DNA of 64,000 bases from Lama glama. Its lineage: Eukaryota. Of this stretch, positions 1 to 64,000 are shown in pieces. The stretch is taken from contig CM052816.1 in assembly GCA_028534125.1 (NCBI GenBank), positions 43,216,001-43,280,000 of the forward strand, written 5' to 3'. Positions within the stretch are counted from its first letter, which is position 1. The number at the start of each line of letters is the position of its first letter. The notes below the pieces were generated by a model. That model did not search any database and had not been told where the DNA came from. It saw only the letters and a program-made list of their open reading frames with translations. Position numbers and translations under genes: made by a program.

Positions 1-3000
1 TACTGGTTTCATTGGTCATAAGCTGTCATTTCTATTAGGTGCATTTTTACCGTGCAGTGTAATAGAAAATTTTTTCATTAAACAAGTTGTGTTTCTCCTG
101 CTTTAAAGTGTAAGCAGAGTCCACATTTGAATGCAGAAGACAGTGACTGTACCCTGACTAGCGTAATCAATGCAAGAAGATCCTTAAAGCTTTTCTTCTG
201 TAACAAGGGCAAACTCAGCTAAAAAGTTTGTTTAAATCCTGCTTGGCATAACAAGAACCTTTAAACTTTATCTACTTGTGCCTATCTTTGAATATACCTG
301 ACTCATCACCATAATGCCGTTCAACTCAGCCCTGCTCAGCTCAACTGCTCTTCCTGCCTCATACAGATATTTTAAATTCTTTAAGGCTTCCAGCGAAGGC
401 TGTAGAGTTTTTGGACTTAATATTATTTTACAGCACAGGAAGTTCATAGCTCCTGAATAACGCGGATCTGTAAAATAAAATGGGAAGATTTTTCTCTGTG
501 TAGTCTCTGACTATGCAGTTATGTCATATTTGTGTCATGAGCTGTCATTTTTAAGCAACAATTATATCACAGCAGAGTCATTTTTACAATAACAAAAGAA
601 TAACAGTGAAATGAAGTAGCAGCCAAAAAAAAAGTCCTTCATAATCTTAATCTTAAATTAAGAAGATCAAGAAAATTCTGTGTTGGCAGCACACTACATT
701 CTGGTTTTTCTCTATGTATTTTTTAAGAGTAAAAGCTTCTCGTATTACTGTTTTCACAAATAGCTGTCCTTTCGCCTTTGTTCTTTTCCTCTGTTATCTC
801 CTATGCAGAACAGTGCCGTCAGCTATTTTATGAATTTATCTCCTAGACCAATAAGTGATTCTTTTCAATGGACTACATCGATGTGATTAACTTCTTCCAT
901 GTTATTACACCTTTAACGTCGTGTCCTTTGCCTACACCTATCAGTTTTTCCTAACTGCCTAACTTACCTTCAGTGTCTCACTTTGTTCTAGTTTTTCTAC
1001 TTAAAAATCCACCCAAAGGATTGGCTGTTTCAGCATTTCTGTGTATTTTGAGGTAGCTTCGGTGAACTAAATTGGTGTGATGTGTGTTGTTAACTCTCTC
1101 AAGGTGAGGCGGGAGGCGTCTTTCCTGACTGCCCGGCTGGCACGTTTCTCCCAGGTCCCTGACTTTCCTTCCTAGACCCAGAGACGGACTTCCCAGTGAC
1201 TTTGCCTTTTGTCTTGCTCCTTGACTGATGTGGTTCTTGGGGACCTATACTTGCCCTTCTGGTGACAGTGCTTTTACACCCTGATGCCTGGTCAGTGCTC
1301 AGTTACCAGCATACCTGCAGAGTGGGAAAAACTATAAAATTAGCACCAGCTAGTCTGCTTTTGCCCTCTTTGTCTGACTTACACATTATTCTTAGCTCTC
1401 CTGGTCTGCTCTGTTGATTTAATTACATTCAAAAAGCATTTTTTTGAGCCTCTGCTATAGAAATGGAACTTCTCACATATTCTTGAACAAAACCCTGTCT
1501 GCTCTCCGGAGCATGAACAACAGCTTTGGGAAAGATGCATTTGGAGAGAGAAGGAAGCAAAGAACACCTTCCTAGTTAATGAGATAACTGATCAACAGGG
1601 TGATGTAAGTCAAAACCAGATTTCCTTCACATCCAGGTGTTTTTATGCACTTACCATCCTCAGAGCTCTGTGGATAGCTTCTATGTTATGACATTGTTCA
1701 GCACATAAGTACAAAATAAATGGAATCCGTAATATCCATTGGGGAGGTTCCATATCTCCTAGGTGGGAGCTAAGACATGTTTAAAGCAGCCAGTATATCT
1801 CAGTGGAAAGGCACCAAGTTCAGAGTGGAGTGAGATCACTGTGGTCCTGAATGTATGAGCAAAGTTTTTCAAAGAGATGAAGCATGAACCAAGACCTACA
1901 TGGATGCTTATTATTAACTTTGCCTCCACTGTTTTCTGCTTCTTACCATTGGTGATCTTGGCAGATGGTCAGTTGGTTTTGCCATCTTAGAATAGAGGAT
2001 ACTTAAGAAGAGCTTACTAACACAAATCCTGCTTTGGGGATTTCTGCTTAAAACTTAACTTTCTCTTAATTCCAAAAATCCTAATAATAGAAAACTGTTA
2101 ACTTCTCTTTGGGCAAGTGTAGCTGCCCTGCTCTCCAGACAGTTTCTCTTTGCCTCCATTTAGATTATAAATACATGGGGCCTGTGACCATGTGTTTCTT
2201 ATCCTTACTTTATAATTCCCTGTGGATAAGACTGGCCTGATTCTTACATTGTAATCTAATCACTTACTAAGAGGTCTCTGTGTTTGTTGAAGGTGATGGA
2301 TTAGCCTCTCAAGTGCCCCGGCCCAAACAGCGCTGGCTGTCTTGGGCATCCTGAGACCTGCCTCCCCTCATCTCTATTTCTGTTCTAGCGAAATATGCTC
2401 CTGCTTTTTTTCCCTGATCACCCCATTTCTTCAGCACATTAAATATACTTTTAAGCAGATGTCAAGACTTCTCTTAAGGATATGGGTTCTTAATCGTGAC
2501 AGCACATATGCATAAACCAGGAGATAGGCACAGTGGCAATGAGATCTGAGCAAGTTCAGAGAAAACCTTAATTGAGAGTACCCAAGTTAACTTTAAAAGC
2601 CATCAAGTTGATATAGCCTTACTTTTAAATTTAGTAAATGTTTTTAGCTACTATGTTTTAACTCAGTTAATATAATGAAGCTTTCCTCAAATTAGATTGG
2701 ATACACTTTTTTCAGTTCACTAAAACATTTTTATTCAACCACTGTTTTTTAATAATTAATGAACCATTTCTCTGTGGTTCTTTTGCAAATGGACTGGTTT
2801 CAATATGTGGGCCTTAATTTATATAGTTGTTCTCTTTTATTCCTCTTTGTGATCCCCTTTTCATTGTGTTTAGCAGACACTGGTTGCTTTGTAATTTTGA
2901 AAAAATAGCATGTACGTATACTTGGAAAAAATAAGTATCAGTGAAATTTTATATATTGCAAACTGTTTTTCATAGACTGTCTTCCTGAAACCTAAGCCAG

Positions 3001-3439
3001 GGCAAATACGGAAGTGTTGTCACCATCAGTGCTGCAGAGATGGATTTGTGTGACTTCCCACTTTGTGCCAGGTATAGTTCCAGGTGCTGAGAATCTAGTA
3101 ATGACTCAGACAGACAAGGACCTTGATCTTCACCAGCATGCATTCTAGCCAGGATTGCAGTGGATACACAGGCATAAAACAATCCAGTATACAGCCTGTA
3201 GAGATGGCAGTTGATTTCTTGATTCTTTTTCCCACTACCAGCGCTTTAAGGCTGCATCAACAACCTCGTTACCTGGAGTGTTGAGTTGAATTTAGTCTCA
3301 TAGTACTACTACCCCCATCTACATAAGGGCCTTGTTCTAGTATAGGAGAGAAAGGATGGAGACACACCTGGTAGGGTCAGGTTTCTCATTGTTAAACTGG
3401 AACTAACTGTGCCTTACTCCCAGAATGGTACAGGTGAGG

Positions 3440-4920
3440 ATTCATTCACTCATTCAGCAAACGTTTACTGAGCAGCGTATCACTCAGGGTTCTGTTATGT
3501 TCCAGGCTTTGTAACACCTACATGCATGCCCTTACGTACCTGGTTAGAAAGACAGAGACATAAAATAAATTATTACTGATAAATGTTACAGGAAAAACAT
3601 ATATCAAGTACAAGGGGTGGACCACAGAAGCAGTAACTAACTCCACCTGGGGGAAGGCCTCACCATAAAGTGTCCTCTAAACTGCGACTTAAAGGTGACT
3701 GGAATTTCAGCACACTTCTTTATTCAGGAAATGTCTCCTGAGCCAAGCACAGTTGTTGGCACTGTAGACACAGCAGTGAACTAAACAAAGCACCTGCTCT
3801 CCTGGCAGTGGCAAAACAGACAATAAACAGATAAAAATTTTTATGTTAGGTGGTGATACCTGCTAATATCAAAAAATAAAGTAGGTTAATAAAAGGAACA
3901 GAGAGTGACAAGGGTGGTCAGGGAAGGCCTCTGTATTGAGATGACAGGAACAGAATCTGAATGATTTGAGAGGATGAGACCAACAAGCAGGGGAAGCCAT
4001 TTCTGATAGAAGGAGCAACATGGAGAAAATTGTAATAGCCATGAAAAGCGTGGCATCTTTAGTGCAAAGTGAAGTATTGTCACGGAGCATGTGGTAAGAT
4101 GGCTTGCAGGGTTTGGGAGAGTGTGGTAGATGAGGCTGGGAAAGGAAGAGAGAGGGGCCAGATGGCAAAAACCATGGTGTTCCCCACTCAGGAATTTGAA
4201 TGCCCACCTTGTTGACTGGGGAAAAAGGGGCTAAGATTTTGAGAAGAAAAAAAAATTAAGAGGAAAAGGACATGGTTAGATTTTTGTTTCGTTTGGTTGA
4301 GTTAGGTGAGGTTTGGTTTGGTTTGGGGAAAATTACCTCTAGCACATGTATGAAAATGAATTTGGAAGGAGAAGCAGAAGAAGCCAATGGTAAGGTTATT
4401 CTGATGCAAGTGAGAAATTATGGCCTAATTTAGAACAGTTAAGATGAGGCTGTAGAGGAAGTGGTAGAGCTCAGCTGGTTTAGGAGACCCACTATGTAAG
4501 ATTTGATGCCCTCCGGAGTATGGGAAAGGTCAAGAACAATTCCTGGATTTCAGTTTGGGTGACTGAGTGGGTGATAATGCCGTTAACCAGCTCAGGGAGC
4601 CCCAGAGGAGAGGCAGGTTTAGAATTGCACATAATGAATTTGATTTGTGGCAATGGGAAATACAGACTGGAAATGTACAGAGAAGTCAGGGCTGAAATAC
4701 TGATTTGGCTGTTACCAGCATTTCAAGGAAATTTAAAACAGGAGCAAAAAGAAAAGTCAGCATTATCAGATACTGCAGAGAAGTTTAATAGGATGAAGAT
4801 TTTTAAAAGGCCACCAGATTGGACAACTGGAAGGTCACTGATGACTTCATCAAGACCAATTCCAGTAGATGTGGGTAGGGTAAATCTCACCAGGGTTGAG
4901 TTGGAGTGTGAAGAGTAAGA
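3440..4920 (-). mobile_element. Degraded L2 LINE fragments
   Basis: Reverse L2 tail (ttcattcactcattcagcaaacgtttactgagc) followed by purine-rich L2-like antisense sequence. Boundaries approximate. Confidence 0.6.
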
Positions 4921-5874
4921 GGCTGGGATTGTCCAGCCAAGATCACCGTCTCCTCTTTTCCAAAGCTCCTCCTTGGAAGCTTTGAACCTGAAGTCTAATC
5001 TTCTCTTCTTCCTCCTTTCTTGACTTTCTCCACCCAGGGCCTAGGACTGGCTGCCTGAGCTAAGGACATGATGGGGGAACAAATACTCTAAGATCCTTGG
5101 GTCTCTGGTGGGACAGGAGCCAGGGGTAGGGAGCCTGATGTTGGAATCAAGTGTTGCAAGGAGCGTCCTCAATGAGGAACAGTAGGTTAGGCCCATCCAG
5201 AGACCTGTCTCCAGAGGGGAGAAAGATGAAACAGATATCGGTCTTTGTTTTATGTGGAAACTCTGAGCCAGGAAGCTGAAGTAGGATGGTGGGTAACAAA
5301 GGACTTGAAGGATTGGTGGGGGAAACATAGAATTAATCAGAAAACTTGGCTCCAGTGAGAAAGTGGAATCTGGCAAGGTGTAGGGGTGAGGGTAGAATCT
5401 GACAGTAAACTGATGTTAACTAGAAATTCAGGTGGGGCGGCTTAGGTTTCCTAGGGCACAGGGACTGAAGATGTGCAGTGGAGTACTGTTGCCAGTACTT
5501 GTGACCGTAAAGATAGCAGTAAGGGGAGAGTTAATGAATTGAGGGGTAGCATAAAAATGCTGCTTGGCATTAAAAAAAACAACAAACAAAAAAAAACTGG
5601 CATAAAGATATTTAACAAATATCTATGAAGCCAAATGTGATCATTCAGATTATGTGGAGGATAGAGATTAGATACCACTGTTCTGAAGGGCTGAAAGTAA
5701 ATGCCTGGGTTGCCTTCAGGGAGAGGATGGAGGCAGGGACTAAGAGATCCCAGACAGCTTGAAGGTACAAAGCCCAGAAGGGAGATTTACACCTTGGAGG
5801 GAGTTGGAAGCAAGGTTCAGGGTAGGAGACCTCCTCCCTTAACCCTGGGGACCCAAGGAGTTACCAGTAGGGTC

Positions 5875-6042
5875 CTACCAGATTTCCCCACCACCGCAGC
5901 TTTGGCGCGTTTCTCCCGCCTGCACCGCCATCTCCGCCCTCTGGGGGGCGGGGCTCGAGGGCGAGGCTGGTGGCTGGCTGTTCTGATGCCTCGAGAACAA
6001 TCAGTTCCTACCAGACTCCCTGCCCGGGAGCGGTCTTACCCC
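5875..6042 (+). promoter_or_regulatory. GC/CpG-rich proximal promoter and 5'UTR of POU5F2, with Sp/KLF GC box GGGGCGGGGC at 5945-5954
   Basis: Local CpG enrichment in an otherwise CpG-poor window. Canonical GC box ~90-100 bp upstream of the ATG. Resembles the recalled OCT4 proximal promoter and 5'UTR. Confidence 0.7.
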
Positions 6043-7056
6043 ATGGCCGGACACAGGCCCGCAAACTTCCCCCTGCCAGGCGGTGGTGGGGGCGGGCCCA
6101 GAGGGCCCGTACCAGTGCGGGTTGACACTCAGATCTGGCTGAGAGCCCAGGAGGCCCCCGGCAGGCTGATGGCCCTGCCCAGGGTCGGGCCGAGAATCTA
6201 TCCAGGCCCTGAGGTGTGGGGGTTGCCCCCTGTTCCCCCGGCGTACGAATTCCAGGGCGGGATGGTACGAGCCCATCCCGTACCTTGCGGGCCCCGGGTC
6301 GGAGCTGGCGAGGCGGGGACCTGGTTCCCAGACCCCTCCGAGGGCACCTTCCCCGGGCCCTGCATCGTCGTGCGGTGCATCCCAAGGCTGGCGCTGCCAG
6401 AGGATGTCTCAGCCGTGAAGAAAGAGGTGGAGCAGCTGGCCAAGGATCTGAGGCAGAAGAGGATGACCCTAGGGTACTCGCAGGCCGACGTGGGGTTCGC
6501 CTTGGGGGTTCTCTTTGGAAAGGTGCTTAGCCAGACGACCATCTGCCGCTTCGAATCCCAGCAGCTGAGCCTTGCCAACATGTGGAAGCTGCGACCGCTC
6601 CTGAAAATGTGGCTGGAGCAAGTGGACGCCGAGAACCTTCTGGGCTTATGCAAAATGAAGATGATCCTGCAGCAGGCTCGGAAGCAGAGACAAGCAAGCA
6701 GGGAGAGGCGCATCGGAAACAACCTGGAGAAACTCTTCCTGCAGTGCCCGAAGCCCACACCCCAGCAGATCTGCCACATCGCTGAGCAGCTCCGGCTGCA
6801 GAAGGACCTGGTCCGAGTTTGGTTCTATAACCGGAGCAAGATGGGCGGTTGGCCAAGCAATGATTTCTCCCCACTGGAGGAGGTGGAGGCAGCCGGGCCT
6901 CCTTTCCCAGGGGGACCGGTGTGCTTTCCCCTGACATCGGGACTCCATTTTGGTTCCCCCCACTATGCGGGACCCTACATTACACCTTTGTACTCCCCTG
7001 CCCCTTTCCCTGCAGGAGGAGCCGTCCTCTCTGAGAGACCCCGGCCACCGCCCTGA
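6043..7056 (+). CDS. POU5F2: POU domain class 5 transcription factor 2 (SPRM1), intronless OCT4-derived retrogene, 337 aa
   Basis: Within ORF 5701..7056. Starts MAGHRP at cccATGg (6043), like OCT4 MAGHL and human POU5F2 MAGHRPS. POU-specific domain KEVEQLAKDLRQKRMTLGYSQADVGFALGVLFGKVLSQTTICRFESQQLSLANMWKLRPLL. POU homeodomain ending VRVWFYNRSK, the POU5F2-type variant of WFCNRRQK. Single exon. Confidence 0.95.
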   Translation: MAGHRPANFPLPGGGGGGPRGPVPVRVDTQIWLRAQEAPGRLMALPRVGPRIYPGPEVWGLPPVPPAYEFQGGMVRAHPVPCGPRVGAGEAGTWFPDPSEGTFPGPCIVVRCIPRLALPEDVSAVKKEVEQLAKDLRQKRMTLGYSQADVGFALGVLFGKVLSQTTICRFESQQLSLANMWKLRPLLKMWLEQVDAENLLGLCKMKMILQQARKQRQASRERRIGNNLEKLFLQCPKPTPQQICHIAEQLRLQKDLVRVWFYNRSKMGGWPSNDFSPLEEVEAAGPPFPGGPVCFPLTSGLHFGSPHYAGPYITPLYSPAPFPAGGAVLSERPRPPP

Positions 7057-7270
7057 ACCTCCCCAGGCTTTCCAGCTGAAGGGCCTGCCTCTCTGGGGAG
7101 GGCCAAGCTGGGGAAACCGGTCCCTGGGGCTCATTTCAGGGCTTTTAGCGTTAAGTTCTCCATTCTCTGTCTAAAGAAGTTAAGCATACAGACGGAAGGG
7201 AGAGGGGAGTTGTTCAGGAAAATTTGGGGTTGGAAGTTGAAGTTTGTTGCTGCTTTGTGTTTTTCCCTTT
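7057..7270 (+). other. POU5F2 3'UTR containing the out-of-frame ancestral C-terminus and an OCT4-like 3'UTR remnant
   Basis: TGAagGGCCTGCC..., CAGGGCTTTT...TTAAGTTCTCCATTC and GGAAGTTGAAGTT blocks are collinear with the recalled OCT4 3'UTR (TGAGGTGCCTGCC..., CAGGGTTTTT...TTAAGTTCTTCATTC, GGAAGGTGAAGTT). Confidence 0.7.
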
Positions 7271-9504
7271 GTTTCTCCTTAGCATTGGCTTTAAGGTACA
7301 TTATAATACATAGATGGTTTTGGATATTTTGTTTCTGTTGTTTTTATTAATAGAAAATTAATTGTGTCTGTTATTCCTGTGATTATCTATAAACATAGGG
7401 GTTTTTTTTCTTACGAACACAGTACTGAGTGAAAAACTCAAGCCACAGAAGACTATTTCAGTATATCATTTCTGTCACAACCAAGCAGAACTTTGTGTAA
7501 ACACAAGCAGAGTCTAGGATAATCATTGCCTCCAGGGGAAGGTTGGAGGGTGGGGTAGGAAAAGAGTACACAGAGCCTACCCAGAGTCCCCGCTGAAACA
7601 CAGAAATTTGCTTGTTCTCCCCAGTTTCTTGAAAGATGTGTTTTTTTCCTAATTCACTTTGTCATTTAGAGTACCCCAGCTTTAGTGGGTAGGGGTCTCA
7701 CCTTATGCAGTTTCACAAGTTTATCTTCTGTCCCTCCAGTCACTGCGTTTTAAATCCCTTTGCTCCTGCGATTGGGAAACTACAGCAGTGGCTCAGCCCA
7801 GCTCCAGCTTACTTCTCTGGTTTTCAGCTCCGTTTGGTTTATTCCCTGGAAATTTCCGTTACTTTCTTTGAGCTCAGGTATGCTTTTCAGAGGATATTTG
7901 TGATAGTTGCTCCAACACTCCCTTGTGGCTTTTGCAGTGGTACATCTTAAGTCACTTTTCCAATCTCTTCTGTGAAATTGGTCTTTTCCAGTTTTCTCCT
8001 TCTTCATTGGTCAGTTTGGGTCGTAATATACTAACTAACTGGAACTCATTAATCCCTCTGTTTTCATATCTGCTGTCATGTAATATTTATGGTTTTTAAT
8101 TCTGTCATCTATATTATATCTGCGTTTATGTATCCTTTTTGCTTACTAATCTTGTCAATTTTTTCTCTTTTTTCCTTAGTCTTAGACAAAGAATTTATCT
8201 TTGTAAGTATCTTTGTAGATATTTTCAAAGAACAAGCTTTTTTTTATCTTTATCCTATTTCACTACTGTTTTTGTTAACTAATTAATTTTGGCTTTTATT
8301 TTTATTAATTGCTTTTGTCTAGTTTCTTCTGTTTTCTTCTAATGTATGTTTTTCCCTCTTGTCAGTGTCTGAAGATAGAGCACTGAAGATACATGTAGGT
8401 TAGTGAAAATGAGCCAGACTTTAGAGTTGCTCGGCTTTAAATTCAGTAAGTGACTAATGATTTACTCTTGGACTGTCCCACTGAAAGTCATACAGCACCA
8501 ACCCCAGTCTCCCTTTAGACAACCCTTCTGAAAAGCCTTGGAAGGGAGATGTTGCTGCAGAGGGTCAGGCAGTGTTTAATGCCAGGATGAACAACTGTGA
8601 TTGTGCTGCGAACATTCACCTCCTAAAAGCTGTGAAGAGTCTCGGCTCAGGCTGCTGCTTGAATTCTGCAGCTCCTGCAGATTTGGAGAAATCATAACTG
8701 GCTCTCCATCTCGAGGACCCAGTCTCTGCACCTGCACGGCTGCCCCTCTGCTTAGACGAGTACTGTTGTCTGTCACTCAGCAGCCTTCACATAATTTAAA
8801 ATGAGATTGTTTTATAACTGGCCCTCTTGACTGTGAAAAGAGAAAAAAACCTTTATTTAAAGCGTTTCAGATTACTCAAAGATTTAAGATGAAGTGAGTA
8901 AAAAAGGTTAATTATTGGATCCCTCAAAACTGAAAGGGAACTACTTTTAGAGTTGGGAGAAAACCAAGAGTGTGATGTCAGTGGTGAACAGTGTCCAATA
9001 TACAGAGATCAAATTAATTTTTGATTATTTTAAGTATTATTTAATATTTTGTTATTATAGTAATAAGACAGTTTATTATAATACATACATTATATAAAAT
9101 CATAAAAGTAAAATTAATACTAAATGAAAACAATTATGTTAAATAAATATTACTATTTAACATAAGAAATTGAGTAAGATACATCACTTCACCAACAACA
9201 ATATGGGTACCCTTAGTGAGAAAATTTCAGTGGAATAGTAAAGGCAGATAGCAAAAACTAGTGCAAAATCTTTATATTTGCAAGATTTCCCCCAACCTCA
9301 ATTAAAAACATTAAAAATAAATTCCAAAAAGATTTTTAAAAAACCCGATAAACATAAATTCCAACCACTGGCTCAATAGGGTCTTTGCCATCATTTTAAA
9401 AACATTTCTTTAGCAAATGTTTTCTTTATCTTTTATTTCCTTTAGACAAGGCAAGTATTCTTTTTTCCTTTTGAAAAAACATTTGTAGAATTTAATAATT
9501 ATGA

Positions 9505-9618
9505 AGCTTTAACAAACTAGAAATAGAAGGAAACTTTTAAAACCTGATAAATAATAACCTACAAAAACCAACAGCAAACCTCATTCTTAATCGTGAAATA
9601 TTAGATGTGTTCCTTTTA
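9505..9618 (+). mobile_element. Old L1 ORF2 fragment
   Basis: aacaaactagaaatagaaggaaac...aacctgataaa...aaaccaacagcaaacctcattcttaatcgtgaa resembles the L1 ORF2 motif KLGIEG.FLNLIK...KPTANIILNGE. Confidence 0.7.
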
Positions 9619-9668
9619 TTTGTTTTTTGGGGGGGGTTAACTTTATGTATTTATTTTACAATGTCATA

Positions 9669-10065
9669 TTTTTTTAATTGAAGTATAGTTGATGAACAAT
9701 GTTATATGTTAAAGGTATACAATATAATGATTCACAATTTTTAAAGGTTATACTCCTTTACTCCAGTATTATAAAATATTGGCTATATTCCCCATGTTGT
9801 ATAATACATCCTTGTAGCTTGTTTTATACTTGATAATTGTATGTACCTCTTAATCCTCCGCTTCCATCTTGCCCCTCCCTCTTTCCTTTCTCCACTGGTA
9901 ACCACTAGTTCCTTCTCTACATCTGTGAGTCTGTTTCTTTTCTGTTATATTCACTAGTTTGTTGTATTTTTTTAGATTCCACATGTAAGTGATATCTTAC
10001 AGTATTTGTCTTTCTCTGTTTAACTCATTTCACCTCGCATAATGCCCTCCAAGTCCATCCATGCT
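9669..10065 (-). mobile_element. L1 3' end (3'UTR and poly-A), relatively young
   Basis: Poly-T then aattgaagtatagttgat...ctggtaaccactag...gtgagtctgtttc...agattccacatgtaagtgatatc...aagtccatccatg, typical of laurasiatherian L1 3'UTR in antisense. Confidence 0.85.
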
Positions 10066-10308
10066 ATACACCAGAAACTAATACATTTTAAATCAACTGT
10101 ACTTCAATTAAAAAGCAAACAAACAACCCATTTAAAATATGGGCAGAAGAACTGAACAGACATTTTTCCAAAATAGGAAATACAGATGGCCCCAAGGAAT
10201 GTGAAAAGTTTCTCAACATCACTAATATCAGAGAAATGCAAATCAAAATCACGAGATATATCCAATGCAACTCCTGTCAAAATACAACACTTTTCACAGA
10301 ACTAGAAC
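10062..10308 (+). mobile_element. Three short sense L1 pieces: 3' terminus (10062-10114), late ORF2 (10115-10258), earlier ORF2 (10263-10308)
   Basis: tacaccagaaacta...aatcaactgtacttcaattaaaaa; NNPFKIWAEELNRHFSK (cf. NNPIKKWAKDMNRHFSK); NATPVKI..FTELE (cf. NAIPIKLPMTFFTELE). Confidence 0.8.
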
Positions 10309-10685
10309 ACCAAGGCACATAATGATCAAATTGACAAAAATTAAGGATAGGGAGAAAATACTGAAATCAGTAAGAGAAAAGCAACGAATAGCATACAAGG
10401 GAACTCCCATGAGGTTGTCAGCTGATTTTTCAGCAGGAACTCCAAAAGCTGGAAGGGAGTGGCAAGATATATTTAAAGTTATGAAAGGAAAAGACTTACA
10501 GCCAAGAATACTCTTTCCAGCAAGGCTCTTGTTCAGACTTGATGGAGAAATCAGAAGCTTCACAGATAAACAAAAGCTAAAAGAATTCAGCGCCACCAAA
10601 CCAGCTTTACAACGAATGTTAAAGGAACCTCTCTAGTCATCAAACCACAAGAAAAGAAAACAAAAAGAAGAGAAGACCTACAAAA
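10305..10685 (+). mobile_element. L1 ORF1 C-terminal fragment (RRM/CTD part) plus inter-ORF spacer
   Basis: TPRHIMIKLTKIKDREKILKSVREKQRIAYKGTPMRLSADFS...REWQDIFKVMKGKDLQPRILFPARL...FTDKQKLKEFSATKPALQRMLKEPL* is unmistakable L1 ORF1p. Stop at 10636, then an A-rich spacer. Confidence 0.92.
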
Positions 10686-10784
10686 GACTGCTTTGGCAGT
10701 TCATGTAAATTTTGGAATTGTCTGTTCTAGTCAAGGCAAGCATTCTTACCCTGAAGATGCTGAGCCCTTTAACACATAAGCAGA

Positions 10785-10825
10785 ACATATGTACATTTTC
10801 TTTGTACATATGTACATTTTCTTTG
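10785..10825. repeat. Tandem duplication of acatatgtacattttctttg (period 21)
   Basis: Two identical 20-mers, at 10785 and 10806. Confidence 0.9.
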
Positions 10826-11484
10826 AAGACGATGATGATAACCTTCATTATGTTTTCAAAGGGGACCATGACTCTCTAGATCTACGATTTTAGAATTTTA
10901 GAAACAGCTTCCCATTGGCCATCTTATTTTCAAGAGTTTTCCCTTGATGCAGTGCCTGTCTAACAGGCAGTTTGTGGTTCTCTTTGAGTCTGTGTTTTCT
11001 ACATATGTCTAGCTTGGGATAGTATAAAGGCCCTGAATCCCTCCTTCTATCAGTCTTTCAAATTCGAACTAAGTACTGTATTAATTATTGCCTTTCTTGT
11101 ACTTATGCTTTTATCAGTCCTTGGCACTTTAATTAGATTCCTATCATAAAGAACAATTTCTTTTCCTAGAAGTTTTCCCATCTCTTGTCTAAGAAAACTT
11201 GAGTATTAAACTGTCCTTATTTCAAAACATTATCTTGCTCTTAAAATAGCATCTATTTTCTGTAATTTCATGTTTAATATATATATACTATACATCATTG
11301 TTTATTATACTAAAACTATGCCATAAGGATTTCTTTTTCAGAATAGCTGCTTTTGTTTTTGACTTTCTTCTGTAAACAGTCTTGCTTACTAAACAGTACT
11401 GGTTTCCTTGGCAGAATCTATTTTTGATTAATTCTTTTTAGAGTACAAAATTACATTACCTATGTGGAATAATGTTTTTACAAT

Positions 11485-11990
11485 GTAAACTACAATGCCA
11501 TTCCAATAAAATCCTAGTGGAATATGGGAGTGTTCCTTGACAAAGGGATTCTAAACTGAAAGAATAAAGCTTTGGGAAATAAGGAAAATTTCAAGATAAA
11601 GAGATAGGGAGGCCTTGTCCTACCAGATGTTACGAAACTACAATAATTTGAAGACAGCATTGTGGTCGTAATGAACAAAATAACAGAAACAAGTGTTTGG
11701 CTCATGAGCATGTGAATTGGTACAATCTTCATGAAAGGCTACTATGTGATTCACATGGGAAGTTTTTAAAATGTGTTTTCCATTTGGCTCATCATTTCAT
11801 CTTTTAAGAATGTTTATAAGGAAATAATTGTATATGTTTGCAAAAATTTAGTGGTAAGGATGGTCATCACAGCATTTTTTTTTAATTTTAACAATTAAAA
11901 GTTAGAAGCAATGATCAACAAAACACTAAGTAAATAAAAAGAAATACCATATATGATAAAAATTGACATAGTTTGAGATAGATTGTTAAA
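11485..11990 (+). mobile_element. Old L1M ORF2/3' fragment
   Basis: caatgccattccaataaaatcc (NAIPIKI) and gggaggccttgtcctaccagat (GGL.LPD) motifs, followed by degraded L1 3' sequence. Confidence 0.6.
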
Positions 11991-13465
11991 TGAGGCAAAA
12001 CAGTTTATGAAACTCCATGATGTCATTTTTTTATTTTTTAAAGAAAAGGGTATATATCATATAGTAAAATATATATATGTATATGTAGGTGTTGGTAATT
12101 TTTTTTAAAAATCTACTGTATGTATTATACAATTTAAAAATTCAAGAAATATTTCTAAATGAAGTCTCTAGGCAGTGTAGGATTTCTAAAAATAGTCATT
12201 CTTCTGGTCTTTTTTGTCTCTAAATGGTAATTTCTCATTATAAAGTAATATTTTAGACTAATAAATCTGGCCTTTTCCTTTTCAGTCAAGTTTGTAATTT
12301 CTTACAAAAAAGAAAACCAGTTATCAAACGAAGGAATATTGGGACATATCAGTTAGAAAGACATTGCTGAAAAAATAGGGGTTTTAAAAATCAGATGCCC
12401 ATTAATGTTAAAGAGCTGCAGTGTAGCTCAGTGAGTGAAGACACCTGCCATATGTCTGTTTTCCGGCACAGCATGGTAATTTACAATTACAATTAGTGTG
12501 TTTATATACCTCAGAGTAGTTAACCTATATTTAGAATATAATATAAGCCCAAATCATTTTCATGTTTCTGAATGTTTACTTTTCAATTTTAAAAAGCATT
12601 CAGAAATACCAAAATCCTGGTTTTTTCACAGTAGTATTCTCCTTACTTGTCATATTTGAAGCACCTAGATGAATATAAATGAGATCCGTGGATTTTCAGA
12701 TTTGAGGGCAGGGTCATTCCTGTGATTACAGCCCCAGCCGATTGAAAGATGAACTGTCATGAAGGGGATCTATTCCAATACCCAGCAAAATCCTTAAAAC
12801 GAGGTGTTAGCGTGCCTGTGGAAACACCAATGAGGAGAACCATTGCAAGAAGCTTTAGAAGACTGTGTGGTTTCCCTGACGGGCCACCTCCAGAAAACAA
12901 CCCTGCAGGCAGGTCAGTTGGGCTGCTGCTCTGCCACCTTACTGTTTAGCTGTGAGCCCTGCTTTGACTTCTGCAGCCACAAAATTAGCTCTGTTGGCAT
13001 TGAACTTGGGCTTCTTAGGCTTCCTTCTTCCAGTATCCAACGAAATCACAAAATACAAACCAGCTTCACTTACTGCTATTGACTCTTCTGCTGATGGCCT
13101 GCCAAAGACTATGGTTGGAAAAGGAAAAAGTGAAGCCTTCCTGGAATTCACTACATTTTAAAATCAATGTTCCCTTCTAAAATTGTACAACTTGTTATAC
13201 ATCTATTCTTCTTTTCAAAAGGAGTAACTATATTGTTTGATAGTTAGTCCTCTTCTTCCTTCCAGGTTGTATGGTGTAGACCTTCTTTTAGAAGTCAGTG
13301 CAGTGGCCAGGGCAGTGTATAAGATGCATTAAATGGAATAGTTGTCTTAGAGTGGATGGTGATGCTCCTGGAACAGCTGTGAAACTTTGGGTATTATTGA
13401 TTGAGTAGTGGGCAAATCTCAGCATAGACCTTTTTTGTGGAAAGAGAATTAGTTTCAGTATGCCA

Positions 13466-13857
13466 TGTGTTAGTTAGCTAGTGCTCCATAGTGAAGTACT
13501 ACAGCTTGGGGGGCTTAAAGAGCAGAAATTTATTTTCTCACAGTTCTAGGGGCCAGAGGTCTGAAATCAAGATGTCACAGGGTTGCTTCCTTCTGAGAGC
13601 TATGAGGGGAGGATCTCTGTTCCAGGTTCATAGATGGTATCCTTTACCCTTTGCTTCACATTATCTTCCCTGTGTACATATCTGTGTCCAAATTTCCTCT
13701 TCTTAGAAGGATGCTAGTCGTTGGATTAGGGCTACCCTAATGACATCATTTTAATATAATTATCTGTATAAAGATCCTTTCTCCAAATAAGGTCACATTT
13801 TGAGGTACTAGGGTTTAGGACTTCAACATATGAACTTTAGTGGGAAACAAGCTAAAA
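13466..13857 (-). mobile_element. MaLR (MLT1A/B-like) solo LTR with 5-bp TSD TGCCA
   Basis: cagaaatttattttctcacagttcta...ccaaataaggtcacattttgaggtactagggtttaggacttcaacatatgaa. TGCCA at 13461-13465 and 13858-13862. Confidence 0.85.
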
Positions 13858-13904
13858 TGCCAGCCTAATTAAAATTTAAGCTAGATTCAATGATTTGTTA
13901 ATGT

Positions 13905-14560
13905 AGTCATTGAATAAATACTGAGTACCTTATATAGCAGGTGGTGTCCTACGTGCTAAGATACAGTGGTGACCAAAACAGGTTCATCCTGACCCTCAGG
14001 GAGCTTAAAGTATGCTGAGGCACCCATATCAAACAAACAAACATGTGATGACTACTTGTGATAAATAGGATGGGGTGTCAGGTGTTGGGGTCTTCATTTA
14101 GATTTATGGTCCTTTTGTTACATGAGTATTGCCTCTGATAACATCAATTGTTAACCAATATTCTAAACCAGAGGGATTGGCAGAGGAAGTGTGATTCCTT
14201 AGCCAAGGCATAGCTGGGGAGACAGGCATTTCCGGGTTCAAGTCTCAGCTCAGTAACCTACAATCTCTGTTACTTGAAATGACTTACATCTTTCAGCCTC
14301 AGTTTCTCATCAGTAATATATGTCTAGCAATCCACAGGGTGAGAGTTGATAAACAGATAAAATCAGGTCATATAGTAAGAAACCCCTAGGACTTCCCTTT
14401 TATACAGTAGGCACCCAATCATTTTTCTCTTCATTATATCTTCATTGTACCTTATCTGTGCTTTATGTATAGCTCATAAATTCTTCTTTTGCATGATAGG
14501 AACTTTCATATAGTAGGTGCTCAGTGATCAGTAGCCAAAACTGAATGAATGAAAGAAAAG
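13905..14560. mobile_element. L2 and MIR fragments between the two MaLR LTRs
   Basis: Antisense L2 tail at ~13905-14010; MIR core (gggttcaagtctcagctc...cagcctcagtttctcatc) at ~14230-14320; sense L2 tail tagtaggtgctca...gaatgaatgaa at ~14510-14555. Confidence 0.6.
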
Positions 14561-15058
14561 AAAAAGTAGAGACAGTAGTTTCAGTTGCTAGAAGACTTAC
14601 TATCTGATACTGGGAAATGACTTTTGAAATTGTAGTAACCGGAAAACATTTATAAAGCCAGTTTCCATAGCTGTCAAATGACAACTAAGTAAGGGAACGA
14701 ATGATAAGGTTTTGGAAGGATTTAGATAAAGACTTTTTGAAAACCCATATAACGTCTTATAATTGAAAGGAATGATCTCTGAAGTTGTTTCTAGCTATAA
14801 TAATTGTAAGAGTCTCCATGAATAAGAACAAAACAATGCACTGCAGGTTGAATGTAGAGGCTACAAGGATACAGGGAATAGGAATGGACAGAGTTGGGTG
14901 ACAGTGGTCCTCCTACTGTGATCACCACTTAAACCTTTCCTTCCTGGTCTCCTGCTGTGGTCACAGTTGCCTCCCAAATGCAAGCACAGTCCTGCCTTTA
15001 CTCATGCTGTTTCTTCATTGAACATCCACGTGCTCTGGCTTTGCTGTCCAAAGCCTGC

Positions 15059-15488
15059 TGTGTTAGTTTGCCAGGGCTGCCACAACAAAGTACCACAGAT
15101 TGGTGGCCCAAACAACAGAAGTTTATTGTCTCACAGTTCCAGAGACTTGAAGTCCAAGATTAAGACATGGATAGGATTGGTTCTTTCTGGGGCTGTGAGG
15201 GAAGGATATGTTCAAGGCCTCTAAGGCCTCTCTCCTTGGTTTGCAGGTGGCTGTCTTCTGTCTAATGTCTCTTTACACTGTGTTCCCTCTATACATGTCT
15301 CTGTGTTCAGATTTCCCCCTTTAATAAGGGCACCAATCATATTGGATTAGGGCCCACCCTATTGACCTCATTTTACCTTGATTACTTCTGTAAAGACCCT
15401 GTCTCCAAATAAGGTCACATTCTGAGGTTTTAGGGGTTAGGATTTCAACATATAAATTAAGGAGAGGAACCCATTTCAACCCGAAACA
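15059..15488 (-). mobile_element. MaLR (MLT1B/C-like) solo LTR with perfect 5-bp TSD CCTGC
   Basis: TG...CA termini, typical MLT1 motifs (ggattagggcccaccct, ccaaataaggtcacattctgagg). CCTGC at 15054-15058 and 15489-15493. Confidence 0.9.
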
Positions 15489-18400
15489 CCTGCCACTCCT
15501 GATACAGTGAAAATATAGGTGTGTGTTGTGGAAGAAGGTGTAGGAACCCAGAGAGACTTGTTTATTTTTTCTTACAAAGGAGTTAAATAAGAGCTGGTGT
15601 AGTGGAAAGGAAAGAGCATTAACCATAGCGTCAGACAGCCCCAGATCTGCATTCTGTCTCGAGGCCATTCACACAGGTAACATCACCACTCCAGGGTTCC
15701 CCCTCAGGAAAATTTCAAGAAAAATAACATTTTTCCCTCCCAATGAATGACTTTACGGGCTGAAGAATTACAGTAGCTACTGATTTCTATCTATTTTAGG
15801 AGCCGAACAGTTGGACTCTCCTCAGCGAGATTGAGAGGCATTATCTTAGGAAGGAAATTTTGGATATTTTGATAAAAATATGATTCTTCCTTTCCCCAGG
15901 AAAATCGATATGTGAGCCTATTGAGAAAGCCTTGTCACTTTCTGCTAAGCATTGCCAGCCACTAATTTCATCAAGCTAATGTAACAGGACAGTCAAGTGG
16001 CTTGCCTTTAATTTGCTGTGATCATGTTATATTTATGAAAAGCAGAGGTACAACAGCCAATAGCAAGTGTTTAGAGACTGATTGTTTTCATAGTTTTAAG
16101 AACATTGCTAAATCTAAGTAGACAGTAAATTTTCTCAGTATGTGAAATGTAAATCATTCTTTCTGTATAATAAGTCATTAAGTACATGAAAATATTACAA
16201 ATGATTACCTCGTTTCAAACATATTTTCACAACACCAGTCTGCTTGCAAAATTGGTATTACCTTTGAGATTTAAACTAAAGAGGCGGGAAAAGGCTTACC
16301 ATACGGGGATTTATTGTGTTGTTCTTTCCTCTCCCGAAAAGGCAGTCACAGCAGCACCATAGGCAGAAAAGAATGTTCTGCTACTACTGTGTCACATCAT
16401 TAAAGTAGTTAATCTAAAGCCATAAATTTTTATCTTCTGGGCCAAGAACTTTAAGGAAAATACTAACAAGAATGTTATACTTTTAAATGAGAAGTGAAAG
16501 AATCTTAATCCTTTTTATTTGTGTTTCCAAAAATGGCACCTTCCATAAAAAAAATTGTATTTTTAAAATTTTTAAACAGAATTTTTGCACTAGTCAGTAA
16601 ACTAATTATTTGGTGAACATTCTCTGTGCACATATATACACCATGTGAACATTTAGGAAACAGAAGGTGCCTGAATTTGTGAGATTTAAATATTTTCTCA
16701 CAGTTGATCCAGTGATAATGCAGTTGAAATAAAACCACATATAAATGAAATACCACTTTCTACAAAAAAGCAAGTATAGGTTTTCTATCATTGTTTTAAA
16801 GAGGACAATACTGATTCCATTTATTCAATGGAACATCTTATAAATTGTCAGCATGTTCACCTCCATATGCCTTCTAAGACTAACCCGTGAAACTCTGCCT
16901 GTCCTAATCTGCATGTACATTTAATTACAGTATCTGACTACATGTATTTTTAATGCTCAGTATTTGTGCAAATATTATTAAATTTTGAAAGTATAAATAA
17001 AGTAATGATTTGGTTTCTCACCTATTCTTTTAAGAAACATGTGCACACGTATACTGATAGTCATATTGTAAATTTATTATGCAAAATATGACCTGTGTAG
17101 ATCAAAGGTAATACATTAGACCATGGCATGCAAAAGGATAATGCCCAGCAGAACAGCTTTGGGCCATCTCCCAGACATCCTTGCTGTGGCCCCAAACTAA
17201 CTCCTGCTTTTCCTCCAGGTTCCACAGTCTCATAAGCAGTAGTAGTATACCCCTGTACTTCCTCACAGATGGAGTATTTACTAAGCACCTGTTAAGGGCT
17301 GGGCATTGAAGATTCAGAATTAGACCAGGTTCACTTGGGTTAGATAGAGGAAAGACGTGAGAAAACCAAGGATCACCTCACCAGTGGGCGGTATTAGAGG
17401 GAAGGACAGAAGAGCAACACGGAGGAAGGAGCATCTAAGTCAGTGAGGGCTGTCTGTCCCATTTAGAGCGGAGACAACTTGAGCTGAGGAAGACTTGAAG
17501 GATGACTAGGGGTTGTTAAGTGGAGGGTGTGAGAAGGGAGAGAGGGAAGACCGAAAGTCAGGAATGGGAGGAAAATAGAAAGGGCTTGGTTTAGACTGGA
17601 ATCCAGGCTGTGATTAGTTACTGCAATTGAGCGTTAAATACAGTGGCTAAAATCCTGACAGCCATAGCAAAAAGCTATGTAGTTCCCAGTGCATAAACCT
17701 AATTAAACAAATCTTTCAGAATGCATTAGGAAAAATATTTCCTCAACATTAAATTTAAAGATTAATATCTCAATCTTAAGGAGACATTGAATAACACAAT
17801 AGATAATGTCTTGAACTGAAGTACTTCGGTTGTTGTTGCTGTTGTTTAAGACACAAAATCATTTCTTCACATGACTGGTTCTTATATTGGCTTTTGACAA
17901 ATAGCCTGAGTCTTAATACTAAGATCCAAGGTTCTGAAGGCCTTTGTTCCAGGAAATAAAATAGTTTTGTACAGGCGTAAAGCTTCCAGATGGTTTGCTT
18001 TTGCACTACTGATCAGCAAATCTGGAGAAATTAATGGTTAGTAGATCCACTGGTCTATTCTTCTCAAGAGTCAATTGTCTCCAATAGGCTTTTGATAAAA
18101 AGCTATTAATCAGTTCCTTTTAGTTTATTACAGTATCATAAGGAACACTGAGAAGAGTTTGATAATTGAAAAACCCATCAGGCACCAAAGACAATGTCTT
18201 AAGTAGTAGCTTAGTTGCCTTTGTTTGCAAAAAAAAAAAAATGTGATTGGAAACCTTATTGACTGTCGTGGAACACAGTCATTCTGTCTCTGCCCACAGC
18301 TCACATCCAAAGAGGGTGCCCAGCATGGTACTGGTGACAGAACTGATATCAGTAAATGTGCATACCAGACAGTTGATTTAAGATAAATAATCAATTTCAT

Positions 18401-19879
18401 CTGTGTTTTATTTGCATATGAAATAAAAATGATTGATAGGCTCCTGTACAGAATCATTCTAACAACCAAAAAACAAACAGAAACTCTCATAGGAATTATT
18501 GAAAAGTACTTAGCAAGGCATAAAGAAAGATGCAGTGCTTAATAATGCCTTTTTAAATAAAATTTAAAACCTATAGATCTTCAGTTACGAAGTCCAGTGT
18601 TGCTTCCATTGTGAATAGTGAAATGCTTTAACACTTAAAGTAGTTTTTAAGAAACTTTCTAAAATGACTCCATAGTATCAGTGTAGAATTTGAAGAAGAT
18701 TAAAATTTTTTTCCTAAATCTTGCAAACCCACCAGTGTCAGAAGCCATCAATAAACACATTGAGTCTTGACACCCATGCTTTGTCTTTGAATACTGAGTG
18801 ACCCTTTTTAGTGTAAGTTATTTCAGCAAAGTTTGTTTTGAAGATAGGCCAAAAATCTATTAGGATCCAGCATTGACAGATATGTGTCTTACGAGTTTAG
18901 GTCACTTCTATAAATCTGAAAATCCCCAAAGTCTCTATAATGAAACAGTTGTTAGGTAAATAATTTGAGTCCGGCTCGTGTTTGGGGCATTCCATTGGGG
19001 AACTGCCCTTCCAGGCACTTCCTACCAGCAGAGAACAGCTAGAAGGCAGAGAGCCTGAAAACTTTAGGTTTCTCGAAGTTAACTATGTTGGAATTTAAAA
19101 AGGATATTTAGAAAGTAGGAGATAAGTAATTATTTTGAGAACACTGAGATATTTTTATTGGAGTTCTTTATAACTCAACTTGAAGTGGAATATAGCTCAC
19201 ACGAAGCATGATGCCAGATGACAGTTATTTTCCAGTCAGTTCCTAAAGTGGTTGATATGTTATAGTTCAAGCAACATGAAAATTCATTCTGGAAAAGCAT
19301 TTATTGTCCAAGGTCTTCTGCTTTCTTAAGCAAGAGAAATAGATATACCCAGCTCTCAGTTGTTGATGAGTGAATTGTATATTTGCAATTGCATTATTTG
19401 ACATTATCTGCAACAGAACCATGATCTGTCCCTTATTCCCCAGTATGTTTCTGTGCCACTTCCTCCCAATACCAAACTCTTGTGTTGTCAATAAATGCAA
19501 GCTACTTTTAACTGTGCCTAGAAAAACATCAGAGTAAATCACTTCTCCTCCCCCACCACCCTCCTTCCTTCATTATTTTAAAGTATTAGGAAACTTGGTA
19601 TGAGTTACTTTGGCTTACCCTTTTTAGTTACCTATAGGACTCGCATGGCTAATCCAGACACTTCTTGCCCTTAAACACGTATTAACATTTAAAAAATGCC
19701 ACTAGTAAAATTTACTATGTAGTTATTTTACAGATTCAGATGTGTACACATGAATTCAAATATGCACACATTAATATCAGCCTCACATTTTATACGAGTT
19801 GAAAAAAGTGTAGAATATAATGTAGCTTTTTCAATTTCTGTTTTAGTACAGACGCTCATCATTATAAATTATATAACTC

Positions 19880-20330
19880 CAATTCACCTGCTTACCAAAA
19901 AAAAAAGGCAGGTATTGATTCATGTAAATAGAAAAGCCCAGGGGTAGATCTGCTTCTGGTACTACTAGATACTAGGGCTCAAACTCTGTGACCAAGACTC
20001 TCCCTCCATCTCCTTCTCTACTTTTCCTTGCCTCTTGCCCTCATTCTTTCTTGCTCGTAGACAGGGTTTCCTTCACATAGAAATGGAGGGTAGCTCCAAT
20101 TAGTTGCAACATTTTCTATTCAGCATTAGCCCAGATAAAAAGCTCTAGCATTCAAATAAGAATCTTAGTGAAAACTCTTATTGGCCCTGCTGGGTACTGT
20201 GATGATCCCTGAGCTAATCGCTGAAGCCAGGGAGACCGAATAGTAGGACTGGCTGTGAATGACCAGCCTGGGCCAGCCATGTCTATGAGGGGGCTGGGAC
20301 GGGGGGAGGACATTGTAATTGCTGCCCAGC
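19880..20330 (-). mobile_element. Old MaLR (MLT1J/K-like) LTR relic
   Basis: ggctcaaac...tctccctccatctc and ctcttattggcc...tccctgagctaatc motifs resemble old MLT1. Highly diverged. Confidence 0.45.
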
Positions 20331-23300
20331 AAAGGACTGGGTGACGTGAAGACTGTGTGCTTCCCCAAAGAAGAGCTTTGGATATGTCCACTAGAGTTAT
20401 CCTTGTATCAGTTTCTCTGGTCTCTTGGAATATTTAATATATGTGTCACAATCAGATGCGTATGTTATCTGATGCAGAGAGAAGAGAAAACATGGGATAA
20501 CTCAATACCAAAAGATCTTATATTTTGAACACTTGAACTGATCCATCAGCAGACTGTTATTCATGCTTGTGACTTTGAAATCGTTCACACAACGCCCTGA
20601 GTCATTTTACTGTGTTTACTGATTCCATGTGCCACTGCGCGGAGGGCCTAGTTGCAGTAGCATTCGTTCCCGCCAGTGCTGTCGGGTCCTGGGCTGGCAC
20701 CTCTCATTTCCTCACCTGGATCCTAAGATAGCTTAATAGCATCTGTACCATAGACCAGTTTTAACATTTGAACATACACAGGCTTAGTCCACTAGTTCTT
20801 CCTACTAATCCTACTTTATCCATTACGCTTCAAATTACTCTTCTCAGGGGAGAGCTGCTAATATTTGGGGCTTATTTTCCCCAATATTTAATTTCTCTCT
20901 TGGTCATGCTTTCATTTGGTATCTCTCTTCTAACACATAGTAATAGATTGTAATCATCTGTTTTATAGAAATTCTTTCAGATTACCAGAGTTCTGTACTT
21001 TGGGAAAAATTGTCCCTTAACTCTCACAGATAAATATATTATGTTTGATTTTTTTAATTGCAGTAAAAAAAATTTTTTAATGTGGGATCTGTTATGTTAT
21101 CCACAAATTATTTTTATGTCTAATTGAGATAAGATAGGTTCTTGCAATCTGTTTACTTTTGTCCTTTTCCCCAATTCTGGTTTTCTGTTTCTTATTCCCC
21201 TACTTATTTTATTGTATGTGATCTTCTTGTTATCTGCCTTAAATCCTTTATGGGAAGAAGTGGGGATATCAACAAGTCAAGCAAACTGAAATCCCCAATG
21301 CATCATTTGCTCTTCCTCCTCTTTTGTCCTTAGAGAAGACAGAAAATGTATGATCAGTGTCCTCTCAATGCTTTAAATACAGTAAGGATATTTAATATAA
21401 CCTAGTGACTCTATTTCAAAGTTAGATTGCTCTCACACACAGAGAAGAAACTTATTAAATATATTGATAGACAAATCAATTTATTATAAAATACTGTTTC
21501 ATTGTGATTACAAGACAGTTTCACCTACTTGAAGTCTGAATAATATATCTTGCATTCAATGTGATAGGAAAGTGTGTCATACCTTAATTGGCAGTGTTTT
21601 TTCCAAGTGGTATGTGGAGTGTTGGTGAATCTTAAAATCAAAGGCATTTGGGGTTTGATGATACGTAATACTCATTATCCATCTACATTTTCCCAAAGAG
21701 TTTCATCTAAGTCAAAATTCTGTTGGTCCCATCTTTTAAGAACATCAGGCTACGTGTAAAGATGCCCTTTTGTAAAACTAAGTTTATTTTTGTAACATTA
21801 ATAGAGATTCCCTAATGTGTCAATTGTATAAAATCAAAATTTTCTTATTGTATTTGTTACCTCACAGCACACTTAGGTGAACAATGCTTTTTTCAGCCAT
21901 CAGTTTCACAGTTTTTTTTAATATGCACAAAGAAAAACTACTGGTGTCACTTAGATATTAGTCATTTATTTTTAAGATATAGAAGTAATTTTATATGTTT
22001 CATTCAAAGCAAAAACAACATGACGTGAGAACCTACAATGTTATATGTGAAACTATTTACATTAATCTCGATAACTCAGTTATGACTCTTTTGCTTTAAA
22101 TCTCTTTGGTATGTTTCTGTTCTGATTGACTGCCTGGTTTAAAGATTAATGTTACAGGGTAATTTACTGCAGCTTCACAGATGGTATTTGAATCTTTGTA
22201 AATGGGCTTTGGAATCTACGTACAATTCCATATAATGTTAGGCTACCATCAATGTAAATGTTGAACTTAAAACGGTTCTAAAAGATCATGATAGAAATTT
22301 CATTATCCCTTTCTGAAAACCGTAAATTTTGAGGAGATTTCATGGGCTAAGTATTTTTACTTCACTAGCGTGGTTAAGGTATAACTAGCTCCTTATATTT
22401 GAAATCACCAGTCCCTATATGTTGAAAATAAACATAAAAAATAAATTACCTCGTTTTAAACTATACTGAAGTTCTAGTCATAGGAGAAGTTACTGTTCTT
22501 ATTTTTACAGCTTCCTACATGAAATGCTTTATAGAATCCACAAACACACATTGCTTTTAGTGTCTTTCCTTTGATGTCTATAAAAGACCCATTCAGAACG
22601 GGAGGTAAGTGCTTCTAATGTGCAGAGCAGAATTTGGCTGAAGTTATTTGAAGCTATTAGAGATAACCTTTCTCTCCATGTCTTTTGAGGAAAAAACTGG
22701 TACCAACAATGCCAGTTAAGCTGTAATTAGAGTAACTAACAACTAATAAGAAAGAGCAGACTAGAGGTCATTCTTAAGAATTTAAAGGTATTAACAGGTT
22801 AAGGTTGTAGGGCATCCTATCCCCCAGCTTAATCTGTTGCCCTCGCTGGTGAGATTTGTCGAAGTCATCAGTGCCCTCTAACCCCGAGGTGTTGCTCTCT
22901 CATAATTTATTGGTCACATGCCAAGTTCCTCTTTCCTGTCTAGTGAGATGACTCTGGGAATGGCAAATTCATTTTAAAGTTCTTGTTACAAATGCCTGCA
23001 GATTTCCAGCTTTTTAATGTAGATAAAGGATTATAACTTAATTTGTTTTAATGTTCTTGTCCTACCAGCCTTAGACTACACTGAAATTGTCATTTTGCTA
23101 TATTACAGAATATAATTTGTTGAGATGATTTAACATGTATTATAAGAGGAACGCTAAAAAATCTAACTATTAAATCAGCTGTTGTGTAACTGATTCTAAT
23201 ACATACTGAATATTCCACTTCTTAGGAGCCACTTCTTCAAGTTTAATTGCCCACCGGTGGCTTTTGTTTATGTTTACGGTCAACTCTAACGCACTTAAAG

Positions 23301-25769
23301 GGTAAGAACTTAACAGAGGAATAACCCTTTGTTTCATGAGGTGTGGTTAACCCCCCTCTTCTAATATCTGGCTTTGGATTCTTCCTCATCTTATTACACG
23401 ATACCAACACATAAACAAGAGGAATGCCATCGAATTTTAATCATTCTTTTCCTTTTCCCATCAAGATTGTTTCTGTAGTTTCTTTCTACCTAGATAGGTT
23501 TTTTTCCCTCTCTTTTAAAGCAATAAGCAGCAAGACAGCACTATTAAAAAAGAGTCAAAAAGAAACTTTCCCTTTCAACTTTTTATGTTACCAACTTGGT
23601 CTCAGACTATCGTTACTATCATATGTATCACAGATTTTTCAAACTGTAGATTATTTATTACCCATGAAGTAAGCGAGGGCAGGCCCCAGTAGCTAAACAA
23701 AGTTTTAAAGTAGGAATCATCAAGCCACATGAACCTAAGGAAAAGAAAAGAAAATTTTAAATTCAGGTTTTCCTAGGTCACTGGACACATGGACATCTAA
23801 ATACTTAGAGTACAGACTTAAAAATCACAGTTCTCAGGTAAGTTCTACAAGAAGAAATTAGAATATATTCTTCCTTTGAGTCCTCCATCTCAGTGTTTTA
23901 TATGCGTATTACTGGTGGTTTGTAGATGAACCACTTTTTATTTTAGTACTTATTTGTTTATTCTAATATGTATTAGCGAAAAATATGAATAACACATGAA
24001 GCCTCTTTAATGGATATTATTGCTTTGGACTAGGCGAAGAGAAAAAGATGAATTGATGTAAAGAAAATAGGTATTTTAACAGTACTGGTAGTTTGTGAAT
24101 ATGGCAAAATGCATGAAAGTGTTACAGAAATGACTGAAGTTAGGAAAACAATGCTCTAAACATGAAATTCCCTTAATGTTTCTTCTAGACAAGAATTCAG
24201 AAGTTGTTCTTATGCCTTCATTTCTACACGCTGTATATTGGTCATCATTCATTTAGTTTATGCATATGTGTGTGTGCACTTGGCAGTTTCATCTTTTGTT
24301 TCCAGAACAAGCCAGCTTTTCTGGGCTTCAGTCTTGGGCTAAATAATATCTAAGGTTCCTTTCAGGCAAGGTTGTCAGTTCTCAGCAGACAAATTCCTCA
24401 AGTTTGGGAACCAAGTATATATAACTTGATCTAAGCAGTAGTCAGCATAGTGACAACCACAAATCACCATTAATACATGAGTCCCCACTGATTGACCCAT
24501 ATGTTCTAATAATGAATGTAAGAATGTTTTTGTATATCCATGTGCTTGCCCCAACCTAACAAACAAGTTTAATTGTCGCATCAATAATTTTAAAACATTT
24601 TTAAAATAGCAGACTGGTGCTACTTAAAGTTCACACAGACACCAGTCTCTTTTCATGCTAGGATTTCCTGAGCAATGACACCAAGGACAGTATCGGGCAG
24701 TCTTACTTTTTTCTTCTTCCACACTATCTTACGATTAACAATGAGAGTAAGACATCAAAGCTGAACTGACTTCAAAGCCTGCAACACTTATGGTTTCCAG
24801 CTATTACTGTAACCAGCCACTTCGCCCTAACAGCAATTCATCTTACAGAGCTGCCTTGCCGGGTTCCACCCCTCTGCTTCCCACCTTCCCCTTTTCCAAA
24901 CCTATCAAATTAAAAACTATCCTTTAAACAAATCTCAAGTTTAAACCAGTCCAAAGAGTTAGCATTATCTGTTTAATTTCAGGATTTTACCACTAAAAAA
25001 TAAACCATGTTTATTTATGTATTCACTTTCCCCCAAAATAGGCCTTATATTACGTGGCCTTAAGCTATGTTCGTATTAAACATACAGTGTTCTTCATTTT
25101 GTTTATTTCAGAAGTATAATATACACACGTAGGTAAGATTGTGTATACACCTACCGTTTTACTTGGGGGTCACAAAATGCAATATTAAAAGGTGAGTCTG
25201 GCTCTGTAAAGCAGTAAAGTTAAAAGGAATGAAATTTAAAACATGGACTGTCCGTCATAAATGCATGAAATGTAATTTTTAGAGGCACATGCTTTCTCTA
25301 GTTAAGAAAATAGTAATAATAATAATAAACGTTTCATGGATATATAATTTTCCTGCTATATAAAAGTTGATATATTAATATTTGAGTTTCTCCTTTACTT
25401 ATAACTAAGTAGGTACTAAAATATTATGCAGACCAGCTTCTTGATATAGAGGTATCATCAGTTGAAGAGTTTCAATTTTTCTTTAAATGGCCAAGATAAA
25501 AATTTCAAACTATTTTCCTTGAACAATTTGATAAAGTTGATGGCGGGTTTTCAGTACCATGGGAAAGGGGTGGGGGGAGCAGTGCTGGAAATCTAACAGA
25601 GAGCATCCAGATCTTCAAGTTATGGCACCAAAGGACTCACAGAGACCTAATGATTTAGCTGTTCTCAACCCTGAACCAACTATGACATTCTTAGTACTTT
25701 ATGACAAAAGCTTTGATTGTGGATTATGGAAATTAAATAAGCTCAGTATAATGATTATATTGTTTGAGA

Positions 25770-25938
25770 AATGGAATGGGCTGCATTGTAAACTAATGAG
25801 CTTTCCATCTTTTGAAGCATTCAAGGGAAGGCTCAGTGACCACTCTTCAGTAATTTGATAGAAGGAATTCTGACATTTGGGAGAGATTAGACTAAAGAAT
25901 CTTTAATACCTATTTCAATTCTACACTTCTGTGTTTCT
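25770..25938 (+). mobile_element. L3/CR1 LINE 3' end
   Basis: tggaatgggctgc...atgagctttccatcttttgaagcattcaagggaaggctcagtgaccac...ttagactaaag...attctacacttctgtgtttcta matches the CR1/L3 3' terminal pattern. Confidence 0.7.
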
Positions 25939-28900
25939 AAAATTAAAGGATGTGATGAAATAGGGTTGAAGATTAAGTAGTGGTGATAGCATGTGACTGT
26001 TGTCTGCAGTCCAATAGTTAGATGGATTACAAAGAAAGACTCGTAAATGGGTATCTTGAAAGAAGTTGAAAAAGAAAAGGCATGTGGCCTAAAAAGATAA
26101 AGGTAAACAACAAAATGATGCACTTCTCTTCTGGTGTAGAAGATTGGGAGGGAAAGGAACCTACTCTAAAGTGCTCAGAGAACAGAGCATAAGGAAAAGG
26201 CAAGAGGGAGCTTTTTTAAAGACTGGGATTTTTGGAATGCTGGAAATAGAAACCAAAGAAGTTTATGTCTGTATTACTTAAAGGAAGGGAACAAAACAGG
26301 TAGGAAAATAAGAAGTGAACATTTCAGCTTATTGAAGATAGACAGTAGATGGACTTTTTGAAAAATTGCCTTTGACTTGGGAAGGATATTAAAAAGGGGT
26401 TTCTACAATGAAATAATGTGGCCACAGCACATTGTGAGCAAGATAGCCTTTGCACATGTCTTTTAACAGACAGAAAAGAAAGGGAGAATTGAGGAAGAGA
26501 AAGCCCCAGGAGTCATGCAAAGATATGATGCAAAAGTGCCTGGAAGGGTTAACAGTAGAAACAGAAGGACTATGTTGATTGAAAGTGATGGAAATCTTAT
26601 CTGTAGGAAATTTATTAATTAGTGGTTCTCCCAAGTTCTGGTTGAAAAGCATAATAATTGCAGGGGACTCAAAAAATACGATGTGAGTATAGAATGATGA
26701 GAGTTACTAACCAGTATGTGGCTTTGGGCCTGTTACTTCGTTTCCCAGGATCTCTCATTGTTTGAAATATGAGGTAGGTAGATGATTTCCATGATCTTTT
26801 CCAGCTCTGAGATTCTCTCCTGGGGCCTTAATTAAGACTGAATCAAACACACACTCCATAGTCTAAGACTTCATACAGACCCAATGTTTCCGTTTGCAAC
26901 ACCTGGTTTATTCTGACCTATAGGTAATTGATAGCAGGTAGAAAACTCAGGATAATTTTGTGAAGATTCTGATATTTTGAGGTACCTGAAAGTTATGGAG
27001 AAGTCTCCTGTATGGGAAGATAGGAAGAGAAGATACCAGCGATGCTGGAGAAATGAAATCGTGCTAGAAAAGCGATGTTGAACCCCTCCAGTTGAGTTTA
27101 ACAAAATTATCGGATGTCCAAAGAAGACATCCCTGAGAGACCTGGCAGGGGGGCTTATGTCAGAAGCAAATCCTTACAGATTTGATTTATTAGTAATAAA
27201 GTGGTAAGGAAATCTCATTAATAGATGCTTTCTGGTAAAGAGGAAAGAAGTACCACCAAAGAATACTTAGAGGTAAGAAAAAGCTAGAAAATACAAACTC
27301 TATAAAGATGAAAAATATGGAAAAATAATCTGAATTGCCATTTAAACCTAAAATCAGTAACATTGTTAAGGCAGTTTTTCTCAGTAATAAACCATTCTTT
27401 AGAAGTAAAATGGATAGACCCTTTTATGTTGTTGTTAAAATAATTAAGCATTCTCCAAAAAGTGTTAGTTCTCTCATTTCCAGGGGGTAGATTTTATACT
27501 AGGGTCATACAACTAACGAGAGTTTATATATGACTATTTATTATCTTTGCGGGCATTAAAGAGTCTACTTTAATACACAATTAAATTATGGTTTGTATAC
27601 ATTGGTATATTTTTTTCCCAAGCTCTTGTGCTCTGGGTTTCCTGAATAGCCATAAAAAACTTCTTATCACTATGCCGAGCCATATTGTATCCTCTATTTT
27701 GAAATAAGAATATGAATTCTTACAGCAACATTAATATTATTTAGCACTTAAAATTACATTGTTATTTTCAGACTGGAAACTTTATGCCCATCCTCTTTTA
27801 AATGGTTTATTAATCTCTATTATGAAGTTTGTCTTACAAATAACGCACTAATAGAAAGTTAGAAATAAGTGTGATTCTCTGAGTGTGTTCTGTGTAACAG
27901 TTTATACCGTCAGTCCTGATCACTGACATGCTCTCCCCAGCTAAGTACCATTAATCCATTTACTGCTGCTCATTGGAATGAAGAGAAATTACCAGAGTTT
28001 TCCATATGTTTAAGTGAATTCGTCTGTATTTGTGGATTATCTAGCTTTCTTATTTTTCTATATGTATGGCCCTTTTGAAGATTCCTAATGCCAATACCCT
28101 TTTTACCCCCCCCCCCCAAAAAATCAGCAGCAACCACGACAACAACAAAAAGCAACTGTGGCAACAGGTCTGAGTCCTTTGGCTGAAGTCCAGCTTACCG
28201 GTTGTTTTACCGCATTTAGTTCCACATCAGTGACTTGAGAAGGCAGAAGTGGCACCACTCTGTGCTGACCTATTGGTCATGACCACTCCTACCTCATTCT
28301 TAACATTTTCATCCTAATCTACTTCCACACATAATGTACTTCTGCCGCAGTAAAAGAAGATGTAAAAATCTAGAATCAATTAACCAATGCAGTAGCTCAG
28401 GACCCACTGGGCCTTTTTCCCTCCGTGTTACAATTTAAAGCATTTGATGGGTAGAAACCATCTCATCCTATGTTTCACATGTGAAAAGAGACCATCAAAA
28501 AAAGTCTCCAAAACCTAAATTAAATATGTATATCAAAGTACCACCATAAATAGACAGTATATATTTATTTGGTCTAAAGAATATACTTTAGCCTTCATCA
28601 GGAAAAAAAATATGCCTTGTGAATGGCTGATTGTGCTGTGCACATTGAATCAGAATGTCAGAATCTTCTAAATAAATTGTTATTATGGAAAAAGGCAGAA
28701 CTTCAGCTCTGGATTTATGTAATTCACTCCATTGTAGATTTTTTTCATTGAAGAATACATTTCTCTGCCATAAATTGCACTGAGTATGAACAGCAGAGTC
28801 ATTTGAGGTTCATTGAAAATATAGGAGAACATCATGTTTCCTGTCCTTTTGTTAAACTTGGCATATTGATTTTTTTTTGCACAGCTTGCAGCACAGAAAT

Positions 28901-31900
28901 GTGATATACAGCTACAGCAAGACAAGCTAACCACATGTGAATTTGTTAAGTACTGCTGGATTAGCAGAAATTGTCTGACTGTGCAAATAGCAAGATTTGA
29001 CTTTGCCAGGAACTCTTTATGACTTAATCAATTAAAATAACAAGTTTTGATTTTATTGCCCTGAATAAATCATTAGCAAAACTCATTTTCTCCTGATCAC
29101 TCATTTGTAGGATGTTTACATTCATTTTGTTTCTGTATTTCAAGCACAGTAAGAAATATGTAGGATTTGAACCAAAAGGTTAAAGTCAGATATAGTTTTA
29201 ATAGTGATCCATACATTTTTTAAGAACGAGACTCTAGATTTTATTTAAATTTACCATTGCTTTTCTTCTTAAGTATCTAGTGTTCGTGCTTTTGTTCCCT
29301 TTAGGCTTGAAGGTAGCAAGATTTGGATTTGACTAATACTTCTTACTGCATTTGAATATAGGACCTTGTGTAAAGGGAGTCTCTGCAGTAGGGCTGGCTT
29401 GCTCTTCTCCTCACCTTATTAAACCTCCTCCTTAAATGTGTCCATTATACAGTTCACCTTGCTGACTTCAAAGAGTAGAGATGGAGGGAAGATGAGCTGT
29501 AAGTCCACAGAGTGGGCTTCCCATGGCTTCTTAGAAATGCTAATGCATTATCTATCAGGCTTATAAAGTTCTCTGAGTTCTCTTGGAAGCAGATAAACCA
29601 TTATGTGGTTTTCTGCAGAACAAAACTGACAATCTGTCCAAAGCTAGGAAATGTGCGTAATGTCATATACCCGTGATCATGCTGTCACCTGCCTTTTAAG
29701 AAAATACTTTCTTTAAAACATCTCAGTCTCTCTCAGTGGAGACTTCCCTTTAACAAGCAAGATTTTTTTTCTCAAATTTTTTTTTCAAAATTGTCTCTCC
29801 TTGCTCGCATTACTTTTGAACAGGTGGACATCTTATGAGATTGCATGCCAAATTTATTAGAAACAAGTCTTTTAAAATTATCTATTAAAATCAAAAAAGC
29901 ACAAAGCCTTAGTTGTTCCCCTATTAAAAAAAGGGGGGGAGTCAGAGCAACGAAGAAAGTGCCACTGGTTTGTGTTAGGTGACACTGTGCCCTGCTTGTC
30001 TAATTTGATTACACAGAGCCCCTGAAGCCTCAGGCAAAGCTGATTTTAGCTATAATCAGCTTCTTAACCTTTTGAGAACTAACGTAAACACTACCTAGCG
30101 GTGGTTAATTATGTTGCTCTGCTACACACTACAAAGTGCAAAGGTAAAAGTGTAGAACGACGGTAACACATGTTGTGATGAAATTTAACAAGATGACTTA
30201 AGGGGATTGCAGCAGAGTACAGTTCTGTATTTGCGATAAAGTTTAAATTAATAAAGAGGCATAAGGGTGCTTTTTAAAAAAATTTTAGCCGCACTTTTTG
30301 CTTAAGCTTTTATTCATAAGTGCTGAACATTCACGGACTACTTTGTTTCTTGTTGCTGTCCTCACATTTGTACTTTTCTCCAAAATCCTCTTTTGAGTAT
30401 GCATGCATTTTAGAACCTTGTCTGTTCATACTCTTTCATTCTTCCGTTTTCAGAGTAAACAAAAGTGATTGCAGTATCCATACAGGAAGAATAAAATCCT
30501 CTTGCTTCACTTTCCCAGATAGTAAAAATTCATTCGGGGAAGAATGGAGTTTCGTTTTAGTTTGATGGAATATTTTGGTTTTATACGTAGAGGTAAGAAC
30601 CTAACTTTTTGATTTAAAACAGGAGCTCTTGCTACAGGAATCTGATGTGTCATATGGGAAATTAATATGTAAGATGATTTTAGTGTCTGTAGTTGGTGTA
30701 ACTCTGGTGTAGTGATGTGACTAATGGGGTGGAGAACCATAAAGACTGACAAATGTACTTATCAGGGCTATCTCCTCAAAGTCATATTTGCTGGGAAAAT
30801 TCCACTAGGAGAATATTCTCCTGAGGAAGGGTTGCAGGTGACCAGGAGAATATATGGAGGCGTAAGTCATACCCCATAGTGGTAAGCTTCTGCACCAGCA
30901 ATTTTACCTGAAAGTTCATGCTTCGAAAAAATTCTAAAGGGTAGAATCTTAATGCTCCCCAGTGACACATCTTATAAACAGTCATTCTGTGTGGAATTAA
31001 ATGGAGACGGAGGGGAAGGTTCAGACTAAAGATTAACTGTAATTTTTTAAATCGAAGGTCAGTCCCTCATAAATGAAATGAATATCCTACAAGTGTGTAT
31101 TATTGCAGTGTAGTTTATGTTGTAGTTACAGTGAACTTAAAAACTGCATGTAAAGAAGTAGATTCGGACAGGTGGGCATCGTGAGGCCTTTCACGGTTTC
31201 TGAGACTTTGGGGAGTGTTCATGGGGCAGCAGCACGGCCTGCTCCTTTCGTCAAACTTGGCCACGTGGTGAATGAAGGTGACCTCATTAATAAGTAATGT
31301 AAATTCATTCACATAAATGCCACTTGAAAGAAGGGGTTCAGGTAGGTTTTATAACTATATGTAATACTGAAAATGAAGCCAGATAGTAGGTAACTGGACC
31401 TTTTTGGCCCCTTGCAGAAATAGTTTAACTGAATTGTATTCTCTGTCTTGTAATCAGCTTGTTAAAAGAAACAGTTACATAAAATTCCCCATTACAGCTT
31501 TTATAGGTATCTTTTAGATGAAATGCTTTTTATTTTATGTCACATATTATAAAAATATAATACTTACCTGTTCAGCATCCTGGTATGAATGGAAGGGACT
31601 AGTCAAGACTGGAGGCCACAGGCTCCAGCTGCCCTGAGAACTGGAGGATCACTGTCTCTGTGCACCACTGCAACCCAGTCAGGGCCAATGATGGGCCAGG
31701 GGTGGCTAACTTAGAGGCAGTAACCCACTACGTCTTAGGAGGACCACAGGAGAAAAGCTTCCCAAAACTCAGTTCTCCCCCACACAATTATTCTATTATC
31801 ATATGGACAACAAAAATCTTATAGTATTTTATTCCAGCAGTTTCCAGACTTTGTTCCACAAGAGTATGAGCATTACCAGTTGGGAACCACTGACATACCC

Positions 31901-32071
31901 ATTGTATTCCCCTCCTAGCTTTAGCCATTTGGAAGCTTAGAGCCAAATTTGCATCTCACCTGTAGCCACTAAATGGTACTAGTCATATTCATTCATTATT
32001 TATTTGTCCATTTTATGCTTTTGCCTTACTTCTTTAAATCCTTTTGTACTTTCATGTAATTCTATATTGTA

Positions 32072-33871
32072 TTTATTTTTAATAGTATTATTTAAGTAGA
32101 ATTTACATGCTATACAATAAATCCATTGTAAATGTACAATTTAGTATTTTTTAGAAAATGTTTAGTTGTGCAATCACCATAATCCCATTTTGGAATATTT
32201 CCATCATCCCGGAAAGTTTCTTTGTGCCCATTTGCAGTCAGTCTTGCTCCCACCCACAGCCCCAGTCTGCTGTCTCCATAGATTTACCTTTGCTGCAAAC
32301 ATCATATAAATGGAATCATACATTATATGATCTTTTATGTCTGGCTTCTTTTGTTCATAATGTTTGTGAGATTCAGCCATGTTGTATCACTAGTTCATAT
32401 CACTAGTTCATTCCTTTTTTATTGCTAAATAGTACTCCATAGTATGGAGTTTTTGTTTATCTGTTTGCCAGTTGATAGACATTTGAATTATTTTCAGATT
32501 AGAGCTATTATATATAAGGCTGCTATGAACATTCACATTTGAATCCAGACAAATATTTTCATTTGAGTGTAAACTTAGGAGTGGGTCATTTGGTAAGTTT
32601 ATGTTTAGCTTTTTAAGGAACTATAAAACTATTTTTCAAAGTGGCTGCACCATTTCATATTCACACCAGCAAAGTATGAGGGTTCCAGTTTCTCCACATC
32701 CTTACCAACACTTGGTTTGCTCAGTCTTTTTGATTATAGCCATTCCAGTAGGTATTATCTCATTGTGGTTTTGATTTGTATCTCCCTAATAACTACTTGA
32801 TGTTGAGTGTGTTTTCTTGTGTTTGTTAATATATGTATGTCCTTTTTGGTGAAATATCTGTGTTTCTCTTTCCTATTTTTGATCTGATGTTTGTCTTATT
32901 ATTGGGTTGAAGGAGTTCTTTATATATTCTGGATGCAAGTCTCTTATCAGATACGTGATCTGCAAATATTTTATCCCAAGCTTTAGCTTATCTTTTCCTT
33001 TTCTCAGTGATATTTTTTGAAGAGCAGAAGTTTTTATAAGTTCAAAATTTGATAATTTTTCAGTTTATCTTTTTTTTTTTATGGGCTGTGTTTTTGGTGT
33101 CCTTTCTAAAAAATCTTTACCAAACCCAAAGTCACAAAGATTATCTCCTATGCTTTATTGTAGAAGTGTCATAGTTTTAGGTCTTACATTTAGGTGTGAT
33201 TCTTTTTTGGTTGATTTTGTTTATGGTATGTGGTAGGGATCTAAGTTCATTTTTTGGCATGTGGTTATCTCCCAGCTCCATTTGTTGAAAATAACTACCT
33301 TTTCCTCATCGAATTGTCTTGGACCTTTCTCAAATCAACTAATGTGGAGTAAGTGTTTATTAATAGACTTTATATTCTGTTCCATTGATCTATATGTCTG
33401 TTTTCCACACCAGTACCATAGTGTTTTGAACATTTTGGCTTTATAATGAATTTTGAAATTAGGTGATATAAATTTTTCTTTATTCTCTATTTAGATCATT
33501 TGTAATTTCTCTTAGCAATTTTTTTAGTGTTCTTGCACTTCTTTTGTTAAATATATTCTTAAACTTTCATTATTTTTGATGCTATTATGACTGGAATTCT
33601 TTTCTTAATTTCTTTTTCAAATTGCTTATTGCTGGTATAAATAATTAAAATTGATTTTTTGCATATTAATTTTGTATTCTGTGACTATGCTAAAAATTTT
33701 TTATTAGTTCTAGAATAATTTTGGTAGAATCTTTAGGATTTTCTACATATAGGACCATGTCATCAATGAATAAAGATAGTTTACATCTTCCTTTCCAATA
33801 TGCATGCTTTTCATTTCTTTTCTTGCCTTACTGTATTGGCTACTATATTGAATAGGAGTAATGACAGCAAC
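32072..33871 (-). mobile_element. L1MA/MB-like LINE, 3' ~1.8 kb
   Basis: Antisense L1 3'UTR (gttgtgcaatcacc...catataaatggaatcatac...) running into antisense ORF2 (ttttcaaagtggctgcaccatt...tcaccagcaaagtatgagggttccagtttctccacatcc). Confidence 0.9.
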
Positions 33872-33874
33872 TCT

Positions 33875-34652
33875 AGATTCTGATTTTTTTTCCTTCAGAG
33901 TTACTGTTTTTGCTGCAATATTTTTTTAAATTCCGATTTTTGTTTTAGGCTGGCTTCCTAAAGATCACCCCTTTGCCTGCCTAGTTTAAAGGCCTGAGTT
34001 TGCTCAGTCATCCCAAGCCAGTAAGGCTCTGTAGATGAATCTGTGTGTGAGTTGCAGAGTATATTAAAAGTTACGCAGTTTTCAAATCTATGTCAACCGT
34101 TTATGTTCTACTGGGCTTTCCTAGGATTTTTGTGCCAGTGCTCAGCCTCCCAGTGAAGAGGGGTGTGTGGAGATTCATCTAGTCTCTCAGTGGCTCTTTC
34201 ACCTCAAGGATCTCCGTGTTAAATTTCTGACTAGTCCACTGGTCTGCTGCTCACCCCAGGTCAGATCAGAACCTCTGTCTAAGAGGGCCATGGACTTTGT
34301 GGTTAGTTTCCCACCAAGTTTGCTTTATTAGCTGATACCACCACTGGGCATGGTCTTTCTCCTCCTACTTCAGGTTGAGCCATGCTCCTCTAGCAGCAAA
34401 GCTGCAGGTTTTCACAGCCAGTCCCATCCTGGAAACTCTACCGTCCCTGCTGAGCTGCAGGCAACACAGATTGACACTGTTTTTACCTGTAGTTCAGCAG
34501 TTTTTCATGAATAAACGCTTCTCAATTTGTTGTTTGCCTTTGGTTAATTTCTGGAGTGCTGAAATCGTTGTACTTGACAGTTTTGTCGACTTTTATAGTT
34601 GTATTTGGGGAGAAGATTTGCCAATCTCTTAACTTGCCATCTCTGGAAGTCC
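33875..34652 (-). mobile_element. Probable old L1M 5'-region fragment
   Basis: More GC-rich segment ending ...gcctttggttaatttctggagtgctgaa...gccatctctggaagtcc, resembling the antisense 5' end of old L1M families. Confidence 0.5.
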
Positions 34653-35733
34653 TGCCTGGGTTTCTTTTCTGTAAGCCACAAATGCTTTTTGGAACAAGAT
34701 GAAACATTAACTATATAAATACAGAATGAGATAAAATAGAAAAGTAAGGGTAAAGGAAGTATAAAAATAAGAAAATAAATTCCTTATGGTGCAACAATAA
34801 TTTTTAACTCCTATGACAGATTTTCCCAGTGTGCCTGGGAGTGGAAGTTGTCTTGGTCTTTCGATAGGTTTATTCTATCAGAAAATACAAAATTCTCCCC
34901 CCAAAAAACAGGTTTGTATCTGACCAAAAGAAGGAGAACAGGTTGGATCAAAATGCTACCCTGGGATCCTTTTTATTTCATTTTATTTTGTTTTCTCCCA
35001 AAGGTCAGATCCCCAAACTTGTACAACTTCAGACTGTAGGACTACTTTACAAAATGTGCGGTGATAAAACTGCCAGATTGAAGGTTTCTTAAGTGCTACT
35101 GTCCAAAATCACTAGGCATGCTTGAAGCTAGTAATTCTTGTCAGAATATACACTCTCAGTGTGTGACTTTTATCTGCAGGTGGCAGAGCATATGTTTTAG
35201 CACCAAAAAGTGTAAGGTGGCAGTGGGAGGATATTTAATGTGTTGTAACCTATTTTTATTTTTAATGTTTTTTTCCTTATAGCTGCTTAGTTCCGGTCAA
35301 AAGCAGGCTAACAAAAACATTTTCAGATCTTAAGGGCTATATTTAAATTACGAAAAAAAATGTTTCCAAATATAATTATGTCATTTGTTTTTATTTAACA
35401 CATGAATCAGTTATTGGACCAGCGTCTCCCATAAAAGAAAAATACAGGGGTATCTTATGTAACTGAAGTCCAGAGAGGGGGTTTCTCTCTTTAAGTGGAT
35501 TTTCTGGTTAAAGTATAATTAACCCTTTAAACACTACAGTCACCTTTGTTTTTATCCTTATTGTAACAATCCATTTCCCTGCCATAGGAACCAGCTACCT
35601 AGGTATGGCTAGCAATTATTTTTAGCAACCAAATACTACTTAGTATTTTCTAACTAAAGTAGTTCTTTCTACATGATGCAAAGTTATCATTCTGTTTTAT
35701 CTATAAATCATAATTAAGACCTTAGCTAAAGGA

Positions 35734-35965
35734 CAGGAGTTACAAATTCCAACCCCAACTGATGGGTGTCATTCAGGAAAACAAGCCCAGCGTTGTCAGA
35801 TTTTCTAGTTTTCCCAAGGAAGCCAGAAATCTATATATTTATTTGAAGTCTCTCAAGTTTTTTTAAGTGTTGTGACTAACTTAAGTTTTAAAAGCTATTA
35901 TATAGGTCTAATAAAATCACTGCCATTTAGATCAGGCCCACAGATAACCGGGTTACCACCTCTGG
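35734..35965. mobile_element. hAT-like DNA transposon relic
   Basis: gttgtcagattttctagttttcccaaggaagccagaaatct...gaagtctc internal motif and CAG...CTG termini. Family not assignable. Confidence 0.4.
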
Positions 35966-37087
35966 TGGGGAGGCGTAGGCATAGCTTGTTCTGATGACAG
36001 CCTCTGCCAGATTTCCTGTCATATATCTCTTGTTCATAAAAGAATGTTTAACATGCTCCCCAAGTGGTTGTCTTCATTATTTTACTGTAGAATTCTCAGG
36101 TCATGTGTTTTAGTGGAAAATGCACTGAAGTAGAGATCCAACACACCTTGATTTTGAGGTTAGTAATATTTTTTAAGCCCTTCCTTTGTCAATCAGGCCC
36201 TGATCTAAGCCCTTTAGATGTAATAACTCATTTAATTCTAGTTTTGGTTTTGCTTTTTAAAAGTTTTATAATGTTAGTTCAGGCATTTAACTTCTGTAGA
36301 TCTAGTTCCTCTACTTGACAAATTATGGGAGTATATTTATATGTGACTGAACTCAAAAATCTGTAAGAACACTTTGAGCAGGCAGAGTCTTTCATCCAGA
36401 GAATATGAAATTGGATTCAATGACACAAAAATAAGTTGTCAACCAAACTATAGTGTTAACTTATACGAGTTTGTAGCACAATATTGCATGCATATACTCA
36501 ACAGAAGTCAGTGTACAGTCTTCAATGCATTCACATTCCTTCAACAAGTATCATGCTAGGAAGATTGTAGTTAAGTTGAGAAAGAATGTTAGTATCCATA
36601 CCCACTCACCATGGGGTTAAAAAGGTCTGCATCCTATCTTGAAGGAGCTTATGATGTCATTGAAGTAATGCATCATGCAACTAAAATTTAGATTAAAGCA
36701 GAAAATAAATATACACAGCAAGACTTTACTCAGAGGCTAACAGAAAGATGTATGACTCTGTGTGGTGTGTCTGTGGAAAAGGAAAACTTGGAAAAGGAGG
36801 AAAATTTGAATTGGAAGGTACAGAGGACCATTTAAGATGGAAAAATATCTCCAGGTCAGAAATTTGATTATTTATCAAGGAAATAGGAGGCACATTACCT
36901 TCAGAATGCTTACAGAACAATGGAGAAATTTTACAGAAAAATCAAGATAATTATTATACTGTGTTTTCTAACTTTTATGAAGGTGGATGACTAAAAGTAA
37001 AGAATGTATCCCAATACAGCTCTTTTGATTTTGACAGGAAACAAACACTTGCGATGCATTTGCTAAGTAAATTATTTTGTTTGAAGC

Positions 37088-37240
37088 TAGCTCTCAAATG
37101 GTTCAGGAAAAAAAAGTACTTGAAGGCAGCGAAGCACATGCGGCAGAATGTTAACTACTGTTGAATCTAGGAGAAAGTTGTGGATAATCATACTGTTGCA
37201 ACTCTTACAGGTTTCAATATTTTTACAGTAAAAATTAGGG
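37088..37240 (+). mobile_element. Old L1 (L1MC/ME-like) 3' terminal fragment
   Basis: ctctcaaatggttcaggaaaaaa...ggcagaatgttaactactgttgaatctagg...tgcaactctt...caatatttttacagtaaaa. Confidence 0.65.
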
Positions 37241-38025
37241 AGGGAGTGAAAGAGTATAGAAAAGAAGAAGTCCTTCAAATAACTTACAGATCAAAGGATA
37301 AATCTAGAAAATACTTAGACTGGAGCCATAATGAAAATACAAGAACTTTTTGGTACAGCTAGATGACTAAACCGAGAAATTCATATCCTTAAATGTTTAT
37401 ATTAAAAAAAGAGTAAATGCTAAAAATTAATGAATTTTTAAATTAAAAAATTAGATATGAAATTAAAATATATTTAAAAATCAAGTTAATATAGTGATTA
37501 TTATATAGGTATGTAAAGTAATTAGGTGCTTTGTAAATATTTGGTAAATTTACTTCATTTCAAACTTCTTGAATCTTACCAAGCAGATCTTGCATTGTAC
37601 CGTATAAGAAGGAAAAAAAAAAAAACCTGCTTTTGCACATCAAGAGGGGTGAATATAAAGCAATAAATCCTTTCATTTTTGACAGTTAAATCTGTACATT
37701 TTGGTAAGATTTTGTTTCTTTATCTAAAGCAGCGTTGCTTGGCTCCCAATGAATTTGGGGGCAAAGTAAATTTATTACCCTATTTGTCCTTGTCTTGTTT
37801 TGCCAGAATTGTAAATATATACCTATGATAATATTCTTAATAATGCAACTGATTAAATAATTTTCCACTTCTGTGAGGCACCCAATCAAACATAGAAATT
37901 TTATAAGTCTAAAAAAAAATAAGCAAAAATAATACCCAATTTTTAATGTCAATTGAAATTTGTTTCATTAATGTCTTTATTCACCAGAATTATAACAAAT
38001 AAAATGAAAAAGAATTCTGGCCACA

Positions 38026-38640
38026 TTTTTTAAATTGAAGTGAAATTTACATAACATAAAATTCACCATTGTAACCAGTTTAAAGTGTACAATTCAGTGA
38101 CTTACAGTGCATTCACAGTTTTGTGCCACCATCACCACACTAATTCCAGAATATTTTCATCACTCCAGAGAGACACCCCATACCCATTAACAGTCACTAT
38201 CCATTCATCCTTCCCCCCAGCCCCTGGCAACCACTAATCTGCTTTGTGTTTCTGTGGATTTGCCTATTCTGGACATTTCATATTCAAAAGCATCATATAA
38301 TATGTGGTTTCTTGTGTCTGGCTTCTTTCATTTAGCTTAATATTTCCAAGGTTCATCCATGTTGTAACATGGATCTATTCTTCATCCCTTTTTATTGCTG
38401 AATAATATTCTATTGTATGAATATACCACATTTTATTTATCCATTCATCAATCAATGGACATTTGGATTTTTTCCACTTTTTTAACTATTATAAATAGTG
38501 CTGCTTTGAACATTTATGTACAAGTTTTTGTTTGAACATCTGTGTTCAATTCTCTTGGTTATATACCTAGGAGTCAGTCAAATTCTTGCCTCAGAAAGTA
38601 ATTCTGTTTAACTTTTTGAGGAATCACCAAACTGTTTTTC
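38026..38640 (-). mobile_element. 5'-truncated L1MB-like insertion with ~16-bp TSD TTCTGGYCACATTTTT
   Basis: Antisense L1 3' end (aattgaagtgaaatttacataacataaaattcacc...). TSD copies at 38015-38030 and 38638-38653, one mismatch. Confidence 0.9.
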
Positions 38641-40789
38641 TGGTCACATTTTTAATATAAAGTTTTAAAGCCAGTTTGTAGGAAGAGGACCCTATTAATT
38701 GAAAACTTCTGAGCCCCTCAGAAGTTTAGCAGTAATCTCAATTACAAAGTTATTTGAGTTCAAGTCTCTCTTTTTTCTTTACTAAGCATTTCTCTGCCAG
38801 TTTCATTGAGTTTTCACTGGAGGGCTTTTGTTCTGTGTTCTCTGACCAGTAGTTGCTTAAGTGAAGAATAATATGTGGGTGGGGGGAGGGCTACTAGAGT
38901 TTGAGCCTTTGAAATATATTTTTTTCCTAATTTTTATCTTCAGTTAAAGAGGACAAATGCTTTACCCTACAATTTAGAAGCATAATATCTGGAAGTTTCA
39001 GACCCTAATCTGATGTGCCTTAAAATAGTTATAAATTAGGGTGGTGTCTTCCAAGTGCTCACTGTTTTAAATTTTCTAGTGTGTCCCTGAAAAAAGATCA
39101 ACAAATCTCCATTAGAATCCATGCCAAAGTATTTCTCAACAACTGCTAGCCCTCTATATTTAAAATGTTTGCATTATTTAAATTTCTGAGAAGTTTGAGA
39201 CTTTCTTGAGAAATTAAAATATTGGACCTTTAAAAATACTAAATGCTTTACATGTATGCTTTGAGGTTTTGGCCTATGGTTAGCTTCCCCCATGGAGCTG
39301 AAGTATTTTGTACTTGGAGTTAAGCCAAGTCTCCAACTTGCATGCATTCAACTTATGTTGCATGCATCCAAGTCCTGGCATTTGAATGGTCTTTTTCCTT
39401 CATCTGAATACTTTCTAACTTGAAGAAAAAATAACACTTTCCATTTAAAACTTGCCTCTCTCCCCTCCTTCCCTCCTTCACCCATAAGCAGATATCATCA
39501 TATTATGTACCTGCAGTGCTGTGAGAAGGGAGTGCATCTGGATATCTTCTGACTCAGAAGGATCACCCTTAAGTACCCTCAGCCCTGGGGATGCATGGAG
39601 AGCTGCAGGGAGTTCCTTAAACCCTTTACAATTCTGGGTTGAATTGGAGTTACAGAGAGAGAATTATAGCTTTTATCGTATTCCCAAAGGGGTATAGGGT
39701 CCCCCCAAAGTGAAGATCTGCTGGTTCTAACAATGACTTGGAGAGAAAAAGGGACACATTTCTTGTGGTGCCGTGCCACATGGGATGGTGTGTGATTGAG
39801 TTATGAGTATATTTTCAGTTAGGCTTTCAACTGCAGAGTCAAAGTAAGACCAGTGCTAGGGGCATGACAAAGAATCAGTGATGCTGAGTTTGTCAGGCCA
39901 CTGCAAGTCACACTGCTCACTTGGGCAGAAATAATAGAACCATGTTCTCTCTTTTGCATACCGTCTTTTCTTATCATCTCATACTTCTAGTCCTTTCTGT
40001 TTTTAGAAATAGAAATAGACTTTTGAGAAAACTCATCATTCTCTTTAATATTTTGTTAATCTTCAGTTGTATGCGTGTCCCCTAGCAGGTGCCCTTCACC
40101 TTCCTTATTTTGTGGGCATTGCTACAGTAAGACACCACTGAAAATGGAAGACTAGCTCAGCTTACTGCTTCTGGACCTTAGGATCCCTTCCAAAGCTCAC
40201 CTGCTTTGGAACCCCAGAGTAACCGCTAGACCTCAGGGGTTTCAGTGGAAGGCCTAGTGGAGCTGCTGGCAGAGAGCTGTTTTCAAGGGTAGATCAAGAG
40301 TGGGTGCTTATGAAGTTGAAGGTGGTTTCTCGGAATGGATTAGGAGGGTGGGAATGTTCAGGCACTGAGGGCAGCCGACCACTTACAGATGGAACAGCCA
40401 TTGTGACATCCAGGGGAAGAGTAGTGCTTCTGTCCTGCCAGAACGCAGCCTCGCCTTCTACCCTGACGTCTCTGATTCCTCTCTCGCCTCTGGAGTATCT
40501 TCTCCAGTCTATTTGATCAAATCGTTCCTGTCTTTCAAATAGTTTTACCTTCCATCTGCCTCAGTGATTCCCCAAAACCACGTGTGATCTCATCTAAACC
40601 CCTTTTTTCAGTTTCAGTTTCTGCTCTGTCATTATGAGCAGATTTCACTTCTCTGAGTCTATTCACAGAAGAGAATCTTAAGGGAAGAAAAAATAGGACT
40701 AATAAACAGGAAGCATTGTTCGGTTATTGTTTTTGTTTTTGTTTTTGTTTTTTTCCTGAGTGAGGAGAAGAAGGGAGCCAGCCGTGTTC

Positions 40790-40960
40790 CCGCACCAGCT
40801 GCGTGCCCTTCACTTTAAGTGCCCCGCCTCTCTGCCACTCCCGGTACTTCTCTGCAGGGAGCGTTACAATCTTGTTCCAGATGAACAAGCTGAGGTTACA
40901 TAGTCTGTAAAGACAAGAGTTGGGATTCTAACCCAGATCTAGCTGTTCTGAACCGCTGCT
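40790..40960 (-). mobile_element. MIR SINE
   Basis: ccagatgaacaagctgaggtt...agttgggattctaacccagatct resembles the antisense MIR core. Confidence 0.55.
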
Positions 40961-41644
40961 TCCCTTAACACCAACCAGGGAGCAGCAGCACCAGAGATGG
41001 TTCCCAAAGGTTTATGGTGGCAGCAGCCTGGTGGAAGAGGGCCGGTGGGATTTGTTTTCGAGCTGCATTGAATAGTTACAAGTATATTGTGTATGTATTT
41101 AGGGTAATTTGGGAGAAGGCTAATAGAATTTCTGAGGAGGCTGAAGTCCCTGCACATTTGCAAACTATTTTTTGGTGCTTCCACTGAAGGACTATATAGG
41201 AGTGATTAGAGTAGAAATGAAATAAACAACTGATAAGTGGATAATTTTTAATTTCTATTTTTTGCTTGTATTATTGATGTTTTCCTTTATTCCAGTGAAA
41301 TGACACAAGTAAAACTTAGAGAATTTATTACCATTTTAACATGGTGGAAGGTAGAGCAAAGACATGGAGAAAAAATCCAGGGGGAAGGATTTATAATTGA
41401 ATGATGAAATGGTTAAAATAAACTAGAAAATACTCTTAAACTCTGACAAAAATATATACAATCGATATGAGTCCAAATCCCCTTGGATACTTACACCTAG
41501 AAATCCTGAGAAAGAAAAGGAACATACTGAGAAGGAAGCCTTGGAACAGCGCCTCACTGAGAAGTAAGAGGATCAAGTCCTTCCCTACTCTTTACCCCTA
41601 CCCAACCAAACTCCCTTCCATCAGCAGTTCAGGCTCCTCTTTCC

Positions 41645-41820
41645 TTCATTCATTCAAAAAATATTTATATTTTTTATTCTATATATCCTTCCCCTATATA
41701 TCAGACACTAGCCTAGATGTCAGGGATTTGGCAGTGAGAGGACAAACAAAATTCCTATTGCATAGAGCTTAAATTTCAAAAGAGAAAATAGATAATAAAT
41801 AGACAAATTATATATATATA

Positions 41821-41877
<57 letters not shown>

Positions 41878-41990
41878 AAAAGCCATAATGGTGTTAGGAT
41901 TAAAAAGTAAGTAAGTTAAAGGGTGAGAGAATGGCTGGTGGGGGCACAGTGGCATATTTTAGACAGGGTTGTCAAGAAAGACCTCTGACA
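41645..41990 (-). mobile_element. L2 fragment interrupted by a microsatellite
   Basis: ttcattcattcaaaaaatatttat...cagacactagcctagatgtcagggat...cctattgcatagagctt. Confidence 0.65.
41809..41877. repeat. Compound (TA)n(TG)4(TA)n microsatellite
   Basis: Directly visible dinucleotide run. Confidence 0.97.
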
Positions 41991-44900
41991 AGCTACTCGG
42001 GCTGTCTGTGAAACTTTGGGGAGCTCAGCTCAGTCTTTTCATACATAAATGAGAGCCTTGCTAGGTGGTCGCTAAACAGCTGCACAATTCGGTGCTTTCT
42101 TTTAAGCAACATATCTTTGGGTCACACAATCTTTTGTGTGTATGTTATGGTCTTTGTTGTCCATTGATCTCAAAATGTAGTAAGAATGTCCATTGATTTC
42201 CAAGCTTAATTCTATTTTACATTTGGGGAATTTAAACTGAAGTTAAATGCCTTCCCAAAGGTTGCATAATAGTAAAATAAGGATTAGAGCTCTCAATTCC
42301 TGCCGTTCTCAGTCTGAAAATTCTGCCATACTATGTGATATAATAAGAAGTGGAATTGAAATGTCAGAGCAGTTCAGAGTAGATTTAAGATGTGTAAGCC
42401 ATGAAAGACTTAAAATATTTACAAATAAGGAATTGGATAAGTATATCCCACTGCAGTCATTTATGTCAGGCAAGAAAGCCATGTGATATGCTTTAAACCA
42501 GTAAAATAGCAAACCTCCTCCAAGAAAATCTATAATTTTAATCAAAAGTTTGTTTCAGTCATTGAAATTCTGTTATTGCTGCTTACAAACATTAAAGTCA
42601 ATCAAAACATCAGTAGCTTTGCAAGATCAATATTTTTAATATGTTTGCATTGCAGTACTGCAGATTTTTGGCTAACAGATCGCACCCATATTGATTTCCA
42701 TGGGAAATGTTAGTCTGATACTGAAATAATTAAAAAACACACACACACAGGGATTATTGGTTTGGAATTTCAAAAGAGATAGAAGTATAAAAATTGGTTA
42801 TTGACCAAATTGCTTGGGGTGAGTGAACCTTGGGCACTTGCAATAAACTTGTAGCACTCAGTCATTACTGAATACTACCTTAGTCCCTTAAACTGGAAAT
42901 CAATCAATAACCTATTATAACAATGCAAATTGTGATGAAATAGCATACTAGACATGTAAGAGTCACATTTTATCAAAATAGATATGCATAAGCATGTGTA
43001 TGTGCATGTTGAAAAAGTCTACTGAAATACAGTGACTGATTTTTGACTTCGAGATTTCTGATGATGATAGTTTGAGTAGCATTTTTAAAGAGGTAAACTG
43101 CTACAAAATAAAAGTAAAAGGAAGCGTACAATTATTCTATGAACAATAATGTAAAGTGCAGACACTCCAACATGTCAAATGACAGATTCTGTTATTTGAT
43201 TCAGAGCGAGATTACTGTTGTTACTGTGTTCTCAAAGCATTGGAATAATGTATGCAAGCATTAGATTAGTTACAAACATACTCCCCACAATATGAATCTA
43301 ATGCACATTACATTTCCCTTGTTTTTTAGCCTTTCCTTAGGAGAGCCATATTTTCATCTAGAAAGTTTACTCTGTTTTCATTTGGTTACTATTATAAATT
43401 TATGAACTCTTTATCTCTCAAAGGCAGTCTAGTGTTTTAGAGAGAGAGAACTTTTTTTAATGTTTCAAGATAACGTTCAGACCAGTATAATAGTACTTAG
43501 AAGCAGTTATATATTTTGTTATATATTTCTGTTCACTTAATTTTTAAAATTGTGTTATTTTTATATTATGGAAACATTTATTTTCTTTAAGAGGAATATG
43601 GAATTAAAAGCTAAACTAAAAATTTGTCATCACAACTGTTAAATTTTGCCTGTCTTTGTAAGTCTGGTCAATATTTTTCTTTGATAGTAAGTTGAGCTCT
43701 CTTTATAAATAGAGAATTGATCATGATTCTTTACACTACATGAGACGTTAACACTCATATAATAGTACTGTTTAATCACTATTTTTGGCAAATTTCTTTC
43801 ATCCTATTGACTTCTTTTTATGTTTTTTCATTATTACTAGCATTACTCTCAAATTCAGCTGAAAAAATATTTTTTCTTCCTATTCTTTTTAAAACATATA
43901 CCTTAATGTGACTGTTTCCAAATATTCTGTATCTCCCCCATCAGGTAAGCTGTTAGGACATTCCATTTTGATGGATCCATCCTCAGAATGATTTATGAGA
44001 CATGAAGCTTCACTGTTATCTAGTGTTACGTACATGCCTGAAAACAACCAGGTTGTACAGTAAAGATGTTTACATGTAAGCTATATAAATATCCATACAG
44101 TTTTTGCTAAATCTTTCAATGGCTTTCTCTTACAGATATTATAGAAAAGTATCCGTGATCTTAAAAGTGATAGGATTCTAATTCCCTTGCCTGCCGTTTC
44201 CACATTTTCACATACATTTGCTTTTCCTGTTGTTTATGTCTGTCTAAGAATTCCAACCAAAATTTGTGTTACTTATTGTTAGAGGATGTTGTTTCCTCGA
44301 CAGGTAGGATTTGTACAGTCCCCAGTTAGAATTTCCAGTTGTCTAACTAGTCAAGTAGCTGAGCATGATGAAGATGGGAAATAATCAGGTCTTAGAAATT
44401 CAGCAGAGCAAATATGCAGTTCTACAAGGCTACACAGCACAATCCCACATCCACGTGTGCCTCTGCTCAGAGCTCATCTGGGTGTTTTAGCTAGGTCAGT
44501 AATGTGATTTCTACTCAGGACAGTTACCATCTGGCAACTTTCTGGGAGCCTGGAAGAAGTCATGTAATTTGTGATTTGGTCTAGAACATCTCTAATGTTT
44601 TTACCAACTCTAGGCAAGAGCCATGCCAGCTTCTCTCAGTGAAGGCAGTATCTGAGAGCAGGGCTGAGGCTCTAGAGGACAGATTTTTTTTAATTGATTT
44701 ATGGACCCTGGACATCGGACAAAATCTGTTGCACTCAATAGACCACAGTAAGATTTAAAGATGTCGTTCTCTATTTATTGAGAATGTCAGAAGACAAGGG
44801 AGAGAGGATTCCAAAGAGCTGGCTCCTAATGCAGACTTTTGTATTAATGGACTAGTGAATACCAGTGTCAGTAGTTCATAACATAGTATGAACACAATGA

Positions 44901-45084
44901 TCGGATTTTAATTTTCAAACAAATCAGACTTCCTACATTCTAGATCATGCTGATAAAAAAGTCATTCTGGAATCAAGGTATTCAGATAGTCCATACCAAG
45001 CCTTACCTCCAAGCAGCTAGGACATGCCTGGAGGTCTTTATTCACTAACAAATTATTGCACAAGCATGCTGCTCAACGAGTATG

Positions 45085-45282
45085 TAGGACAGTGGCTCAG
45101 AGCACAAACTCTGGAGCCATACCGCCTGAGTTCATATCCTTGCTCTGACACTTTCTATCTCCGTCACCTTAGACAGGTTGCCTTACTGCTCAGTGCTCTC
45201 ATTCCTTCACTTAGAAAATGATAGTAATAATGGGGTTGGCCTCATATGGCGTTGTGAGGATTAAACACATGTGAAGCGCTTA
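45085..45282 (+). mobile_element. MIR SINE
   Basis: cagtggctcagagcacaaactctggagcca...cctgagttcatatccttgctctgacactt...cctcatatggcgttgtgaggattaaa. Confidence 0.8.
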
Positions 45283-45449
45283 TTTCTTGATTCTATGTAC
45301 AATCTAATGTCTATGCTGTTGGAAGCAGAAATGAAAGACCTTAATCTCTAGTAGTTTTCTCTCTAAAATCGCATCTTCTGTAATCTAGGTGACGTGTTTC
45401 TATTCTCTGCGCCCAAGGCACCCCCTGCCATAGGGTGTATTACTATATA

Positions 45450-46072
45450 GTATCTATTTACATGTCTGTCCCACATCCATTAAACTGTAAGCTTCCTGAA
45501 GACAAAAACTGTGTCTGTCTTTTTATCATTATTCCTTCAATGCCTTGCATATACTTTATACTCTATAAATAATTATTAGATCAGTGTTAAATAGAATATG
45601 ATTTTAAAAAGTATCACAAATATTGGAGTATTCTTCTATAGAGTTTTGTTCTGACTACATTAGTTTCCTGTTTTCATCAGAGACTGACATGCAGAGAATG
45701 ATTGATTGTGGCTTCTTTGCACTGGCCTCTGCCTGGAATGTTCTACCCTTAAATATCCACCAGGGTCACCTCCTCATCTCTTTCAGGTCTTTGTTCAAAC
45801 ATCACCTTCTGAATAATTTCTATCCTGACTACTTTATTTAAAATCACATCTCTGCCTCTTCTCTGCGTTGTTTTGTTTTTCTGTAACATTTACGGCAGTC
45901 CAACCCCCTGTGTATTTGGGTGATTTGTTATGTTTACGATTTGTTATTGGCCTCTCCAGCCTGCCTCACTGGAATGTGAACTTTGTTAGTTTTTCTCAGA
46001 AACATCTGCAAGAGGGCCTGGCACAAATCAGGCAGGCACGTTAAAAATATCTTTTGAATTAATTAATAAATT
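45450..46072 (+). mobile_element. Two L2 3' fragments
   Basis: aaactgtaagcttcctgaagacaaaaactgtgtctg (~45480-45520); ctctgcctggaatgttct...cctggcacaaatcaggcaggcacgttaaaaatatc (~45725-46070). Confidence 0.7.
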
Positions 46073-49000
46073 GAGTGTATTGGGGCTGCCAGTGTAGAAA
46101 TACATGAAAGCAAAATTACTGTTAAAGGATAATCAAAAAGAATTAGAAACAGGAAACCTGGGATCCAACTTGAGATGAGTCATGTATAGTTTATGACTGT
46201 GCTGAACACACACACTTCACCTCCCTGAGCCCTTGAACCCAGCCTCCAAATTCTGAAAATCATCCTTACCAAGATAGTCCTCCAAGGCTCACTCTGAGGA
46301 ATGTATTGCAAGTTACTGTATAAAATATTATATATATGAGATTATGTCTCTAAATAATATGGGATCCTCGTCTTAGAGGCATTTTTTTAAATGGTTAAAC
46401 CATTTTAAAAAGAAGCAAACTGCTTCCTTCAGTATGTGGATGTGAACTTCCCATAGAACATGAATGCAGACTCTCTGCAAGGTCTTAATTAAGAGAAATT
46501 AAAATACCTGTATTAAGATATGTTTCATTCTACCAACTTAGTAGGGGTTTTACTTCCCCCTCAAAATTTTTTTACATAAAACAGCATAAAATGCTACCTT
46601 GTACCAATGTTATTAGGGAAAATGTGCCTTGCTGAAGTGGTAAGAAACAATGTGATCTGTAAATTCCCTGCATTATTTTGGTTTAAAATTTTTTTTCATT
46701 AAGATTAAACTTTACCTAAGGTGATTAATTGTTTGAATTCATTATGGAGGTATCACACAAACACAAAATTGAACAAGAAAATTATATAGCTAGTGGAAAG
46801 AATTTGTATGTGCGACATTTCTTAAAGAATATAAAAGCTCCAGATCATACATGAGGTGAGATTTTCATTCAGCTTGCTGTTTGCAGGATTATTTACCTAC
46901 TTAAATAATAGTGTCATAAAATGATTTAAGTAAGCATCTGTTAATAAGATGGGAAGTTTTAAACAAAAGATTTAAAGAAAGTAAGTGATTGGCTACTCGA
47001 ATGGGCAAAAGAGAGAGGTGTTACGTACCAAAACAAGGTAACTCCCCAGTGTTTGCAAAGGGGAGAGATACACAAAGTATCAAAACCCAAGAGAAAAGCA
47101 GATAAATGAGAGGCCCAGTGGTCACGAGGACAGATGAGGTGGTGCTTTCACTTACTATGTTTTGAGAGGAGAACAGGTGTAAAGATGAATAAGAACTAAA
47201 TAAATGTGAACATGGAGAGATGGAGTATCCTTTTTCTCAACGTGACAGGAAGATCTAGCCAAACTTGTCTTCTTAAATGAGAAAAAGTAACATAGAGGAG
47301 AGCTGTGTGCAGTTGTAGGCATTGCAGTATTTCTGATTCATATTTTCCCACCAAAACAAAATCTCTCCTTTTTCTCACCACTGCACCCCCATATTAGTCT
47401 CTTTCTGACCAGTGGTAAATTTAAATATTATCTAGAATGAGTAACATATTGAAATAATAACACCCCCACCCATGCAACAGTGATTATTAGGCATTTACTG
47501 CATAGGCAGAATATTCTGCTCTTAGTAGAATAAAGGACAGTAGGAAGGAGATAAAAATTCATTAACTTAATAATCCAAGGAGAAAGGGATAAGGATCACA
47601 AGGGAGATATTGATTTAAATAATAGAGAAATCTGGAAGAAGGGGTGATTTTGTCTAATTACAAGATCCAACAAGACATTCGGGCATTGAGAGGAGAGGTC
47701 CATTAAGCTGAACCTGGAAAGACAGGGAGGATTTGAAGATTCATAGAAGGGAAGAATACTTCAACTAGGCCTGTCAACATGAGCAGGGACTTAGGAGTAT
47801 AGAATATGTCACACAAGCATTGACAGTAGCAAGAAGAGAGTTTGGTAGACACATCATGAGAGTCAATGGAAGATAAAGTTATAAATTAAGTGGGAATGAG
47901 ATGACAGAGGACATTAAATGATAGACTAATGAGGGGAAGGTATATATTCTTTTCTTTAAGCCCTGAGGAGCAAAGGTTTTTAAGTGAGGACATGAACTAT
48001 CAAAGCTCTGCTTCAGAAAGATTGATCTAACAGCTATGAGTGAAATATATTGAGAAGGAAAGTCTAAAGATGGGAGAAAATGCAGTTTAAAGGCCATTTT
48101 TGTAGTCCCTGCGAAAGGTAATAAAGCCTAAATGCCCATAATGAGAGTGGAGATGAAGAGAGGGGTTAGAATCCACAGACTTTCAGAAATAGAATCCATG
48201 TGACTTGGCCGTGAGTGTCATCTTGAGTTTTTTCTTCAAGCAGGTCAGTCAGCTGTTTAGTGAAATCGCTGTAAGAATGGAGCACAAGGAAGTTTTAATG
48301 GAGGTTCAGGAAGGATTTCATGCACAGGAATGCCTGCAAGTCAGGATACTGCAGTGATAGACCAAAAACAGCTTTAAGACACTGGATGTTAGAGGGGTTG
48401 ATAGAGAAGAAGGCATAGAAGTTGAGACTTGAAATTAAACTCCTTGCATTCAAACATTACAGATTGTTAAGTTATTTCGGGATTCAGACAATCTTGCCCT
48501 TTTCTAAGATTACCAAGCCTTTAGAATACTTTCCTCTGGAAGCAAATGATTGATTTTGCAGAACAAAGTTATCCCAGAGCTGTAGTCGGGAGGAGGTGGC
48601 ATAGATTGAGAGATGGTTAAATGGAGATAATCTGATTTTGTTGGGGAATGTATAGAGTAGATACCAGACCAGGTCCTGGCAGTGCCTTCTGATTGGATAC
48701 CACAATGACTACATTTCAACTATGTCCATTTAGTAATGAGTGCTGCAAATCGCAGTCTGTGCATCACTACAAAATACCATTCTGATATGTTTCCACTTAC
48801 TTTTTGACTGCGTGTTCCACTCCAACTTGTCTTTCTTAGGAAGTTAAGCATAATTTAGTCTATTTGTCTTTTACACAGTAGTTTTATATCCCCTGCAGAA
48901 ATAAGCACGTTGAAAGAAGAATAGGGTTTTTGAATAGCCTCCTCAAACATCTATTGTTTTTTATGATGATTTTGAAACTTAAGAGAAAAAAAAAAAGCAT

Positions 49001-49121
49001 TAAGTCAAGAAAAAAGTAAGGCTGTTACATTGGCTTTGGGGAAGCAGTGTTCTCTAATAGCCCAAACCACTTCCAAGGAATGCTCAAAAAGCCTTCAAAA
49101 CATTATGCAAAGGCGTGGTTT

Positions 49122-49240
49122 GGTTTGTTCATTTGTTTTTTTGTTGTATGTGTGTGTTTTTAATGGAGGTACTGGGGATTGAACCTAGGACCTCGTGCGT
49201 GCTGGGCATGCGCTCTGCCACTGAGCTACACCCTTCCCCC
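49122..49240 (-). mobile_element. tRNA-Ala-derived SINE, Vic-1 type (camelid)
   Basis: Reverse complement GGGAAGGGTGTAGCTCAGTGGCAGAGCGCATGCCCAGCACGCACGAGGTCCTAGGTTCAATCCCCAGTACCTCCA plus A/AC-rich tail. Pol III A box (TAGCTCAGTGG) and B box (GGTTCAATCC). Approximate TSD aaggc(g/t)tgg at ~49110 and ~49241. Confidence 0.85.
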
Positions 49241-49254
49241 AAGGCTTGGGTTTA

Positions 49255-49835
49255 TATCAGTTTTAGTGTTCTAATGATCTGTTTGTGCATAACAAACATA
49301 CAGGCCAAAAACATAGCGGCCTAAAACAACAACCTGTTATTATCTTTCATAGTTCCATAGGTTGACTGAGCTCAGCTGGGATGTTCTTGCCAGGGATCTC
49401 TCAGATGGTTATAGTCAAATTCTGGTTGGGGCTGGAGTCATCTGAAAGGTCATCCAAAGTGACTCATGCACAAGGCTGTCAGGTGATGCTAGACTGGCTG
49501 GGAATTCAGCTGGGGCTGTCTACTGGAGCACCACACATGACCTTTCCATGTATGTTGGGCTTCCTCCAGCATGTTCTAGGTTCTAAGAAGGAACATTCAA
49601 AGAGCAAGTGAGTACTCCAAGAGTCTCAGACAGCTCCAAGGCTTATGATCTAGCCTCAAAAGTCAGATAGCATCACTTCCACCATATTCTGTGTTCAAAC
49701 AGAAAGCTATGAGGCCAGCCCAAATTCGACAGGAGGAGCCTATACAAAGGCATTCATGTCATGAAGCGTGGTGCATGGTGAGGATGAGTGGGGTGGAGGA
49801 GAGGAAGTACCTGTCTTTGGGGACTAGCTATCATA
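49255..49835 (-). mobile_element. Old MaLR LTR (MLT1F/G/H-like)
   Basis: gcataacaaac...taaaacaacaac...ttattatctttcatagttcc...gactgagctcagctggg...gggctggagtcatctgaagg-like...catcacttccaccatattct. Confidence 0.7.
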
Positions 49836-50273
49836 TACAGTAAAACAATAAAGCAGCATTACCAGGGGGAAAATAGACCAGTATCCCCTATGTAAGGTAT
49901 TACTGAATGATGTTTCTGCTGATGGTGAAGTTGATGATCCCCATTTACTCCCTTCCTTTGGAGAAATTCTAGATCTCTTTTCCTAGTTCCATGTCTTTAA
50001 GCATTCTCAGACCCCTTATCACTAGACCTAAAAGTTTTCAAAGGTGTCCAGACATGGTAACATATGAAATATTTCTCATATTGCATTGTTTCTTCTTATC
50101 TCTTTGCCTCTGGTTCTTCCACAAGAGTCAGCATAGGCAAGGTACAATTTTATCTTCTAGATTTATTCAGCTAACATTAACTTAAGTGCTATGTACTTGT
50201 CACAGGAGACACAAAGAAGCATAAGCCAGTTTCTGCTCTTAAAGGACAAACCAGCCAAAAGAAGAAAACTGCC

Positions 50274-50680
50274 TATATTAGTTAAGGTAAAGCTAAGCTG
50301 CTCTTAAAAAAAAAAAAGACCCCAGATACATAGAGAATATAGACGTTTATTTCTCTCACACGTAATAGTCCAAGGTGGGCATTCCAGGTAAGTGGATGGC
50401 ACTGCCCCACACAGCCAGGTTCAGGGACCAGGTTCCTTCTGTCTTGGTTCTTGACCATCACCTAGGCAGAATTGTCATCTGCCTGGTCACAGCTGGGATG
50501 CAGGTTCATCAGTGTTCTAGAACCCAGGAAGGGAGGATAAGAACAGAGAGGAGTCATACCTACTTCTGTAAGGCACTGGCCAGAAATGACACAGATCAAT
50601 CCCACACTTATTACATTGTGAAGAATGTAGTCAAATGGCCACACCTGACTGCAAAGAAGGCTGGGAAATGTAATGTATTG
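50274..50680 (-). mobile_element. Old MaLR LTR (MLT1I/J-like)
   Basis: tttatttctctcacacgtaa...gggaccaggttccttctgtcttg...tagtcaaatggccacacctgactgcaaagaaggctgggaaatgta. Confidence 0.7.
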
Positions 50681-52019
50681 GGCATCCATGTATTTCATTA
50701 CAATGGTTTTAGCGAAGTTTTCATGTAGTTCCTGGCATTATTGTCTTGCCTTAAGTCCCATCCCACAATTATACACAAATTCTATTTATTTTCCTTTAGT
50801 GCCTTTATGACTTTTTAAGCCTTTAGATTATAACATTTAGAGAATTGTCTAAGATGACAGTACATTAGCTGAGCAGTGCTGAGGACCCAGTTATGGTTGA
50901 TGGTGATTTGTTTATAGGGGCAACAACCTGTTATCCAGGGAAGCCAGTCAGCTGGGTTCATCCAACCGTGGGATTTTCTAGGCAAGTGCGCTTAGTGGAC
51001 AAGGAGGCGAGGCCGTTTAGGAAAACATTGAAATTCTGGGCCATGGGCTTAATAAGCAGTTAAGGAGGGAAGTGAAAACAGCAAAAGTCTAGTAGGGAAA
51101 AAGGAGAGTGAATGGACTAAAAGCTTTATATGATTTTTTTAAGGTTGGAAAATGTGATTATTTGAGTAAGATTGTTAATAGGATAGGAGGTTATAGTCAA
51201 ATTGGTGGAGTGTCTAAATTTATTATTTCAGAAGAGTGATGCAGGGACCAGAGGTAAACATCAAGAATGGGGAGCGGAGTGGAGTGGAGGAGGAGGTCAC
51301 TGAAGACCAAGAAATGGAGAAGTCAGAGCACTGAATAGATTATCTATGTGGAAATTAGAGTCTCCTAAGATTACAGTTGGTCTTGAGTGAAGAGAAACAT
51401 CCTTTGAACATCTGAGTCTTCTCTCACCAACACCTTTGGCAGCCTTCATTTTTCATTAAGAGACTCTTCCCCAGTGGCTAAAGAATAAGTCAGAGTTTAT
51501 TAGAAATCAGTAGCAAGAGCAGAATCAGAACTATCCACCCTTCTTGCTTCCGGTGAGGCATTCGTGTTGGGGTCAGGGTGGGTGCCTATGTGTCAAAGAA
51601 ACTGATAATGTATATAAAGCACTTAATTAACTCAGTGCCTAACACATATTGGTAGTCAATTCATTATAGCAATTATAATATTTGAGGGAGATGAGTTATA
51701 TATGTTCTTAAACTGATGTTTGTTTAGTAGTCCTTTCAAATTTAAGGTTTGGAATTTCAGCAACCCAGGTCCAGTCTGTATAAAAATGATCAGGCAGCTA
51801 CAACTTAAGCTTGCTTCTGGAATCTCCAAGAGGGTTGGAAATGCATCTGAGAAACAATTAGAGCCCCATATTCAAGCCTAGGGAAAGTAAAAATAGGTAA
51901 AGAAGGAAAGAAGAAACTAGAAGAAAGTTCTTAGATTTTAGATAGAACAAATCCGGGTTAGTTTTCTGTCCTCTACCTTGACACATTTTTCTCATTTGAC
52001 TCTGAGCCACACACTCCAA

Positions 52020-52120
52020 GAGATCAGAAGTAAAGCCTGGGTGTGGCCCAGGAATGTGCATTTTCAACAGGTACCCCTAGTTTAGTCTGCACTGTGCAAG
52101 CGAACCTTCGAGAATCACTA
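52020..52120. mobile_element. MER5-like hAT DNA transposon fragment
   Basis: gggtgtggcccaggaatgtgcattttcaacaggtacccc...gagaatcacta. Confidence 0.65.
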
Positions 52121-53162
52121 ATTTCAGCTTTTAGGACCTGCAGTTCTTTTTTCAGTACATTCGTGGGAGATGGTGTGATGCAGAGGACCAGGGTTTATGG
52201 ATATTTAATGAGTTTTCTGCAGTTTATTTTCATTTTGGAAACTACAGTGGAAACAAAATAATTGCCCAAAGAATGTGCACAAGTAAAAAGAGGAATTTAA
52301 GATTAACTCTTGTCTGTCTTCATTCCTTCTTTTCTTCACCCAGTTAAAATGATTATTCACTATTCATTTTGTTTTAATAAAAAATGATTAACTCTTTGCT
52401 GCTGAAGTTCATGTTCATTTTTTATAAATTAAAAGGAACTAATATAAACCTTTAATATAACAATGCTACTCTAATCTGAGAGCATCTTTCCATAGTAAAG
52501 TTCAAAATAAATTAGGAAACTTACCAGTATTATTTAATAGAGAACATTTCTGATGAAAAATATTATGAATATAAGATCTAAAATAATCCTTTCAAAGCAA
52601 TACAACCTGAGACTGACTTTTGTTGTCCACTCCCAGTGAGGCAGTTCACAGAAATATAACTCTTTAGTTGCTATTTACATAACTTTTTACTGCAGTTTTA
52701 AGTTAGAAAGTGTAGAAGTAATGATTCTCACTATGACACTTCAATGTATAGCAACATTGCAAGAAATATAAGTACTGCAAACTGGATTTGTTAAGATAAT
52801 ATAGTTAAATATTATGAGAATTCTAACACTTACCCATTCTATAACGTCTCTTCATTTGTTTTCAGATTTTACCTTATGTGACTTGGTTGCCAAATATGAT
52901 TTTTTTTCTTGTTAGTAGAAATGATGCAAACCTCTGCGCTAGGCAGTACCACAAGTTCAAAAAGGAAATAGAAAGAACACCTGTTGCCCAAGAACTAGAG
53001 AGTAATCAGGACTTTGTAGCTAGATCGCCAAATAGCAGGTCAGATAAGAGTAATTCAGTCACACTAGTTTTTGAGTCTTTTTTAAAAATTGCTGTTTGTC
53101 TAAATCTTGGCTAGAAGTCTACTGAGGGTAATCAGACCTATTTGTATGCAGATACAGATGCA

Positions 53163-53645
53163 CTTCATTGATTCATTTCTTCACTTAACAAATATTTACA
53201 GAGCATATGCTATGTGCTTGGAACAGGAGGTAAGTGGCAAATGAGACAAATGGAGAAGATAACGATGCTGTTGCTGATGATATAGCGGCCAGCACATACT
53301 TCCCTGTGCGCAAGTATTTTTGTGGATGAGTCCCCACAATCACTGTACGAGGCAGATCCTATTTCTGTTCTGCTCCATTTAGCAGATGAGGAAACAGGTC
53401 TGAAGAGGTCTCGCAGCTGTGGTATGGTGCAACCAGAATTCAGAGACTACAACTCTGAATCCAGAGGGCCACATTTATAATTAATGAAACTATCAAGTAT
53501 GTTCCTTCTCCTCATGGAGCATATATTCTAGCAATTCATTTATTTAACAAGTATTTATTGAGTATCCATGATGTGCGCGGTACAGTCCTAGACCCTGGGG
53601 TACAGCGGTAAAGAGACCAACAGGGTCATTGCTGTCATGGCTCGT
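53163..53645 (-). mobile_element. L2 - MIR - L2 cluster
   Basis: Two antisense L2 tails (ttcacttaacaaatatttacagagc; ttcatttatttaacaagtatttattgagt) flank an antisense MIR (ccatttagcagatgaggaaacagg). Confidence 0.75.
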
Positions 53646-54116
53646 ACCTTCCGCCTCCTCTATGAAGGGTTAAAAAAGAGAAGAAAGTATACACACACAA
53701 ACTCAAGTAATGGACATAGTTAATCACATTTATAAGAACTGCCAAACTATTGAATATAATACAATGCGTAAAAGAGAAATACTCCGTATTCAGATATTCA
53801 GGAAGGGCAGTGTTATTTCTGTACTTTAAAAGGAGTTCATTTTCATCTGTGGTTAAAAATGGATATTTTACTTTTAAAAAACTTTTTTTGCTTATTCAAA
53901 ACTTTTTCAGAAGCTGTTTTTTTCGGTTGCTAAAAGATGAAATTTTTTATATCTAAAAATTAGAACTTTTCTTTCGCTAAGAGCTTGTGTCACTTGAAGT
54001 TAAATATTATCCAAATTTCAGAATAATTTACAATTGCAGTGCCAGTATTACTGAGCAACACTCATTTTTTTAATGGGCAAGACCAAATCAATTGTGAAGA
54101 ATGTTAAAAAAAAAAT

Positions 54117-54148
54117 AAGTTACACTACAGTCTAAAGTTACACTACAG
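54117..54148. repeat. Short direct duplication aagttacactacag x2 (period 18)
   Basis: Copies at 54117-54130 and 54135-54148. Confidence 0.85.
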
Positions 54149-57100
54149 AGACTGTTAAGTATTTGGCAGTTTCATCAAATCAATTTATTAATTATAACAG
54201 ATGACATTTTAAAGTATTTGTTTAATACTTACAAATAAGAAGGATCACCCTCCGTATTGAAAATTTCTTCATTGGAGTGGAAATCTCTTTTGGAACTAAA
54301 ACTATTCTTTTATGTGTAATAAATTAAAGCTCTTCAAGAATATTTAAATTAAGAAAACATTGAATAGGAGAGTTTCAATTTTAAATAAATATTTCAATTG
54401 TATTATACATTTAGGATATGGCAACAGTCAAGGTTGAGAACTCTTGCCTGAGCCGTCACCATTTGATGTTTGGGAAATTTGGTTGATGTATTTCTAAACC
54501 ATTATGTATTTAGTTTGTAAATGAACATTTCGGCTCCTGATTTAGGTCCTTCTCTTTTCTCTGATTTTTACTTTCTCACTAATAGTCTCACCATTCCCAT
54601 CCTTTGGAATGATGTTAGGTATAAGAGAACGTGCTAAATTCTGGCAGGCAAAAGCCCATGCCTGGCCTCAGTGAGCTTACACAGTGTAGCCAAAAGAGGT
54701 TTAAATTTACACATAAAGGAGAAATGCAAATAAAAAGAGAAGATCTTAACAATTTGGGGAAAAGTGTTTAGATAACGAGGTCAGAGGTTGCATACTCTGT
54801 TCATTTATTGAGAAGACAGAGTCTGAACTGATTTTATCAGAGAAGTCATCAGTAGTGTGATGGAAAGGTGGAAGCTAGCTCAACAGAGAAAAGTAGTGGG
54901 AGCCCAGACAGGAAGAGCTTGGTAATTTCAGTGACAGTTTGGCTGGAGTCTGTTTAAGGAAATTGTGAGAGAGAAAGTTGAAGAGAAATGTGCCAGCAGT
55001 GACTAGAGAATCTAAAGAGGAGGAACTTCGGTTTACAGGCCGCAAAGAATCACTGGAAGTTTTTGAACAGGGAAATACGATGACAGCAACATTATATGAG
55101 GATTAACTAGCCAGCCCGTGTGTAGGTTATGTTGATGGAGACCAGTTGAGAGAATACTGGGGTTCGAGTTACCCAAACTTAGGCTCCTTAGAAAACTAAT
55201 CCTGAGGTAGAAAGATAGTAATGGAAGGTCCTTTGGGGGAGTTTTTTTCTTAATGAAAAAAAGGGAAACACTGCATATTAAAATTTCCTCTTGGAGTTAC
55301 AATGAATATTAAAACGTTAAAGGCCTATACCAAAGAAACGCAAAATTTCACAAACTTATTTGCACATAAAAGGCTTTGTTCATTGCATATTCATAAACAT
55401 ATTTCTGTATTCCATTGAAATCACTTTCAATATTTAGAAACTTTGGTCTTATCAATTACTTATCAAAAAGTCCATCAAAGAAATTAGAATAGAGGGGAAA
55501 GTGAAATTCAGATTTTTTTAGAAAGGGGCTTAGACTTTATGTAGTTCAGACCCTGTCTTAATCTTGCTGATCAGAAACTAAACGGCACCCTGGACTTCAA
55601 AGACGTTCTAGTCAAATTAATGATACCTCTAATGATATTCCTTTACCAGTTCTCTCTCCTTCACTAAACCATAAAATGGGATTAACCCATGTCATGTCAG
55701 CTTTGTAATCTCTACATCTGGCTCAAGTAGGTGGTGGAAACATATTTGTTGAGTTGAAAGTAATGAAAAAACTATAGAGTTTGTGACTTGCCCGTAGTCA
55801 CACTGATTACATTGAAAATAAATGAATTCCAAGAATTATGTATAAAATTTTAGCCATGAGAGAGTGGTGAAGAAACTTGGAGACAAGAGACCTGACATAT
55901 TCTAGACATAAGTCTAAAACTAACTTGCAATGGGATCTTGGTCAAGTCACTTAGCCTCTCTTGGCTTCTATTTTCTCATCCAAGTTCCAGCTCCAAAATA
56001 CTGGGAGATCTACATGTTTTATTACTGTAAATAATCAAATATTAACTGGATGTTGTGATCTCTTTTACATTGGAGATATATCTTACAGGGGACCACGTTT
56101 AAATGTGAAGACTTTTAAAGTCAAGTCTTTTGCTGCTTTATATCTGTACTTCTATAATGTTACTGAACTTCACAACTTTTCTATTTTCTTATTTTCCGCT
56201 TCTTTCCAGGTTTATCAAAGATGATGGAATCTTTAAAAGCATACCAATGTGTGTGCTTATGTAATATTAGGACTGAAAATTCTAAATCTTAAAATGTGAA
56301 AGCTCCAGTTGTCAGAAGATCATAAAGTCTTTACTTTTAAGGACTGTTAAAAATCACCTTCTGTGAGATCTCAGCTTTGGGATTTTTCTGACATTTCAAG
56401 ACTTAAATTTGAAAGTGTAGAATCTCTATAAATACAGCATTACCACAAGCCCAAAAAAGTCAAGAAATGCAAAAGGTTAGATTCTTACTAACTCCTCTCC
56501 CACATTATGCTCTAAATTGAGTTATGCATCTTAGAGTTAAATACGTAATCAGGAATTCTTGATGTGAAATACAGTTTAAATTACAACATATTAAGCTTTT
56601 TCTTTGAATTTTGGGCAATAAAATTGTGCATGTAAATCATGCAATATCACATTTTTTGTATGTGCCCTTAAGGCTTTTTTATGTTTTCTTCACATAGTCC
56701 CCTCATTTACAACTTTATCTTGCTGTGGACTAACCATATGGGAAATCCACTATTTTAAACTTAAGCTATTTTTGTGGTGTTACTGCATAAGAAAATGCCT
56801 TTAAAGTAGAAAAATTATATGTATATATTTTTTACCAGATTATATAAATAAAAATTAATTTTTTTCTAGTGGTCATTTCTTGGTTCAATTCAAAGTATGT
56901 GATTTTCAATCCCTAATTATCTCTAGAAAGTCTTCATTGCCATGGCCAAGTGAAAATGGAAGATAATAAAGAAGTGCCATGAGACCTGGCCATTTTCAAC
57001 ATGTTGAAGATTTAAAATTATGTGTAATTTACATGAGACATATAAATGAAAGGATAGACTTCAGCAGGATTTTTTTTTTTTTTGCTTTAAAAATAGGGTA

Positions 57101-60100
57101 TTTCTCTCCTGCAGCAGCATCTCACATCTCATACATATGTGCATATTTAGTTTTCTGTGTGGCATTCGGTCCCAAGAACACTAATTATAATTTTAAATTA
57201 TCAATAAGATACAGGCTTAAAGTACAGTAGATGTTAAATTTCATATCTCTTGTAAGATTTCCTATCTAAAAGCAACTATGTTTTGCCTTTATTTTCATTT
57301 TTTAAAAATTCTTGTGAACTCTATAGTCACATACTTTTCCTTTTAAAAGTTAAAAATGCTCATTGAATTTGTAGTGTGCAAATAGGTAGACTTTTTTTTT
57401 CATGTCTAAGAAAGATATCACTGATGTAATCATCAGTACATCAGGGGACAAGTGAAAAACTAACACATAGCCCTCAGTTCACATTGACCCACCTACAGGT
57501 ATTTCCCTGAGGCCCCTCTTGGAAGTACTCACAAAATGATTTGCCACCAATTTGTTGGTATGCCTGCTTCTATTGTTTACCAAAAAGCTTTGGTTACACT
57601 GCGTTTAGGTTTTTGCTTGTTTGTCTGTTGTCTTTGAAATAGTTTCTCTGCCCACCTTGATTATGGTTGCCACTGCAAAAGTTTACCACACCGTAGTTCC
57701 CCAGGAATTCTGCAGTTGTCCTCTTAAAAATCTCCACCCTGACATTTATATTTTTGTCCTATGGGAAGGCTAACTATATTCTGTAATTTCAATGTCTTTT
57801 ATATACAGTACAACACAGGCAATCATGATGAAACTTCTCAGAAACGAGAATGTAATTTCTAGAGCAGGTTGGGAACCATATACAAATGTAACACTTGTCT
57901 ATAGAGTATCATTGTCTGGGGTTTGGTGCCGTATTAGAACCATCTACATCAGCCAGCTTCCCAAAGAATATTCTGCTCTTTTTGCATAATGGGATTATTT
58001 CTGGAAATAACTCTCTTGGCCCAAGATGTGCCACCCTCTCAAATCATATTTGGGTCCTTTAAGCGTTTTCAGTGCACTCTGCAGTCATTTTCATTCATTA
58101 TCCACTCAGTTGTTCCATCATCACTCTCTGATGTACACAGACATTTGGCTACACAGTGGTTAAGAAGTAGAGGTAGGACTGAAAACCCTGGGGCAGGGAG
58201 CAAGGCCCAGTTGGGTCTCTCCTTGGCTACATTCCATTTTGAACAGCTCATTGTTTCTCTTTGATGTGGGGGGCATAATTGCTTATCTCTAAACATAAGG
58301 CTCAATTGGTGGGGCTTGTGTGGGGAGAGCCATTTGCACTTTCCTGAATTACAAGACTAAGTAAGCATCATTAATAGTTTGTTTTCCATAGAGAACCGTG
58401 CTGTAAGTGTGGAATAAAAAATGTTATTTTTGACCACACAGTTTTGCCCAGGCTAGTCTCTGATTTATGTCATGACCTCAGCATCTCCTCTCGTGCCCGC
58501 CTGGCCACAAAGCTTGATTATTTTGTAATTTGATCTTAGTGGGGATTCCAGCCGTGCTTCCGTGCTCGTGGGCAGCAGAATGTGGCAGCAAGCCTGCTCA
58601 CTTGCCTGAGCTGTGATCAGATTATGCCTGCTCAGCATTTCTTACATTGGCTGCCTCCCCTGAAGTTCAGAGAAGCTTGAAGTCAGCCCACTTGAGTTTC
58701 ACAGCCCTTAGCAGAGACAGAATAGAAACTACTCGAGTGCTCGTGGAATCTCAGCCTCACGTGTGTCTACTGTTAAAAGAGAGTCAGAAAGTCACTCCAC
58801 ACTGAGTATCTCTATCGGCAAATTTTGTTTAAGTGAACTTTTTTCATCATGCAATTTCCGGGGACCATTTTTCCAACGTTAATGTTATTTTTAGAGCTAT
58901 CAGTTGGGTTTTAACTTTCAGCTTTTTACACATTTCCATAACATGGGAAGGATCTTCAGAAAAGACAGGAAAATTCTAATTTTTGTTATTTGTTGTTAAT
59001 AGCACATCATTACAAGACATCATAATTAGCAAAGCTCTCTTCTCTCTGTATTATTCTGGCAGCCAAGTATTTATAGAATGATGATATTTGTCAACATCTA
59101 TATGAGATAGCATGACTGCATCCTGCCGAGGTTACAGAAGGAGAACACAGTGCCCAACCTGGCACAGTGACATGACATGGAAAATTCAGAACCCATACTG
59201 CTTCCATTTCCTTCATCCAAAATAGTAATTGGGCACCACGGATGTGGAGGCCTTCCGTGAGGCTCCGGAGATACAGTGCTAAGATAGATATGGGTCCCTG
59301 CCCTGCTGAGTTTACAACTCAGTCTTGAAAAGAGAAGCTTTTATATAGTAGATGCATTTAGAAGCTTTTAAAAATTACACCGTAAAATGTATTACTCCAG
59401 ATTTTGTAAAATGTGAACAGAAAGCGAGCAGTGGAAAGGACTTTGGAGCTAATTTTACAGAACCTCCTTCCTCATACAATGCAAAAGCCCCTCTGTGGTG
59501 TTTGTTCATAGGAGTGAACAAAATATGCAGTGCATGTTTCGTTGTTCACAAATGAAGAAATCATGATTATTGGTTAAGATATAATCTAAACTCCAGCCAA
59601 AGCTCGATTAAAACAGTTTTGTTTTCTGACATTATCATTCATACGTTCAGTGGACCAGCAAGAAAGCTTGGAAAATGAAGCATAAACAATGTGGTGCCAG
59701 TTTGCTTTAAAATCCCTAATATATGTTTTGTCAACAAAGCTTATAAAACTTAGTACTTTACTAATTAAATAACAAGAAAGATTTTATGAATACATGAAAA
59801 GCCAGAATTTAAAATGCCTTCGGGGGAACAGGTGCTGTAATGACATCACTGTGTGTCACACAGATTTTTTTTTCCTTGATACTTACATTTGGTCATAATG
59901 GAAAGAAATTGATTCCAAATGTGTTTTCTTGACCTCCTTCTCCATTCATGTTAGTGCCTAACCTTAAATGATGTTTCTACAATCTCGGTTGTATTTACAG
60001 TAATTATATGCATAATGTAGCATATTATTGTCCGGACTTCCTGTTTAATCAGTACAGAGCTTCTTACAAGTGCAGCTGAAAAGGGCAAACAAAATTAAAG

Positions 60101-63100
60101 CTTTATATACCAAAACAAGTTTGATTTGCTAAGCTCCCAGCATTCCAAAGTACACAAATTTGTTCCACTAAGTTTTCCGATGGCTTGCAGATGGGCAATG
60201 ATTAATCAGAGAGCTAACTGTGAAGTAGTTTGCAATTAAACTGGAAAGCTCTGAAGCATGCTAATTGAATCAGAAAATTAGAGACACTGAACAGTAATTG
60301 GCTATTTCTCATGCAGCAGGTGCCAGGCCACTCATCTGTGGAACAAGGTATTTAAGGCACATTAGCACTAGTAAAAATACTTCTTGATATGGAACAGTTA
60401 GATTTTCTGCTCATTTTCACCACGGATGTCAAAACATACAGCTGTGCTATCTGGTACTTGCAATTCATGTTTGAAGAATTTAAGTTAGGTAAACATATGG
60501 GAGAGAAATGCCGGGCAACCTCTGAGTGCACAGGAAACATTTTAAGAAGTGAAACCGAAAATGAGGGGCTGAGGTTTTGTTTTTTCAACTCAATCACTTT
60601 TGCTTGCTTATCGTACAGATTTAGAAGCTGAATTTTCTGTTTAGTGTTAGTTTAAAGCAACAACAGTATAAATCTCACACTGCTGTGAGCTTAGTAGATA
60701 CATAAAGCCGATTCATATCATGTCTCAGCATGAGTTTATCTCTTCTAATTAGTACCACCATTTTATAGAGTGAGCACATGCTATGAAAGTTTGTTTGCCA
60801 TGCCAACAGGGACCAGGACAAGCAGTTTTTCTTTAGTGGAACGATCTGCCGTAGGATCGTGAACAACTGTAACCTAACCAGTGGGTAACCAGGCAAGAAT
60901 GGGGTTTAATAATTTCAATTGTAGATATGTTTTTAATAATAAGCATTTTCGTATTACCAGGGGTGGGGCAGATGACTTCTGTTTCCCATTGCTTTAATTA
61001 GAGTTCAGTGTTGTTATTAGAAAGTGAAAAGTACAAAAGAAAATTAAAATATACTAAATTCTACCATGTCGGGAAGCAGAATATTACAATATTCACATGC
61101 TAATCTTATTACTTAGCAGATGACTGCAGAAAATAGTGAGTTTGAACCAAGAGACATAAATTATAAATTATAAAGTGTAAATAGTACATGGGGGATATGT
61201 TATAACTGTGTCTCATTTAAATTGAGGCAGGGAGTTTGCTCTGCACAAATAATGTTCCTTCATTAAGTTGTAAAGTCTCTTTTATAATGTTTTATTAAGA
61301 ACACTTGGCAACATGTTACCAAAAAAGGCTTTAAGTGGAACACAGGTTTTTAAACGTACAGCACACTGCAAACATATACTTTATGTCTCCAAGCTACAGA
61401 TCTTTTTTTAAGTTAAAGCAAATGCTCCTTTTTGGTTGGCCCCCTTCCCCACCCCCAATAAGCCATGTACCTTTGGCATTCTTTAGCTTGAAAGCAGTTC
61501 TGAAACATTTACATGATCAATGTCTTTTGCTTGAGGGATAAAGTTTGCTCTTCCATGGACAAGTGAGAACATATTGATCATTTTATTCTATTTGCTATTT
61601 CTAAATTCAATATACCTCTTGAGTCGATAAGCGAGATCGAGAGCATATTCTTTTTTTGTGTGTGCCTGGTTGTAGCTTGTTCTCAAGATCCAAGATACAT
61701 TTTTGATTAATCACGAATGCTCTGAGGTCATGGAGAGCAAATGTGTTTGTGGAGTGTCAGCTGATGCTGTCAGATAAATGTCTTAAGCTTAGCCAGGGTT
61801 CATGCCCCAGCTTTAGGCTGTGCCAAATGTCTCCCCTTGTTGAGGAAGATAACAGCCACACTGGAGGCGACTGAGCTGTTTGTTCACTGAAAGGGCTGAC
61901 CTTGCCATATGGGGCTACAATCAGGTGAAAGAAAGAGTGTAGATGTTTTAATTGAAACTTTACAAATTTAAACTTTTCATTTGATTCAGACAATCTTGGT
62001 ATCCACTAATTTACATTCTAGACCTTCTATCTGGTCTGATTATAACCACATTTCCTCAGTGTTTCTGATTAGCCTCCTTGGGATGAATAATTTCTCCAAT
62101 GTTGTTCTTGGTGTATTCTGAGAGTATTTTGGCACCAGCAGTGTGTTATTAAAATACTGCAAAAGCATGAAAATGCTTATTGGGATAAAAGAGATCTGTC
62201 TCTCTTTGGATATATGTAGTAGAAATTATTTGTGCTCTGTAGTTTGTTTTGTTTTGTGTTTTTTTTTTCCAAATCCACAAAATAAAAATATGATCTGGGC
62301 AAAGAAAGGTCACCTGTGTTAATGACCCTTGTCCATGTACCCTCTTATCTTTAGAGGACTCATTTAATCACATTTACCCCCACTTACAGTAATTTGTCTT
62401 CTTTTACTAGACAGAGTCTATAAATAGGAAATAATGACAAACCTAAGCTAACACCTGGAGAGTGCTTTGCTCTGTTCCAAGGTTTTCTCTGTTTGAGACT
62501 AAAGGCAATTGGATTGATCATACGGTGATGCATCAATAAGTGAACTTTCTGAGCCGTTTGTGGGCATTTGCCACAAAATACTTGGTAAAAAATAAATAAA
62601 TAAGTGCCTTCCACCTGATCCCAGTTTATTCTTTTCTCTAAAGAAGCTGGTCTACTTTTCTTTCCTCGCAGTAAGTTCATACTGCCATGGGTAACTCATC
62701 AGTGCTAATTAGACAAAATAATGCTGTTAAAAAAAAAAGAAAGGGAGAAATAACACATCTATCATGAACTCCCACCAGAACTCTTGGAAATGAGACATTT
62801 TAAATATTTTATGGTGAACACAAAATATCTTGAGGAAATGGCTTTATATTCAGTATCCAAAAACAAAATATCAGTGTCAGAGAGCAGTGCCGCTTAAAAA
62901 CAATCCATTTTAAATTATTGTATTTAAAATACCCTCACACTTGAAATGTCAGTTCTACTGGCTATATATAAAAATCCAGACTATAAAGTAGAAAAACTTA
63001 ATGGAACTAGAAGAAAATGAAAGATATTCTTTTAATTTTGAAAACCTTGCCTTTATCAAGTGATAGAAAAATGTTACACTTCAGTATCTGGAGACAGCTA

Positions 63101-64000
63101 TTTTTCGTATGTATTTGTATTACTGAATAAAATGAAGTTTGGTTTGGTTTGCTTTCTGCTGTGGCTAAAATGACAAAGAGACCATGTAGAAATGAAGGAG
63201 ACTGAGGTAATGTACATAGTCACACATTAAGCTTCTTGTAGTGTGACTAAAAGAGTCAAATCAGATTGTGATTTTCTGTAGGTTTATATTGAAGATTAGT
63301 AATAGCTAATGCCCAACGTCATACACGCAAATTATAGTTTACTTGTAAATAAGGAGATTTTTAAATTCTCTTCTTCAAAGTTAAGCCCAGTTTAATCCTA
63401 GACTAAATTTTGTGGTTATTATTGTGTGAAGTATTCCTGAGCCATCATCCTTGTTTTTTCTTCTTTTCCTTATTATCTTGAGAAATGTTTTATACGCACT
63501 AGAATATCAATGATGCATAACCACATTTTTGTCACACCTTTTGCCAAAACTGCTGTGCAAACGTGGTTAACCCTTTAGTTCATATTGTTCTGAGTTCCAT
63601 CATTTAAAAAAACTGAATGTTGTCATGCCCAGTGCAGATCTGGAAAATAGCTTGGAACCATTAGATTTTTCGTATGCATGTTTGTAATTTAGAACCAATA
63701 GTTAATAATGCCATAATGAAATACTTCCTTAAGATTCAGAGATTATTTTCAACAGGACTTAGACCCACCTGTGCAAGAGAATAATAAAATAAACTGAGCT
63801 TCAGCAAGCCTCACTCAGCTCTTCCTCAAAGTGACTGTCTCCTTGGTCAATGTTTATTACTGTGCCTGCATACTTACCATTTCTATTCTATCCACTGAAA
63901 TAAATAAGATTTAGTACATCTGTAACATTTCTGCTTTTTTCACACTGCCTTCTCCTTGACCCTTTTCCAAACTAGTTCTTTTCTTTCTTCCCTTTTAGAG

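Follow-up and report, generated by a model that had tools for sequence, protein, structure and literature searches.

Sequence comparison points to homology between the DNA upstream of POU5F2 and the promoter region of its parent gene, POU5F1 (OCT4)

As judged by sequence alignment, approximately 300 bases of DNA upstream of the retrogene POU5F2 are homologous to the promoter region of POU5F1 (OCT4), the gene from which it was copied. The reading we prefer, to which we assign a probability of roughly 65%, is that the RNA reverse-transcribed would have been a spliced POU5F1 transcript starting at about position -360 (counted from the ATG) or further upstream, and that the resulting copy would use the inherited GC-box core as a testis promoter.

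The POU5F2 (SPRM1) coding sequence occupies positions 6043..7056 on the plus strand of the window, by which is meant the whole 64,000-nucleotide stretch of Lama glama DNA under analysis. Its continuous, intronless reading frame encodes a 337-aa protein with a POU-specific domain and a homeodomain (Pfam PF00157 and PF00046), which is identical to Vicugna pacos POU5F2 at 334/337 positions and to three Camelus records at 325/337, and which groups with named POU5F2 proteins. The alignment to POU5F1, a five-exon gene (PMC2410140), is uninterrupted, and is free of gaps across the POU and homeodomain exons. The parent's introns are thus precisely absent, in agreement with an earlier note on this DNA that had described POU5F2 as a retrocopy of OCT4. 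In this comparison the end of POU5F1 exon 1 was read off read-through proteins, and the other three exon junctions were set at their presumed positions. Known as a POU5 paralog, POU5F2 is expressed in the pachytene spermatocytes of the mouse (PMC2211742, PMC3024949, PMC5778473), where its level is high (PMC5778473). Eight sequencing runs recorded as RNA contain part of the window, though they do not count here as evidence of expression.

All 11 POU5F2 rows in the tree, two of them afrotherian, fall into one clade (support 100/100), and the gene is absent from the marsupials examined in PMC9937046. In addition, POU5F2 keeps the QQARK form, which is present in afrotherian and bilby POU5F1 and missing from six boreoeutherian POU5F1 rows. 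Taken together, these three observations suggest that POU5F2 likely arose by retroposition on the eutherian stem. The residue that marks the QQARK form, located in the POU linker and retained in all POU5F2 rows, offers a usable dating mark.

As for the genomic setting, gene models in a whale and two pinnipeds (P0057, P0064-P0066) join ARB2A/FAM172A exons to the body of POU5F2, which would fit nesting on the same strand and perhaps chimeric splicing. A tblastn search with two of the fusion models as queries detected no ARB2A exon in the 64-kb window, so that the placement of POU5F2 inside an ARB2A/FAM172A intron is presumed from these models. Elsewhere in the window, an A-rich tract at 5565-5603, with TGGCAT on both sides, looks like a minor insertion bounded by a target-site duplication; a weak tRNA match on the minus strand (49164-49235, 33.9 bits, Rfam RF00005) is likely the head of a tRNA-derived SINE; and a G-skewed stretch at 4500-4920, which holds a 132-aa ORF, resembles an old L2 repeat.

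The upstream DNA of the parent is known through database proteins that are read-throughs of it, and these were converted into codon-degenerate DNA profiles and aligned to the window. Peptide P0150 carries a 155-aa extension that leads in frame into OCT4A exon 1 and continues into intron 1, and it therefore derives from an intron-bearing parent locus. Since the parent is seen as one-frame translations, its third codon positions are mostly unknown; the parent sequence compared reaches to about -520 from the ATG. Eleven parent peptides were profile-tested, while eleven other short extensions (17-31 aa), P0149, P0258 and P0259 were left out, and P0260 was employed inside the stack only. The eleven are ORF-selected and are not independent of one another, because six were found by their likeness to P0150, and the scores of P0247 and P0251 take in coding bases past the ATG. 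Scoring followed a stationary model, to which a cheaper long-gap term was added after a 25-nt gap was seen, and the result stands under both. Searches with POU5F1 protein in viral contigs, prokaryote genomes, metagenomes, plasmids and phages did not find the POU5F1 locus; the 11 records returned from plasmids are chance matches (best E 0.06).

P0150 aligns collinearly over parent positions -357..-86 with 5742-5977 of the window, at 44.9 bits and with 88/128 codon-fixed bases identical. Shuffled DNA yields 17.2±2.1 bits, and the observed score is reached in none of 300 DNA shuffles and none of 100 peptide shuffles; the best scores elsewhere in the window are 21.0 on the plus strand and 22.2 on the minus strand. 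The alignment is stable in 9/9 parameter sets (36-52 bits, with shuffle maxima of 21-26) and also stands under simple gap costs (35.0 bits, 0/200 shuffles). For seven of the eleven peptides (P0150, P0208, P0247, P0250, P0251, P0252 and P0255) no shuffle reaches the score, P0105 (7/300) and P0248 (6/150) are marginal, and P0147 (64/200) and P0145 (148/200), of 30-31 aa and covering only the 5' UTR side, are not significant. P0247, which is read in another frame than P0150, extends from 5742 across the ATG to 6097 at 63.3 bits, part of which is coding. The upstream site was also matched by tblastn at an E value of 7e-7, in a partly different register, and no upstream match was reported by BLASTP of two extended proteins (P0002 against P0150).

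The POU5F1 5' UTR measures 71 nt in the vole, the mouse start lying 23 nt nearer the ATG (PMC2410140), and the rabbit minimal promoter extends to -221 (PMC2751759). The whole of 5742-5977 therefore corresponds to parent DNA, about 300 nt long, that lies above the usual OCT4 start, and the minimal promoter is covered in its entirety. The earlier note had proposed that similarity goes above the usual start and through the Sp1 GC box, and this is borne out by an alignment that is collinear and withstands shuffling. The range it had given, 5875..6042, overlaps the homology and starts too far downstream, since the similarity begins near 5730-5742, about 130 bases further 5'. Similarity limited to a generic GC box, named in the same note as the outcome that would speak against it, was not observed: the block at 5742-5898, which holds no GC box, reaches 31.2 bits with P0150 by itself (59/92 fixed bases, 0/300 shuffles), and the homology is therefore not confined to that element. 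The GC-box block alone scores 27.4 bits with the same peptide (0/300), and when the GC box is planted in shuffled flanks the observed score is reached in 1/1000 trials for P0150, 1/1000 for P0208 and 6/1000 for P0105.

Several parts can be distinguished within the upstream region, all on the plus strand. The distal block (5742..5905), homologous to POU5F1 from about -357 to -192 and devoid of a GC box, falls for the most part outside the range given in the earlier note and is defined by the P0150 alignment and by a four-peptide profile; the distal part of P0208 alone is marginal (15/300). It is followed by a C-rich tract (5906..5943), just 5' of the GC box, that is homologous to the POU5F1 minimal promoter by its identity at fixed bases, which amounts to 13/16 for P0150, 15/20 for P0247, 16/20 for P0250, 13/17 for P0208, while the four further peptides that were binned range from 9/14 to 14/19. 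The Sp1/Sp3 GC box, GGGGGCGGGG at 5944..5953, is identical to the published motif of the OCT4 minimal promoter; it is the only exact copy in the 64 kb, and none of 100 shuffles contains one. It lies at -99..-90 in POU5F2 versus about -120..-110 in the parent, the published positions being -126/-117 in the vole (PMC2410140) and -120/-110 in the rabbit (PMC2751759). The remaining motifs quoted in the earlier note are likewise present, with CCACCACC at 5888-5895, GTTTCTCCC at 5909-5917, and the ATG at 6043. Further downstream, 5958..5969 holds a putative remnant of the OCT4 DR0 hormone-response element, the site of GCNF, LRH-1 and SF-1, with 9/12 bases matching and a changed core. The last part (5978..6042) corresponds to the parent's start site and 5' UTR in the alignment of P0247, which implies a deletion of approximately 21 nt behind the DR0 in POU5F2. 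On this 5' UTR side P0150 is not significant (275/300 shuffles), and P0247 spans the region collinearly with 23/31 fixed bases.

An in-frame upstream ATG opens a 114-aa extension of the protein (5701..6042, plus strand), annotated in Camelus models, that is probably no more than promoter DNA which happens to be open. The extension is open both in the window and in Camelus, although for about ten codons surrounding the GC box the two are read in different frames, which implies a pair of small indels that offset each other. N-terminal extensions in other mammals employ other frames and other starts, and because the frame is not shared its openness is probably due to chance. The window also carries a 4-nt insertion near 5971-5978 that is absent from rodent and bat orthologs, and a 15-nt direct repeat (5873-5887 and 6006-6020, 13/15 identical, 133 nt apart), both copies of which are conserved in ape or rodent orthologs.

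Read-through peptides of POU5F2 orthologs were compared with the window at codon-fixed bases, in bins chosen after the data had been seen and with rodent rows that are related to one another. Peromyscus agrees with the window at 20/20 fixed bases in the GC-box block, 5944-5977. The corresponding figure is 14/20 for 5906-5943; it is 49/76 for 5742-5905 (Fisher p 0.0006 against the GC-box block) and 129/159 for the N-terminal CDS (p 0.028). The GC-box block is matched at 19/20, 17/18 and 18/18 by further rodents and at 18/19 by a bat; adjacent to it, at 5978-6018, 16/17 fixed bases are identical in three rodent orthologs, Peromyscus included. In apes the block displays no excess conservation (30/36 versus 90/117, p 0.49; 13/15, with a short deletion at the DR0 site). 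By these counts, the GC-box block is better kept than its flanks in rodents and the bat.

The DR0 site differs from the published element by three mismatches, and an intact consensus is absent. A DR0-like match is not significant in itself (41 in the window versus 57.7 expected), and the site is identified by its place in the alignment. Its core is read as V-K-A or R-S-R-L in parent peptides, as G/D-E-A/L in rodent and bat POU5F2, and as R-A-R-L in camels; the V-K or S-R reading is kept in the parent peptides and occurs in none of the POU5F2 orthologs seen. As far as these readings go, the conserved state of POU5F2 is one of an intact GC box and a changed nuclear-receptor core. Adult germ cells express GCNF, which acts through the DR0 as a repressor of OCT4 (PMC4861434), and the sites of LRH-1 and SF-1 coincide with it (OCT4 promoter papers); loss of the DR0 could thus have freed POU5F2 from GCNF.

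Whether the inherited DNA serves as a promoter bears on the first alternative, according to which the upstream region does derive from the parent and is largely a passenger, expression being driven by permissive testis chromatin, by new elements or by ARB2A/FAM172A as the host gene, and the block that is conserved being 5' UTR or a newly shaped element. The OCT4 minimal promoter by itself is very weak in rabbit reporters (PMC2751759) and does not rise above control in pig reporters (OCT4 promoter papers), so that inheritance alone may not explain the expression of POU5F2. The changed DR0, the lack of excess conservation in apes and the predicted ARB2A-POU5F2 fusion models in three mammals point in the same direction, as does the finding that about 86% of expressed retrocopies have new promoters (PMC4772013). 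Against this stand the exact GC box, which occupies the homologous position and has 17/18 to 20/20 fixed bases kept in four rodent peptides and 18/19 in the bat, and the CpG content, which is 0-1 per 100 bases before 5901 and rises there to 9. We regard this alternative as unlikely.

A second alternative concerns the manner of copying, and depends on where the parent-derived DNA ends. Its 5' edge is placed at 5730..5745 (plus strand; in the parent, some 357 to 370 nt before the ATG) on the basis of alignment starts, which are 5742 for P0150, P0247 and P0250 and 5730 for P0252, and of an anchored extension. When the adjoining parent DNA was profiled from four peptides and extended leftward from 5741, the score was 0 bits, whereas the same anchored method yielded 24.5 bits (0/300) on the proven distal block, and simulated homologous blocks (200 per setting) reached medians of 17.5-50.1 bits, with 0-3% at or below 0.5 bits. 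The Peromyscus ortholog aligns on to 5671, and the flank is therefore shared among orthologs, yet it is not parent-like; a collinear match further 5', at 5680-5723, is non-significant (82/300). Such an edge could also be produced by a large indel at this junction. On the 3' side, 7072..7263 (plus strand) is homologous to the POU5F1 3' UTR, as seen with the C-terminal read-through of a POU5F1-like lemur model (P0088; 32.6 bits, 67/113, 0/300), of which the last 57 nt remain unaligned. No AATAAA or ATTAAA occurs in 7057-9141, that is, for 2 kb past the stop, and the 3' end of POU5F2 may thus use a variant signal.

With these edges in view, one may consider a duplication of POU5F1-locus DNA whose four introns were later removed by recombination with cDNA, or a cDNA that recombined or switched template with the parent locus before insertion. 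Either route would supply promoter DNA without calling for an upstream start, and a comparison of 5660-5745 with 7260-7480 revealed neither a poly(A) remnant nor a target-site duplication, although decay of both is expected at the age of POU5F2; moreover, the parent flanks were compared only to about -520 and within the 3' UTR. Nevertheless, homology fades near -360, where simulations indicate good power, and again within the 3' UTR, and two rare events would be needed while a single-step precedent exists, which makes this route distinctly improbable in our estimation. A chance likeness between two promoters, both GC-rich and sharing a generic Sp1 box, for which the non-significant DR0-like match, the two short peptides that fail and the two marginal ones might be adduced, is hardly credible in light of the GC-free block, the planted-box trials and a collinear register common to several peptides in different frames.

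We therefore return to inheritance of the promoter through an RNA. The proposed series of events would begin with a POU5F1 transcript starting at or above about -360, which would be spliced, reverse-transcribed and inserted on the eutherian stem; the 5' edge would correspond either to the upstream start or to a point of truncation. The earlier note's suggestion of a retrocopied RNA with an upstream start is consistent with a bounded tract on an intronless copy, and is qualified by this double meaning of the edge at -360. Its further suggestion, that the inherited DNA explains how the copy became an expressed gene, is made less certain by the weak OCT4 minimal promoter and the altered DR0, and the host gene or new elements may have contributed. 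CR2 starts near -950 in the pig (OCT4 promoter papers PMC2410140, PMC2751759, PMC6434273, PMC4861434), and since homology fades near 5730-5745 the OCT4 enhancers, from about -950, were likely not copied; having left them behind, the copy would lack expression in pluripotent cells. The GC-box core would likely serve as the testis promoter of POU5F2, with the change in DR0 granting freedom from GCNF in germ cells. Read-through RNAs from upstream promoters into POU5F1 have been described in human cells (PMC6441874, PMC6557835); they start from a human-specific LTR 16 kb away, and therefore demonstrate feasibility only.

A bolder version, which we advance as speculation, holds that a germ-line OCT4 transcript of stem eutherians, starting approximately 300 bases above the present start, might have been fossilised as POU5F2, with the Sp1 core kept, the enhancers lost and changes in the GCNF/LRH-1 site fixed before the boreoeutherian split, so that a pluripotency promoter might have become a spermatocyte promoter by few substitutions. 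If the preferred reading is correct, the 5' edge of the POU5F2 homology predicts an upstream OCT4 transcript, and POU5F2 would represent an unusually old and unusually long case of a retrogene that keeps its parent's promoter, a promoter that ranks among the most studied of all mammalian ones. The POU5F1/POU5F2 pair would then constitute a natural experiment, in which the same GC box is combined with an altered nuclear-receptor site, no enhancers and a different cell type.

Inheritance of promoters by retrocopies is a known mechanism, of which POU5F2 appears to be a case not named in the literature searched; no paper on the origin of its promoter was found there, subscription papers, including the original Sprm-1 ones, being outside its scope. 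Carelli et al. 2016 (PMC4772013) attribute parental promoter inheritance to approximately 3% of the retrocopies that are expressed (6 in human, 7 in mouse), on the grounds, as for POU5F2, that the sequence found upstream of the copy can be aligned with the parental locus. Their cases have dS values of 0.08-0.39 and, as the authors point out, highly diverged ones may be missed, whereas POU5F2 predates the afrotherian split; it is absent from the main text, and Table S4 of that paper could list it. A parallel is also offered by the retrogenes that Okamura and Nakai 2008 (PMC2386082) place in category I, such as PABPC3 from PABPC1, which account for 17/29 pairs and which, like POU5F2, are intronless expressed copies with upstream DNA that can be aligned to the core promoter of the parent, a likeness put down to an upstream start site. 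CpG islands and scattered starts are features of all 17 parents in this category, whereas OCT4 is tightly regulated and enhancer-dependent, and the starts in those cases were mapped, whereas POU5F2 is likened to them by sequence alignment; neither POU5F2 nor POU5F1 figures in the main text of that paper. With respect to the POU5F1 minimal promoter and CR1 (PMC2410140, PMC2751759, PMC6434273, PMC4861434), POU5F2 differs in its changed DR0 core, in the stretch deleted behind it and in that CR2-CR4 are not seen in the copied tract, while the C-rich tract, the GC box and the DR0 position follow one another in the same order and spacing in both genes.
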